A DNA stretch of 54,395 nt. Origin: Gammaproteobacteria bacterium (GTDB lineage Bacteria > Pseudomonadota > Gammaproteobacteria > Ga0077536). The notes below the pieces were generated by a model. The model saw only the letters and a list, made by a program, of their open reading frames with translations. It did not search any database and was not told the DNA's origin. The DNA lies in assembly GCA_047611905.1 (NCBI GenBank), contig JBLFWZ010000004.1:1-54395 (forward strand), in the 5' to 3' direction. Shown in pieces: positions 1-54,395 of the stretch (positions are counted from its first letter, which is position 1; each line of letters starts with the position of its first letter). Both the position numbers and the translations under genes were made by a program.

Positions 1-155
1 AGAGAATAAAGCTGAAGCGGATGCCGGCCCACGGGTAGTTCTTTATCATTCGTCGGACCTGCGATCGGTCGGTTTATGTTGGAAAAGGCACCGCCTTCCT
101 GGCCATCCCATTTCCACACTTTCGGAGGCGTATATCCGTCGTTCGATTCGGTCAT
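1..155 (-). CDS. yghU: Glutathione-dependent disulfide-bond oxidoreductase YghU (Nu-class GST), 5' part only; runs off the window
   Basis: Not in ORF track. Manual minus-strand translation from ATG at 155: MTESNDGYTPPKVWKWDGQEGGAFSNINRPIAGPTNDKELPVGRHPLQLYSL, matching the YghU N-terminal pattern (KVWxW...GGAFxNINRP...LPVGxHPLQLYSL); GGAG RBS at 162-165. Confidence 0.92.
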   Translation of the reverse strand, partial: MTESNDGYTPPKVWKWDGQEGGAFSNINRPIAGPTNDKELPVGRHPLQLYS

Positions 156-533
156 TTTTTTCTCCAGTAAAACTTCGTCCTTACTCATATTGCTCTTTCC
201 GGAGTCGGGAAAAGCGGGCATAAGGTCGATAAAAATATTGGTGGATCCTCTTAACAACGTTAATTGAACGGAAAAGAACAATGCTGATCTATAGGTACCG
301 TCGACAGTTACGTGCTTATTTTAAACCCAACCCGGGCAGAGCTATTTCCTCTATTAATAATTTTCAAAGCGATACCGGCTCACTGGTGACACGTCGCCTG
401 GTACGTCGATAAGCGCCTCAACCGAGCCTTCTCCCGCAGCTGTCAGTGAGTATTGATTACCCGCCAAACCTCCGTCAGTATTTATGGGACGACTAGCTGA
501 ATAGATTGTGACCATATCAAGAGGTGGAAAGAA

Positions 534-980
534 ATGAAACTTCCTATCACAGGTGGCTGTAACTGCGGAGAAGTGCGTTTCGAAATTAGTACTAAACCGA
601 AACTAACCTGGATTTGTCATTGTCGACAATGCCAGCGCTTCTCGGGAGGGGGCGGCATGACGAACATCGTCATTCAAAAATCCGATGTTCGTTTTATTAA
701 GGGATCACCAATATCGCACGGCGAGACGGGGACAAGCGGAAATCCGACCCGACGAGGGTTTTGCCCTAGCTGTGGTTGCTCGATCACAGCGTTCGCAGAT
801 GTATTCCCGGACGTGCACGGAATCTGTGCAGCGAGCTTGGACGACTCGACGATTTTGAAAGTTGTCGCGCATATTTGGACCGACAGTATGCAACCGTGGG
901 ACGTTGTTCCTGAAGGCGTCGCGCAGTTCGGAAACACTCCCTCCATGGAAGAGTTAGAAAAATTGCTCTCGAAGGAATAG
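534..980 (+). CDS. GFA/CENP-V family Zn protein (glutathione-dependent formaldehyde-activating enzyme-like)
   Basis: GGCNCG, CHCRQCQR, RGFCPSCG, HIW motifs; GAGG RBS. Confidence 0.9.
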   Translation: MKLPITGGCNCGEVRFEISTKPKLTWICHCRQCQRFSGGGGMTNIVIQKSDVRFIKGSPISHGETGTSGNPTRRGFCPSCGCSITAFADVFPDVHGICAASLDDSTILKVVAHIWTDSMQPWDVVPEGVAQFGNTPSMEELEKLLSKE

Positions 981-1091
981 TTGGTTCTTTCCCATCTGAA
1001 CAATTGGCGAGGCTCCTTGTAACTGCCCTAGCTGTTGCGGGGCCCGGCTCCCTCTGTGAACAGAACGAAGCTGTTTCTCCCGGAGATTATG

Positions 1092-1292
1092 TCAGCGCTC
1101 TAGCGGATAGAAACTATGCAGTGCCGTTTGGCAAGTACCACCGTGCATGGCGCCGCAGACGGCGGTCGTTTGACCCTCTTTTGCTAACAGCGCAACGAGA
1201 TTTCTTAATGCCTGTGTGTTTCGGTGTATTTGAATAGCCACAAAAACAAGCGAGGCGACGACTGCGATTGCGCTAACGGCGTCCCAACTCAT
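1092..1292 (-). pseudogene. Probable truncated remnant of a small N-terminally anchored membrane protein
   Basis: ATG at 1292 with GGGGA upstream; MSWDAVSAIAVVASLVFVAIQIHRNTQALR looks like a typical MxWD(A)...AVVASLxxVAIQIRxNT N-terminus, then loses protein-like character after about 35 aa. Confidence 0.45.
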
Positions 1293-1855
1293 CGCATTTC
1301 CCCCGATAAATACTGACGGTGTAGAGCCTCGGGTGGAGGCGGCGGAGCGGAACGGGTGCAGCAAAGATACCAGACGAGACAAGCGCACGGCATCTGCTTA
1401 GGTTCCTGTCCGACGTTAACTACCGATCGCTTGTGGCCGACGAGACTCGGTCGCTTAGATGGCATTGGATGCCGACTATATATGTCATGGGTAACGTTAC
1501 TCAAATACTGTCCGCGCGATGCGCATCGAATGAATATACTGTCACCAAAATTCAAAGACGCTACGCAAGGCGGCGAAGAAGTCGGTGGGGTCGTTGCTGG
1601 GTCGCGACCGATTAAAGGGCGCTCGGTCCCACTGTTATCCCGTGATGTGCCGAGTGCTGATTTGAATAGATTGTCCTGTTAAAAATTTACGCACTACGCT
1701 TGCTGTAAAAACCCGAAAAATGCCGAATCTGCATTTCTATTTAAGGTGTCAAATCCCACACGTACTACTGCGGCTGCGGCGTAGTATGAAGACACGCGAA
1801 GGGAAAACCGACCTCGCGCAAAAACGATCTGAGCAACACTAATGGAGCAGAAATC

Positions 1856-2227
1856 ATGAAAGAGATTGCAAAATTCACGACGAAATCTACGTCTATTGAA
1901 GTTTCACAACAACCAGGAGGCGCACTCAGTTTTACATTGAACCTAGAGGGCAGCGTTACGGGTGCTTTTGAAGGCGCTATATTGATGACGATACATGCGA
2001 CGTCGTCCGATCTAAAAAGTGGTAGCTATACCCACGTTGTCGCGGGATATCTTAGTGACGGATCGACTACTAGCGTATCTGGGGGCGGGACCTTGCAATC
2101 GGTCGGTGGCGGTGGCCATAAGTGGCGCTTGCGCGGCTCCGACATCACCGCTGATGGTCTCACCGTTGTCACTGATGGCGAGATGGATTTGGCTACACGA
2201 ACGTACGTTGGCACGATATATGAGTAG
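1856..2227 (+). CDS. Hypothetical beta-strand-rich cytoplasmic protein
   Basis: 123-aa ORF, GGAG RBS, alternating hydrophobic/polar and Gly-rich turn pattern, followed by a terminator. Confidence 0.8.
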   Translation: MKEIAKFTTKSTSIEVSQQPGGALSFTLNLEGSVTGAFEGAILMTIHATSSDLKSGSYTHVVAGYLSDGSTTSVSGGGTLQSVGGGGHKWRLRGSDITADGLTVVTDGEMDLATRTYVGTIYE

Positions 2228-2261
2228 GCGATAAGGTTCGTATTGCTGTCTAACAGCGAAT

Positions 2262-2289
2262 AGGAACCCGTAATCGCGGGTTTCTTTTT
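2262..2289 (+). terminator. Rho-independent terminator
   Basis: AGGAACCCG-taatcg-CGGGTTTCT stem-loop followed by T tract, about 35 nt after the 1856-2227 stop. Confidence 0.75.
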
Positions 2290-2524
2290 GTTCGCTTAGC
2301 AAATCGGTGCTGGGACGACTTGATAGCTTATTAGTCTTCGTCCAGCAACACGATAACCAACGCCACTCGGCCTGCTGCTCTGCATTTTTATTTCGTTTGT
2401 AACGGCGTCGCTTACCGACGATGGCGCGAGCGGATCATATACGAAGTGTTTGAGGTCTACTCGTACGAAGCGCAGCGCGAATTGAACGTCCCCTCGGGTC
2501 ATGTACCCACGAGAAATTTGCGGT

Positions 2525-5410
2525 TTAAGTTGTCAGGACAACTCGCACGGCATCCAGCCGTAGTTGCATGTGTTGGAGGTGTTCCATCAGCTCGCGTGCG
2601 GATTCTTTTTGATAGTCAATTTCTTCGGCACGGATATTCGGATTCACTGCGGCAAGCGCCTGCAGGCGCTCTAGCGCCGATTGTTGCTCATCGAGTGCAT
2701 TCTGCTTCGCCATCGCGAGTAATGGCGCAAACTCCGTCTCAGCTAGTTTAGTCGCGTTTGCGGCCATCGCATTAATTTCGCTGCGCGCATGTTTCGCAAC
2801 TTCCTGCGCGACCCTTTTTTTGAGCGATTCGACGATCGGGTTGAGACGTTCTGGGGTGAGTATCGAGGTTAGATTTTTATCCGCCCGATCAACGACAATT
2901 CTTATTGTTCCTTGCGGGATATAGCGCTGCACCTGCAAACGCTTCGGCGCGGCACAACTAACGACGAACAGTGTCTCTAGAATTAAAGTGCCGGGTTTTA
3001 GAAACGGTGCTTTCATTGAACACAGGGTCGCGTTACCGAATTCTCCCGAAATCATCATGTCCATTGCGCCGGTGACCATAGGATGTTCCCAAGTGAGGAA
3101 ATGCATGTCCTCCTTAGCTAGGGCCTCGACACGATCGTAGGTGCCCGTAATACCGCCTTCAGGAAGGCCGGGGAAATTGTGCGCCAACATGTGGTCGCCG
3201 GGGTGCACCACGACGCTCAACAATCCATGAACCTGTTGTTCGACACCGAAAAAATCGAATACGCGGTCCATGTAATCGGCGAGCTCGAGTTTTCGAGCCG
3301 ATTCGTTAACCTCGGCGATAACCGAACTCGCTAGTTCAGGATCATGAGAATTTAATTCGATTAGACGATCGCGTCCAAGTTTCAAAGCTTCCTGCGCCTC
3401 GAGTGCGGCGGCGCGCGTTTCTTCAATTAACTTATCGGCCGCCGCAACGTCACCAGGATTCCGTAAGCATTCGTCCAATGCGTTTTCGAACTCGTTGTAA
3501 AGCACTCTACCGGCCGGAAAGACTTGTTCGATAGAATCGAGTCCCTGTTGGTACCAATTAAGTAAGACTTCGCTCGCTGCGCCGGCATAGTACGGCACGT
3601 GGATCTGCACGGCATGACGCTGCCCGATCCGATCGAGCCGACCGATGCGTTGTTCGAGCAGGTCGGGGTTTAATGGTAAATCGAACAGTACGAGTCGATG
3701 GGCGAATTGGAAGTTTCGCCCCTCGCTACCAATTTCGGAGCAGACTAGGACTTCAGCATTTTCTTGTTCGTCGGCGAAATAAGCCGCAGCGCGATCCCGC
3801 GCCACTAAGCCAAGGCCTTCATGAAACGCGGCTGAACGGATCCCGCAGCGCACGCTCAAGTGCTCTTCTAAGGCGATCGCAGTTTCGGCATGCGCGCAAA
3901 TCACCAAAGTTTTGGCCGGCCGATTCTCAACCAGCCAGCCTTCCAACCAAGCAACACGCGGGTCTGATGCCAGCCAGCCGTCGCCCAGTATCAATTCCGG
4001 GTTGAGCAAGTCTGCAATACTCGCCTGATCGACCCCAGCAACATAGGCGTCGGGCGCGGTAAGTGCGTGTGAATGTAACTGGCGTTCTGGAAATCCGGGC
4101 ACCGCGTCACGACAGTTTCGATATAAGACGCGACCTGTTCCGTGACGGTCGAGCAAGTTCTGAATCGCCCTGCTAAGCAATGCGCCGCGTGCGGCAATTT
4201 CCGCGTCGACAATTTCTGCAACCGCATTGGGACCTAAAAATGTTGCAAGAGATCCTTGTAGTTCGAGATCACCGGGAAATGACGTAGCGGCATCAGACTT
4301 TAGTAGTTCGTGCACCATGTCGGCAATGGGACGATAGTTTTCTTCTTCCGCACGAAAACTCGCCAAAGAATGATAGCGGTCGGGATCGAGCAAACGTAGG
4401 CGTGCGAAATGGCCTTCAACGCCGAGTTGTTCTGGTGTTGCAGTAATCAGTATCAGGCCCGCCGCGTGTCGTGCGAGCGCCTCGATCGCGTGGTACGCGG
4501 GACTCGCCTCGGTCTCGTCCCAGCTCAAATGGTGCGCTTCGTCAACAACCATGAGGTCCCACGATGCGGCCAAGGCTTGTGCTTGACGCTCGGGTTGATC
4601 GACAAGTAACGAAAGCCCCGCCAGCACGAGTTGCGCGCTTTCGAATGGGTTTTCAATTTCATCATCCGGATCATCGTCTTCCTCGACTTCTTCAATCGCC
4701 GCACAGGTCGCTTCGTCGAGGATCGTAAAGTGCAAGTTAAAGCGTCTCAGCATTTCGACTAACCATTGATGAATTAGGCTGTCGGGGACGACGATCAATA
4801 CGCGATTGACACTGCCACTGAGGAGTTGTTGGTGGAGAATTAGCCCCGCTTCGATGGTTTTGCCTAGCCCTACTTCATCGGCGAGCAACACCCGCGGATG
4901 ATGGCGCTCTGAAACTTGCTTGGCGATATAAAACTGGTGAGGTAACAGTTGGACGCGCGGACCCATCAGACCAAAAGCCTCCGACTTAGCATGCCGGTGC
5001 TGCTGAGCGAGAGATTCTGTACGCAGTAGAAAACTTGCGTTCTTATCGATTTGGCCAGCGAACAAGCGATCGAGCGGCCGACTAAACTGAACGAAACTAT
5101 CGAGGTCTAGTTCCGGAAGTACGGCGGGTTCACCATTCACATCGTTGCCGATGTAGATGATGCAGCCGTTCGCTTCGTGACGTTCGGTAATTTCTAAGCT
5201 CGAGCCGTTTTCGTGAGTAACCGTTTCGCCAACTTCGTACATCACGCGGCTCAAAGGTGCATTGTCGCTAGCATAGACTCTGCGTTCACCCGCGGCCGGA
5301 AAACTAACGGTCACCCGACGATCCGCGTACTCGACGACAATGCCGAGACCGAGTTCTGACTCTGTATTGCTTACCCAACGTTGCCCTGCGACAAAAACCG
5401 AATCTACCAA
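2525..5410 (-). CDS. rapA: RNA polymerase-associated SWI2/SNF2 ATPase RapA (HepA)
   Basis: GQRWVSNTESELGLG N-terminus, LLADEVGLGKT, VVDEAHH, TATPEQLG, SEIGSEGRNFQF, EQRIGRLDRIGQ, C-terminal RLDAVRV; 961 aa. Confidence 0.98.
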   Translation of the reverse strand: MVDSVFVAGQRWVSNTESELGLGIVVEYADRRVTVSFPAAGERRVYASDNAPLSRVMYEVGETVTHENGSSLEITERHEANGCIIYIGNDVNGEPAVLPELDLDSFVQFSRPLDRLFAGQIDKNASFLLRTESLAQQHRHAKSEAFGLMGPRVQLLPHQFYIAKQVSERHHPRVLLADEVGLGKTIEAGLILHQQLLSGSVNRVLIVVPDSLIHQWLVEMLRRFNLHFTILDEATCAAIEEVEEDDDPDDEIENPFESAQLVLAGLSLLVDQPERQAQALAASWDLMVVDEAHHLSWDETEASPAYHAIEALARHAAGLILITATPEQLGVEGHFARLRLLDPDRYHSLASFRAEEENYRPIADMVHELLKSDAATSFPGDLELQGSLATFLGPNAVAEIVDAEIAARGALLSRAIQNLLDRHGTGRVLYRNCRDAVPGFPERQLHSHALTAPDAYVAGVDQASIADLLNPELILGDGWLASDPRVAWLEGWLVENRPAKTLVICAHAETAIALEEHLSVRCGIRSAAFHEGLGLVARDRAAAYFADEQENAEVLVCSEIGSEGRNFQFAHRLVLFDLPLNPDLLEQRIGRLDRIGQRHAVQIHVPYYAGAASEVLLNWYQQGLDSIEQVFPAGRVLYNEFENALDECLRNPGDVAAADKLIEETRAAALEAQEALKLGRDRLIELNSHDPELASSVIAEVNESARKLELADYMDRVFDFFGVEQQVHGLLSVVVHPGDHMLAHNFPGLPEGGITGTYDRVEALAKEDMHFLTWEHPMVTGAMDMMISGEFGNATLCSMKAPFLKPGTLILETLFVVSCAAPKRLQVQRYIPQGTIRIVVDRADKNLTSILTPERLNPIVESLKKRVAQEVAKHARSEINAMAANATKLAETEFAPLLAMAKQNALDEQQSALERLQALAAVNPNIRAEEIDYQKESARELMEHLQHMQLRLDAVRVVLTT

Positions 5411-5736
5411 ACTTAAACCTCGTAGCCGGAACCCGGCTGGGAAAAATTAAACCCTCTATCGATACCGATCTTCTAGTGGCACCGGCGCGCGCAAGTATAA
5501 ACAGATGCGTGGCGGAAAAGTATTTTTCCTGCACTGGGAGTGCGATTTTTTGGAGCTAGGACGAGTGTTGTGGAAGCTTAATTGTTGCCAGAACGCATCC
5601 TGAGCTGCCTCGACGGCCGACAGTGCGAGGACCCACAAAAGGCGTCAAACACGCGGCCCAAGTGGATAGGTTTTCTAAACTGAATGACTCGCTCAGAGCA
5701 ACTTACTAGTCGCGCTGACGTAATTCCGAGCGCAGC

Positions 5737-7230
5737 CTAGGATAATGTTGTGGCGTCCAGGCCAGCACCGGCTCCCGCGATCCGGCCAAACACCGCGCCG
5801 TTGGTGAGTCCACTACCGCCTGGGTAGTTGAAATAGAAAATGCCGCCGACGATTTCCCCCGCGGCATACAATCCCGCGATCGGATTAAGGTCACTGCCGA
5901 GCACTTGGCCGTGTGGATTAATCCGCAGTCCGCCAAAGGTAAACGTAATACCGCAGGTTACCGCGTAGGCCTCAAATGGGGGCGTATCGATCAGGTTGGC
6001 CCAATTGCTTTTATTCACAGCCAATCCATCGGTTTTGCGCCCATCCTTGACGTTCGGATTGAAGGCAATACTTTGCTCGATTGCGCGGTTGTACTGTCGA
6101 ATGGTTTTCTGCATCTGCGTGCCGTCGACATCGTCGAGTTTCGCAGAGAGTTCTTCGAGACTATTCGCGACGACTTTAGTTACCTGCTTAATTCGGTATT
6201 CATCGCGCAACAAATGCGAAACTTTCTGATCAAACACCTGCCAAGCAAACTGCCCAGGCTGTGCAAGTATCTCGCGACCGTATTTCGCGTAAGTGTAGTT
6301 GCGAAAATCGGCCCCTTCATCGACAAAGCGTTCACCATCGGCATTGACCATGATGCCAAACGGATACGAGTGCTTTTGAAACCCATCACCCACGGCTAAG
6401 TCGCCGAACTCCGGCGCGTTTCGCTCCCAGCCAACTGCATGACAGCCCGACCAATTGCCCCGCGTGGCCGCGCCAATGTCGATCGCCATACGGATCCCAT
6501 CACCGGTATTAAACGGCGTGCCGCGCACCTTAGCCGTCTCCCAACCTGCGCCGAGATAGCGCGTCCGCCATTCGGGATTCGCCTGAAAACCGCCACAAGC
6601 CAGTACGATCGCGCGGGCTTTGATGGTGAATTTTTTTCCCTGAATACGCGCACAAACGGCGCATACGCCCGCATCATCACGCAACAAGCTATACGCGTCG
6701 GCGCTGTACAGCACCTTGATCCCGGCTTTGCGAACGGCTTCGTACAATGCTTCGATCAATCCAGGGCCACCGCCTACGGCTTCTACGGTGAGTCCACCCC
6801 AGAATTTAAATCGTCCGTCGACTTTGAACGCTTGGCGACCATAAATGGGCGCGAAGCGCACGCCTTTGTCGCGCATCCATTTTAAGGTGTCGAGACTTTT
6901 TGAGACCAAGGTTTCAGCGAGATCAGGATCGCATTGATATTCTGTGACCCTGGCGAGATCGTCCAAAAATTCTGCTTGAGTGTAACTGCCGAAATCGGTC
7001 GAGGCTTTTTCCGCAGCGCTCAGATCGGGGATTAAAGATTCGATATCGTCGATACCGTTGTACACGACTCGCATCGCACCGGCTGTAAACGCCGTGTTGC
7101 CACCACGCAACTCAGCCGGCGCACGTTCCAACATGATCACGTTGGCGCCTTTCTCCGCAGCTGCAAGTGCCGCACAACACGCCGCATTGCCAGCTCCAAT
7201 AACGACGACGTCGGTAGTGAGATCTGTCAT
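5737..7230 (-). CDS. tcuA: FAD-dependent tricarballylate dehydrogenase TcuA family (FAD_binding_2)
   Basis: GAGNAA dinucleotide motif, RGGNT, RFVDEGADFRNYTYAKYG, CGITFTFGG, FYFNYPGGSGL; start placed at ATG 7230. Confidence 0.82.
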   Translation of the reverse strand: MTDLTTDVVVIGAGNAACCAALAAAEKGANVIMLERAPAELRGGNTAFTAGAMRVVYNGIDDIESLIPDLSAAEKASTDFGSYTQAEFLDDLARVTEYQCDPDLAETLVSKSLDTLKWMRDKGVRFAPIYGRQAFKVDGRFKFWGGLTVEAVGGGPGLIEALYEAVRKAGIKVLYSADAYSLLRDDAGVCAVCARIQGKKFTIKARAIVLACGGFQANPEWRTRYLGAGWETAKVRGTPFNTGDGIRMAIDIGAATRGNWSGCHAVGWERNAPEFGDLAVGDGFQKHSYPFGIMVNADGERFVDEGADFRNYTYAKYGREILAQPGQFAWQVFDQKVSHLLRDEYRIKQVTKVVANSLEELSAKLDDVDGTQMQKTIRQYNRAIEQSIAFNPNVKDGRKTDGLAVNKSNWANLIDTPPFEAYAVTCGITFTFGGLRINPHGQVLGSDLNPIAGLYAAGEIVGGIFYFNYPGGSGLTNGAVFGRIAGAGAGLDATTLS

Positions 7231-7311
7231 CGTGGTTACCAAGGTTCAGCGCGGCCGATAATTTTTCGCAAACAATATGACGCCCTAGACGTTGATTACC
7301 GTGCGCCGGAC

Positions 7312-8202
7312 CTAAGCACCTGGCGCGAGCATTTCTAACGCACCCCAATCGGGTTCGAGTCCGCCTACTTGACCTTCTTCTAACTGCTCATGCGCGTTGA
7401 TCGGATATAAAGTAATTTCTGACGCTCCGGCATCAATGTGCGCCTGAACGCGAGCTTTGATCTGATCCGAATCGCCCCACGCAATAATCGCGTCGATCAG
7501 TCGATCGCTGCCGCCGTTTGCAAAATCTGAATCGTCGAATCCAGCCCTCTTCCACGTACGGTGGTAGGCGGGAAGCGGCAGATAGAAGTTGAGCGCGTCG
7601 CGTGCCAGCGCCCGTGCGCTCACCGGATCGGCTTCGGCACAGGTCCGAACGACAACGCAAAGCTTTTTATCCGGACCGAGAATTTTTCGCGCCCAGGCCG
7701 TGTGTTCCGCCGGCTGATTCAAGCAGAACGCACCGTCGGCGTGATCCCGAACGACTTCGAGTAACTTCGGACCATGCGCTGCGCAGATGATGGGCGCGGG
7801 GCTTTGCGCTTTAGGGCCGTCCGGCGAAGTCGCATGTATGCCACGCAGGTAATCGCCGAGCGCCTTGGTTGGCGGTAAGAATGTATGACCACGGGGTTCG
7901 ACAAGGACCGGATGAGAGACGCCTAAGCCAAGCGAAAAGCGACCACCTGACAACTCGGCCAAGGTTTGCCGGGCTTGGGCTGCGGCAACGTAATCACGAA
8001 CGTAGATGTTTGCAATCCCGATGCCGATATTTATGCGACTCGTTCGCGCGAGCAAATAGCCGGCTAGCGCCATGGGCTCGCGCCCCGACAGCTCAGGGAT
8101 CCACAGTCCGTCGTAGCCCATCTCTTCGAGACGTCGCGCGAACGATTCGACCGCTGCTGCGTCCATACCTTCGGTAAATTGAATTAGAGAAAATGTCGCC
8201 AT
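7312..8202 (-). CDS. LLM-class oxidoreductase, putative F420-dependent (MSMEG_4141-like)
   Basis: WIPE..GRE, GIANIYVRD, LGLGVSH, AHGPKLL, SDRLIDAIIAWG motifs. Confidence 0.85.
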   Translation of the reverse strand: MATFSLIQFTEGMDAAAVESFARRLEEMGYDGLWIPELSGREPMALAGYLLARTSRINIGIGIANIYVRDYVAAAQARQTLAELSGGRFSLGLGVSHPVLVEPRGHTFLPPTKALGDYLRGIHATSPDGPKAQSPAPIICAAHGPKLLEVVRDHADGAFCLNQPAEHTAWARKILGPDKKLCVVVRTCAEADPVSARALARDALNFYLPLPAYHRTWKRAGFDDSDFANGGSDRLIDAIIAWGDSDQIKARVQAHIDAGASEITLYPINAHEQLEEGQVGGLEPDWGALEMLAPGA

Positions 8203-8405
8203 CTTTTAGGACCTTCGATTCCGGTTAAGTTCGAACAATTAAAAGGATAATCGATATTGCTCACGAGCGGAGCGAGCACGCCGTAGTTTATAACCCTTGT
8301 CCGGCTCAGTGGCGGTACTACATATCCCACAGCACGGTTAGCGGGTTGAGCAATAGGTGCCGGTCCGCGACAATGATGTAACAAAAATAGGGCGGGGATA
8401 TTGCA

Positions 8406-9365
8406 ATGCTAGTTGAAGGCAAGTGGGAAGGCGACTGGCAACAACGCAGTCGTACGGATACAACGGGGCGATTTATTCGCGAGTCGTCGACGTTTCGCCA
8501 CTGGATCACTCGCGACGGTAGTGCCGGCCCCAGCGGCGATGCGGGCTTTAAGGCCGAGCCGGGGCGCTATCACTTATACGTTGCGCTGAATTGCCCGTGG
8601 GCTTGTCGCGCGTTGATTTACCGGAAACTGAAAAAGCTCGACGACGTTATTTCATTGTCGATTACCGCGCCGGAGTTTACTGATCAGGGCTATGGGTTTC
8701 GCGAGCACAAAGGATCAATCACGGATCCAATCCACAACGTGCGCTACGTGCACGAATTGTATGCGCACGCCAATCCCAAATTTACCGGCCGCCCGACGGT
8801 GCCGGTCTTGTGGGATAAGCAAAACGACACCCTAGTAAACAATGAATCGAGCGATATCATGCGGATGTTCAATACTGCGTTCGACTCTTTTGGTGATCAG
8901 GAGGTCGACTTCTATCCAGCCGAACTGCGCGCCGAAATCGATGCTTTAAACGAGCGCGTCTACGAAGGTTTGAATAATGGCGTGTACCGAGCAGGACTTG
9001 CCTCATCACAAGCGTCGCACGATCAAGCCGTAGGCGAAGTCTTCGAATGCCTAGATGAGCTCGAGCAGCGGCTGGAAGGCCAATCGTATCTGCTCGGCGA
9101 ACGGATTACGGAAACGGATTGGCGAGTATTCGTTACTTTAATTCGCTTCGACATCGCCTACCACGGATTGTTCAAATGCAATTTAAAGCACTTGCTCGAC
9201 TATCCCAATCTTGCCCACTATTTGAAGCGCTTGTACGATGTTCCAGGTGTTGCCGAGACGGTGGATTTCGATCACATCAAACGCACTTACTACAGTATTC
9301 GCAAACTAAACCCGGATGGGATCATGCCGCTTGGGCCTCTCAAGCTTTTCCCGGACGATGCTTAA
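8406..9365 (+). CDS. yqjG: Glutathionyl-hydroquinone reductase (Xi-class GST, YqjG family)
   Basis: GRYHLYV..CPWA, TVPVLWDK, NNESSDI, NNGVYRAG, LIRFD..Y, HIKRTYY. Confidence 0.93.
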   Translation: MLVEGKWEGDWQQRSRTDTTGRFIRESSTFRHWITRDGSAGPSGDAGFKAEPGRYHLYVALNCPWACRALIYRKLKKLDDVISLSITAPEFTDQGYGFREHKGSITDPIHNVRYVHELYAHANPKFTGRPTVPVLWDKQNDTLVNNESSDIMRMFNTAFDSFGDQEVDFYPAELRAEIDALNERVYEGLNNGVYRAGLASSQASHDQAVGEVFECLDELEQRLEGQSYLLGERITETDWRVFVTLIRFDIAYHGLFKCNLKHLLDYPNLAHYLKRLYDVPGVAETVDFDHIKRTYYSIRKLNPDGIMPLGPLKLFPDDA

Positions 9366-9406
9366 ACCTTCCTGTGCTGCTGTGAATTAAGATTCCGACG
9401 GACGCG

Positions 9407-10381
9407 TTAGTAGCAGCCGGCCTCCTTAGCGCGCAATTTAACAAGCGCAAGGACGAGATCGAGATTGGGGCACGGCAGATCAGCTGAGCGCGCCAGCTCT
9501 TGAACGGCCGTTACGACGGCATCGATTTCCATCGGTCTGCCGCTTTCTAGATCTTGTAGCATCGAGGTTTTGTGTTCGCCCACGGCGGCCGCACCATCGA
9601 TGCGCCGCTCGACGTCGATCGCGAAGCGCGCACCTAAGGCTTCGCCAATCGCTTGAACTTCGAGCATGATTGCGCGGGCTAGTGCACGCATCGCTTGATC
9701 ATTGCAAAGCGTCGCTAGACTCGCGCCGGTCAGTGCGCTGAGTGGATTGAATGCGACATTGCCCCATAACTTGACCCAAACTTCGTCTCGAATTCTCGAT
9801 TTTACGGGCGCCTTGAATCCTGCCTCTCGGAACAGCGCTGCAAGTTGGCCTACCCTCGCGGTTTTCTCACCAGACGGCTCGCCGAGCGTGAATCGATCGC
9901 CTTGCACATGCTCAATGACACCCGGTTCGCGGATTTCGCAAGCCGGATAAACGATGCAGCCGATCGCGCGCTGGGGCGTAAATCCTTGCCATTGTTTACT
10001 ACCCGGGTCGACACATTCGATAGGACGTTCTTGGTGGCCATTGCCGAGACCATGAAAATACCACCATGGGACGCCGTTCACGGCCGACACGATCGACGTT
10101 GTTGGACCACACAAGGTACGGATATTGTCGACAACGGGCGGTACGGAATGGGCCTTCAATGCGATGATCACGCTATCTTGTGGTCCTAATTCTGCCGCGT
10201 TATCCGTGCACGGGATTTTGCAGTTGTATCGCTCGCCGCCACTAATTAAGGTGAGCCCATCGGCTTGCAGCGCCGCGAGATGCGCACCACGCGCAACTAA
10301 ACTCACCTCGGCGCCCGCGAGCGCCAGTCGCGCACCGATGAAACCGCCAACCGCGCCGGCGCCGTAGATACAGATCTTCAC
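9407..10381 (-). CDS. panE: Ketopantoate reductase family protein (PanE/ApbA; candidate oxalyl-CoA reductase PanE2)
   Basis: GAGAVG, NGVPWWYF, WVKLWGNVAFNPLSALT, HKTSMLQDLE.GRPMEID. Confidence 0.85.
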   Translation of the reverse strand: MKICIYGAGAVGGFIGARLALAGAEVSLVARGAHLAALQADGLTLISGGERYNCKIPCTDNAAELGPQDSVIIALKAHSVPPVVDNIRTLCGPTTSIVSAVNGVPWWYFHGLGNGHQERPIECVDPGSKQWQGFTPQRAIGCIVYPACEIREPGVIEHVQGDRFTLGEPSGEKTARVGQLAALFREAGFKAPVKSRIRDEVWVKLWGNVAFNPLSALTGASLATLCNDQAMRALARAIMLEVQAIGEALGARFAIDVERRIDGAAAVGEHKTSMLQDLESGRPMEIDAVVTAVQELARSADLPCPNLDLVLALVKLRAKEAGCY

Positions 10382-10436
10382 ACGCTGTCTCTCATGCTTT
10401 GAGCAGATGGCGGGAAATACTCGAAGCTAAAAAGCA

Positions 10437-11963
10437 TCAGCTAAGCCCTAGTTTTTCCGCGAGCCCGATACGTTGTAATTTTCCAGTACTGCCTTTCGGT
10501 ATTTCTTCGAGGAATAAAATCTTCTTCGGTACTTTAAACGCCACTAATCGCTCGGCCGCGAACTCGCGCAATTCGCGTTCGCTCACCGCCATGCCCTCTT
10601 TAAGGACAACGGCCGCCGCAACGTCTTCGCCCAATTTCGGATGCGGCATTGCGAACGTAACGACTTGGGCGACGGCGGCGTGATCCATCAAGATGTTGTC
10701 AACTTCGCGCGGTGCAATTTTCTCGCCGCCCCGATTGATAATTTCCTTGAGGCGTCCACTGATCGTTAAGAAGCCGTCTGCATCAAAGATGCCTTGATCG
10801 CCGGTTCGAAACCAGTTTTCTCCGCCATCCGGATCGACCACGAAGGCGCTCGCATTCGCTTGCTCGTTAGCTTCGTAGCCAGCCGTGACGTTTGGGCCTC
10901 GGATCACGATTTCACCTTCTCCGTCACCGTCGACAAACTGCCCTTGTTGATTCATCAGGCGAACATTCGGCCCGGCGGACACGCCGACCGAGCCGGCCTT
11001 ACGTTGTCCGGGCGGCAACAAGTTGGAAGTCATCTGATGCGCCGCCTCTGTCATCCCATAGGACTCGATCACCGGACAAGCAAACGTATGCTCTAGTTCG
11101 TGCATCACTTGCGCCGGCAACGAAGACGACGATGAACGGATAAAACGTAATTTGGATGATCCGACAATCGCTTCGTTGCGCTTAGCCCGTTCGACAATAC
11201 TTTGATGCATGGTTGGAACTGCCGTGTACCACGTCGGTTGCTCGTCTTCCAACCATGCGAAAAACTTGAGCGCGTTGAAGCCGGGGGTGCAGGTGACGGA
11301 TGCGCCTGCGCACAACGACGATAGCACCGCCGCGATCAATCCATGGATGTGGAACAAAGGCATCACGTTCATGCAACTGTCTGTCGGGTTGAGGCTTAAG
11401 CTACGGCCGATATGCGCGGCCGAGGCACACAAATTCGCCTGAGTTAACGGGACGATTTTTGGGCGCGAGGTGGTCCCAGAGGTATGCAAAACGAGCGCGG
11501 TATCCAGATTGCCGGCGAGGGTTGCTTGCTTGCCCTCAGACAAAGAGCCGAAATCAAGATCGAAGCAGCCGGCGGCGCTGTCTGCTTGCGCATGGAGTTC
11601 GATGATATTGATGCCCTTGCTCCGCGCGATGTCTCGGGCTGGACTCGCGACACCGGCGCTGAGCACGATCGCCTTTGCGTTGAGGTCGGCCAGATAGAAA
11701 TCAAACTCAGCTTCGGTGTAAGCGGGATTTAGCGGCGCAGCCGCCACGACGCTCGCTAAGGCGACAAAACTGCTTGCCATTTCCGGGCCGTTCGGCAAAA
11801 CGATAGCGACCCGATCATTTGCGCCAAGGCCGTGGGTACGCAAGGCTGCGCCAACTTCCGCGCTTTGGCTGCGCAGCGCCGAAAACGTCATCGACGCTCG
11901 CTCGGGCGCGCCGATGGCATGGCGCTCGGGACTGCCGGTTTCAAGCAACTGAACAAGGGTCAT
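10437..11963 (-). CDS. Acyl-CoA synthetase, oxalate-CoA ligase (AAE3/Oxs)-like
   Basis: LHTSGTTSRPK, MPLFHIHGL, TWYTAVPTMHQ, ESYGMTEAAHQMTSN, RTGDQG, KEIINRGGEK; ATG at 11963 preferred. Confidence 0.85.
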   Translation of the reverse strand: MTLVQLLETGSPERHAIGAPERASMTFSALRSQSAEVGAALRTHGLGANDRVAIVLPNGPEMASSFVALASVVAAAPLNPAYTEAEFDFYLADLNAKAIVLSAGVASPARDIARSKGINIIELHAQADSAAGCFDLDFGSLSEGKQATLAGNLDTALVLHTSGTTSRPKIVPLTQANLCASAAHIGRSLSLNPTDSCMNVMPLFHIHGLIAAVLSSLCAGASVTCTPGFNALKFFAWLEDEQPTWYTAVPTMHQSIVERAKRNEAIVGSSKLRFIRSSSSSLPAQVMHELEHTFACPVIESYGMTEAAHQMTSNLLPPGQRKAGSVGVSAGPNVRLMNQQGQFVDGDGEGEIVIRGPNVTAGYEANEQANASAFVVDPDGGENWFRTGDQGIFDADGFLTISGRLKEIINRGGEKIAPREVDNILMDHAAVAQVVTFAMPHPKLGEDVAAAVVLKEGMAVSERELREFAAERLVAFKVPKKILFLEEIPKGSTGKLQRIGLAEKLGLS

Positions 11964-12139
11964 AGATTCTCTCTTAGTCCACACGAGGTACGGCGATCCA
12001 TGCTACTGACGGGCGCCACGAACAGCAACGGCACGGGTGTCTCGAGGCATAATTAACTTCCAACGTCGGCGACTGGCAAATTCTACCGCGACTGGATAAG
12101 CTCCTGAGCCCCGGAATTAAACTCATTAGGGAAACGAAT

Positions 12140-12481
12140 ATGGCAATAACTGCAGAAGATATGGTGAAAGCGGCCAAGGCTGAGATCGAAGAAATTAGTG
12201 TCGCAGATGCTAAGGGGTTAGTTGGCAGCGGTGTTGTATTTATCGACGTTCGGGAGCCGCCAGAATGGCAGGCCGGCACAGTTGCTGATGCGCTATGCAT
12301 CCCGCGTGGTGTACTCGAATGGCGTTCGGCTGCGGACGAGCCGCTTAAAGACAAATCGAAGCCCATTATTGTTTACTGCAAAAGCGGCGGTCGTTCTGCA
12401 CTAGCTGCGCAAACGTTGCAAAAGCTGGGTTTTGGCGATGTTAAGTCGATGGCCGGCGGTTACGAAGCCTGGTCTGCGTAA
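12140..12481 (+). CDS. Single-domain rhodanese/sulfurtransferase
   Basis: IDVRE..EW, IPRGVLE, VYCKSGGRS, MAGGYEAW. Confidence 0.92.
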   Translation: MAITAEDMVKAAKAEIEEISVADAKGLVGSGVVFIDVREPPEWQAGTVADALCIPRGVLEWRSAADEPLKDKSKPIIVYCKSGGRSALAAQTLQKLGFGDVKSMAGGYEAWSA

Positions 12482-12526
12482 CACATCGTGTTCGAATCTA
12501 TTCAATAATTTTGAGTACCATTAAAT

Positions 12527-13309
12527 ATGAATGCTAAATCATTTGACTTGAGCGGCCGGATTGCTCTGATCACCGGCGGTAGCCGCGGTCTCGGGCGGCA
12601 AATGGCGCTCGCGTTTGCCGCACACGGAGCGGATGTCGCAATAGCAAGCCGCAAACTCGATCAGTGCGAAGCAACGGCTAAAGAGATAGAGGCGTTGGGT
12701 CGGCGCGCCTTACCCATTGCCTGCCACGTCGGTAAATGGGATGAGTTAGAGGGTTTGGTGGATGCCGTTTATGCACACTTCGGACGTATCGACGTGCTGG
12801 TAAACAACGCCGGCATGTCACCTTTGTACGAATCGCTCGATCAGATGTCTGAAGAATTATTCGACAAAGTAATTGGCGTCAATCTTAAAGGGCCGTTTCG
12901 CCTGAGTGCCTTAGTGGGTACGCGCATGGCGGCGGCGGATGGCGGTAGCATCATCAATATATCGAGTACCGGGTCGGTCACGCCAAGTCCACATGCCGAA
13001 CCCTACGGCGCTGCAAAAGCCGGACTCAACGCGATCACCCGATCGTTTGCTCATGCTTACGCACCTAAGGTGCGTGTCAATGCAATTATGGCGGGACCGT
13101 TTCTCACCGACATCTCTAAAGCCTGGGATATGGAACGCTTCGAAGCGAAGGCCAAGCAATCGATTCCCCTGCAGCGCGGCGGCGAACCCGAAGAGATAGC
13201 CGGCGCGGCGCTTTACTTAGCGAGTGATGCATCGAGTTACACGACCGGGTCGATTATTACGGTAGACGGCGGCGCGGGCGGCAACCCGGGACTAGTTTCC
13301 GCGGACTAG
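12527..13309 (+). CDS. Short-chain dehydrogenase/reductase
   Basis: TGGSRGLG, NNAG, YGAAK catalytic motif. Confidence 0.95.
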   Translation: MNAKSFDLSGRIALITGGSRGLGRQMALAFAAHGADVAIASRKLDQCEATAKEIEALGRRALPIACHVGKWDELEGLVDAVYAHFGRIDVLVNNAGMSPLYESLDQMSEELFDKVIGVNLKGPFRLSALVGTRMAAADGGSIINISSTGSVTPSPHAEPYGAAKAGLNAITRSFAHAYAPKVRVNAIMAGPFLTDISKAWDMERFEAKAKQSIPLQRGGEPEEIAGAALYLASDASSYTTGSIITVDGGAGGNPGLVSAD

Positions 13310-13410
13310 CAGCGAAACTCAGCGAATTCATGTGCGGACAAGTGGCGCCTGACGGCCAACGAAAAATCTATATTATTTAAATAAATCAAATACTTATTGA
13401 GGAACCACCG

Positions 13411-13833
13411 CTGGATTTACTGAATCTCGCGACTCAGTTATTTATGGAAAAACTCGGCGGCGGTGCCGGTGGACTCAGCGAAGGCGCCGTTTCCGGTGCG
13501 CTTGGCGGCCTACTTGGCGGCGGCGACGGCAATATCGACCTGGCCGGGATTATTTCGAAGCCAGATGGCGGCGGACTCGCCAACATCGCCAAATCATGGC
13601 TGGGGCACGGCGGCAACGACGGAATTTCCGCGCAACAAATTCTGTCTATGTTTGGCGATTCGGCAGTCGGAGATTTCGCCTCCAAGCTCAACCTGGATAA
13701 ATCGGCAGCAACCGACGGTTTAGCCGGGATGCTCCCCGATCTAATCGACGGTAGTAGCAAGGGCGGTAGTTTGCTCGACTCGGTCGGCGGTGCCGGTGGC
13801 TTGCTAGGCATGGCGTCTAAATTTCTCAAGTAA
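13411..13833 (+). CDS. yidB: YidB/DUF937 family protein (start probably CTG at 13411; first ATG at 13444)
   Basis: GGL..IAKSWLG.G.N..IS.QQI, LAGMLPDLID pattern; in-frame extension (L/M)DLLNLATQLFM behind a GAGG RBS at 13399-13402. Confidence 0.75.
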   Translation: MDLLNLATQLFMEKLGGGAGGLSEGAVSGALGGLLGGGDGNIDLAGIISKPDGGGLANIAKSWLGHGGNDGISAQQILSMFGDSAVGDFASKLNLDKSAATDGLAGMLPDLIDGSSKGGSLLDSVGGAGGLLGMASKFLK

Positions 13834-13909
13834 GTAATCACTATCGTTTAAACACAGATAGAATTTGAAAAATTTAGTGTCCTCTAGCATGCGCGAGCAG
13901 AGTCGCGGC

Positions 13910-14383
13910 TTAAATCTTAAGCGGTCCGACTTGCAGTTTACGAGTTAATTGCAGCCGCACTCGATCCACGAGCCCAAGGTGAGATGGGTCCGGATGATGG
14001 AATTTGACGGTCATGTCGAGCCCCTTGCGCTGGGGGAGATGATGTGGAGATTCGATAAAAAATAAGGTCGCAACGTTCTTTTCTGGCGAGAACCGAACCG
14101 TCACCTCTCGCGAGAATAAGATTTTAGCGCGGCGCACAAACGAAACCGTGACGGCCAAATCGACAGCGCTTTGAGGCCGTCCGGCCGGCTGTTCATCGGG
14201 CTCAAGATAGAGCTCGGCGTAGTACGTCCCGAGACGCGACAAGTACACCGAATAGGTTGTTTGAACGTCTGGCGTGGTATTGAGCACTTCGTTGAAAACC
14301 GTCAGGCGCGAACTATTCGCACAGGCGCCTGTGGCAAAGCCAAGCATCAAGACAAGTAAGGAAACGAATTGTTTGTGATTCAT
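13910..14383 (-). CDS. Hypothetical exported protein / putative lipoprotein
   Basis: ATG at 14383; MNHKQFVSLLVLMLGFATGAC signal peptide ending in a lipobox-like Cys; beta-rich mature part. Confidence 0.65.
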   Translation of the reverse strand: MNHKQFVSLLVLMLGFATGACANSSRLTVFNEVLNTTPDVQTTYSVYLSRLGTYYAELYLEPDEQPAGRPQSAVDLAVTVSFVRRAKILFSREVTVRFSPEKNVATLFFIESPHHLPQRKGLDMTVKFHHPDPSHLGLVDRVRLQLTRKLQVGPLKI

Positions 14384-14731
14384 GCGAGCTCCTTTGGACG
14401 TGCAGCAGTGCACCATCCGGTCTGATATTCAGAGCCTCGAGCAGAAAAAAAGTTCGCCGCGGTTGTTTCAGCGATGCCGCCTGACCAGGTTCGCAAGCAT
14501 GACCGCACTTTAATTAAGCGCCGTAGAACCGAGATCCCCTCGTCGCTCACTAGTTTTAAGACCCCGCCTGGTCTTGTGTCCCGCTACCGTAATTTGTGGT
14601 CCGGTTGTTTGCCTGTCACGAGGCAGCGTTATTCGTCGCTCGCTTAGCCAGGCGTGCAACCACGCTCTTCGTACCTTGCCTTACAACGCGAGACCAGTGC
14701 GCGTCGCGAAACGCCATCGTCCGAAGTCGCA

Positions 14732-16078
14732 TTAGTCTCGGCGAGAAAAAATAAGCGGCAACCCGTGGCGTTGTTTCAAAGTCACCTTCGCTTGCGCTTC
14801 AACCGGGTGACCGGGAACAAGCTTGATTCGATAGCGTTGTACGATCTGAGCAAGCACCAGCTGAACCTCCAACATTGCCATGCCAAGACCGATGCAAGCC
14901 CTCGGTCCTGCGGCAAACGGTAAATAACAATACGAATGGCGGCCTTCGCCTGCGGTTTGCTGGAATCGATCCGGGTCGAAACGTTCCGGATCAGGCCAAA
15001 ATTCGGCATGACGATGGAGCGCGTACGGCACGACCGCCACGTAGGCCCCCGCTGGGATCTCGTAGTCGCCGAACACCTCAGCTTGCAGTGAGCGTCGTCC
15101 AATCGCCCACACCGGCGGATAAATGCGCATTGATTCCTGCACGACTTGTTTTAGATAAGGCACGGAATTTAGATCTTTGTGGCCCGCAGGGCTTCCGGCT
15201 AATGCCTCGTCGAGTGCTTCTGCTAAGCGCTCCGCAACTTCCGGATGCTGCGCAAGCAAGTACAACGTCCACGCCAATGCCATCGATGATGTTTCGTGTC
15301 CCGCGAGCATTAGAGTGACCACCTCGTCTCGCATCTGCACTTTATCCATCGCCTCATTGGTATCCGGGTCGCGGGCGCCGATGAGCCTATCCAAAATATC
15401 GTTCTCTTGGTCACCCTCACGACGGCGTGCTGCGATCATGGTGTAGACAATGTCGTCCAGCCGCCGCTTGGCTTTACGCCATTTGATGTTGTATGGCGTC
15501 GGCAGCCACGAATACAAAGTCAATAGCGCTCGGATTTCTTGGGTCTGTAGGTTAACGAGTTCGAGAATCTCAGCGACTTCGTCTGCGTATTGATCGATAT
15601 CGCTACCGAATAAGGTCGCACCGACGATCTGGAACGTGAGCCGGCCCATTTGCTGGTCGACCCAAATCGGCCCGCCCGAGAGTTGTTTGTCCCAGGTATC
15701 CAGCATCGTCTTGGTGAGCGAGTTGATTGGCCCGTCGAAACCGTTAACGACGCGGTTCGCGAACATCGGCTGCATCAATTTGCGTTGCTTGACCCAGTGC
15801 GGTCCATCGTTGGAAACGAGGCCATTGCCCATGATTCGCGACAACACACGGTAATCAATGATGTCTTTCGAAAAATGCTCGTAAGAAGGTGACAAGACGC
15901 GCCGCACATGGTCCGGGTGATTCACGAAATACACGTCAAAAAAACCTCGCCAACGCACCACGTCACCGTAGCGCTGGATCAGCTCATACATAAAATTTGG
16001 CGGGTCTTCGTTTGCACGCCGCACGTTCCAGAAACGTCGTGGGGTCGGCGGCAATTGATGAGGATTGGGCATAAGCAA
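14732..16078 (-). CDS. Cytochrome P450
   Basis: AGHETS I-helix, ESMR (ExxR), PERFDP, FAAGPRACIG heme-ligand motif. Confidence 0.97.
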   Translation of the reverse strand: MLMPNPHQLPPTPRRFWNVRRANEDPPNFMYELIQRYGDVVRWRGFFDVYFVNHPDHVRRVLSPSYEHFSKDIIDYRVLSRIMGNGLVSNDGPHWVKQRKLMQPMFANRVVNGFDGPINSLTKTMLDTWDKQLSGGPIWVDQQMGRLTFQIVGATLFGSDIDQYADEVAEILELVNLQTQEIRALLTLYSWLPTPYNIKWRKAKRRLDDIVYTMIAARRREGDQENDILDRLIGARDPDTNEAMDKVQMRDEVVTLMLAGHETSSMALAWTLYLLAQHPEVAERLAEALDEALAGSPAGHKDLNSVPYLKQVVQESMRIYPPVWAIGRRSLQAEVFGDYEIPAGAYVAVVPYALHRHAEFWPDPERFDPDRFQQTAGEGRHSYCYLPFAAGPRACIGLGMAMLEVQLVLAQIVQRYRIKLVPGHPVEAQAKVTLKQRHGLPLIFSRRD

Positions 16079-16269
16079 ATTCTCTCGCTTAAACGACGGC
16101 TCGGTTATTTCGGGCCAGGTATTATGACAGCTGCTCGCAGCTTATTTTGCGCCGACTACGTGGGAATACCAATCATGCGGCGAGCGACGACTGTCGCTCC
16201 GCCCGCATTGGACAAAACGGCCGCGCGATTTGCTAAAGTAGAAAAAATCATTAAACCCGGGAACCCGCT

Positions 16270-16944
16270 ATGGAACTAACCGATGTCATGAGAACTGCAT
16301 TTTCAGCTCGAGCGTTCGCGAGCGATCCGGTCAGCGACGAAACTTTATATCGAATTTTAGACAACGCTCGGTTCGCGCCAAGCGGCGCAAACAATCAGGG
16401 TTGGCGGGTGATTGTGGTTCGCGATACCAGTATTCGCCGTCAACTCGCGGACATCTGCATCCCGGTGTTTCGCTACTATCGCGCGCAGGACGACGCCGGC
16501 GAGGTGCCGTTCAATCCGATTACGCCAACGTCTGTGCGTCCTGAAGTGGCTGATTCGACGGCGCTACGCTACCCCATGCTCGAACATTTCGATGATCCGA
16601 GCAAAGTACCACTCGTGTTAGTCGTCGCCTTGGATTTGACAGTTGTCACGGCATTCGATGCGGAACAACCACGCATCGGCGTCATCAGTGGCGCATCAAT
16701 CTACCCATTCGCATGGAATATACTCTTGGCCGCGCGCAACGAAGGTCTCGGTGGTGTGCTGACAACATTCTTAGCCCACGGAGAAAAACAAGCTCAAGCG
16801 ATTCTCGGACTACCCGACCACTACGCCGTCGCGGCAATGCTACCGCTCGGAAAGCCTGCCAAACCGCTGAGCAAACTTCGGCGCCGCTCGGTCGAGTCCT
16901 TTACAACGATTGATCGATTTGACGGCCCAGTATTCGACAAATGA
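16270..16944 (+). CDS. Nitroreductase family protein
   Basis: SARAF, ARFAPSGANNQGW, NILLAARNEGLGG. Confidence 0.92.
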   Translation: MELTDVMRTAFSARAFASDPVSDETLYRILDNARFAPSGANNQGWRVIVVRDTSIRRQLADICIPVFRYYRAQDDAGEVPFNPITPTSVRPEVADSTALRYPMLEHFDDPSKVPLVLVVALDLTVVTAFDAEQPRIGVISGASIYPFAWNILLAARNEGLGGVLTTFLAHGEKQAQAILGLPDHYAVAAMLPLGKPAKPLSKLRRRSVESFTTIDRFDGPVFDK

Positions 16945-17186
16945 ATATCCGCGGCTGCCTCCATTGATAAGCTTCGCCTAGACGGACTAAAACCTGACTT
17001 CAACGGTAGGTTTCGCTAAGATAGCCGGCTAATTCCCGTATCGTTGGCATAAGCGTGCAATCCACACTTCTCCAAGTTTGGCCACCGCCTATGTCTGCGC
17101 CGCCGCAACGTTAGAGAATTCCAACTCGTTTCGCGCGATGTGAATCAAGCAGAGGCTCGCGGTCTCTTAACTTAAGGACAGGAGTA

Positions 17187-18743
17187 GTGACAATGAAGAT
17201 TGCCGTACCGCGCGAGGTACATGCTAACGAGTGCAGAGTCGCATCCACTCCGGATGTTGTCGAAAAACTGATCGCTTTAGGCTTTGAGGTCAGCGTCGAA
17301 TCAGATGCCGGTGCGCGCGCAAGTTTTTCCGATCAAAGCTATCAGGCCGCTGGTGCGACCATCGTAAGCGACACCGAAACCTTATGGCGCGAAGCCGATA
17401 TTATCCTCAAGGTTCGTAGCCCCGAAACGCATCCTAGTCTCGCACGACATGAATCGGATTTACTCCATGAAGGGCAAACGCTGTTGTCGTTTATTTGGCC
17501 TGCTCAAAACCCTGAGTTGATGGCGCAGCTCGCAGAGAGAAAAGTTACCGTACTTGCGCTCGATAGCGTGCCGCGAATTTCACGTGCACAAAAACTCGAT
17601 GCCTTGAGTTCTATGGCGAATATTGGCGGCTACCGCGCCGTCATCGAAGCGGCAAACAATTTCGGACGCTTCTTCACCGGACAAATCACGGCTGCAGGTA
17701 AAGTGCCGCCGGCTAAAGTGATGGTCATTGGTGCTGGTGTTGCTGGGCTTTCCGCGATCGGTACCGCCATGAGTCTCGGCGCGATTGTGCGCGCGTTCGA
17801 TACGCGGCCTGAAGTAAAAGAACAGATCGAAAGTATGGGCGCGCAATTCCTAGAACTCGATTTCAAAGAAGAAGCGAGCGGCACCGGCGGCTACGCGAAA
17901 GAAATGAGTCCCGCCTTCATCGAAGCTGAAATGGCTTTGTTCCGCGCCCAGGCCGCCGAAGTCGACATCATTATCACGACCGCGCTGATACCGGGGAAAC
18001 CCGCACCAAAACTCATTCTTGCCGACATGGTCGAGATCATGCGTGACGGCAGCGTCATCGTCGACATGGCTGCCGAACAAGGCGGTAATTGCGAACTCAC
18101 AGTTGCCGGTGAAATCACCGTTCAACATGGCGTGAAAGTCATTGGCTATGTCGATCTCCCGAGCCGCTTGGCTGCCCAATCAAGTCAGCTATACGGCACG
18201 AATCTGCGCAACCTATTAACCGAATTATGCCCTGAAAAAAACGGGGAAATTGTCGTCAACATGGAAGACGAAGTTATCCGCGGGACGACTGTTATTAAAG
18301 ACGGCGAGATTACCTGGCCGCCACCAGCACCCAAACTCTCGGCCGCACCCCAGAAGCCGCCTGCACCTGCAAAAGTTGCTGTGGTCGAAACAAAGCGCGG
18401 TGGCGGATGGAGTTCCACGCTGACATTGATAATCGGCGGGCTCGCACTGTGGGGCTTAGGATCGGTCGCACCGCCGATATTTATGTCGCACTTCACGGTC
18501 TTCGTGCTGGCGTGTTTTATCGGCTACCAAGTCATTTGGAATGTGACCCCAGCACTACACACCCCCTTGATGAGTGTCACAAACGCAATTAGCGGCATCA
18601 TCGTGCTCGGTGCTGTACTGCAAGTATCGACCGATTCGTTTGTGATAACGCTCCTAGCTGGCGTCGCGATTTTAATTGCCTCAATTAACATCGCCGGTGG
18701 TTTCTTGGTTACTCAACGCATGCTGCGCATGTTTCAACGATAA
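17187..18743 (+). CDS. pntA: NAD(P) transhydrogenase alpha subunit
   Basis: [43 protein letters not shown]-terminal TM helices; AGGAG RBS. Confidence 0.98.
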
Positions 18744-18752
18744 GGAATCGTA

Positions 18753-20141
18753 ATGGCCTCTGGACCACTGACTGCGGCATACATTGCTGCAACCATATTG
18801 TTTATTCTCAGTCTTGGCGGACTCAGTCACCCGGAGACCGCACGACGCGGCAATCTATACGGCATGTGCGGTATGGGATTGGCGATCATCGCAACCATCC
18901 TCAGTGCACAAGTTAGCTCTTACATTGTCTTGATCGTCATGATGCTTGCCGGTGGTGCGATCGGTACTTTCGCCGCAACGAAAGTGCAAATGACCGAGAT
19001 GCCTGAGCTCGTGGCTATGTTGCATAGCTTCGTCGGTCTTGCTGCCGTGCTCATCGGCTACGCGACTTACATCGACCCCTCGCACGTCTTCATCGGCGCG
19101 GAGAAAACCATTCATGAAGTAGAAATTTATCTTGGCATATTGATCGGCGCGGTGACGTTTACCGGATCGATAATTGCGTTTGGGAAACTACGCGGGCTGA
19201 TTGATGGTAAGTCCATGCTGCTTCCCGCACGGCATTTTTTGAACCTCGGGCTCGCCATTCTCTGTTTATGGTTAGGTGCGCTATTCGTTGGCAATGAATC
19301 GATGAGTGCCGGCATCTGGGTACTGTTCTTTATGACATTGATTGCATTCGCATTTGGCGTGCACATGGTGATGGCGATCGGCGGCGCCGACATGCCAGTG
19401 GTGGTGTCGATGTTGAATAGTTATTCAGGATGGGCGGCGGCGGCGACCGGCTTCATGTTATCCAACGACTTGCTAATCGTAACCGGCGCCTTAGTCGGTT
19501 CGAGTGGCGCAATCTTAAGTTACATCATGTGCCGGGCTATGAACCGTAATTTTATCAGCGTCATCGCGGGTGGTTTCGGTACTTCGAGCGGCGGACCTGC
19601 CGTGTCGTACGAAGGGGAAGCGGTGCCAATCTCCGCCGAAGATACGGCAGAACTACTTCGCGATGCAGATAGCATCATCATTATTCCAGGTTATGGCATG
19701 GCGGTAGCCCATGCGCAAAATATTGTCTCTGAATTGACGACGACGTTGCGCGAAAGAGGGAAAAACGTGCGCTTCGCAATCCATCCCGTCGCCGGTCGCA
19801 TGCCAGGACACATGAACGTGTTGCTCGCCGAAGCGCGCGTGTCCTACGACATCGTTTTAGAGATGGATGAAATTAATGACGATTTCCCAACTTGCGACGT
19901 CGCAATTGTGATTGGGGCGAACGATATCGTTAACCCGGCAGCTCAAGAAGAACCAAACAGCCCCATCGCGGGAATGCCCGTGTTGGAAGTCTGGAAAGCG
20001 AAGACAGCGATCGTATTAAAACGTTCGATGGCGACGGGCTATGCTGGGGTCGACAATCCTTTGTTCTTCCGCCCCAATACGCAAATGCTATTCGGTGATG
20101 CTAAGGCCAGTCTCGACGAAGTTTTCAAGGCGCTTAAGTAG
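18753..20141 (+). CDS. pntB: NAD(P) transhydrogenase beta subunit
   Basis: [51 protein letters not shown]. Confidence 0.98.
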
Positions 20142-20168
20142 AACGTCGGCTACGACGTAGCCATATTA

Positions 20169-20576
20169 ATGGCGCTTGAAGGCGAATGCTTATGCGGAGC
20201 AATTGGATACCGTATTAGTGGAGAACTTATCAATCCACGTAGCTGTCATTGCTCGCGTTGTCGTAAAGCTTTCAGTGGAGCGGGTTCTGCGTATGCAGAA
20301 GTTGATAGTAAAACTTTCGTCTGGAGTCGCGGCGAAACTGAGTTGACGATCTACGGTAAAGCCCAGGGATTCGCGCTAGGCTTTTGTCGGCTTTGTGGTT
20401 CTACCTTATGCGGCCTCTATTGCGGCGACATCCACGGCATTACATTAGGTAGCTTGATAGGCGACCCCGGCATCATTATCGAAAAACATATTTTCGTCGA
20501 CTCAAAAGCGAGCTGGGACATGATTGGCGGCGATGCTCCGCAATTCTCACAAGGCCTAAACTCGGCTGCTCGCTGA
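20169..20576 (+). CDS. GFA/CENP-V family protein
   Basis: GECLCG, CHCSRCRK, FCRLCGS, HIFVDSKASW. Confidence 0.9.
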   Translation: MALEGECLCGAIGYRISGELINPRSCHCSRCRKAFSGAGSAYAEVDSKTFVWSRGETELTIYGKAQGFALGFCRLCGSTLCGLYCGDIHGITLGSLIGDPGIIIEKHIFVDSKASWDMIGGDAPQFSQGLNSAAR

Positions 20577-20590
20577 AACAATACTCAGTA

Positions 20591-21649
20591 TTAGTCCTCG
20601 CGCAAGGTCGTTAACATCTCGCGCAGTTTCTCTTCATCGCCTGGGTCGTGAAGCGGAATACTAAATTCCGCATGGCTTACAAGCTTACCGTAGCGAGATT
20701 TTAATTTTCCTGCGATTTCATCGTATAAGCCGACAACGGCATAGCGTTCGAGAATATCGTCCGTGATGAATTTCGGCATTTCTTCCCAGCGCTGCGCTTT
20801 CGAAAGTAATTTTAATTCATCTGCTAAGTCACCTAAGCCGTGATGCGCGAACGCCGCGCGATAGGCGGGCGTAGAGGCATAAAATGAAATGCGTGCGCGC
20901 ACGTCGCGGATCTTCTCAGCTAAGGTCTGTTCATCCGGCGCGGTCGCGATCAGCGGTTTGATAGACACCGCGTACGCACCCGGGTCGCGCTTTGCAATCG
21001 CCGCGCCGCGCGCCAACGCGGGCAACATAACCGCCCGAATGTAATCTGCAGAACAGACCGGATGCGGTCGCACGCCGTCGGCGACTTCACCAGCGACTTG
21101 GCACATATATTCGTTCACCGCGGCAACATGTATCGGAATGTTGGGATGTTCAATCGGACCCGGATCGAACAACGGTACGATGAGATTCAAACGATAGTGC
21201 GGCCCATTGAAATCCAAAGGGTCGCTCGTTTGCCAGCTATTCCATACGGCGCGCACCGCTTGAATGTACTCACGCATCCAGGGTCCCGGTGGCGACCATT
21301 CGAAACCAAAGCGTCGTTCGATATGACCTTTTACTTGCGTGCCCAAACCGAGTGTGAAACGCCCTTTTGATAGCCGCTGCAAATTCCAGGCAGCCATTGC
21401 GGTAACGGTTGGGCTACGCGCGAAAGCTATGGCCACCGCTGTACCCACTTGCAGTCGATTTGTTGCTTGGGCAGCCAAAGCCATCACGACATACGGATCG
21501 ACTTTGGTTTCTTCGACCATCAAAGAATCGTAACCCAGTCTTTCGACAATTTTCGCGTCGTCGTAGACGCTCGCAATATCGATGGACGCTGTCGGCTGGC
21601 GCAGACCCGGATCGACTTTGCCCAGTGGTAATAATGTTTCGACTTTCAT
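20591..21649 (-). CDS. LLM-class oxidoreductase, putative F420-dependent (MSMEG_2256-like)
   Basis: AIAFARSP, LGLGTQVKGHIERRF, VAGEVADG..PHP, FYASTPAYR. Confidence 0.87.
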   Translation of the reverse strand: MKVETLLPLGKVDPGLRQPTASIDIASVYDDAKIVERLGYDSLMVEETKVDPYVVMALAAQATNRLQVGTAVAIAFARSPTVTAMAAWNLQRLSKGRFTLGLGTQVKGHIERRFGFEWSPPGPWMREYIQAVRAVWNSWQTSDPLDFNGPHYRLNLIVPLFDPGPIEHPNIPIHVAAVNEYMCQVAGEVADGVRPHPVCSADYIRAVMLPALARGAAIAKRDPGAYAVSIKPLIATAPDEQTLAEKIRDVRARISFYASTPAYRAAFAHHGLGDLADELKLLSKAQRWEEMPKFITDDILERYAVVGLYDEIAGKLKSRYGKLVSHAEFSIPLHDPGDEEKLREMLTTLRED

Positions 21650-21919
21650 TGCTTACTTACACCTGTTTTAACCAACCCGCCGGCGGATTAGAGTACCAGG
21701 GTGAACTTAGCTCGGACAGTAGGTCACGGCGCGTTCGCGCTAGACTCACGATTTGTTGAACACTATTATCGACTCCGAAGATGCATGAGCGGATGAGCAG
21801 ACACCTTGTTGGTTCGAGGAATCGAACGAAATGGCCGGGCCGGTGTCTGCAGTAATCTTCACATAAATCACCACGGCTGATGCGTTTTGCTCGCGCCTTT
21901 CAAACTATAGGAAGAAATA

Positions 21920-22345
21920 ATGAGATTTGGAAATTTAGCGATAGCAGCATGCGCGACTTGCTTGCTAGTCGGGCCGACAGGCGCCTTAGCAATGAAAATA
22001 AAACCCGGCAAATGGGAGTTCCGTTCGACGAATTCTATGCACGGTGCGGGGGCGGCACAGGAGCAAGTCGATCAGCAATGCATAAGCGATCCGGTAATGA
22101 GACCCGACACCTTGATGAAAGATATGAACAATGGCTGCCAATTGTTAGATACTGAAGATGCAACAGACTCGATGTCCTGGAAAGTGACTTGTTCTAATGC
22201 CGGAGGGGAAATGTCTGGCAGTGGTAACGTCCGTCGCGAAGGCGACGGTCTGGTCGGCGGCATGCAGATGACGATGTCGTTTAATGGTCAGAAAATGGAT
22301 ATGCGAGTCGGGTGGACGGGAAAATATCTCGGCCCGTGTCACTAG
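21920..22345 (+). CDS. DUF3617-like exported protein
   Basis: Signal peptide, KPGKWEF, QQCI, Cys pair, C-terminal GKYLGPC. Confidence 0.8.
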   Translation: MRFGNLAIAACATCLLVGPTGALAMKIKPGKWEFRSTNSMHGAGAAQEQVDQQCISDPVMRPDTLMKDMNNGCQLLDTEDATDSMSWKVTCSNAGGEMSGSGNVRREGDGLVGGMQMTMSFNGQKMDMRVGWTGKYLGPCH

Positions 22346-22358
22346 CGCAGGTTTGACA

Positions 22359-24707
22359 ATGACAAATTCCAAGCAAGAGCATGTTAGCGAAAACTCATCT
22401 GAGGAGAATAATTTGTTGCGCGATAGTGCGGTCGCGTTTTGTACTCGCGATGCGGGCATTACGCGGCTGCGCACGCTCAAACGGTCTGAAAGTGATTTTG
22501 ATCCGAGCGTGTGGCACAAGATGGTTGAGCTTGGATGGTCTGCGATTTTGGTCGAAGACGCGAGTGACGGTTTGGGACTGGGGTTGGATGCAGCAGCGAT
22601 TATTGCTGAAGAGCTAGGCCGAGTCGTTGCGCCAGAGCCGTTTATTGAAGTGGCGGGGCTCGCCGTCATGCTACTCAATAAATTACCGCCAGGCGCGCAA
22701 CGGCAAATGTTATTGCGTTCGATAGCGAGCGGTGACCTCATGCCGATTGTTTGTGCGTCAGAAGTTCAAGCCAACGCACTCGAGGACCTTCCGCGCGCGA
22801 CCGCGAACAGCGATGGTTTTTCGCTAACTGGCCATGTCGATCACGTTGTGCATGCATCCGATGCCGACGGCTTCTTGGTCCCGGCATCACTTGATGGTGG
22901 ATTGGCGCTATTCTGGGCGTTGAGATCAACACCGGCGATTACCGTTGAATCACGAAAGCTTGCCGACAACACAAGCCACGCGCGGGTGTCGTTTGCGAAC
23001 ACCGCGCTCGACAAGTCTTGCTTGCTTGGCGGTGGAGCGACAGTGAGTGCGGCATTCAACTCGGCACTGAGCGACGCGCAGGTGCTTACGTCGGCCTATT
23101 TGTGCGGTTTGATGACGCAAACACTCGAAACGACTCTGGATTATCTGCGCATGCGCAAACAATTTGGTCGCGCTATTGGGAGTTTTCAAGTGCTACAACA
23201 CCGCGCCGTCGATCTATATATCGCGCGCGAACTGGCGTCCTCGGTGGTCACCGACGTGGTCGGATCAATGATGCGCGAAACGGATGAAGCGGCGCGGGCG
23301 ATCTTAGCGAGTCGCGCACGGTATCGAACAACGGAAGCTGCTCTGGCCGTGACCCGGGCGGCTATACAAATGCATGGCGCAATTGGTTTTACGGATGAAT
23401 GCGACATAGGCCATTATTTGAACCGCGCGATGGTATTGGGTTCACGGCGCGGCAACGCGAGCTGGCATTTGCGTCAATTGGCGGTGCTAGCTTTGGACGA
23501 CGAACGGAGTCCCGTACAAGACACGAGTGCGCTTGCTAGTACCGACGGATCCGGCAGCACCCGCTATAACGATCTCAGTGATGAAGAATTTCGCTACCTG
23601 GTTCGGACTTGGTTCGAGAAAGAATATCCCGAGGAGCTGCGCTATCCGCCGCGACGATTGCATTTCGAGGAGATCAAGGACTGGTACCTCAAGCTTTCAG
23701 AGAAATCTTGGTTAGCACCGAGCTGGCCGGTGGAATTCGGCGGCATGGGCCTGTCGCCAGCAAAGATGCTGATATTTATTGAAGAACAAGAACGTTGGGG
23801 GGTGGCGCGGGCGCCTGACATGGGGATCACAATGATCGGGCCATTGTTGATCCAGCACGGCAACGCGCAACAGCGTGAACAATACTTGCCAAAGATTCTC
23901 GCCGGCGAGAACATCTGGTGTCAGGGGTACTCGGAACCCAACGCGGGATCAGACTTAGCTAGCTTGCAATGCGATGCGGTCCTCGATGGAGACGAGTTTG
24001 TTGTCAACGGACAAAAGACCTGGACAACCTTAGCGCAAGACGCGACCCACATCTTCTTATTAGTCCGCACCGATAAACACGCGAAGAAACAGGCAGGGAT
24101 TAGCTTCTTACTGGTCGATATAAGTTCGCCAGGGATCACGATTCGTCCGATACGAAACATTGCCGGGGACGAAGAATTCTGCGAAGTGTTTTTCGATGAT
24201 GTAAGCGTCCCAACCGAAAACCTGGTCGGCGAAATGAATACAGGTTGGGCAATAGCAAAAGCCTTACTGGGATTCGAGCGGATCTTCCTTGGCTCGCCGA
24301 AGCAATCGCAATATGCGCTACAACGTCTCGAAAGCATCATAGCTGGGCAAGATTTAATGAACGATCGTGGATTCATGGACCGTTTTGCACGGCTTAAAGT
24401 CGACACCTTGGACCTTGAAGTTATTTACACACGCTTCGCCCAGATCGTTCGCGATGGCGGCACTTTGGGTCCGGAAGTTTCGATTCTAAAAATTTGGGCA
24501 ACAGAAACGTTTGCGCGCTTAAGCGAACTCATGCTCGAAGCTGCGGGAGAGCTTGGCGCTGAACGTGGTGAGTTGAAGTTTGGTAACGGCAAAGCCAACA
24601 TCCTGAGCCAATTCTACAACGCGAGACCGGCGACGATTTACGGTGGTAGTAACGAGATTCAGCGCAACATCGTCGCGAAAAACGTCTTGGAATTACCGGA
24701 CTCTTAA
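22359..24707 (+). CDS. Fused two-domain acyl-CoA dehydrogenase (PimD-PimC / FadE34-like architecture)
   Basis: First domain RKQFGRAIGSFQVLQHR, IQMHGAIGFT; second domain WCQGYSEPNAGSDLASL, NGQKTWT, FCEVFFD, TIYGGSNEIQRNI; ATG 22359 avoids overlap with the upstream gene. Confidence 0.92.
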   Translation: MTNSKQEHVSENSSEENNLLRDSAVAFCTRDAGITRLRTLKRSESDFDPSVWHKMVELGWSAILVEDASDGLGLGLDAAAIIAEELGRVVAPEPFIEVAGLAVMLLNKLPPGAQRQMLLRSIASGDLMPIVCASEVQANALEDLPRATANSDGFSLTGHVDHVVHASDADGFLVPASLDGGLALFWALRSTPAITVESRKLADNTSHARVSFANTALDKSCLLGGGATVSAAFNSALSDAQVLTSAYLCGLMTQTLETTLDYLRMRKQFGRAIGSFQVLQHRAVDLYIARELASSVVTDVVGSMMRETDEAARAILASRARYRTTEAALAVTRAAIQMHGAIGFTDECDIGHYLNRAMVLGSRRGNASWHLRQLAVLALDDERSPVQDTSALASTDGSGSTRYNDLSDEEFRYLVRTWFEKEYPEELRYPPRRLHFEEIKDWYLKLSEKSWLAPSWPVEFGGMGLSPAKMLIFIEEQERWGVARAPDMGITMIGPLLIQHGNAQQREQYLPKILAGENIWCQGYSEPNAGSDLASLQCDAVLDGDEFVVNGQKTWTTLAQDATHIFLLVRTDKHAKKQAGISFLLVDISSPGITIRPIRNIAGDEEFCEVFFDDVSVPTENLVGEMNTGWAIAKALLGFERIFLGSPKQSQYALQRLESIIAGQDLMNDRGFMDRFARLKVDTLDLEVIYTRFAQIVRDGGTLGPEVSILKIWATETFARLSELMLEAAGELGAERGELKFGNGKANILSQFYNARPATIYGGSNEIQRNIVAKNVLELPDS

Positions 24708-24797
24708 TCCGACTGAGAGACGTCTACGAGGTGCCTATTGCTGCTCGGACAGTTGCCATCGACGAGCCCTCTGAAAAATCGAATGCGACTTAATAGG

Positions 24798-26600
24798 TTA
24801 GGCTTTGCAGTACTTCTTAAACTTGGCCGCGGGCATCGGATGCCCGTATTTGTAGCCCTGCATATAATCAACCGAGAGTCGACGAACGAAGTCTTCCTGC
24901 CCGGCATTTTCTACACCTTCCGCGACGATCTTCAGATTGAGCTCTTTCGCAATCGCGAGAGTCGCACGGAATATCGCGCAATCTTGCGGCGAATTAGGCA
25001 GATCACGGATAAATTCCTGATCAATTTTAAGTGCTGCGAAGGGCAATTCTTTCAAGCGTGAGAGATTCGAAAACCCAGTACCAAAATCATCGATCACCAG
25101 TCGCACTCCAATGCTTGTGAGCTCGTCGAACACTCGCCAGACGGCTGCGTCGGCATCCATTGCAACGGATTCGGTGATTTCAAGAAGCAGGCGTTCGCCA
25201 CTGATGTTATATTTTTGCAATGTTTCTGCGACGAATATCGGAAATGTTTCGTCCGTCAACTGAAGCCCAGAGACGTTAACCCATACTGAAATTTTCGGAT
25301 CCGTGACGGTCGCGATATACGCACAAGCCTGATCAAGTACGGATTGCCCAAGCTGGTAAATAAGCCCCATATGTTCTGCCAATGGAATGAATTCCGACGG
25401 CATCAGGTCGCCAAGCTCCTGGTCCTGCCAGCGCACTAGTGCTTCGAAGCCTTCAACACTTCGGTCGTCACAACTGACTATCGGTTGATAATGTAACGAC
25501 AACATCGACTGATCTAGCGCCAGCGGTAATTTCATTTCTATGGTGGAAATCCGTTCGGCGGCTACGCTCGCGCCGTCGGAATAAAACTCGGAACCGCCAC
25601 GCCGTCTACGCTTACACCAACCCAACGCCATACCGGCGTTGCGCACGAGATCTTGTGCGTCATTTCCGTGGCTCGGATACATCGCCACGCCGATACTCAC
25701 GGAGACTCTATAATCCTGCTGGTTCAATTTCATTGGCCGAGCAATCTCGGCGAGAATCGTTTCCGCAATTAGCTCGGCCTGCATTGAATCGATGTCCTCG
25801 GCGAGAACGATGAATTCGTCACCATCGAGTCGACCGAGAATGTCTATGTTTCTCATTGATGCGCGCAGGCGATCAGCGACTTCAATAATGACACCATCGC
25901 CTGCACAATGGCCGAAACGGTCATTGACGAGCTTGATGTGGTCGATTCCAATAACGAAGACTGCTGCATTATCGCAACGACTTGCCTTGGTCGTGTCAAA
26001 CAGGTTCATGAATGAACGACGATTTGGCAGCTGGGTTAGGGGATCGGAAAACGCGTATCGGACTTGTTGACTCGTGAGTCGGTCGAGTTTCCGTCGCTCG
26101 TTGGGAGCGCGTCGAGAATTGGCATTCGCGTCTCGGCCGCCATAGGTTCCGAGCGCTTCGGGAGAGTCTGCTTCTCGAATTACACCGAATAGAAGATCAT
26201 TGTCGGCTGCGTCGCGCAATAACGATAGATGGCTCTGCAGTACTCGTGGGTGCTCGCCGTGGATTATCGAAACGACTTCGTCGACCCGCGCCTGACCCGT
26301 GGAAAACACCGCCTCGTCGTTTTCCCAGATGATGCCGGCTTCGCGGTCTGGCAAAAAATCGCGTTCCGTTTTACCCAGTAATTCGACTCGAGTGCGGCCC
26401 ATGTAATCGCAAAAAGCCGCGTTGACCATCACCCAACGGTGGCTGCGATCCTTGGTCCACATCGGTTCGGGTAAAGCGTCAATTACCGCATTCAAGCCAC
26501 GTACTGACAGTCCGCGCGTGACTCGCCCATTTTTTTCGATAGCGCCTTTTGGAGCACTATCGAGTCGATCAATGGCTAGTTTTGGCATCGTATCGAGCAC
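24798..26600 (-). CDS. PAS-GGDEF(degenerate)-EAL protein, probable c-di-GMP phosphodiesterase
   Basis: PAS (WTKD..HRW..VNAAFC), DPLTQLPNRR, DGDEF, FEALVRW, DDFGTGFS, LKID, AEGVE, QGY. Confidence 0.93.
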   Translation of the reverse strand: MLDTMPKLAIDRLDSAPKGAIEKNGRVTRGLSVRGLNAVIDALPEPMWTKDRSHRWVMVNAAFCDYMGRTRVELLGKTERDFLPDREAGIIWENDEAVFSTGQARVDEVVSIIHGEHPRVLQSHLSLLRDAADNDLLFGVIREADSPEALGTYGGRDANANSRRAPNERRKLDRLTSQQVRYAFSDPLTQLPNRRSFMNLFDTTKASRCDNAAVFVIGIDHIKLVNDRFGHCAGDGVIIEVADRLRASMRNIDILGRLDGDEFIVLAEDIDSMQAELIAETILAEIARPMKLNQQDYRVSVSIGVAMYPSHGNDAQDLVRNAGMALGWCKRRRRGGSEFYSDGASVAAERISTIEMKLPLALDQSMLSLHYQPIVSCDDRSVEGFEALVRWQDQELGDLMPSEFIPLAEHMGLIYQLGQSVLDQACAYIATVTDPKISVWVNVSGLQLTDETFPIFVAETLQKYNISGERLLLEITESVAMDADAAVWRVFDELTSIGVRLVIDDFGTGFSNLSRLKELPFAALKIDQEFIRDLPNSPQDCAIFRATLAIAKELNLKIVAEGVENAGQEDFVRRLSVDYMQGYKYGHPMPAAKFKKYCKA

Positions 26601-26817
26601 CCAATGTAATAGTAATTAATCTTATAATTCAATAGGTTTTGATGTATACCTTCCACTCTACACTAAGTATGTATTAGATCAAACCTTGCAACTCAGCACG
26701 GTCTCGGTTGGTGACCTATCGATATCGCCCCCCAAATTAACACCTGTGACTTTCGCAATAGATATAATGGCTCTTTGTGAACTGCGGCCTTAGAGGCACT
26801 AGCTGGAGCAATAGCGC

Positions 26818-27648
26818 ATGAAAATCCACACAATTGAAGGTGGTGACGGACTCAAACTACATGTTCGCCGATGGGGTGACCCCGCAAGCCCGGCAATCTT
26901 GTTGATCCATGGTTGGTCACAATCCCATATGTGTTGGGAGCAACAGTACGAACATGAATCACTCCAAGACTTTAATTTGGTAGCGCTGGATCTGCGCGGC
27001 CACGGAATGTCTGAAGCACCGTTAGATCCCGCATGCTACGCCGACTCTAAGTTGTGGGCTGATGACATTGCCTCAATTATTGACCAGCTAAATCTGGATC
27101 GCCCAGTCCTTGTAGGATGGTCCTACGGCGGCCTCGTCATTGGTGACTACGTGCGCACTCATGGACAGAATTCGATCGGTGGAATCAACTACGTTGGCGC
27201 AGCGAGCGTGCTCAATGAAAGCGCATTCGGTAGCCTAATCGGTCCTGGTTTCTTAGATAATTTTGCTGAGGCAACCTCGCCCGATCTGCCGACGAATATC
27301 GCCGCGATGAATCGTTTTCTTCATGCGTGCTTCGAGATTCCATTGGCGCGGCCGGATTTTGAGAAGGCACTCGCCTACAACATGATGGTACCGCCGGCGG
27401 TTCGCTTGAATCTAGGTTCGCGCGATGTAGACAACACAGATGTGCTCGAAAAGCTCAGCATCCCCGTGCTTGTTAGCCAGGGAAGAAAAGACATAGTCGT
27501 ATTACCAAGTTCAGCCGAAAAGATACTCAAGCATTGCACGACTGCGCTAGCATCATGGTACGAGGGAGTCGGCCATGCACCTTTCCTCGAAGACGCGGCG
27601 CGATTCAATCGAGAGCTTGCCGAGTTTACACTCGGGGTTCGCGAGTAA
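26818..27648 (+). CDS. Alpha/beta hydrolase (esterase / non-heme haloperoxidase-like)
   Basis: IHGW, DLRGHG, GWSYG nucleophile elbow, GHAP. Confidence 0.92.
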   Translation: MKIHTIEGGDGLKLHVRRWGDPASPAILLIHGWSQSHMCWEQQYEHESLQDFNLVALDLRGHGMSEAPLDPACYADSKLWADDIASIIDQLNLDRPVLVGWSYGGLVIGDYVRTHGQNSIGGINYVGAASVLNESAFGSLIGPGFLDNFAEATSPDLPTNIAAMNRFLHACFEIPLARPDFEKALAYNMMVPPAVRLNLGSRDVDNTDVLEKLSIPVLVSQGRKDIVVLPSSAEKILKHCTTALASWYEGVGHAPFLEDAARFNRELAEFTLGVRE

Positions 27649-27685
27649 TAATGAATACACAAACTAATCGACGGAGTTCGTCAAT

Positions 27686-28165
27686 ATGAGCGCATTACTA
27701 GCCCCTATCCCAGGTATCCCAACAGCCGACCATCGCAGCGAAGAGGATTTGCCGTTCGTCAAACTTGCGGACGGTGTTGAGTTTCAGCTTCTCCAAGCGG
27801 ACGTCGATCTCGGACTATGGATTGTCCGCACGAAATTTGACCCGGGTACCACCATACAACGCCATCGCCATACGGGGGTCGTATTTGCGTACACAACTAG
27901 CGGCGCATGGCGGTATCTCGAATATCCGGAGATTAATCGACCGGGTTCCTATTTGTACGAACCTGCAGGTTCGATACATACACTACATGCCTTGGCGGAT
28001 ACTGATGGTCAAACTGATGTATTTTTCGCGATCTACGGCGCCAATCTCAATCTCGACGACGACGGAAACGTGGAATCGGTTGTCGATGCGGGTTCGATCC
28101 GCGATTCCTATTTCGAGGAATGCGAAAAAGCAGGTCTAGCACGGCCTAGCATAATCGGCTGTTGA
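27686..28165 (+). CDS. Cupin dioxygenase, 2,4'-dihydroxyacetophenone dioxygenase (DAD) family
   Basis: HRHTG.VFAYT.SG.W.YLEY, GSYLYEPAGSIHTL; GGAG RBS. Confidence 0.85.
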   Translation: MSALLAPIPGIPTADHRSEEDLPFVKLADGVEFQLLQADVDLGLWIVRTKFDPGTTIQRHRHTGVVFAYTTSGAWRYLEYPEINRPGSYLYEPAGSIHTLHALADTDGQTDVFFAIYGANLNLDDDGNVESVVDAGSIRDSYFEECEKAGLARPSIIGC

Positions 28166-28396
28166 CCAGCACCATCTAACCGCAGCATGCGTGCATTGGG
28201 CTTCCCGCACCAACAATCTGAATTGGGCGGGACGACTTTCGGTGCCGACAATCACACCGTTCGCCGGCCCCGATGCCGGGGGTCGGATCGGTCCCCGAGC
28301 GGGACACAACAGAATATCGCAGGTGAACGCTAACAGCGCTCACGCCCTGATTGCCGTAGAATAATCCGTCAACTAGATCGAGCGAGGCAAGAAAAA

Positions 28397-29242
28397 ATGG
28401 TCCGATGTGGCATTATCATTTTTCCAACTGACGAGACCATCCAACCGATAGAGCTTGCTCAAGCTGTCGAACAACGCGGACTCGATTCGTTATTTCTGCC
28501 CGAACACACTCATATGCCGGTCGGTTCGACTTCGCCCTTTATGCCGGACGGCGTCGTGCCGGAATTCTACAAACGCACGCACGACCCTTTCGTCGCATTG
28601 GCGGCTTGCGCTGCGGTCACTGAACGGATCACGTTGGCAACAGGCATTTGCCTCGTGACCCAACGGGATCCCATCACATTGGCGAAAGAAGTGGCATCAC
28701 TCGACAAGATTTCCAACGGGCGGGTCGTGCTCGGAATTGGCGCTGGGTGGAATGCAGCTGAAATGGCCAACCATGGCACGCAATTCGAGAATCGATGGAA
28801 GATTTTGCGCGAACGCATCATGGCCATGAAAACGATATGGCGCGAGGACGAAGCGGAATTTCACGGTGAGACCGTAAACTTTGATCCCATGTGGTCCTAC
28901 CCGAAACCCGTCCAAGCCGGCGGCCCGCCGATTTGGATTGGAGCGAACTCTAAATGGGTTCCGGATCGTGTGGCGGATTACGCGGACGGCTGGATGCCAA
29001 TTGCAGGGCGTGCCGGGGGCGGCGACATCGCGAAACTTAAGGAGGCGTGCGAAAAACGCGGTCGCAATTTTTCAGAAATAACCCTGGGTCTGTTTATGGC
29101 ACCGCAGGATGAGGCGAAGGCAAACGGATGGATTGCCGAAGGGTATTCGGAAATGATTTTCGGTGTTGCGGCTACTGAACGCGACGCAGTCCTTAGTCAG
29201 TTAGATGCAATAGCCGAGTTCGCGAACGTCATTCGAGGTTAA
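28397..29242 (+). CDS. LLM-class oxidoreductase, putative F420-dependent (Rv2161c-like)
   Basis: PEHTH.P, DPFVAL, RDPITLAKEVASLD, GAGWN..EM, PKPVQ. Confidence 0.88.
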   Translation: MVRCGIIIFPTDETIQPIELAQAVEQRGLDSLFLPEHTHMPVGSTSPFMPDGVVPEFYKRTHDPFVALAACAAVTERITLATGICLVTQRDPITLAKEVASLDKISNGRVVLGIGAGWNAAEMANHGTQFENRWKILRERIMAMKTIWREDEAEFHGETVNFDPMWSYPKPVQAGGPPIWIGANSKWVPDRVADYADGWMPIAGRAGGGDIAKLKEACEKRGRNFSEITLGLFMAPQDEAKANGWIAEGYSEMIFGVAATERDAVLSQLDAIAEFANVIRG

Positions 29243-29304
29243 AAACGGCGGCAGCCGATCGGTCGCCGCGCTAAGCCACTACGGTAATTGCACCAAAAGA
29301 TTGG

Positions 29305-30054
29305 TTAAGCCGTCTCTTGCAATCCAGAGTCGAGTCGATCGAGCGTGTACTCAGTTAGCTCTTCGAGAATCGATTCGGCATTGACTGTCGCCGACCAATC
29401 AAACTTGCACCCGTAAAATACTTCCGTGTCGTTCGAAGTTCGATAACACACTTTGGTTACGATATTGGTCGCCTCGATTTGTCCCGGCAAGCGCAAGGCT
29501 AAAAGAATCTCTTGCTGCTTGCGCAGGAAATCGTCTGGATCGTGCCCTACGTTCAGGCAAATCCCGGTAGCAGAAAGGTTTCGTACGTTTACCGGATAAA
29601 GCAATTGATTGTTTGGGATTGAAAGTAACGGCATGACTGCGGCGGCTAAGCTTGTTCCGGCGGTAGGTTCACCGTCACGATAAGCCGCACGACGATTGAA
29701 TAGTTGAAAAAAGTTTTCTCCGCCATGATTCGCCAGCTCGTCAGGCGAATCGAACGCCAAACCAATTAAGCTATCTGTCGCCGTATCGCCACTAAAAACA
29801 ATTTGTGCCGATATCGTGGCTTTGCGCGTGAAGCTCGGGGAATCGATTAATACGAAAATCCGCTCGCCTTTGTTAACGGCGGGCCCGGTGCCTTTCACAA
29901 AGCGCACGCTTGTCCCATTACACGTTACATCTGCAACTTCAGCCGGTACGTGACGCTCTTCATTGCGCATTAGCGCGAAAGCGAGATCATCCGTCGAAAT
30001 CGGTCGTACCCGATAAGCACACCGACGATTGTCGGCAAGCGCGGTCGCCAGCAT
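29305..30054 (-). CDS. Tandem PilZ-domain protein (putative c-di-GMP effector)
   Basis: ATG at 30054; NRRCAYR...DVTCNG and NRRAAYR...NLSATG match RxxxR and (D/N)xSxxG motifs. Confidence 0.72.
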   Translation of the reverse strand: MLATALADNRRCAYRVRPISTDDLAFALMRNEERHVPAEVADVTCNGTSVRFVKGTGPAVNKGERIFVLIDSPSFTRKATISAQIVFSGDTATDSLIGLAFDSPDELANHGGENFFQLFNRRAAYRDGEPTAGTSLAAAVMPLLSIPNNQLLYPVNVRNLSATGICLNVGHDPDDFLRKQQEILLALRLPGQIEATNIVTKVCYRTSNDTEVFYGCKFDWSATVNAESILEELTEYTLDRLDSGLQETA

Positions 30055-30205
30055 ACGCGTTCCCCATGGCGTGTATTGACAGCCGCTCACTATAACGAAG
30101 TTCACAATAAATAACAGTTGTTCGCGGTCCTCGGCTTTAGCGCTTTACATAAACAATTTCTCCGCCTAGCTTTGTTGATTCATCAACTCATGGAAGTTTT
30201 TTCGA

Positions 30206-30760
30206 ATGGAAAAAATAAAATTATTTCGTAATTACTTTGTTCCTTGCATTGCCCTCTTATTTTTTATGGTCGGAGAGTCTCATGCCGCATCGGCGACCGA
30301 AATAGATATCAAAGTTGATTCGGCTGTCAAACGATTCGCGAACGAAGTCGATACAGGTCAGGCATTCCTTAAAGCAGCTAAAGGCGTGCTGATATTCCCG
30401 AACGTCGTTAAAGCCGGTTTCGGTATTGGCGGCGAATACGGCGAGGGAGCGATGCGCATTAGTGGCAAAACCGTGGACTACTACAACACCGCTGCCGCCT
30501 CAATTGGATTTCAAATCGGCGCCCAGACAAAGACCATCATTTTGGTCTTTCTAGAAGACAAGGCGTTGAACACGTTTCGCGCTAGCGACGGGTGGGAAGC
30601 TGGAGTCGATGGCGCAGTTGCGCTGATTCAGATCGGCGCTGGTGGTTCGATCGATACGTCTAATGTCACCGATCCTATCGTCGGGTTCGTGCTCAACAAC
30701 AAAGGTTTGATGTACAACCTTACTCTAGAAGGATCAAAAATGACGAAAATTAAGAAATAG
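30206..30760 (+). CDS. Ysc84/SYLF lipid-binding domain exported protein
   Basis: Signal peptide, AKGVLIFP.V.KAGFGIGGEYGEG, SIGFQIGAQ, GLMYNLTLEGSK. Confidence 0.88.
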   Translation: MEKIKLFRNYFVPCIALLFFMVGESHAASATEIDIKVDSAVKRFANEVDTGQAFLKAAKGVLIFPNVVKAGFGIGGEYGEGAMRISGKTVDYYNTAAASIGFQIGAQTKTIILVFLEDKALNTFRASDGWEAGVDGAVALIQIGAGGSIDTSNVTDPIVGFVLNNKGLMYNLTLEGSKMTKIKK

Positions 30761-30778
30761 CGACGAGACTTTCATGGT

Positions 30779-31594
30779 CTACGATTGTTTGAGATGCAAG
30801 TCGCGTATGCCATTTTGGATTTCATCGATGCTGCGATTTTCGTGGTGCCTCGATGCTGGGGTTAGAAATGATTCAAGTCGGGTGGCGAGTCGGATCGGAT
30901 TGGGTTCGCGACGTATAGTGATCACGCCATCGGTGACGAGTTGCTGTAGAAGCAATTCACGTTCGGTTCGCGCATGGATGCTTTCTGCGATCGGAGTCAA
31001 TAGGAAATTGCTGATCACAATCCCGTAGAGCGTTGAGGTCAAAGCAATCGGTATCGATTTCAAGATGACTTCCGGATCACCAATACCGGCCAACATCGCA
31101 ATTAGACCAATGACACTACCCGCAACGCCGAATGCCGGAGCAAGTTTTGCCGCGTGACGAAAAACTCTTTCATGCTGCGATCGCCGTTGTTTGAAATAGA
31201 ACATTTCTGTATGTAAAATTTCATGTAGATCGTCATCTTTGAAGCCGTCGACCAGTAAGTTCAGCGCCCTTCGGAGAAAACCAATGGTAGTTTGCTCACT
31301 GTAGTTTTCTAACGCCAAGAGGCCGTCACTGCGCGTGCGTACCGCCAGATCCCGCAACACCGCGATCACCCGCTCCGGCGTCAGCATTTTGCGAGAATAC
31401 GTATTCAACGCGACGAGGACCGCGGCGCGAATGTCCGCGAGAGGATAACTCAAACACATCGCGCCTAAGGTTCCGGAAACAACCACAATGATGCCGACTC
31501 CGTTGAGTAAAAGGCCGGGATTTTCCGTGAACATAAACGTGGCAGCGTAGATCCCTGTGCACAGCACAACACCCATCCAATTTAAGCTGCCCAT
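30779..31594 (-). CDS. motA: MotA/PomA-type stator A subunit
   Basis: N-terminal TMs, RSDGLLALE, LLVDG, APAFGVAGSVIGLI.ML, ALTSTLYG, NP..L...LESFL. Confidence 0.88.
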   Translation of the reverse strand: MGSLNWMGVVLCTGIYAATFMFTENPGLLLNGVGIIVVVSGTLGAMCLSYPLADIRAAVLVALNTYSRKMLTPERVIAVLRDLAVRTRSDGLLALENYSEQTTIGFLRRALNLLVDGFKDDDLHEILHTEMFYFKQRRSQHERVFRHAAKLAPAFGVAGSVIGLIAMLAGIGDPEVILKSIPIALTSTLYGIVISNFLLTPIAESIHARTERELLLQQLVTDGVITIRREPNPIRLATRLESFLTPASRHHENRSIDEIQNGIRDLHLKQS

Positions 31595-31595
31595 A

Positions 31596-32432
31596 TCATT
31601 GTTCCTCTAGTCCGTCGTCGGCGATTTCTCGGGTGATAATTATTTCGACCCGGCGGTTTAGCGCGCGCGTCGTTTCGTTCTCGTTCGGGTGGGCGGGTTC
31701 ATACTGACCTCTACCAACCACTACGAACCGCGCAGGATTGATCGCTGCGCTGGCAATTAAGTGTCGCGCCACTCGGCTTGCCCGCACGACCGACAATTCC
31801 CAGTTGCTCGGAAACTCACGCGTGCGGATTGGATTATCGTCGGTGTGTCCGATGACGTGAATTTGGTAGGGAGTTTGTCGAATCACCCCCGCGAGTCGAT
31901 CGAGGAATTCGGTCATTTCAGGAAGTAACGCGGTTTTACCGCGCTGGAAGAACATCGGACCCTGGACGCTCACTTTTACCGACTGATCGTCAAGTAACGC
32001 GATATCGATGTTTTTCAGTTGGGTCTCGAGAACCGCGGCTCTACTTCGATCGAAAACGTTTAGCTGCATAAGCGATTCAAATGAAGGCGGTGGTTTTGGT
32101 ACTTCCTTTTCCACATCGCGGTCTTTCTGAATTTCGTGTATCTGTGGTACAGGATTCGCCCGATAACGGATTGCGACCTCTGGATCAGCAGACTTGACAG
32201 CTAATAATGCAGCGAATAGGACGAACATCACCATCATCAGATCCGACCACGGGACCGACCACAGATCATCACCAGAAAAATCGTCGACGAAAGTCCGTCC
32301 GTAAACTTTCTCGAATTCTTCAAAGGTACGACTGCCCAGCTTAATACTCGCAGGCTCAAGCGCGGCGCTCTCTCCTGCGATCTCAGACTCCTGAGATCTA
32401 GGCGGTGAGGTATCTTCTGAGTCGTTAGTCAT
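31596..32432 (-). CDS. motB: MotB/PomB-type stator B subunit (TM Asp + OmpA-like peptidoglycan-binding domain)
   Basis: WSVPWSDLMMVMFVLF helix, GHTDD.PI...FPSNWELS..RA, NRRVEI. Confidence 0.88.
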   Translation of the reverse strand: MTNDSEDTSPPRSQESEIAGESAALEPASIKLGSRTFEEFEKVYGRTFVDDFSGDDLWSVPWSDLMMVMFVLFAALLAVKSADPEVAIRYRANPVPQIHEIQKDRDVEKEVPKPPPSFESLMQLNVFDRSRAAVLETQLKNIDIALLDDQSVKVSVQGPMFFQRGKTALLPEMTEFLDRLAGVIRQTPYQIHVIGHTDDNPIRTREFPSNWELSVVRASRVARHLIASAAINPARFVVVGRGQYEPAHPNENETTRALNRRVEIIITREIADDGLEEQ

Positions 32433-32614
32433 GAGTGCTTCTCATAGGCCGTTTAGCGACCACCAACTCTAAAACCTTAGAGGTTAATCGAGCGCCGAGG
32501 CTTCGCGAGAACGGGCTAGAAGTGAAACAGGGTTTGTCTAACCGAAGGGCCGTCGGGATTCCCTTACGCGCGCGGGTTAGAATGGCGCATGAATACCAAT
32601 CCAAATACTAGACC

Positions 32615-33610
32615 GTGACGCTTGAACCCAGCCATCCGTTCGACACTTTAACCCCGGATTTCATACTCAATTCGCTAGAAGAACACGGCGTACTCAGTGA
32701 TGGTCGGTTACTGGCGTTGAACAGTTACGAAAATCGCGTTTATCAAATCGGTATCGAAGATGGAGAGCCACTCGTTGCTAAGTTCTACCGACCGGATAGG
32801 TGGAGCGACGACCAAATCTACGAGGAGCACGAGTTTTGTTTCGAACTCGCGGCAAATGAACTCCCGATCGTCGCGCCAATTGTGAATGCCAACGGTGAAA
32901 GCATGCTTCGTTGCGGAGCGTTTCGTGTTGCCTTGTTTCCTCGGCGCGGAGGTCGCACGCCAGACATCGACGATCTAGATAATTTGCTGATCCTAGGCCG
33001 CCTGCTTGGCCGCATCCATTTAACTGGCGCAAATCGGCCGTTCGAACACCGGCCAACAATCAATTGTGTCAACTTCGGACACGATTCCGTAGCAATCGTA
33101 GGCGGGCGTTTTATCCCAGCGGAATTGGCCCCGGCCTACGACTCTTTAGCCGAGGACTTATTAAAAAAATTAGATGCCATCTTCGCTACCGTCGGCGATA
33201 TTGAACACATCCGTGTACACGGCGATTGTCACAGTGGGAACATATTATGGCGCGATGCGACGCCACACTTCGTCGATTTTGACGACTCACGAATGGCACC
33301 GGCAATTCAAGATCTTTGGATGCTGCTGTCTGGCGATCAAGAACGACAACGCGCGCAACTTTCCGAAATTTTAGAAGGCTACGGGGAATTCAACGATTTT
33401 CACTTTAAGGAACTGCAACTCGTCGAAGCGCTGCGCACGTTACGTTTACTACACTACAACGCCTGGCTTGCGGAGCGTTGGGACGACCCAGCATTTCCAC
33501 GTACCTTTACGTGGTTTAACTCGCCGCGTTACTGGGAGCAGCACATCCTCGACCTACGAGAGCAATATGCCGCGTTGGACGAGCCGCCCTTACAAGTATT
33601 TAGCGGCTAA
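32615..33610 (+). CDS. srkA: Stress response Ser/Thr kinase SrkA (YihE/RdoA)
   Basis: LNSYENRVYQ, KFYRP.RWS, HGDCHSGN, DFDD, QDLWMLL, RWDDPAFP. Confidence 0.97.
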   Translation: MTLEPSHPFDTLTPDFILNSLEEHGVLSDGRLLALNSYENRVYQIGIEDGEPLVAKFYRPDRWSDDQIYEEHEFCFELAANELPIVAPIVNANGESMLRCGAFRVALFPRRGGRTPDIDDLDNLLILGRLLGRIHLTGANRPFEHRPTINCVNFGHDSVAIVGGRFIPAELAPAYDSLAEDLLKKLDAIFATVGDIEHIRVHGDCHSGNILWRDATPHFVDFDDSRMAPAIQDLWMLLSGDQERQRAQLSEILEGYGEFNDFHFKELQLVEALRTLRLLHYNAWLAERWDDPAFPRTFTWFNSPRYWEQHILDLREQYAALDEPPLQVFSG

Positions 33611-33636
33611 GGCGTGTTTCCAGTGGCCTATCGAAC

Positions 33637-33937
33637 TTAGGCATTCGTAGTGATGGAAAAGCCTGCTTGAATTATTTTTAATGCGCTTTTGAAACTAGTC
33701 GTTATTCGATTCAACGAGAAAGTGCACGGCAAATAGCCGAACCCGGCTTTACCTACACGACTGCAGGGATGCAGGAGATAGAGCAACGCAGGAGCAGTTG
33801 CCGACGACTGCAGGGATGCGCGAGATACGAGTCCACGGCTAGGATTGCCCCTGCAATCCTTTTGCATTCCCCGCAGTCCATGGCGGTCAGATGGACGAGG
33901 GAGAACTGAGCCGGGAGCGACGCAGGAGCGGTTGCCA
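33637..33937. mobile_element. Composite non-autonomous repeat, copy A: ~125-bp imperfect hairpin element (33637-33760) plus tandem/nested ~45-bp GGA modules
   Basis: Ungapped similarity to 51768-51891; 45-bp ACTGCAGGGATGCAGGAGATAGAGCAACGCAGGAGCAGTTGCCGA identical at 33760-33804 and 51960-52004. Confidence 0.8.
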
Positions 33938-33966
33938 GGTAGGACTACGTTAGGTCCGGCGGGTTC

Positions 33967-34764
33967 CTAGCGACCGCGAAATTTAGCCGGGCGCTTTTCG
34001 CGAAATGCCGTGGTTCCTTCTTGAAGATCGGCTGTTTGACCTAGGCCGTGAAACGACGTCGACTCGAGTCGCAATGCTTCATCCAAACTCATTCCCTGCG
34101 CTCGTACCATGACATCTTTCGCGCGTTGTTGCGCCAATGGTGCCCGCGACGCAAGACGCGCGGCGTATGCGAGTGTCTCATCTAAGACCGATTCTTGCGG
34201 GTAGATTCGGTTAACTAACCCGATGCGTAAGGCGTGGGTCGCATCGAAGCGATCGCCAGAGAGAATCATCTCCATGGCATTGCCAGTTCCGACAATCTCG
34301 CGTAAGCGGATTAATCCACCGTCACAAGGATGGAATCCCCAATTGACGTCTTGAAACCCAAAGGCCGCATGTTCCGAGCAAAACCGGATGTCGCATGCGA
34401 GCGCGAGCTCAAAACCGCCTGAAATCGCGAAACCGTTTACCGCAGCAATGATCGGCTTGGCGATATGTAAGTTTCTGGTAATGCCCCCGAATCCAGGGCC
34501 TTGGGTATATTTCGCGTGAAATTCCGGTGCTGGGGTCGTTGCATAATTCATCGTGTAGGTTTTTAGGTCGGCGCCCGCACAAAACGCCTGACTACCGCTG
34601 CCCGTAATAACGGCCACCCTAAGCTCCGGCTCGCGCGCAAACTCCTGCCATTTCGCTACCAACAAATCGTTGGCAGCGAAATCCAACGAATTCATGACGT
34701 CCGGACGATTGATCGTGATTAGGGCGACATGACCGATCTGCTCAAGTGAGATATCTTCAGGCAT
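33967..34764 (-). CDS. Enoyl-CoA hydratase/isomerase (crotonase) family protein with atypical active-site segment
   Basis: INRP..MNSL, FCAGADL, KPIIAAVNG.AISGGFELALACDIR, FQDVNWGFHPCDGG, AFREKRPA.F. Confidence 0.92.
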   Translation of the reverse strand: MPEDISLEQIGHVALITINRPDVMNSLDFAANDLLVAKWQEFAREPELRVAVITGSGSQAFCAGADLKTYTMNYATTPAPEFHAKYTQGPGFGGITRNLHIAKPIIAAVNGFAISGGFELALACDIRFCSEHAAFGFQDVNWGFHPCDGGLIRLREIVGTGNAMEMILSGDRFDATHALRIGLVNRIYPQESVLDETLAYAARLASRAPLAQQRAKDVMVRAQGMSLDEALRLESTSFHGLGQTADLQEGTTAFREKRPAKFRGR

Positions 34765-34809
34765 GCTCAAGCTCAAGCTCGGCCACGACGAAACAGATGA
34801 CTTGGCCTG

Positions 34810-35256
34810 CTATGCAGCGCCGGTCTGCTGTGCCCATAAACCTTGCGCTTGTTCCCAGCCAACGACTGCGATGGGCGAGCCGTCTGCTTCAATAAATTGC
34901 AGTGGCCCCATGAATGTCATGTAGAACTCACTATCCATGGGGAAAAAAGTTTGGTCGTGGCGCGCGTTGCACGATTCGTAGCCATAGCCCATGGCGAGCG
35001 CGGTTGCACCGCCTTCTTCGACCCCATCGCGTACTTCCATTTTTCCTTTGGTAAGAAGATATTCGCCGGGTCCAACGTGAACGTGGCGGTTAAATGAAGA
35101 CCCTTTTGGGCAATCGAAAATAGCCGTCCACGCGCCAGATTCTGGCGATACATGCAGCAATTTCCAGCGAATACCGCCTTCGGACAGCGTATCTGGAAAC
35201 GGCTGCCATTCGGTTGCGTCAATCTGAACATATTCTTCTTTAACGTGTGTTTTCAT
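34810..35256 (-). CDS. dke1: Acetylacetone (beta-diketone)-cleaving dioxygenase Dke1-like cupin
   Basis: EEYV, PFP..S.GGI.W.LLH.SPE, WTAIF.CP.GSSF..HxH.GPGEY.LTKGKMEVR, FYMTF.GPL.FI recalled as near-continuous match to Acinetobacter Dke1; 3-His metal site (HVH...H). Confidence 0.85.
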   Translation of the reverse strand: MKTHVKEEYVQIDATEWQPFPDTLSEGGIRWKLLHVSPESGAWTAIFDCPKGSSFNRHVHVGPGEYLLTKGKMEVRDGVEEGGATALAMGYGYESCNARHDQTFFPMDSEFYMTFMGPLQFIEADGSPIAVVGWEQAQGLWAQQTGAA

Positions 35257-35423
35257 CGCATTCGCTCCAGGCCCTAGGTCTGCCATGGCAATGGTTAATC
35301 GCCGCGTATTAGATTCGTTGACGGTAAAGAATATACCGCTCTATCAGGCAAATCGACACTAATTGTCAATCCGACGCGCAATTTCAATCGCGGTCACGCT
35401 TAAACCAAGCAGAACAAGTCGCG

Positions 35424-35999
35424 CTATTCGGGTTCGCCGTAATCTTCCTTGGCCAAGCGCGATAGCGATGTAGCCATTTTGCGGGATTGCGAATCACCCA
35501 CATGCGTTTCATAGACATTGCGCACCACGCCGTACTTGTCGATGAGAAAAAATGTCGGCCAGAACCGATTTCTCATGGCCTTCCAATACGAATAATCGTT
35601 GTCGACCATAACCGGATAGGTGAGCCCGAATTCTTCGATCTTGGCGGCAATTTTTGCATGGTCACGTTCGTGGTCGAATTCCGGCGTGTGCACCGCGACT
35701 ATGTGCACGGGCCGATCGGCAAAACGTTCCTGGAGTTTCTTCAGCCGGGCGATAGAGCGAAAACAGTTGTGGCAGCCATAGGTCCAGAATTCCACCAACA
35801 CGGCTTGGCCGCGCAAATCTTTAAGTGATAAGGGCTGCGAGTTAAACCAGTCACTTTGCGCCCGGTGCGAGAATTCAGGCGCTGGATTATCGAGCAGCGC
35901 ATGGCCTTTGCCCGCGTGACTCGGCAATACGGACGAGATGACGATTAAGGCACACGATAAGCAAGCGACGGTGGTAACTTTCCGCACCTTAGTAGCCAT
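35424..35999 (-). CDS. Exported TlpA/DipZ-like thioredoxin (redoxin)
   Basis: Signal/TM segment, EFWTYGCHNC, VHTPEF, N.FWPT.FLIDK.G; ATG at 35999. Confidence 0.88.
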   Translation of the reverse strand: MATKVRKVTTVACLSCALIVISSVLPSHAGKGHALLDNPAPEFSHRAQSDWFNSQPLSLKDLRGQAVLVEFWTYGCHNCFRSIARLKKLQERFADRPVHIVAVHTPEFDHERDHAKIAAKIEEFGLTYPVMVDNDYSYWKAMRNRFWPTFFLIDKYGVVRNVYETHVGDSQSRKMATSLSRLAKEDYGEPE

Positions 36000-36027
36000 C
36001 GTGCGCCACAGCCGCGACACCAGAACG

Positions 36028-36924
36028 CTACGGGGCCGCGAATAATTTTTCTTGAACAACGCTAAACCGCCCAACATCGCGCAGCATTCCCGGATACGCG
36101 CGCGACGTCTGATCGGCGAATTCGGCCAGGCGATCGATTCGCTCGCGGGTCGGAGGGTGAGTCGAAAACATCAGTGATCCGCGCGGCTCAGAAGCATCGA
36201 TCGAATCTAAGGTCGTTAAAACCAACACTAAACCTAAAGGATCGTAACCGGCTCGCGTAGCGATAATCATGCCGGCCTGGTCGGCCGACAATTCGTCCGA
36301 CTGATCCAGGCCGCTCGAATACAATTTAAGACCGGCGCTCATAACCGCACCACTCACCAATGGATTGTCGGCAACATATTCACTAGCCATGCTTGCCGCA
36401 GCGTCGCGTGCAAGCACCGCACGGGCTTGCCCCATGATCGCTTTAACGTGGTGCTTTTTGACCACGTGTGCGATTTCATGCGCAAGAACACCAGCGAGTT
36501 CATCTTCCGAACGCATCAGCCGCACTAAGCCGGCGCTGATGACAACGTTGCCGCCCGGTGTTGCGAATGCGCCCAAGGAGTCCGTATCTACAATGGCGAA
36601 TCGCCATGGTAAATCCGGCCGTTCCGTTTGTACCGAAAGCCAGCGACCCACCCGATTGACGTAGCTTTGTACCGTTGGATCATTGAGTGGAGGCATTGCG
36701 CCGAGTAAGCGCGCCGTGAGATCGTCACCTAGAGCGATTTCCTGATCGAGCGACAACTCGGTGGTACTAGCGACGAGGCGCTGACCAACCTCCAGAGCCT
36801 TGTTCACATCGAGTTTCTTTACAGCGTCCGCTAGCTTGCCAAAATCAAACGCAGCGGCCGACGAAACGAACAGAGAAGTTACGAAAGCAATCGCACAACC
36901 GTAGACGAGCTGCCGCTTTCTCAT
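36028..36924 (-). CDS. M48 family Zn metallopeptidase, exported
   Basis: Signal peptide, YVNRVG, AFATPGG, ELAGVLAHEIAH (HExxH), E..AD, GYDP, THPP..ER. Confidence 0.92.
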   Translation of the reverse strand: MRKRQLVYGCAIAFVTSLFVSSAAAFDFGKLADAVKKLDVNKALEVGQRLVASTTELSLDQEIALGDDLTARLLGAMPPLNDPTVQSYVNRVGRWLSVQTERPDLPWRFAIVDTDSLGAFATPGGNVVISAGLVRLMRSEDELAGVLAHEIAHVVKKHHVKAIMGQARAVLARDAAASMASEYVADNPLVSGAVMSAGLKLYSSGLDQSDELSADQAGMIIATRAGYDPLGLVLVLTTLDSIDASEPRGSLMFSTHPPTRERIDRLAEFADQTSRAYPGMLRDVGRFSVVQEKLFAAP

Positions 36925-37496
36925 TGACGTTCTCCGCTGTAAGGAACATGCCGTGCGCTAAGACCACCGGCGCCGGCAAAAATTTCCGCATCTTCGCTGG
37001 ACATCGCGTACTGGCCAATCGTGGCTAAGGCGTTTGGATCAGGTCGCGCGGTCTCAATTTCTGCCACTGTCAAACCGCGGATACCAATCGTCGAACTTGA
37101 ACGTGCCGCTGAGCGCGAATTGGGCGAGCGGAAACTACTCAAAAACCCGCTAACTGACCGGGAAAATCCGGCAAATCCGCTACCGCTGGAACGTCCAGCC
37201 GATGCGTTCGAAGCCGCAGGCGAATCTCCGAAACGCAATTCTGTAAATCGCAGCCAGCCGCGCACGGGTTCGGCGGCCCCCGCGACACCGAGTCTCACCC
37301 ATAAGCGTTGCCGTTCGAATATCTCGACCCGCGTATTCGCCCCGAGTGTCACGACCGCAGCACTCGCGCGCGACGGATCGCTGCGCAATACGGTCTCGCG
37401 GGTGGTTATAGCTCGGTCGATTACATCTTCTGTCGCGCTGCACGCTAAGCTAGCAAGCAGTCCTATTACGAGTACAAATAATCGAGGTGAAATCAT
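36921..37496 (-). CDS. Exported bacterial SH3-domain protein
   Basis: ATG at 37496, signal peptide, LRSDP...VEIFERQRLWVR...GWLR SH3b-like pattern, C-terminal TIGIRGL segment; ATGA overlap with the M48 gene. Confidence 0.75.
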   Translation of the reverse strand: MISPRLFVLVIGLLASLACSATEDVIDRAITTRETVLRSDPSRASAAVVTLGANTRVEIFERQRLWVRLGVAGAAEPVRGWLRFTELRFGDSPAASNASAGRSSGSGFAGFSRSVSGFLSSFRSPNSRSAARSSSTIGIRGLTVAEIETARPDPNALATIGQYAMSSEDAEIFAGAGGLSARHVPYSGERQ

Positions 37497-37702
37497 TGGA
37501 TTAGTTGTCCGAACAGCACTGGGATTAAAACAGACTTGGGTTTTCAATAATTATTGGCAAAAAAATTGAAGTCGTGTTCAATTCCAGCTGAACGAAATTT
37601 GCAAACAACTGTAAATCCTAACGTATTCGGCCGTAGGGCTCTGCAAGTGCGTGCTATTACCGGACGCGAGGAGCACTAATTATTATACTACGAGGACTTT
37701 CA

Positions 37703-38467
37703 TTGGCTCACCGACGCATGATGCAATTATTCAAACGATTACTGTTTAGCGCTGCGTTGTCGTGCGGCGTCGTGAACCTCTCTGCTTATGCTGCGCAAGT
37801 CAGTTTATATGACGCAAGCCAAGGTAACTTGCCGGCGCAGCAAGGTAGTTTGGTTTTCGCTAATTTTGGGACATCAGAAACTCTAGCCCCTGCTGGCGTT
37901 GACCTCGATTCGGCCCCATTGGATAGTAACCGAGGAGGTTATACAGCAGTTCTAACAAGCCTTAATCGGAACACCGGAGTTAACTTGGATTTCGCCTTGC
38001 AAATTCAGTCCGAAAGTCACCTCGGAAACGCTAATCGTGCAGGCTTTTCAACGATTCTTCTCACGAACGACAATTTCGGTATCGAACTCGGTTTCTGGGA
38101 AAACACTATTTTCGCGCAAGACGCCAGTTTTACCAGCGCCGAGAGCATTTCGTTCGATACGACGGGCGCCCTCACTAGTTTTTCTTTACAAATCCTTGGC
38201 AGCGACTACTCGCTGGTTGCGAATGGTCTGCCCATCTTAGGAGGTTCGTTGAGGGATTATTCGACCAGTGGTGTGATCGTTTTCGGTATACCGATTTATC
38301 AAATTTCTAACTATCTATTTCTTGGTGACGATACGCAAAGCGCCCAGGCTCAAGTTACCTTAGGCGACATCTCAATTACGACCAGCGTCGTGCCAGTCCC
38401 ACCGAGCATTCTGCTAATGCTTAGTGCGTGCCTAGCACTCGCGAGTCGACGCCAATTGAGCGCCTAG
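37703..38467 (+). CDS. PEP-CTERM/VPxP-sorted surface protein (possibly choice-of-anchor Y domain)
   Basis: Signal peptide; ESH...RAGFS...GIELGFW..IFAQ core; C-terminal VPVPP + hydrophobic helix + RR. Confidence 0.8.
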   Translation: MAHRRMMQLFKRLLFSAALSCGVVNLSAYAAQVSLYDASQGNLPAQQGSLVFANFGTSETLAPAGVDLDSAPLDSNRGGYTAVLTSLNRNTGVNLDFALQIQSESHLGNANRAGFSTILLTNDNFGIELGFWENTIFAQDASFTSAESISFDTTGALTSFSLQILGSDYSLVANGLPILGGSLRDYSTSGVIVFGIPIYQISNYLFLGDDTQSAQAQVTLGDISITTSVVPVPPSILLMLSACLALASRRQLSA

Positions 38468-38488
38468 CCGCCGTAGCTAAATATTATT

Positions 38489-38519
38489 GCATCACTGTCG
38501 AGCTGGTCGACAGTGATGC
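38489..38519. terminator. Perfect 13-bp hairpin between convergent genes, probable terminator
   Basis: GCATCACTGTCGA-gctgg-TCGACAGTGATGC; no long T tail on either side. Confidence 0.55.
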
Positions 38520-38676
38520 TCTGCTCGACCCAAACAACCGCCGGCGCCAAATACCAAGGTCGCTGAACACTAGGCGACGATAGGATAGAGGCGAATTTCA
38601 GCCCCCGGCATGTGCGCACGCAAGTGTCTCTCTAGGCCGCACTTTGCGCGCGAACGAGCTAAAGCCGCTGGCCCGA

Positions 38677-39432
38677 CTAGAAAATCCCTTTATGCTGGAC
38701 GCCATCAACCGCTAGCATGGCACCAGATACCCACTGGGCTTTCGGCGAAGCAAGAAATACCACAGCCGCGGCAACTTCTTCCGCGGTCCCCATTCTGCCA
38801 AACGGTATAGACGCTAAAGTCGCATCGTACATGTTGCGGTCGTGCTGCTTAACCATGTCCCAAACACCACCTTCAAATTCGATTGAACCCGGTGCCACCG
38901 TGTTCACGCGAATTTTTTTCTCGGCGAGTTGTGCCGCCATCGTCTTTGCATGAGAAATTAGTCCTGCTTTGACCGCGGCATAGGCCGGCGGCCAGCCACT
39001 TTCCAGGCCCGAGCACGACGATATATGGATAATGGATCCGGATCCTCGTTGTTCCATCCACGGTACCACTTGCCAGCTCGCGCGCACGGTGGCCATCATG
39101 TCGGTGTTGAGGCTTGCTTCCCAGCCGGCTTCGTCATCGGTCATGCCGAAACCAGATGGGTTGTTCACGAGGATGTCGGTCCCACCTAACGCCTCGTTAG
39201 CAGCGTTTAAGAACCCACTGAGCGAGGCCGCATCCGAGACGTCGCAACTCGCGGCGTAGACTTTCACACCGCGAGCTTGCAACTCGGCAGCCGTACTATC
39301 CAACGCCTCTTGGCCGCGTGCGCAAATTGCGACGTTCGCACCTTCGGCTGCGAACTCGAGCGCCGTTGCACGCCCGATGCCGCGACTCGATCCAGTAATG
39401 ATCGCGTTTTTCCCGACTAAACCTAGATCCAT
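38677..39432 (-). CDS. Short-chain dehydrogenase/reductase
   Basis: ATG at 39432 with GGAG RBS; TGSSRGIG, YAAVK, NTVAPG. Confidence 0.93.
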   Translation of the reverse strand: MDLGLVGKNAIITGSSRGIGRATALEFAAEGANVAICARGQEALDSTAAELQARGVKVYAASCDVSDAASLSGFLNAANEALGGTDILVNNPSGFGMTDDEAGWEASLNTDMMATVRASWQVVPWMEQRGSGSIIHISSCSGLESGWPPAYAAVKAGLISHAKTMAAQLAEKKIRVNTVAPGSIEFEGGVWDMVKQHDRNMYDATLASIPFGRMGTAEEVAAAVVFLASPKAQWVSGAMLAVDGVQHKGIF

Positions 39433-39678
39433 GATGGTCTCCTTTTGTAATAGCTGATAACTAAAATTTGTAAACCGAGCGATTCGCCTCTGCACTACAA
39501 AACAGCAGGTTTCATGGCGCGGCATTGTACTATCATCTATCTAATAATAATGGCCGGTCGGGAGATCTCCTACGAGCATCCCTGCCATCCAAGTTCCGGC
39601 AACCCGGAACTCATGGCGGATCAATGTTCTTTCCGTGCAGCGGTTATGCCGCCGTCAAACGAGAGGAAAAAAGTAATT

Positions 39679-40593
39679 ATGTGGATAATTATCACGATAG
39701 CCCTAGTTCTGGTCGTAGGTTGGTTGGCACTACAACTATTTCGTTGGCCACTGTTTAACTTGGCGATGCGCGCACAGCGCCGGCGATCAGGATTAAAAGA
39801 AAAAACCATTCGCGTCGATGGTCACGATGTCATGTATCTCGAAGGGGGCCAAGGTGAACCGCTGGTCTTGCTCCACGGGTTCGGCGCGAATAAAGATAAT
39901 TGGTCGCAGATCGCGCCGTTCCTCGTGCCGCACTATCGTCTCATCATTCCCGATCTCCCAGGCTTTGGCGATTCAACACGCAACGCTGACGCGCGCTATG
40001 GTGTTGATGAGCAACTTGGGCGACTGCAACAGCTGATCGAAAAACTTGAACTCGGAGCGGTTCATCTCGGTGGCAATTCGATGGGCGGATATTTCGCTGG
40101 CCTGTACGCGGCACGCAATGCGGACGCGGTAAAAAGCCAGTGGTTGCTTGCACCCGCGGGTGTCATTAGCGCACAACCCAGCGAATACGCCCGTTGCATA
40201 GAGGCCGGCGAAAACCCGTTGCTGGTTGATACACCGGCAGATTTCGCTCGACTCATCGAAATGTGCTTTACGAAAGTGCCTTACGTACCCAAGGTATTTC
40301 AACGTTGCTTGTGCGAACGGAATGTACGCGAACGCAGTTTCAACGAGAAAATTTTCGACGAACTTTTTGCCGATCCGGTTGGATTGGAAGACGAGCTCAA
40401 TGGATCGCGGACGAAAACGCAGATTCTGTGGGGTGATAACGACCGGATTCTGCATTTTTCCGGGGCGCAATTGCTTGGCAACATCATCCACAACGCCGAG
40501 ACGACTGTAATGGAAAAAATGGGTCACTGCCCAATGCTCGAGCGTCCCGCCGAAACAGCGGCACACTACCTAAAATTTCAAGGCGTGGAATAA
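39679..40593 (+). CDS. Membrane-anchored alpha/beta hydrolase (lipase family V-like)
   Basis: ATG at 39679 with GAGG RBS; N-terminal TM, LHGFG, DLPGFG, GNSMG, GHCP. Confidence 0.9.
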
Positions 40594-40612
40594 GCGCGAG
40601 GCATCAATCCCC

Positions 40613-41875
40613 ATGTCCGTATCATTCAGTCGCTTCGCCGAAGCGGTCAAACCCGAAGGGGCGTTTGAAGTTCTCGCGCTCGCGAAAAATTTAATCGCTA
40701 ACGGCAAACACGTCATCGAGCTCGAAATCGGTGATAGTCCGTTTGCCACACCAGCAGCGGCGGTTACGGCCTGCTTTGCGGCAATAGAGCAAGGCAATAC
40801 GCACTATGCACCATCGAGCGGGCTACTCGAGTTTCGCGAAGCCGCAAGCGAATACGTGAATCGTGAATTCAATTTGCAAACCAGTGCGGAGCATATCGTC
40901 GCCGGACCTGGGGCCAAAACATTTCAAACTCTATTCGCCGAAAGTTTCTTAAACGCCAACGATGGCGTTTTAGTATTTAGCCCTTACTTTCCTACATACG
41001 CGACAAGCATCGAGCGTCGCGGTGCGCGCATGGTGCTATCGGCGCTCAGGCAAGCACGGCGCTTTCGACCAAATATCGATGACGTGGAGAATTTTCTACG
41101 CCACGATCCTTCGCCAAAAGCGATTTACTTAAATAGTCCGCATAACCCCACCGGAGGAATTGCGATGCGGGAGGATTTGGCAGCGATTGCGAATTTAGTT
41201 CGCGGCCGTGACACTGCGGTTTTTTGCGACGAACCGTATGACCAAATGGCGTGGACTGACAAACACCATTCTTTGCTAGCCGAACCTGGCATGTTGGACC
41301 AATGTGTTGGTGCCTATACATTCAGTAAATCGTTTTCTATGAGCGGTTGGCGATTGGGGTTCTCCGTCAGTTCTGACTCGACCGCACTGATGCTCGCGAA
41401 ACTTACCAATACAACCTTGTCCTGCGTACCACCGTTCGTGCAATTGGCTGGAGCGGCCGCATTACGTTCGGCGCTCGGCGAACGCGATGCAATGATGCTG
41501 GAATTTCGCACCAAGGTTTTCGACCTCGTAGGGCGACTGAATAAGATCCCCGATGTAACATGCCTTGAGCCAGGTGGCAGCTTCTACGCCTTCCCTTGTG
41601 TCGCGGAAATTTGCAACCGGCATCACATTACATCGCACGGACTTGCGATGTACCTACTCGAAGGCGCTGACGAGAATCGGGGCGTTGCGTGCGTGGGCGG
41701 CGAATGTTTCGGTGACGCGGGGGGTGGTTTTTTGCGCCTGAGTTGCTCGGAGCCAGCGGCGCGGATCGTTGAAGCGGTCGATTTTATTGAAGCCAGCTTC
41801 TTGGCGAGCGACCGGCTCGCGCATTACCTGCATGAAAAACCGCAATTTCGATTGCTCAACCCCTACGTCGTTTAG
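40613..41875 (+). CDS. PLP-dependent aminotransferase class I/II
   Basis: NSPHNPTG, DEPY, FSKSFSMSGWRLG, GSFYAFP. Confidence 0.93.
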   Translation: MSVSFSRFAEAVKPEGAFEVLALAKNLIANGKHVIELEIGDSPFATPAAAVTACFAAIEQGNTHYAPSSGLLEFREAASEYVNREFNLQTSAEHIVAGPGAKTFQTLFAESFLNANDGVLVFSPYFPTYATSIERRGARMVLSALRQARRFRPNIDDVENFLRHDPSPKAIYLNSPHNPTGGIAMREDLAAIANLVRGRDTAVFCDEPYDQMAWTDKHHSLLAEPGMLDQCVGAYTFSKSFSMSGWRLGFSVSSDSTALMLAKLTNTTLSCVPPFVQLAGAAALRSALGERDAMMLEFRTKVFDLVGRLNKIPDVTCLEPGGSFYAFPCVAEICNRHHITSHGLAMYLLEGADENRGVACVGGECFGDAGGGFLRLSCSEPAARIVEAVDFIEASFLASDRLAHYLHEKPQFRLLNPYVV

Positions 41876-41975
41876 CGAGCAACAAGATACCTCGCCCACT
41901 GACTACGTGCAGGTCGATCGTCACTTGCTCGGCATTCGTTTGGCGATACCCTTCATAGCCTCTAAACCGATGTAC

Positions 41976-42157
41976 TAGGGCCTGTTGCTCTTTCGTACAA
42001 GTCCCTGCTGAAGCCAGATTGGGGTCCAGCAAGGCAGAGCAAGCGTTGTGTAGCCGAGCTACATGAACGCGCGACGACGACGCTGGACGCCGATCTGGCC
42101 TCAGCCCTACCGGTTGCACGGGCGACAGCGACTTGTACGAAAGATCAACAGGCCCTA
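41976..42157. mobile_element. MITE with ~28-bp terminal inverted repeats and TA flanks
   Basis: TAGGGCCTGTTGCTCTTTCGTACAAGTC ... GACTTGTACGAAAGATCAACAGGCCCTA (1 mismatch); interior also self-complementary. Confidence 0.88.
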
Positions 42158-43341
42158 ATCAGACGTTCGATTTCGTTGTGCATCCGCGAATCTAGTGCAA
42201 CTTGGTCATCCCGAGCGTGACGCGCCGCGAACGCGGCAGCTGCGCCCCGATAACGTTTATCAGACAACACTTGGCGAACTCCGGCCAGCATTTGCTTTTC
42301 GTTGCCGTAATCCACGATTACACCCGCGCCAAAGGCGCGCACGGCCTCGGCAACAAGACGTTGTTCCGGGTGCAGAGGTGCCAGCACACATGGCACACCT
42401 GCCAGTAGAAATTGCGCCATCGTCGTATGAGTCGCGTTAAGCAGCGCGAAGTCTGCAGTATTCGCGACGGCATTTAGGTCCAGTATTTCACTCGTAAAGT
42501 GGATCTTGTCGCTACTGGCCTGATCGACGATGTGGCGCGGCAAATTGCTGTGATAGACCAGCATGGAAACAGATGAAGCGTTAATGCCGACAAAGAACTC
42601 TGCGAGACGCGGACCAGGTTTTAAATACGCATAGAACCGTGGACCCGGTGCGCTAGGCCAAACTGGCGCGGCGCCACAAGCTTCTATTGGAATCCCGTAA
42701 TAGGTGAAATTTGGACGCTCACCGTAATGGTCGAATTCCGGAAAAGTGATCAAGAAATTCCCGACGGCAGAGGCGTAGAGATCGCACGCGAAGCGCAATG
42801 GCGGTTTCTCATAACGCGCGAGTAGCGCATTGATGTTGCTGCAAATAGTCCTCTCGCATTGCTCTAACGACGCTGCGGCGGTGCGATTTAAATGAGGTCG
42901 AAAGCTCGGCAAAGGTTGATCAAACAATGGTAACTCGAAGCCAGTGCCTACTGTGATACATCTTATTCCGGCAGTTAGCGCGGCAAGTACCGCAGTCGGA
43001 CTATGGTCCGCAATCACAACATCGATTTTTGAAGCGTCGAACAACGCATGCCACGCACGGACTAATGCCAAAAGCCCGTCCTCGGAACCGAAGCCGACAT
43101 TATTGAGAACGTGTGCCAAACCCACGGTCGGTTGAATCGCTTCGCTACTCGGACCGAATTGAAACGGTGCTTGATAAACTCGATTCAAGTTGTCGCCGAA
43201 CAAAGCGCCGACAGGCCTGAGAACTCTCGACGCCAAATTGACGTCGTGTCCCGTGCCGCGTAGATACGCGGCGATGGGCGCTAAACGTCGGAGGTGACCG
43301 AGGCCTGCTCCGAGCTCCCAGCAACACAGAATATTCGCCAT
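42145..43341 (-). CDS. GT-B fold glycosyltransferase (UDP-glycosyltransferase-like)
   Basis: WELGAGLGHL, DHSPTA, LLAGVP.VLAP...EQ motifs; stop codon lies inside the MITE. Confidence 0.82.
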   Translation of the reverse strand: MANILCCWELGAGLGHLRRLAPIAAYLRGTGHDVNLASRVLRPVGALFGDNLNRVYQAPFQFGPSSEAIQPTVGLAHVLNNVGFGSEDGLLALVRAWHALFDASKIDVVIADHSPTAVLAALTAGIRCITVGTGFELPLFDQPLPSFRPHLNRTAAASLEQCERTICSNINALLARYEKPPLRFACDLYASAVGNFLITFPEFDHYGERPNFTYYGIPIEACGAAPVWPSAPGPRFYAYLKPGPRLAEFFVGINASSVSMLVYHSNLPRHIVDQASSDKIHFTSEILDLNAVANTADFALLNATHTTMAQFLLAGVPCVLAPLHPEQRLVAEAVRAFGAGVIVDYGNEKQMLAGVRQVLSDKRYRGAAAAFAARHARDDQVALDSRMHNEIERLIRAC

Positions 43342-43415
43342 GACAGATTTACTAATCGATTCCGGCTAGATAAGTTCGATCAAATTTATCACAGATCGAT
43401 CGCATGAATTAGATG

Positions 43416-44303
43416 CTAGACAGCTTCGTGCGGGCGATTAACCAGCGCGATCCACGACAACATCGCCAAGGCCAAAATGATTAAGACCATACCGACGGTC
43501 TCATTTGGATTCATGCGATCGCCGAGGTGGTAGGCCGATGAGGCTGTCGCAAAAACGGGGATTGCGAGTAACGCAATACTGGCGACGCCAGCGGACAGAC
43601 GCTGTAACAAATAAAACCACACAACCCAGCCGAGCCCTGACGGCAGGACTGCGGTGAATACCAGTACGCCGAGGAATTGGGGTGTCCAAACGGTTGGCGG
43701 TTCACCGCTGGTTAGAGCAATTGGGATCAAGACAATCGATCCGAACAGCAACTGCCAAGCCGTCAACGAGATAAGATCGACATCTCCGTGACGTTGCATT
43801 CGTTTGACAATGATGGCGCTTGCGGCCCACGCGAGGCCAGCAAGCAAAGCGATCAGCTTACTTTGGACAGAGCCGCTTAGAGCCCAAGGTTCTAGTATAG
43901 ACAGCAAGCCCCCGGCCGCTAGACCGACCGCCCAATACTGCGCCGTGACCATGCGCTCGCCGAGCAGGAATGCTGCAAACAGGATTGTCCAAAACGGCAT
44001 AGTGAAAACGAGTATGGCGCTGCTTCCCACGCCACCATCCACCAAAGATAATTGAGAGCAGGTCACGAAAATCGAGGTTTGGACGAGCCCAAGCATGATT
44101 GTCTCTGGGATCCTAACCGGTCGGAGCCGGCGGCCAAGCATGGGCAATACCGCTAATAGAACGACCGCCGCCAAAAATGTACGTTGAGCCGCGAATGTAA
44201 TTGGACCCGCATTGGCCAATGCGATTTTCATCATCACCCAGCTGTAACCCCAAATTACGATCAGGAATAAATAGGCCAGCGGTACGAAGCCGCGAAACCT
44301 CAA
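43416..44303 (-). CDS. EamA/DMT family transporter
   Basis: IWGYSW, two ~140-aa repeats, about 10 TMs, FTMPFW, LLGER. Confidence 0.92.
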   Translation of the reverse strand: MRFRGFVPLAYLFLIVIWGYSWVMMKIALANAGPITFAAQRTFLAAVVLLAVLPMLGRRLRPVRIPETIMLGLVQTSIFVTCSQLSLVDGGVGSSAILVFTMPFWTILFAAFLLGERMVTAQYWAVGLAAGGLLSILEPWALSGSVQSKLIALLAGLAWAASAIIVKRMQRHGDVDLISLTAWQLLFGSIVLIPIALTSGEPPTVWTPQFLGVLVFTAVLPSGLGWVVWFYLLQRLSAGVASIALLAIPVFATASSAYHLGDRMNPNETVGMVLIILALAMLSWIALVNRPHEAV

Positions 44304-44411
44304 AGGTTTCTCCTGCCTGGTTGGGGCGATGAACTAATGTTGTGTGTAGGGCACGATGCCGCATTCGAATACGCGACCGCTCGAGCGCACGCAGGCATCG
44401 CTAGTTGTTGG

Positions 44412-45644
44412 TCATCCAAAAGCGGGGCCAGTGAATTGACTCGCGCGTCGCTCTTCTAGTGGCCAATGTAAAAAAGTGGCAATTACCGACAACCCAATGG
44501 CTAATAGCCACATGGAATCATAGGAGCCGGTCCGTTCAAATAGATATCCGCCCAGCCAGACACCGACAAAAGCGCCGAGTTGATGGGCCATAAACACGAA
44601 GCCGAATAAAGTTCCAAGATATCGCGTGCCAAACATAACAGCGACCAATCCCGAGGTCAGCGGAACCGTAGACAACCACAACAATCCTAAAGTCGCGGCA
44701 AACAACAAGACCGCTGTGTCCGACTTGCTCGATACTAGAAAAACGGCGATGACTATCGCACGTGCGGCGTAAATTGCGCTTAACAGAATTCTCTTGCTGT
44801 AGCGCCCCCCGAAAATCCCCGCACTAAAGGCGCCAAAAATATTAAACAAGCCGATTAAGCTAAGCGCCCACGCCGCCAAACTAGAACTGATGCCAATATC
44901 GCTAAGATACGGTGGAAAATGCACCATTATAAACGACACATGGAAGCCGCAAACGAAAAAGCCACTGACAAGCAGCACATAGCTGCGGTGACCAAACGCT
45001 GCATACACGGCCCCTTTAAATGATAACGGTGGTACAACATCCACGGTACGACGTGGGGAATCGGCCGCAAACGGCACCGCTAACACGATGACCGTAAGCA
45101 CCGTTGCGGCCATACACCACAGCGCCACCGGCCAGCCGTAATTTGCGATAAATCCCTGACCTATCGGCGCAAACAGGAACTGCCCCACGCTGCCAGCTGC
45201 AGTAGCTATGCCAAGCGCAGTAGAACGCCGAGCGGCGGGCATGAGTCGACCAAGGGCTGCAATGACGACAGGAAAACCGACACCAGACAGTGACATTCCG
45301 ACCAACAACCCGGCCGTGAGGTAAAGAGATTGCGGTGTTGTACACAGCGGAATAAGGGCGAGCCCCAAGGCGTATCCGCAGGCGCCGATGACAATAACTC
45401 GACGACAACCGTAACGATCAGCCAAGGCACCGGCAGCCGGCTGCAGCAAGCCCCACACCAGGTGTTGAATTCCAATCGCCAACGCGACAACGTCCCGACC
45501 CCAGCCGTTGCTGAGCGAAATCGGATCAGTGAATAAGCCGAGCGTACTGCGCGGACCGAGCACGAGAATTGCTATGAGGCTTGCACTGAGGACGATTAAG
45601 TTAGGTCGATTGATCCAATAATCGCGGGCGGGATCTGGAGTCAC
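44412..45644 (-). CDS. MFS transporter
   Basis: GALADRYGCRR motif A, about 12 TMs, GFFVCGFHV, HQLGAF.G. Confidence 0.93.
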   Translation of the reverse strand: MTPDPARDYWINRPNLIVLSASLIAILVLGPRSTLGLFTDPISLSNGWGRDVVALAIGIQHLVWGLLQPAAGALADRYGCRRVIVIGACGYALGLALIPLCTTPQSLYLTAGLLVGMSLSGVGFPVVIAALGRLMPAARRSTALGIATAAGSVGQFLFAPIGQGFIANYGWPVALWCMAATVLTVIVLAVPFAADSPRRTVDVVPPLSFKGAVYAAFGHRSYVLLVSGFFVCGFHVSFIMVHFPPYLSDIGISSSLAAWALSLIGLFNIFGAFSAGIFGGRYSKRILLSAIYAARAIVIAVFLVSSKSDTAVLLFAATLGLLWLSTVPLTSGLVAVMFGTRYLGTLFGFVFMAHQLGAFVGVWLGGYLFERTGSYDSMWLLAIGLSVIATFLHWPLEERRASQFTGPAFG

Positions 45645-45822
45645 GATGCGGAAAACGTCTGATAGGTGGGCGAGCGCGCACCCTACGCGAATCCGATTAT
45701 AGTGAATAGCGTTTTGTCACAGCACCGCAACAATAAATTCAATCTCGGGGCAATGCATTGATTTGGCTCCGTGCGGATGCCATCCTAAAGCTCACATTAG
45801 AATTAGATTCGGAGTTAAAAAC

Positions 45823-46836
45823 ATGCGCGTCGGTTATTTTCCTTGCACCCAAGATGCACCCAACGGCGCTAACGTCGCCACCATGATCGACGAGATCATT
45901 GAACAGGCTAAAATGTGCGAATCGGTGGGGTTCGACGGTTTCTTTTTCACCGAACACCATCAGCAAGAAGACGCCTACCTCCCGGCACCAGTGTTAATGG
46001 CCGGCCTCGTCGGCATGCATACCACGACATTGAATGTCGGAACCTGCGTTTTACTAATGCCGCTGTACCATCCGATCCGACTTGCAGAAGACATCGCGGT
46101 AATTGATCAGGCGACAAAAGGCCGTTTCTTGGCTGCAGCCGCCGGCATCGGCTATCAACCGGCAGATTTCGAGGCGTTTGGCGTGCGCCAATCGCAGCGT
46201 GTAAGGCGTACTGAAGAAGGCGTTGATATCTTGCGACACGCCTGGAGTGGCGACACGTTTAGCTACCCAAGTAAGTATCACACGATAGAAAACGTGCGCG
46301 TTACCCCGCGGCCCTACCAAGACGGTGGCCCGCCAATCTGGTTGGCCGGTTGGTCACCACCGGGTTTGGCCCGAGCCGGGCGCATGGCCGATGCGTGGAT
46401 CGCAGATCCTATCCAGTCGATCTCAGTGATCAAGGATTACGCAGATCAGTACCGTGCCGAAGCCAAAAAACATGGCCGCGACCCGTCGATTATATTAATG
46501 CGTGACTGTGTCATCGGCTCGAGCCGCGAAGATACTATCGCCAAAAGCAAACCAACCATGGATACGCACCGTTGGTACTACGAATTTGGCGGCTATATTC
46601 AAGACGAACACATTAAAGATTTAAAGGGCCCACAAGACCTGACTTTTGAGATTGCGTCCAAAGAACGCTTAATCGCCGGCACCCCGGAAGAATGCCTAGA
46701 ACAATTATCGATGTGGTCCGAAGTTGTGCAACCCGATTACTTAATGTTGCGCATGCGTCAAGCAGGCGGACCGCCGCAATCTGAGGCATTAGAAGACATC
46801 CGTTTGTTTGGCGAAAAAGTCATTCCGAAACTGTAA
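45823..46836 (+). CDS. LLM-class flavin-dependent oxidoreductase
   Basis: ATG at 45823 with GGAG RBS; FTEHH, PLYHPIRLAEDIAVID, TPRPYQ..PPIWLAG. Confidence 0.9.
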   Translation: MRVGYFPCTQDAPNGANVATMIDEIIEQAKMCESVGFDGFFFTEHHQQEDAYLPAPVLMAGLVGMHTTTLNVGTCVLLMPLYHPIRLAEDIAVIDQATKGRFLAAAAGIGYQPADFEAFGVRQSQRVRRTEEGVDILRHAWSGDTFSYPSKYHTIENVRVTPRPYQDGGPPIWLAGWSPPGLARAGRMADAWIADPIQSISVIKDYADQYRAEAKKHGRDPSIILMRDCVIGSSREDTIAKSKPTMDTHRWYYEFGGYIQDEHIKDLKGPQDLTFEIASKERLIAGTPEECLEQLSMWSEVVQPDYLMLRMRQAGGPPQSEALEDIRLFGEKVIPKL

Positions 46837-46849
46837 TGCGACAAATTTC

Positions 46850-47275
46850 ATGAATGATGATGTCAGCCAAATCGTACCGTTATACGGCATCGGCGATGCG
46901 TCTTATCAAGCGGCGGGTGGCGACACTGGCATCCGTCGCTTGGTTGATGCATTTTACGATGACATGGAAACCTCACAACAAGCAAAAATAGTCCGTGGCA
47001 TGCACCCTGACGATTTAACGACGTCGCGGGATAAACTTGCGCGGTTTTTGTGCGGTTGGTTAAACGGTCCGAACCGCTACAACGAAAAATATGGGACGAT
47101 AAGCATCCCGGCCGCGCATGCCCATTTAACAATCAGCTCGGCGGAACGCGATGCTTGGCTAAATTGTATGGAACGCGCGATCAGTGCGCAGCCTTACCAA
47201 AACGATTTCAAAACGTATCTATTGAATCAACTTAAAGTACCGGCCAATCGGGTCACCCAGGACGAGTCGTCTTAA
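46850..47275 (+). CDS. Group II truncated hemoglobin (GlbO-like)
   Basis: GG..GIRRLVDAFY, KLARFLCGWLNGP..Y, AHAHL, ERDAWL.CM; ATG at 46850. Confidence 0.9.
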   Translation: MNDDVSQIVPLYGIGDASYQAAGGDTGIRRLVDAFYDDMETSQQAKIVRGMHPDDLTTSRDKLARFLCGWLNGPNRYNEKYGTISIPAAHAHLTISSAERDAWLNCMERAISAQPYQNDFKTYLLNQLKVPANRVTQDESS

Positions 47276-47305
47276 ATTACGATTAAGGATGCTTGCGTTA
47301 AGAGA

Positions 47306-47701
47306 ATGAAAACGACGATAAGGCTTGCCCTGTCCGCCGCACTACTTTCTTTTTCGGCAATCGCCGTCGGCTACTCCGCTTATGGCCTTGGGCAGCTAGA
47401 GTGTAAGACCTACCTTGATAGACGCGGTGAAGATCAGGAAAAGCACGATGTGACAAATACATCGTACATTCACGCTTATTTATCCGGCTACCTGACGGCA
47501 GGAAATACCATGCATGGTCTCGTCGGGGACACCGCGAAAGATGTATCAATAGACATTCACAAAATGGTGCAGTGGCTGGATGCGTGGTGTTTAAAAAACA
47601 CGACAACGTCCGTATCGGTAGCCTTAGAATCATTTTGGGTTGAAGCGGCGAAAGCTAAAGAACAACTACGACGCACGAACCCTACGCAAAACCGTCGATA
47701 A
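47306..47701 (+). CDS. Small secreted helical two-Cys protein (HdeA/Rap1a-like pattern)
   Basis: Signal peptide; G...C..YL, GYLTA.N, WLD.WC..N; AAGGA upstream. Confidence 0.65.
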   Translation: MKTTIRLALSAALLSFSAIAVGYSAYGLGQLECKTYLDRRGEDQEKHDVTNTSYIHAYLSGYLTAGNTMHGLVGDTAKDVSIDIHKMVQWLDAWCLKNTTTSVSVALESFWVEAAKAKEQLRRTNPTQNRR

Positions 47702-47787
47702 TTAAGCACCGATATGAACGCGGCGCGCGCCGGGATCGTCGGTTAAAATCAATCATCTCTGTACAGTTATATAAGGAACCGGTTGCA

Positions 47788-49368
47788 ATGAATGGCGCTG
47801 AAGCCCTACTTAAAACGCTGGTCGACGCGGGAATTGAAATTTGTTTCGCGAACCCCGGAACCTCAGAAATGCATCTCGTGTCGGCCATCGGCCGCTCGGA
47901 CGAAGTCCGCCCCATATTGTGTTTGTTTGAAGGCGTCGTAACCGGTGCCGCCGATGGTTATGCGCGCATGGCGGACAAACCAGCGATCACTTTGCTGCAT
48001 CTCGGGCCGGGCCTCGCCAATGGCATGGCCAATCTCCACAACGCGAAAAAAGCCCATATACCGATGGTGAATATTGTCGGTGATCATGCGCCGTATCACC
48101 TGCCGCACAACGCACCACTAACGTCCGATGTAACCGCCCACGCGAAGATCAATTCTGCCTGGGTAAAAACATCGACCTCGGCGGATAACCTAGCAAAACT
48201 CGGCGCAACCGCCGTTCAGAAAGCCAGTGTCGGTACTGGCCGAGTTGCGACTTTAATCGCGGCAGCAAATCACGCTTGGGAACCAGCAGAAAAATCTTAT
48301 CGCGCGCTTAAACCTAAGAAATTGCCAACGGTGTCTGCTGATGTCGTGGGTGCTGTCGCGGACTTACTGTGCAATGGCAAAAAAACCGCGATCGTGCTCG
48401 GCGGCCACGCCTTGCGTGAAGATGCGCTTGTCTTAGCGGGACGCATAGCGGAGAAAACGGGCAGCCCCTTGTTCGGCGAAACCTTCCCTACTCGCCACCA
48501 ACGCGGAGCCGGGCGTGTGAACATCGCGCGGGTCCCGTACTTCGCCGAACACGCGTTGGGAGTACTCGGGGAATACGAACAATTTATTTTGATTGGCGCG
48601 GCAACACCGGTCGCGTTTTTCGCCTATCCGGATACGCCCAGCGTGCTTGTTCCGCCAGACTCGAATGTCACAACGCTGGCGAGCATCGACGAAGCTGTGC
48701 TACCTGCATTGAGCGCATTGGCCGACATGCTGGAGGCCGGAGTTGGCTTGGAAAGCCTACAAGACAGGGTATTGCCGAATCCGCCCTCGGGTCCGCTAAC
48801 CGCCGGCACGATCGGCGACACCATTGCATCGCTGCTTCCAGACAATGCGATTATTTCGGATGAAGGGATCACCTGCGCCGCTGAGATATTTGCGCGCACA
48901 GCAAGCGCCGAGCGACACGATTGGTTAGCCATCACCGGCGGCGCAATTGGGCAAGGCTTACCGGTTAGTTTCGGCGCGGCGATAGCCTGTCCCGATCGGA
49001 AGGTCGTGGCCTTACAGGCCGACGGTAGCGCTATGTACACTGTCCAGTCGCTGTGGAGTATGGCGCGCGAGAATACCGATGTTGTGATCGTTTTACTCAA
49101 CAACGATAGCTATGCGATTTTAAATATTGAACTTGCGCGTCTAAAAACCGGCCAACCCAGTGATAAGACCTTATCCATGCTCGACATTGGTCACCCGTCG
49201 CTCGATTGGCAAAGCATCGCCGCCGGCATGAACGTTAAAGCGAGCCGCGCGAACACAGCCGAAGAATTTCATACGCAATTTGGAGCAGCAATGAAAACGA
49301 AAGGACCGCATCTCATTGAGACCGTGATCAAACAAGACATCGCCGCGATCTTCTCTATGGAAAACTAA
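47788..49368 (+). CDS. Thiamine diphosphate enzyme, acetolactate synthase large subunit-like
   Basis: NPGTSEMH, LFEGV.TGAADGY, ADGSAMYT...NN ThDP motif; no small subunit gene nearby. Confidence 0.9.
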   Translation: MNGAEALLKTLVDAGIEICFANPGTSEMHLVSAIGRSDEVRPILCLFEGVVTGAADGYARMADKPAITLLHLGPGLANGMANLHNAKKAHIPMVNIVGDHAPYHLPHNAPLTSDVTAHAKINSAWVKTSTSADNLAKLGATAVQKASVGTGRVATLIAAANHAWEPAEKSYRALKPKKLPTVSADVVGAVADLLCNGKKTAIVLGGHALREDALVLAGRIAEKTGSPLFGETFPTRHQRGAGRVNIARVPYFAEHALGVLGEYEQFILIGAATPVAFFAYPDTPSVLVPPDSNVTTLASIDEAVLPALSALADMLEAGVGLESLQDRVLPNPPSGPLTAGTIGDTIASLLPDNAIISDEGITCAAEIFARTASAERHDWLAITGGAIGQGLPVSFGAAIACPDRKVVALQADGSAMYTVQSLWSMARENTDVVIVLLNNDSYAILNIELARLKTGQPSDKTLSMLDIGHPSLDWQSIAAGMNVKASRANTAEEFHTQFGAAMKTKGPHLIETVIKQDIAAIFSMEN

Positions 49369-49376
49369 AAGCCTGC

Positions 49377-50210
49377 TTAGCTTGCCCCAACTTGAGTGCG
49401 TAAAAACGGAATAACGATTTCTCTAACCGCCAACGGGTTGTCAGCGAACGGCCAGTGCCCGCTGTCCTCGAGATAAACGATATTCGCGCGCGGGAATACG
49501 TCGCGTTGGGCCTCGGCGAATCGGTGGGGGACATACGGATCGGCTTTACCCCAGACGACCAGTGCATCCAAATCTAAGGGTTTGAGCGCTTGCGTTAATT
49601 CGCGCGCTGCACCACCTAGGTCAGTAGTGGCGCGATAGAGTTTCAACACGGCGCGCTTGGTACCCTTATCGAGACTGGAAAACATTCGGTCGACAAACTC
49701 GCGCGGCAGTCCACGCGGATTGCCGTGCTTGAGCGCGAGATCAAATCCAAAGCGTGTTGTGATCGCCTGCGAAATTTCGCCAATTACCGGTGCGCGCCAG
49801 ACGCGCGCCAGATAATGCCATTGATAACCTGGCATCACCCCAATATTAAATAAGGTAAGGCTTGCGACTTTATCTGGGTTCGCGGCCGCCCAAGCTAATC
49901 CCCATGGTCCACCGAAGTCGTGCAATACCAGGTGCACTTTGCTTAAGCCAAGCGCGTCCACTAACTCACCAAGGTGAGCAGCGTATCCAGGAATGGTGTA
50001 GGTGAAACTATCTGGTTTTTCAGCCTTACCGAAGCCCGGCATGTCAGGTGCTATGGCACGACCAAACTCGCCGACGTCGGTCATTAACGGCAACCAGTCT
50101 GCGCCGCAACCCGGGTTGCCGTGCACGAACAAGACAGTTTCGCTAAGGTCGCCGCCCGTATCGAATACAGGCGTGCGCGTGCCGGCCAATTGCATTTGGT
50201 GTTGCTTCAT
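49377..50210 (-). CDS. Alpha/beta hydrolase with Asp nucleophile (haloalkane dehalogenase/epoxide hydrolase-like)
   Basis: HGNP, PDMPGFG, HDFGG, WG..D, GHW. Confidence 0.87.
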   Translation of the reverse strand: MKQHQMQLAGTRTPVFDTGGDLSETVLFVHGNPGCGADWLPLMTDVGEFGRAIAPDMPGFGKAEKPDSFTYTIPGYAAHLGELVDALGLSKVHLVLHDFGGPWGLAWAAANPDKVASLTLFNIGVMPGYQWHYLARVWRAPVIGEISQAITTRFGFDLALKHGNPRGLPREFVDRMFSSLDKGTKRAVLKLYRATTDLGGAARELTQALKPLDLDALVVWGKADPYVPHRFAEAQRDVFPRANIVYLEDSGHWPFADNPLAVREIVIPFLRTQVGAS

Positions 50211-50409
50211 GTCCCTGGCTACCTGCTGATCATTCTTAACGGACGATCAGGATCGCAGGAAGGCCCGGCGAAATCCAACGCAAGCTGGGTACGGATAGAT
50301 CCGACCCAGCTTACGGAGCGCAACAACTCCTCAAGTACACTTCGCCGACCTTAGCCGGGAATGACAGTGTAGAAGTTTAGTTATTGCGTAGGGCTTGCTT
50401 TGGTAATTT

Positions 50410-50619
50410 TTAGGAGGGGGTGACGTTCTCTGCTTGCGGGCCTTTTTGTCCTTGGGTAACTTCCATCGTTACCGTTTGACCTTCTTGTAGACTCTTACGT
50501 CCTTCGCCATTGATTGCACTGTGATGCACGAAGACGTCTTTGCCGTTTTCTTGCTCTATGAATCCATAACCTTTGTCATCGCTGAACCATTTTACGGTTC
50601 CGGTTACTCGCTCTGCCAT
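50410..50619 (-). CDS. Cold-shock protein (CspA family)
   Basis: GTVKWF, KGYGFI (RNP1), VFVH (RNP2), KGPQA; ATG at 50619. Confidence 0.97.
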
Positions 50620-50834
50620 ATCAAACACTCACTTATTTCAAATTGCCAAATAGTATTGGCGTTGTTGGGCACTGATTCTCTTGCTCAGCTGGAACTCATA
50701 ATACGCATGTTTTCGCGTCGATTCTATGAAAATCAAGCGAAAGTGATCCTGAGCAAATTGGCGCAGCGCACAATAAACCCCAAGGTACCAACTTTGAGGA
50801 CGTCAGCGCTAGCTAGGAAATTCATTCCGCGTGT

Positions 50835-51254
50835 TCAATCGTGATCAATAATCCGCCCTCTTAAAGACTTAGTCCGCCCCCGTTTAACTTTGGTATCGAG
50901 ACGGCGCGCGCGCGCGTTGACGCTAGGTTTCGTCGGCCTACGACGTTTAGGCTGGTGAGCAACTTTGCCAATTAGCTCAATTAATCGGTTGCGAGCAATT
51001 TCTCGATTGCGTTCTTGGCTACGTGATTCCTGCGCCTTGATTACGACCACGCCGTCTTTCGTCACGCGATAATCAGACAGTGTGAGGAGTCGTTGCTTCA
51101 ACTGTTCCGGCAACGACGAACTTCGGATGTCGAAACGCAAATGAACCGCGCTCGACACCTTGTTCACATGTTGACCGCCCGGACCTTGGGCGCGAACGGC
51201 ACGCATTTCGAATTCTTCTTCGGCAATCGTGATGTGGTGGTTAATTCTTAGCAT
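50835..51254 (-). CDS. arfB: Alternative ribosome rescue peptidyl-tRNA hydrolase ArfB
   Basis: GPGGQHVNK (GGQ), RSQERNR, basic C-tail RRPTKPS...K..R. Confidence 0.95.
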   Translation of the reverse strand: MLRINHHITIAEEEFEMRAVRAQGPGGQHVNKVSSAVHLRFDIRSSSLPEQLKQRLLTLSDYRVTKDGVVVIKAQESRSQERNREIARNRLIELIGKVAHQPKRRRPTKPSVNARARRLDTKVKRGRTKSLRGRIIDHD

Positions 51255-51380
51255 GCCTGATCCGTTAGCGGCCGCAGCGCAGCCAGATTCTGTCGGCTGA
51301 GGCGGCCTGAAAGAATGGCAACGTTGACGAAATCGCGAAGCGCGGCGGCCCGTAGCCCCGAACAGCGAAGCGCTACGACG

Positions 51381-51692
51381 TTAAGACTCCGCGGCATTTG
51401 CGCAGTTAATACAGAGAAGTATTGAGGGATCAAACTCCAGACGTTTGCTTTCGACGACTTCACCGCAGCGTACGCAATCGCCATACTCATCGCGCTCAAC
51501 ACGTTGCAACGCCACTTCGATGCGCTGTAATTGGACTTTGCGTCGACGCTTAACTTCCAGAGACATGGCCTGGCCCTGCATCGCATCCATGCGCGATAAG
51601 CGCCCAACCCGACTCTGATCCAGTTCCACAACTTCGGACGACTCAGCGCTGCTTAGCTCGAGCGCGAGTAACTCGTCTCGAATTTGCAGCAA
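51381..51692 (-). CDS. TraR/DksA family C4 zinc-finger protein (true start may be upstream)
   Basis: DQSRVGRLSRMDAMQ, YGDCVRCGE...RL...P...CINC. Confidence 0.88.
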   Translation of the reverse strand: MLQIRDELLALELSSAESSEVVELDQSRVGRLSRMDAMQGQAMSLEVKRRRKVQLQRIEVALQRVERDEYGDCVRCGEVVESKRLEFDPSILLCINCANAAES

Positions 51693-51767
51693 CTTGAGTT
51701 TGATTATTTCGTTATCGATTGGATTTACCCTCAGTTTCCGCGCAACTGCACTAGGAGCCTGGCGGCC

Positions 51768-52004
51768 TTAGACGTTCGTCATGAGGGAACGTCCCGTTTG
51801 CGTTGTTCTTAATGTACTTCTAAGGCGAATAGTCATTCTATTTAACGAGAATGTACACTGGAAACGGCCAAACCCGGCGTTTCCGCACGACCGCAGGGAT
51901 GCAGGAGGTACGACCCCATGGATGGGGGAGGTAGAGCAACGCAGGAGCAGTTGCCGACCACTGCAGGGATGCAGGAGATAGAGCAACGCAGGAGCAGTTG
52001 CCGA
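51768..52004. mobile_element. Composite non-autonomous repeat, copy B: hairpin element (51768-51891) plus tandem GGA modules
   Basis: Homologous to 33637-33937; module heads at 51888, 51911 and 51958. Confidence 0.8.
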
Positions 52005-52101
52005 GTAGAACCCCCTAGTATCGGCTGCCAACCCAAGACATCCACACGGCCCGCGGTAAATCATCAGGACAGGAAGCTAAAATTTCGAAACCTCTGATCC
52101 G

Positions 52102-52746
52102 CTAGCTCGGTTCCGGCGCGTAGTGAATCGTCGATAGAAATTTAATCGGTAATTCGATCAGTCTGTCTGGCCCATGCGGAATTTTTCCTTGAAAACTTAT
52201 CGCGTCGCCGTGCTCTAAGACATAGGAATTTTTCCCCACGCGATACTCAATTCTTCCTTCCAACATGTAGATAAATTCCGTCCCTTCATGCTGAAAACGG
52301 GGAAACAATTCCGACTCATCATCTAAAGTGATCAAGAAAGGTTCGAATAACTTCTTTGGTCCCTGATCATAGGACAATAGTTCATAGGAATGTCCGCGCT
52401 TGGTTCCGCGTCGCGCGACGTCCATTCCCTGGCCGCGTGGAACAAATTTCGCCCCGCCATCCGGAATATCGAAGTCTTTAAACAAGTTCGACATTGACAC
52501 GCCTAAGGACTGACATATTCGTTGCAAAGCATCAAGACTTGGCGTCGCTTGGTCATTCTCGATGCGACTGATCATACCGCGACTCACGCCAGATAATTCA
52601 GACACATCCTGGATCGTTAGATGTTGATTTAGGCGATGTCGCTTTAAGGTCATACCGACGAACGCGCCGAGATTACTCGCGTCGGCGACATCTTCACCGT
52701 CTGCTTCGAGCGCAGGAGGAGTGGCAGATTGCTTTGACACCGTCAC
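52102..52746 (-). CDS. XRE-family HTH + cupin transcriptional regulator
   Basis: LTIQDVSELSGVSRGMISRIEN..PSL HTH; FQHEGTEFIYMLEG, PHGP cupin. Confidence 0.93.
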   Translation of the reverse strand: MTVSKQSATPPALEADGEDVADASNLGAFVGMTLKRHRLNQHLTIQDVSELSGVSRGMISRIENDQATPSLDALQRICQSLGVSMSNLFKDFDIPDGGAKFVPRGQGMDVARRGTKRGHSYELLSYDQGPKKLFEPFLITLDDESELFPRFQHEGTEFIYMLEGRIEYRVGKNSYVLEHGDAISFQGKIPHGPDRLIELPIKFLSTIHYAPEPS

Positions 52747-52756
52747 CCGCTACCTC

Positions 52757-54091
52757 CTAGTAAAAATCTACGTAACGCTCGATTTCCCAATCCGACACGT
52801 GACGCGAATATTCAATCCACTCCATGCGTTTCACGTCGATAAACTCTCCAACGATCTGCTTGCCGAGCGCGTCGGCGAAAAATTTATCTGCTTCGAGTGC
52901 GGCTAGGGCTTCGCCAAGGTTTTGCGGTAGCAAGCCTATTTTGTGTTTACGCCGATCTTTTTCACTCATCTCGTAGAAATTAACGTTGCGCGGTGGACCC
53001 GGATCCAGCTCACGTTCTACGCCATCGAGCCCAGCGGCAATCATGGCAGCCCCGGCTAGGTAGGGGTTGCAACTTGAGTCCGCCAAACGTAATTCCAAGT
53101 GCCCGTACGGTACCCGAATCATTGAGGTGCGATTGTTGTCGCCGTATGAAATGAAGGCCGGCGCCCAGGTGGCACCCGATAGCGCTCGCCCAACGACCAA
53201 GCGCGCGTATGAATTCACGGACGGTGCACACAAGGCCGTGAGGGCAGGTGCATGCGCGAGCAAACCAGCGAGAAAATGGTAGCCCGTTTTGGACAATCCG
53301 AGCCCGTTCGGATCATTGTCATCTTGAAAAATGTTCTTATTGCCCGGTTCTGCAATCGACACATGCATGTGCATGCCGCTTCCAGTTCGATCGCTAAACG
53401 GCTTCGGCATAAACGAACAAAGCAGTCCGTGTTCGTGCGCGATTTCTCCCGCCGCCATGCGGAAAAAGACGAAGCGATCGGCGGACGTTAATGCGTCAGT
53501 GTAGGTATAGTTAAGTTCGAATTGTCCGTTGCCGTCTTCGTGATCGATTTGATAAACATCGAAACCAACCTGTTGCAGGCTACTGACGAGTTCCTCAATT
53601 ACCGATCGGCTACGCGATAAACCTTTATAATCGTAACAAGGTTTTTCCAAACGATCAGTCGGATCAGCTGGCGTGATGTCGCCATTGTCCTGACGCTTTA
53701 GCAACATAAATTCTGGTTCAATGCCGGTGTTGATCGTCCAGCCGCGGGCGGCGGTTTTTGCCAGTTGGCGTTTCATCACTTCGCGGGTATCGAACGGCCA
53801 AGGTTCTCCATCGACAGTGCCGTCGCAAACCAAACGCGCGTAGCCTGGTTGCCATGGCACTAGGCACAAGGTATTTAGATCACCGACGGCCATGAAATCG
53901 TGGTCCTGCGGGCCTTGGCCGAGTCCCCAGGCAGCGAATCCGGCAAATCCAGCGCCGTCTGTCAGAATCATGTCTAAGTGTTCGGCAGGCACAGACTTCG
54001 TTTTCGCGACACCGTGAATATCGACAAATTGCGCCAAGATAAACCTGATTTCATTGGCCTTTAAAAAAGCTTTTGCCTCGCTCGGAGTCAT
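52757..54091 (-). CDS. gmaS: Type III glutamate-ammonia ligase family, gamma-glutamylmethylamide synthetase (GmaS/GlnT)
   Basis: [61 protein letters not shown]. Confidence 0.85.
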
Positions 54092-54395
54092 ACCCGTTCC
54101 TCACTATTTAGCAGCGCGCGAAAATCATCGAACCCAATGACGGCCCCATCGCGCTCTAGGGCCACCGTGCTTAGAATGCCGAACAAGAATATCGCGTCTG
54201 CCGGCGCACAAATGATCCTGTCGTGCACTGGGTTTTGCTGCCGACGAATCGCAACTTCGCAGTGCGCCAAGCGGGTCGCTATCCAGGTCGCGGCGCCGAC
54301 CTGCGCAATCTCCATCGGACACAGTTCGGAAAACATGTCTGCAACGTAAGGACCGCCGCACGCGATTTCGGCCGCTTCATAATCCAGGATTAGGA
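54088..54395 (-). CDS. 3' end of a probable sarcosine-oxidase gamma-like / N-methylglutamate dehydrogenase subunit (MgdD-like), 5' truncated
   Basis: Frame open from the window end ([29 protein letters not shown]...[10 protein letters not shown]); ATGA overlap with gmaS; the call relies largely on context. Confidence 0.5.

Follow-up and report, generated by a model that had tools for sequence, protein, structure and literature searches.

The DNA analysed here, which we call the window, is a stretch of 54,395 nucleotides in which two arrays of small GGA-loop hairpins, locus A and locus B, each lie inside a larger MITE. The individual repeat, termed the unit below, consists of a head hairpin and a tail hairpin; features of both loci are given in the order of their coordinates.

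33620-33970, + strand: host MITE of locus A, between srkA (+ strand, ending at 33610) and an enoyl-CoA hydratase gene (- strand)
33758-33804, + strand: complete 47-nt unit of locus A, whose intact counterpart is absent from the allele of the congener G006
33805-33938, + strand: nested pair, with a head at 33805-33827, an interrupted head at 33828-33902 and tails at 33903-33938
33838-33889, - strand: type II element of about 52 nt with two GGA hairpins, lying reversed in the NG|GA loop of the head that starts at 33828
51751-52030, + strand: host MITE of locus B, beginning with CTAG, left TIR from 51755, body to 51887, right arm from 52005
51888-51910, + strand: head 1, 23 nt, with a GGGA loop and one C.A stem mismatch
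51911-51957, + strand: complete 47-nt unit with a TGGA-loop head and a GC-AGGA-GC tail, inserted behind head 1 at GGTA|
51958-52004, + strand: second 47-nt unit, in tandem, starting with CCA in place of CGA, its final 45 nt equal to 33760-33804
52065-52076, + strand: CAGGAC-AGGAAG, beyond the element; the orthologue in G006 does not conserve it
52102-52746, - strand: right neighbour, an HTH regulator gene (PuuR-like, below cut-off) that reads toward the element on the non-GGA strand

Elsewhere in the window, an 807-aa ORF at 22284-24707 fuses two acyl-CoA dehydrogenase-like halves (one PimD-like, one PimC-like), and two overlapping minus-strand ORFs at 51248-51692 (127 and 103 aa) have no Pfam match, their DNA being conserved in congeners.

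The repeat in the window is real and far beyond chance. A two-hairpin census returned 32 matches in the source genome (G000) and 2 in its reversed sequence, an nhmmer model, self-seeded from the same genome, placed 36 of 48 rows at E<0.01, and single units fold with z-scores of -2.4 to -3.6 on either strand. The hairpins of a first-pass annotation, CTGCA-GGGA-TGCAG at 33761 and 51961, CCCCA-TGGA-TGGGG at 51914 and the interrupted GTCCA-CG/GA-TGGAC at 33831, are all where it had put them, and the 45 bp that it had described as identical between the loci are indeed without difference (33760-33804 and 51960-52004); an unrelated contig also has an isolated match to 33757-33804. Its GCAAC...GTTGC tail is present too, although as merely one among several tail types. 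The motif CAGGAC-AGGAAG, in contrast, had been misplaced at about 52045 and is probably a chance occurrence, and while the arrays themselves, which offer up to eight GGA loops, had been recognized, the enclosing larger MITE (from 51751 at locus B and about 33620 at locus A) had been overlooked. Since locus B holds three heads and two tails, one tail has probably been lost by slippage; at locus A, 33903-33938 represents two tails fused through deletion.

Both arrays occupy one exact site of the host MITE, TCCGCA|GTAGAAC. Empty, this MITE measures about 165 nt and is flanked by CTAG, and by hand count the source genome holds five full-length empty and at least 12 filled copies. Its TIRs, CTAG flanks, empty sites and a related transposase identify it as a genuine MITE: a DUF772 transposase fragment on contig C200 (L335:2-420; E 7e-6) is preceded by CTAG and a similar TIR, and from this similarity the MITE probably derives from such an insertion sequence, whose family we take to be IS1182. 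Aligned with empty copies on three contigs (C177, C79, C244), the locus B MITE has a degenerate right arm, its right end falling somewhere between 52018 and about 52030. Insertion of the locus A MITE left the enoyl-CoA hydratase gene intact, since its stop codon overlaps with the right CTAG of that MITE (33967-33970). Comparison with congeners points to turnover at both loci. The entire MITE of locus B is absent at the orthologous interval in G006, G007 and G009, and that of locus A is absent from G001 by alignment and from G007 and G009 by flank spacing; G006 retains it, with decayed heads and no type II insert. Conservation of the locus across close relatives, as expected of a sponge sRNA, is thus found at neither locus. 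Exact heads number 0-20 per genome in the genus, with 8 of 11 genomes positive and none in the closed genome G004.

The unit measures 47-48 nt and folds into two separate hairpins, without a common basal stem, the head with an A-N-GGA-Y loop and the tail with an A(N)GGA(N) loop; ANGGAY occurs in the head loop only. The head of 23 nt runs CGA, stem, N-GGA loop, stem, GAG-R-TA, and the tail of 24-25 nt has CCGA at its end. A GTAG/ATAG tetranucleotide, itself part of the search patterns, stands 5' of the tail hairpin. Among 128 units, 86 have 48 nt and 40 have 47 nt; in a second set of 109 the figures are 63 and 46. Having neither TIRs nor a target duplication, the unit, unlike its host, does not qualify as a MITE. 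When the 14-nt head was left free in the search, 126 distinct copies retained the loop A in 123 cases and the three positions of GGA in 124, 124 and 125, followed by T (110) or C (14), with the N position free (T 76, G 31, A 13, C 6). The head loop is closed by C-G, an A.C mismatch being tolerated after GGA. Of 265 tail loops, 252 carry GGA, as A-GGA, AN-GGA, CN-GGA or A-GGA-N. Covariation among 77 sequences left 97.2% of cells paired, which none of 500 shuffles reached, likewise on most measures, and the five pairs with compensatory changes were four of the five in the head and one in the tail, although the 5' arm of the tail was fixed by the search pattern and relatedness inflates the result. 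The predicted combination of invariant GGA loops with covarying stems therefore stands, GGA being near-fixed even where the search left it free. Both loops also fit the published CsrA/RsmE motifs, CAGGA(U/A/C)G and ANGGAN, including the free N positions, as had been proposed (PMC7652899).

The folding does not fix which strand does the work: both strands fold to the same degree, and the A.C mismatch becomes a G.T wobble when read on the opposite one; mismatches in head pairs 1-4 lean toward the other-strand wobble, 10 versus 4. A tail variant with a TGTA loop and hence without GGA exists in eight copies in one genome (G260), at several target types. Two further loci of the source genome (C125:3738 and C70:7578) hold other two-hairpin GGA variants, whose stems and linkers differ, and this suggests a wider superfamily. 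The type II element of locus A (one G of its insertion ends is ambiguous) destroys the GGA of the head that receives it, and the same type II-in-head arrangement recurs on contigs C46, C57, C59, C70 and C178, but is absent from the G006 allele. Other members of this family, all with a two-GGA-loop layout, occur in the source genome at C57:8752 and C178:5390 and at four other loci (L030, L045, L119, L394). The type II element in turn receives the 47-nt unit, at the A|GGA of its tail.

Across 225 insertion sites, which we collapsed to 133 target families, the junction is A|G in 89 families, with A at -1 at a frequency of 0.86 and G at +1 at 0.74; A|GGA accounts for 19 of 89, compared to a background of 5.6% (p 4e-7). 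No left-right duplication is seen in 96 of the 133 families, and one of three or more bases in only 3, while empty and filled MITE alleles fix the unit ends, free of duplication. These data show that insertion is seamless, with fixed unit ends, into a strand-specific purine target, (C/G)A|G-R. A single target family received 11 unit variants across 13 sites. The unit also inserts into its own head-tail junction, yielding nests with stacked heads and tails, and behind its own 3' end, yielding tandems, so that the dispersed, self-nesting repeat of the first-pass annotation is indeed a mobile one, with many target families. Insertion into hairpin loops was not enriched (42 of 132 junctions, 37 expected), and 30 tests gave no covariation between loop variants and targets; the last base of the unit alone was linked to -1/+1, a one-base boundary effect.

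By our own reading of the sites, recipients are mostly other repeats: the units hitch-hike in MITEs, REP-like repeats, TwoAYGGAY-like elements and transposase genes (transposase-like genes of the source genome, IS256, IS91). In one closed genome, G531, eight loci (L405, L406, L407, L413, L418-L420, L427) have the unit between both hairpins of TwoAYGGAY-like elements. Two uninterrupted TwoAYGGAY neighbours in that genome score with the Rfam model RF01731, one at 48.3 bits, and so serve as a positive control. Units near IS91 genes sit within or next to them as passengers, and at six loci (L388, L391, L394, L395, L397, L277) several GGA unit types lie in or beside such transposase genes. As IS91-family DNA passes through long single-stranded phases, this is a possible hint of single-strand targeting. 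Head-only remnants in G260 (L198, L203, L206) have lost the tail between its first bases and matching host bases.

Ordinary genes receive the unit in frame, at a gain of 16 residues. In the BREX methyltransferase gene pglX of plasmid NZ_CP093250.1 (L004:2507-2554) it forms an in-frame stretch of 16 codons that most plasmid homologues do not have; pglX homologues are about 51 nt shorter across the inserted stretch. For uvrD, the homologue in the source genome shows a gap of 18 residues, and further insertions were found in shc, uvrA and cobN, with antisense copies inside cobN, dabA, merT and others. A mobile unit this small, whose ends are exact and whose target follows a rule, has added 16-residue loops to conserved enzymes such as UvrD, UvrA, squalene-hopene cyclase, CobN and PglX.

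A pattern search found the unit in 15 of 251 genomes of the class, and the genome collection holds at least 121 loci. The 80 titled loci among the matches listed are gammaproteobacterial by name, except for one Verrucomicrobia MAG and one unplaced proteobacterial MAG. Further matches come from 123 metagenome loci, 6 viral contigs and 10 plasmid records, whereas the phage collection gave no match to the unit. A scan of the phylum found it in 15 of 301 genomes, of which 9 belong to two families that are not part of the class. The unit spans numerous gammaproteobacterial orders and two or more families of other classes. The source genome has the csrA gene that a role for CsrA presupposes (PF02599 at C109:4041-4196, E 7e-26), and csrA is present in 14 of 15 unit carriers, compared to 215 of 250 class genomes (the unit and csrA tallies of the class both include G075, a genome flagged as unpublished), and in all 9 carriers outside the class. 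None of 59 genomes carries the unit in five families whose six tested representatives lack csrA (hand count); several csrA-positive families are likewise without it. In genus g178, 6 of 23 genomes appeared to lack csrA and 5 of these carry units, which we rejected as csrA-less carriers because these are assembly gaps: the upstream aspartate kinase gene is also missing in four of the five and truncated by the end of a contig in the other. Another genome without a csrA match, G198, is 95% complete in 470 contigs. The suggested restriction to csrA-positive taxa is borne out in so far as no genuine csrA-less carrier was found, but since csrA is so general in the class, its co-occurrence with the unit has little power.

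Orientation was scored by ORF heuristics at loci with long flanks only (75 of 116 and 74 of 109). In intergenic positions, the 33 cases in which the GGA strand follows a gene of its own strand compare with 27 in which it is downstream of a gene on the opposite strand (p 0.52), and co-directional flanks divide 17 versus 12 (p 0.46). Inside Pfam-supported ORFs, 14 copies are sense and 7 antisense (hand count, one uncertain case omitted), a lean toward sense, despite the larger number of open frames on the antisense strand, that counts against pure indifference to orientation; the antisense in-gene copies, however, cannot come from insertion into mRNA. With respect to replication, GC skew gave no significant strand bias (32 of 65), nor did the closed genome G531, where 18 copies are leading and 27 lagging (p 0.23, with the terminus assumed at half length). 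At locus A the GGA strand lies behind srkA on the same strand; at locus B both neighbours are on the - strand and the GGA strand is antisense to both. A consensus scan of 51600-52150 detected no promoter-like site on the + strand and no terminator, and in one RNA run (share 0.05) the pieces over the element are foreign contigs and carry no strand information. The expected bias of the GGA strand toward the transcribed strand is therefore not seen between genes, and at locus B the opposite holds.

Fixed ends, the missing duplication, a short strand-specific target, hairpins and both orientations together point to DNA-level single-strand mobilisation in trans. With a little better than even confidence, we regard the element as a selfish non-coding unit of 47-48 nt that is moved in this way, and not as part of a sponge kept by the host. 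The mechanism would be a cut-and-join of DNA on a single strand, most likely by an HUH/Y1-like nuclease that would bind both folded hairpins. There is precedent in Y1/TnpAREP enzymes, which act on single-stranded hairpins, strand-specifically and with dinucleotide cuts (PMC8266576), and in single-strand mobilisation by HUH/Y1 enzymes more broadly (PMC6006769). That the mobilising enzyme reads the GGA loops may be the main reason why they are kept, and a target rich in A|GGA could reflect a single GGA-reading pocket serving both element and target. When transcribed, the GGA strand would probably bind CsrA in vitro, but such binding would be a side effect rather than the reason why the copy at locus B exists.

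The mobilising enzyme was not found among Y1, reverse transcriptase (RT), IS110 and IS91 genes or neighbouring ORFs. None of the Y1 loci in the source genome, five carriers and the genus is flanked by the unit, in a small sample of which one set comprised 30 loci; 108 neighbour and host ORFs contained no Y1 gene, and unit copy number did not track Y1, IS110, IS91 or RT counts in the 5-11 genomes tested. RAYT enzymes cut their guide strand at C|T or C|A (PMC8266576). This guide rule does not hold here, as the GTAG hairpin lies on the GGA strand and C|T on the other strand, and the junctions on the GTAG strand are of the two forms A|C and A|G. A further point against mobilisation by a transposase alone is that the closeness of the loops to the CsrA motif and the csrA-bearing carriers must then be coincidence.

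The alternative that survives best keeps the unit selfish and makes CsrA its host factor: a CsrA dimer would clamp both loops of an RNA intermediate of the GGA strand and so protect or present it for copying and insertion into DNA. In its favour are the near-fixed A-N-GGA-Y heads and the GGA of nearly all tails, both matching CsrA motifs, the presence of csrA in every carrier outside the class, the empty csrA-lacking families with their apparent exceptions explained as gaps, and RT genes in G000, G006, G260 and G007 and none in the copy-free G004. This last point is weakened by G007, which has six RTs yet two copies, just as the csrA co-occurrence is by its low power and by the csrA-positive families without the unit. 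Moreover, the A.C mismatch is equally an other-strand wobble, and leans that way, the tail variant without GGA still spreads, and no promoter-like site was seen on the GGA strand of locus B. We therefore consider a CsrA-assisted RNA intermediate possible but rather unlikely. Unlikely as well, and slightly more so, is the specific proposal of a minimal mobile element whose A(N)GGA(N) loops are clamped by a CsrA dimer for seamless delivery to A|GGA-like sites. If it were true, CsrA would be a transposition cofactor and the family confined to csrA-bearing lineages, and there would be a de novo route to Csr sites, multi-site sponges and 16-residue protein insertions.

The original proposal for this DNA, that the host keeps the dispersed arrays as a Csr sponge or in order to place neighbouring transcripts under Csr control, appears quite improbable. 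It can draw on the fit of the loops to the CsrA motif, the arrays of up to eight of them, the GGA strand behind srkA at locus A and a similar proposal in print for TwoAYGGAY. Against it stand the lack of an intergenic strand bias and the antisense position at locus B, the unconserved loci with loops decaying in G006, the closed congener G004 with its 0 copies, and type II insertions that wreck head loops. Turnover, decay and orientation make a host-kept sponge the reading least consistent with the data, and neither sponge nor transcript control finds support as a function; as a sponge, the array at locus B is unlikely to matter, and what had been taken there for an undescribed Csr system is a mobile mini-repeat. 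That the unit is not self-mobile and spreads purely as MITE or REP cargo with slippage and gene conversion is highly improbable: many same-genome copies do share a host repeat (G260, G286, G531), and head-only remnants and fused tails do show slippage at short repeats, but the 225 sites in 133 unrelated target families share a junction motif and fixed ends, and the insertions in the unique genes uvrD, shc, uvrA and pglX largely refute it.

Each of CsrB, CsrC and RsmX/Y/Z is encoded at one conserved locus and has a promoter and terminator of its own. They have GGA in hairpin loops like the unit (PMC7652899). The unit differs from such dedicated, transcribed sRNAs in that its loci are not conserved, that it occurs in both orientations and that the GGA strand of locus B shows no promoter- or terminator-like site. 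Rickettsia palindromic elements (RPE) are repeats of palindromic structure that occur in frame within protein genes. Compared by description only, these elements, named in PMC3733652, belong to another taxon, and the unit is shorter and has conserved GGA loops. YPAL/RU-2 of Yersinia (PMC2759123) is likewise mobile and non-coding, with two CA-NGGA-TG hairpins in its printed sequence and ORF fusions, but measures 168 bp; repeats that we would call YPAL-like from their resemblance appear to host the unit in another genome (G153). REP/REPIN sequences with their RAYT/TnpAREP enzymes and the ends of IS200/IS605 elements (PMC8266576, PMC6006769, PMC3733652) share small hairpins and the GTAG/ATAG 5' of the tail hairpin, and REP/RAYT systems also a strand-specific target at the dinucleotide level, in-frame intragenic copies and nesting in palindromes. 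In contrast to these, the unit was not found flanking a Y1 gene, is cut at A|C and A|G and shows no covariation between loop and target. Weinberg 2017 reportedly includes a 'GGAM' motif. This lead was not borne out in the main text of that paper (PMC5737381), where no passage on CsrA was found, and its supplement may hold a matching motif. Our literature search, with most subscription journals outside its coverage, found no description of the 47-48-nt unit, and Rfam searches that covered the window, the genome and 12 loci gave no match to it at either gathering or E-value thresholds. The mini-element is thus real and apparently undescribed, but of a known general kind, the non-autonomous palindromic repeats with GGA loops.

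Its closest counterpart is TwoAYGGAY (RF01731), two A-N-GGA-Y hairpins that occur in multiple copies in Gammaproteobacteria with highly variable copy number (PMC2864571) and have been read as CsrA sites (PMC4333381). For an extended form, a Csr sponge combined with mobile-like spread has been proposed (bioRxiv 10.64898/2026.09.22.753630), so that the same idea, put forward as new for the present arrays, was already in print; the supplement of that preprint could include the unit as a TwoAYGGAY variant. The unit differs from TwoAYGGAY in its 47-48 nt, the missing basal stem, the A(N)GGA(N) form of the second loop and its defined ends and target; it inserts between TwoAYGGAY-like hairpins and has no RF01731 match, while true copies nearby do score. 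With its defined ends, target and loop tolerances, it offers a simpler object than TwoAYGGAY for testing whether CsrA or the mobiliser is what maintains GGA-loop repeats.
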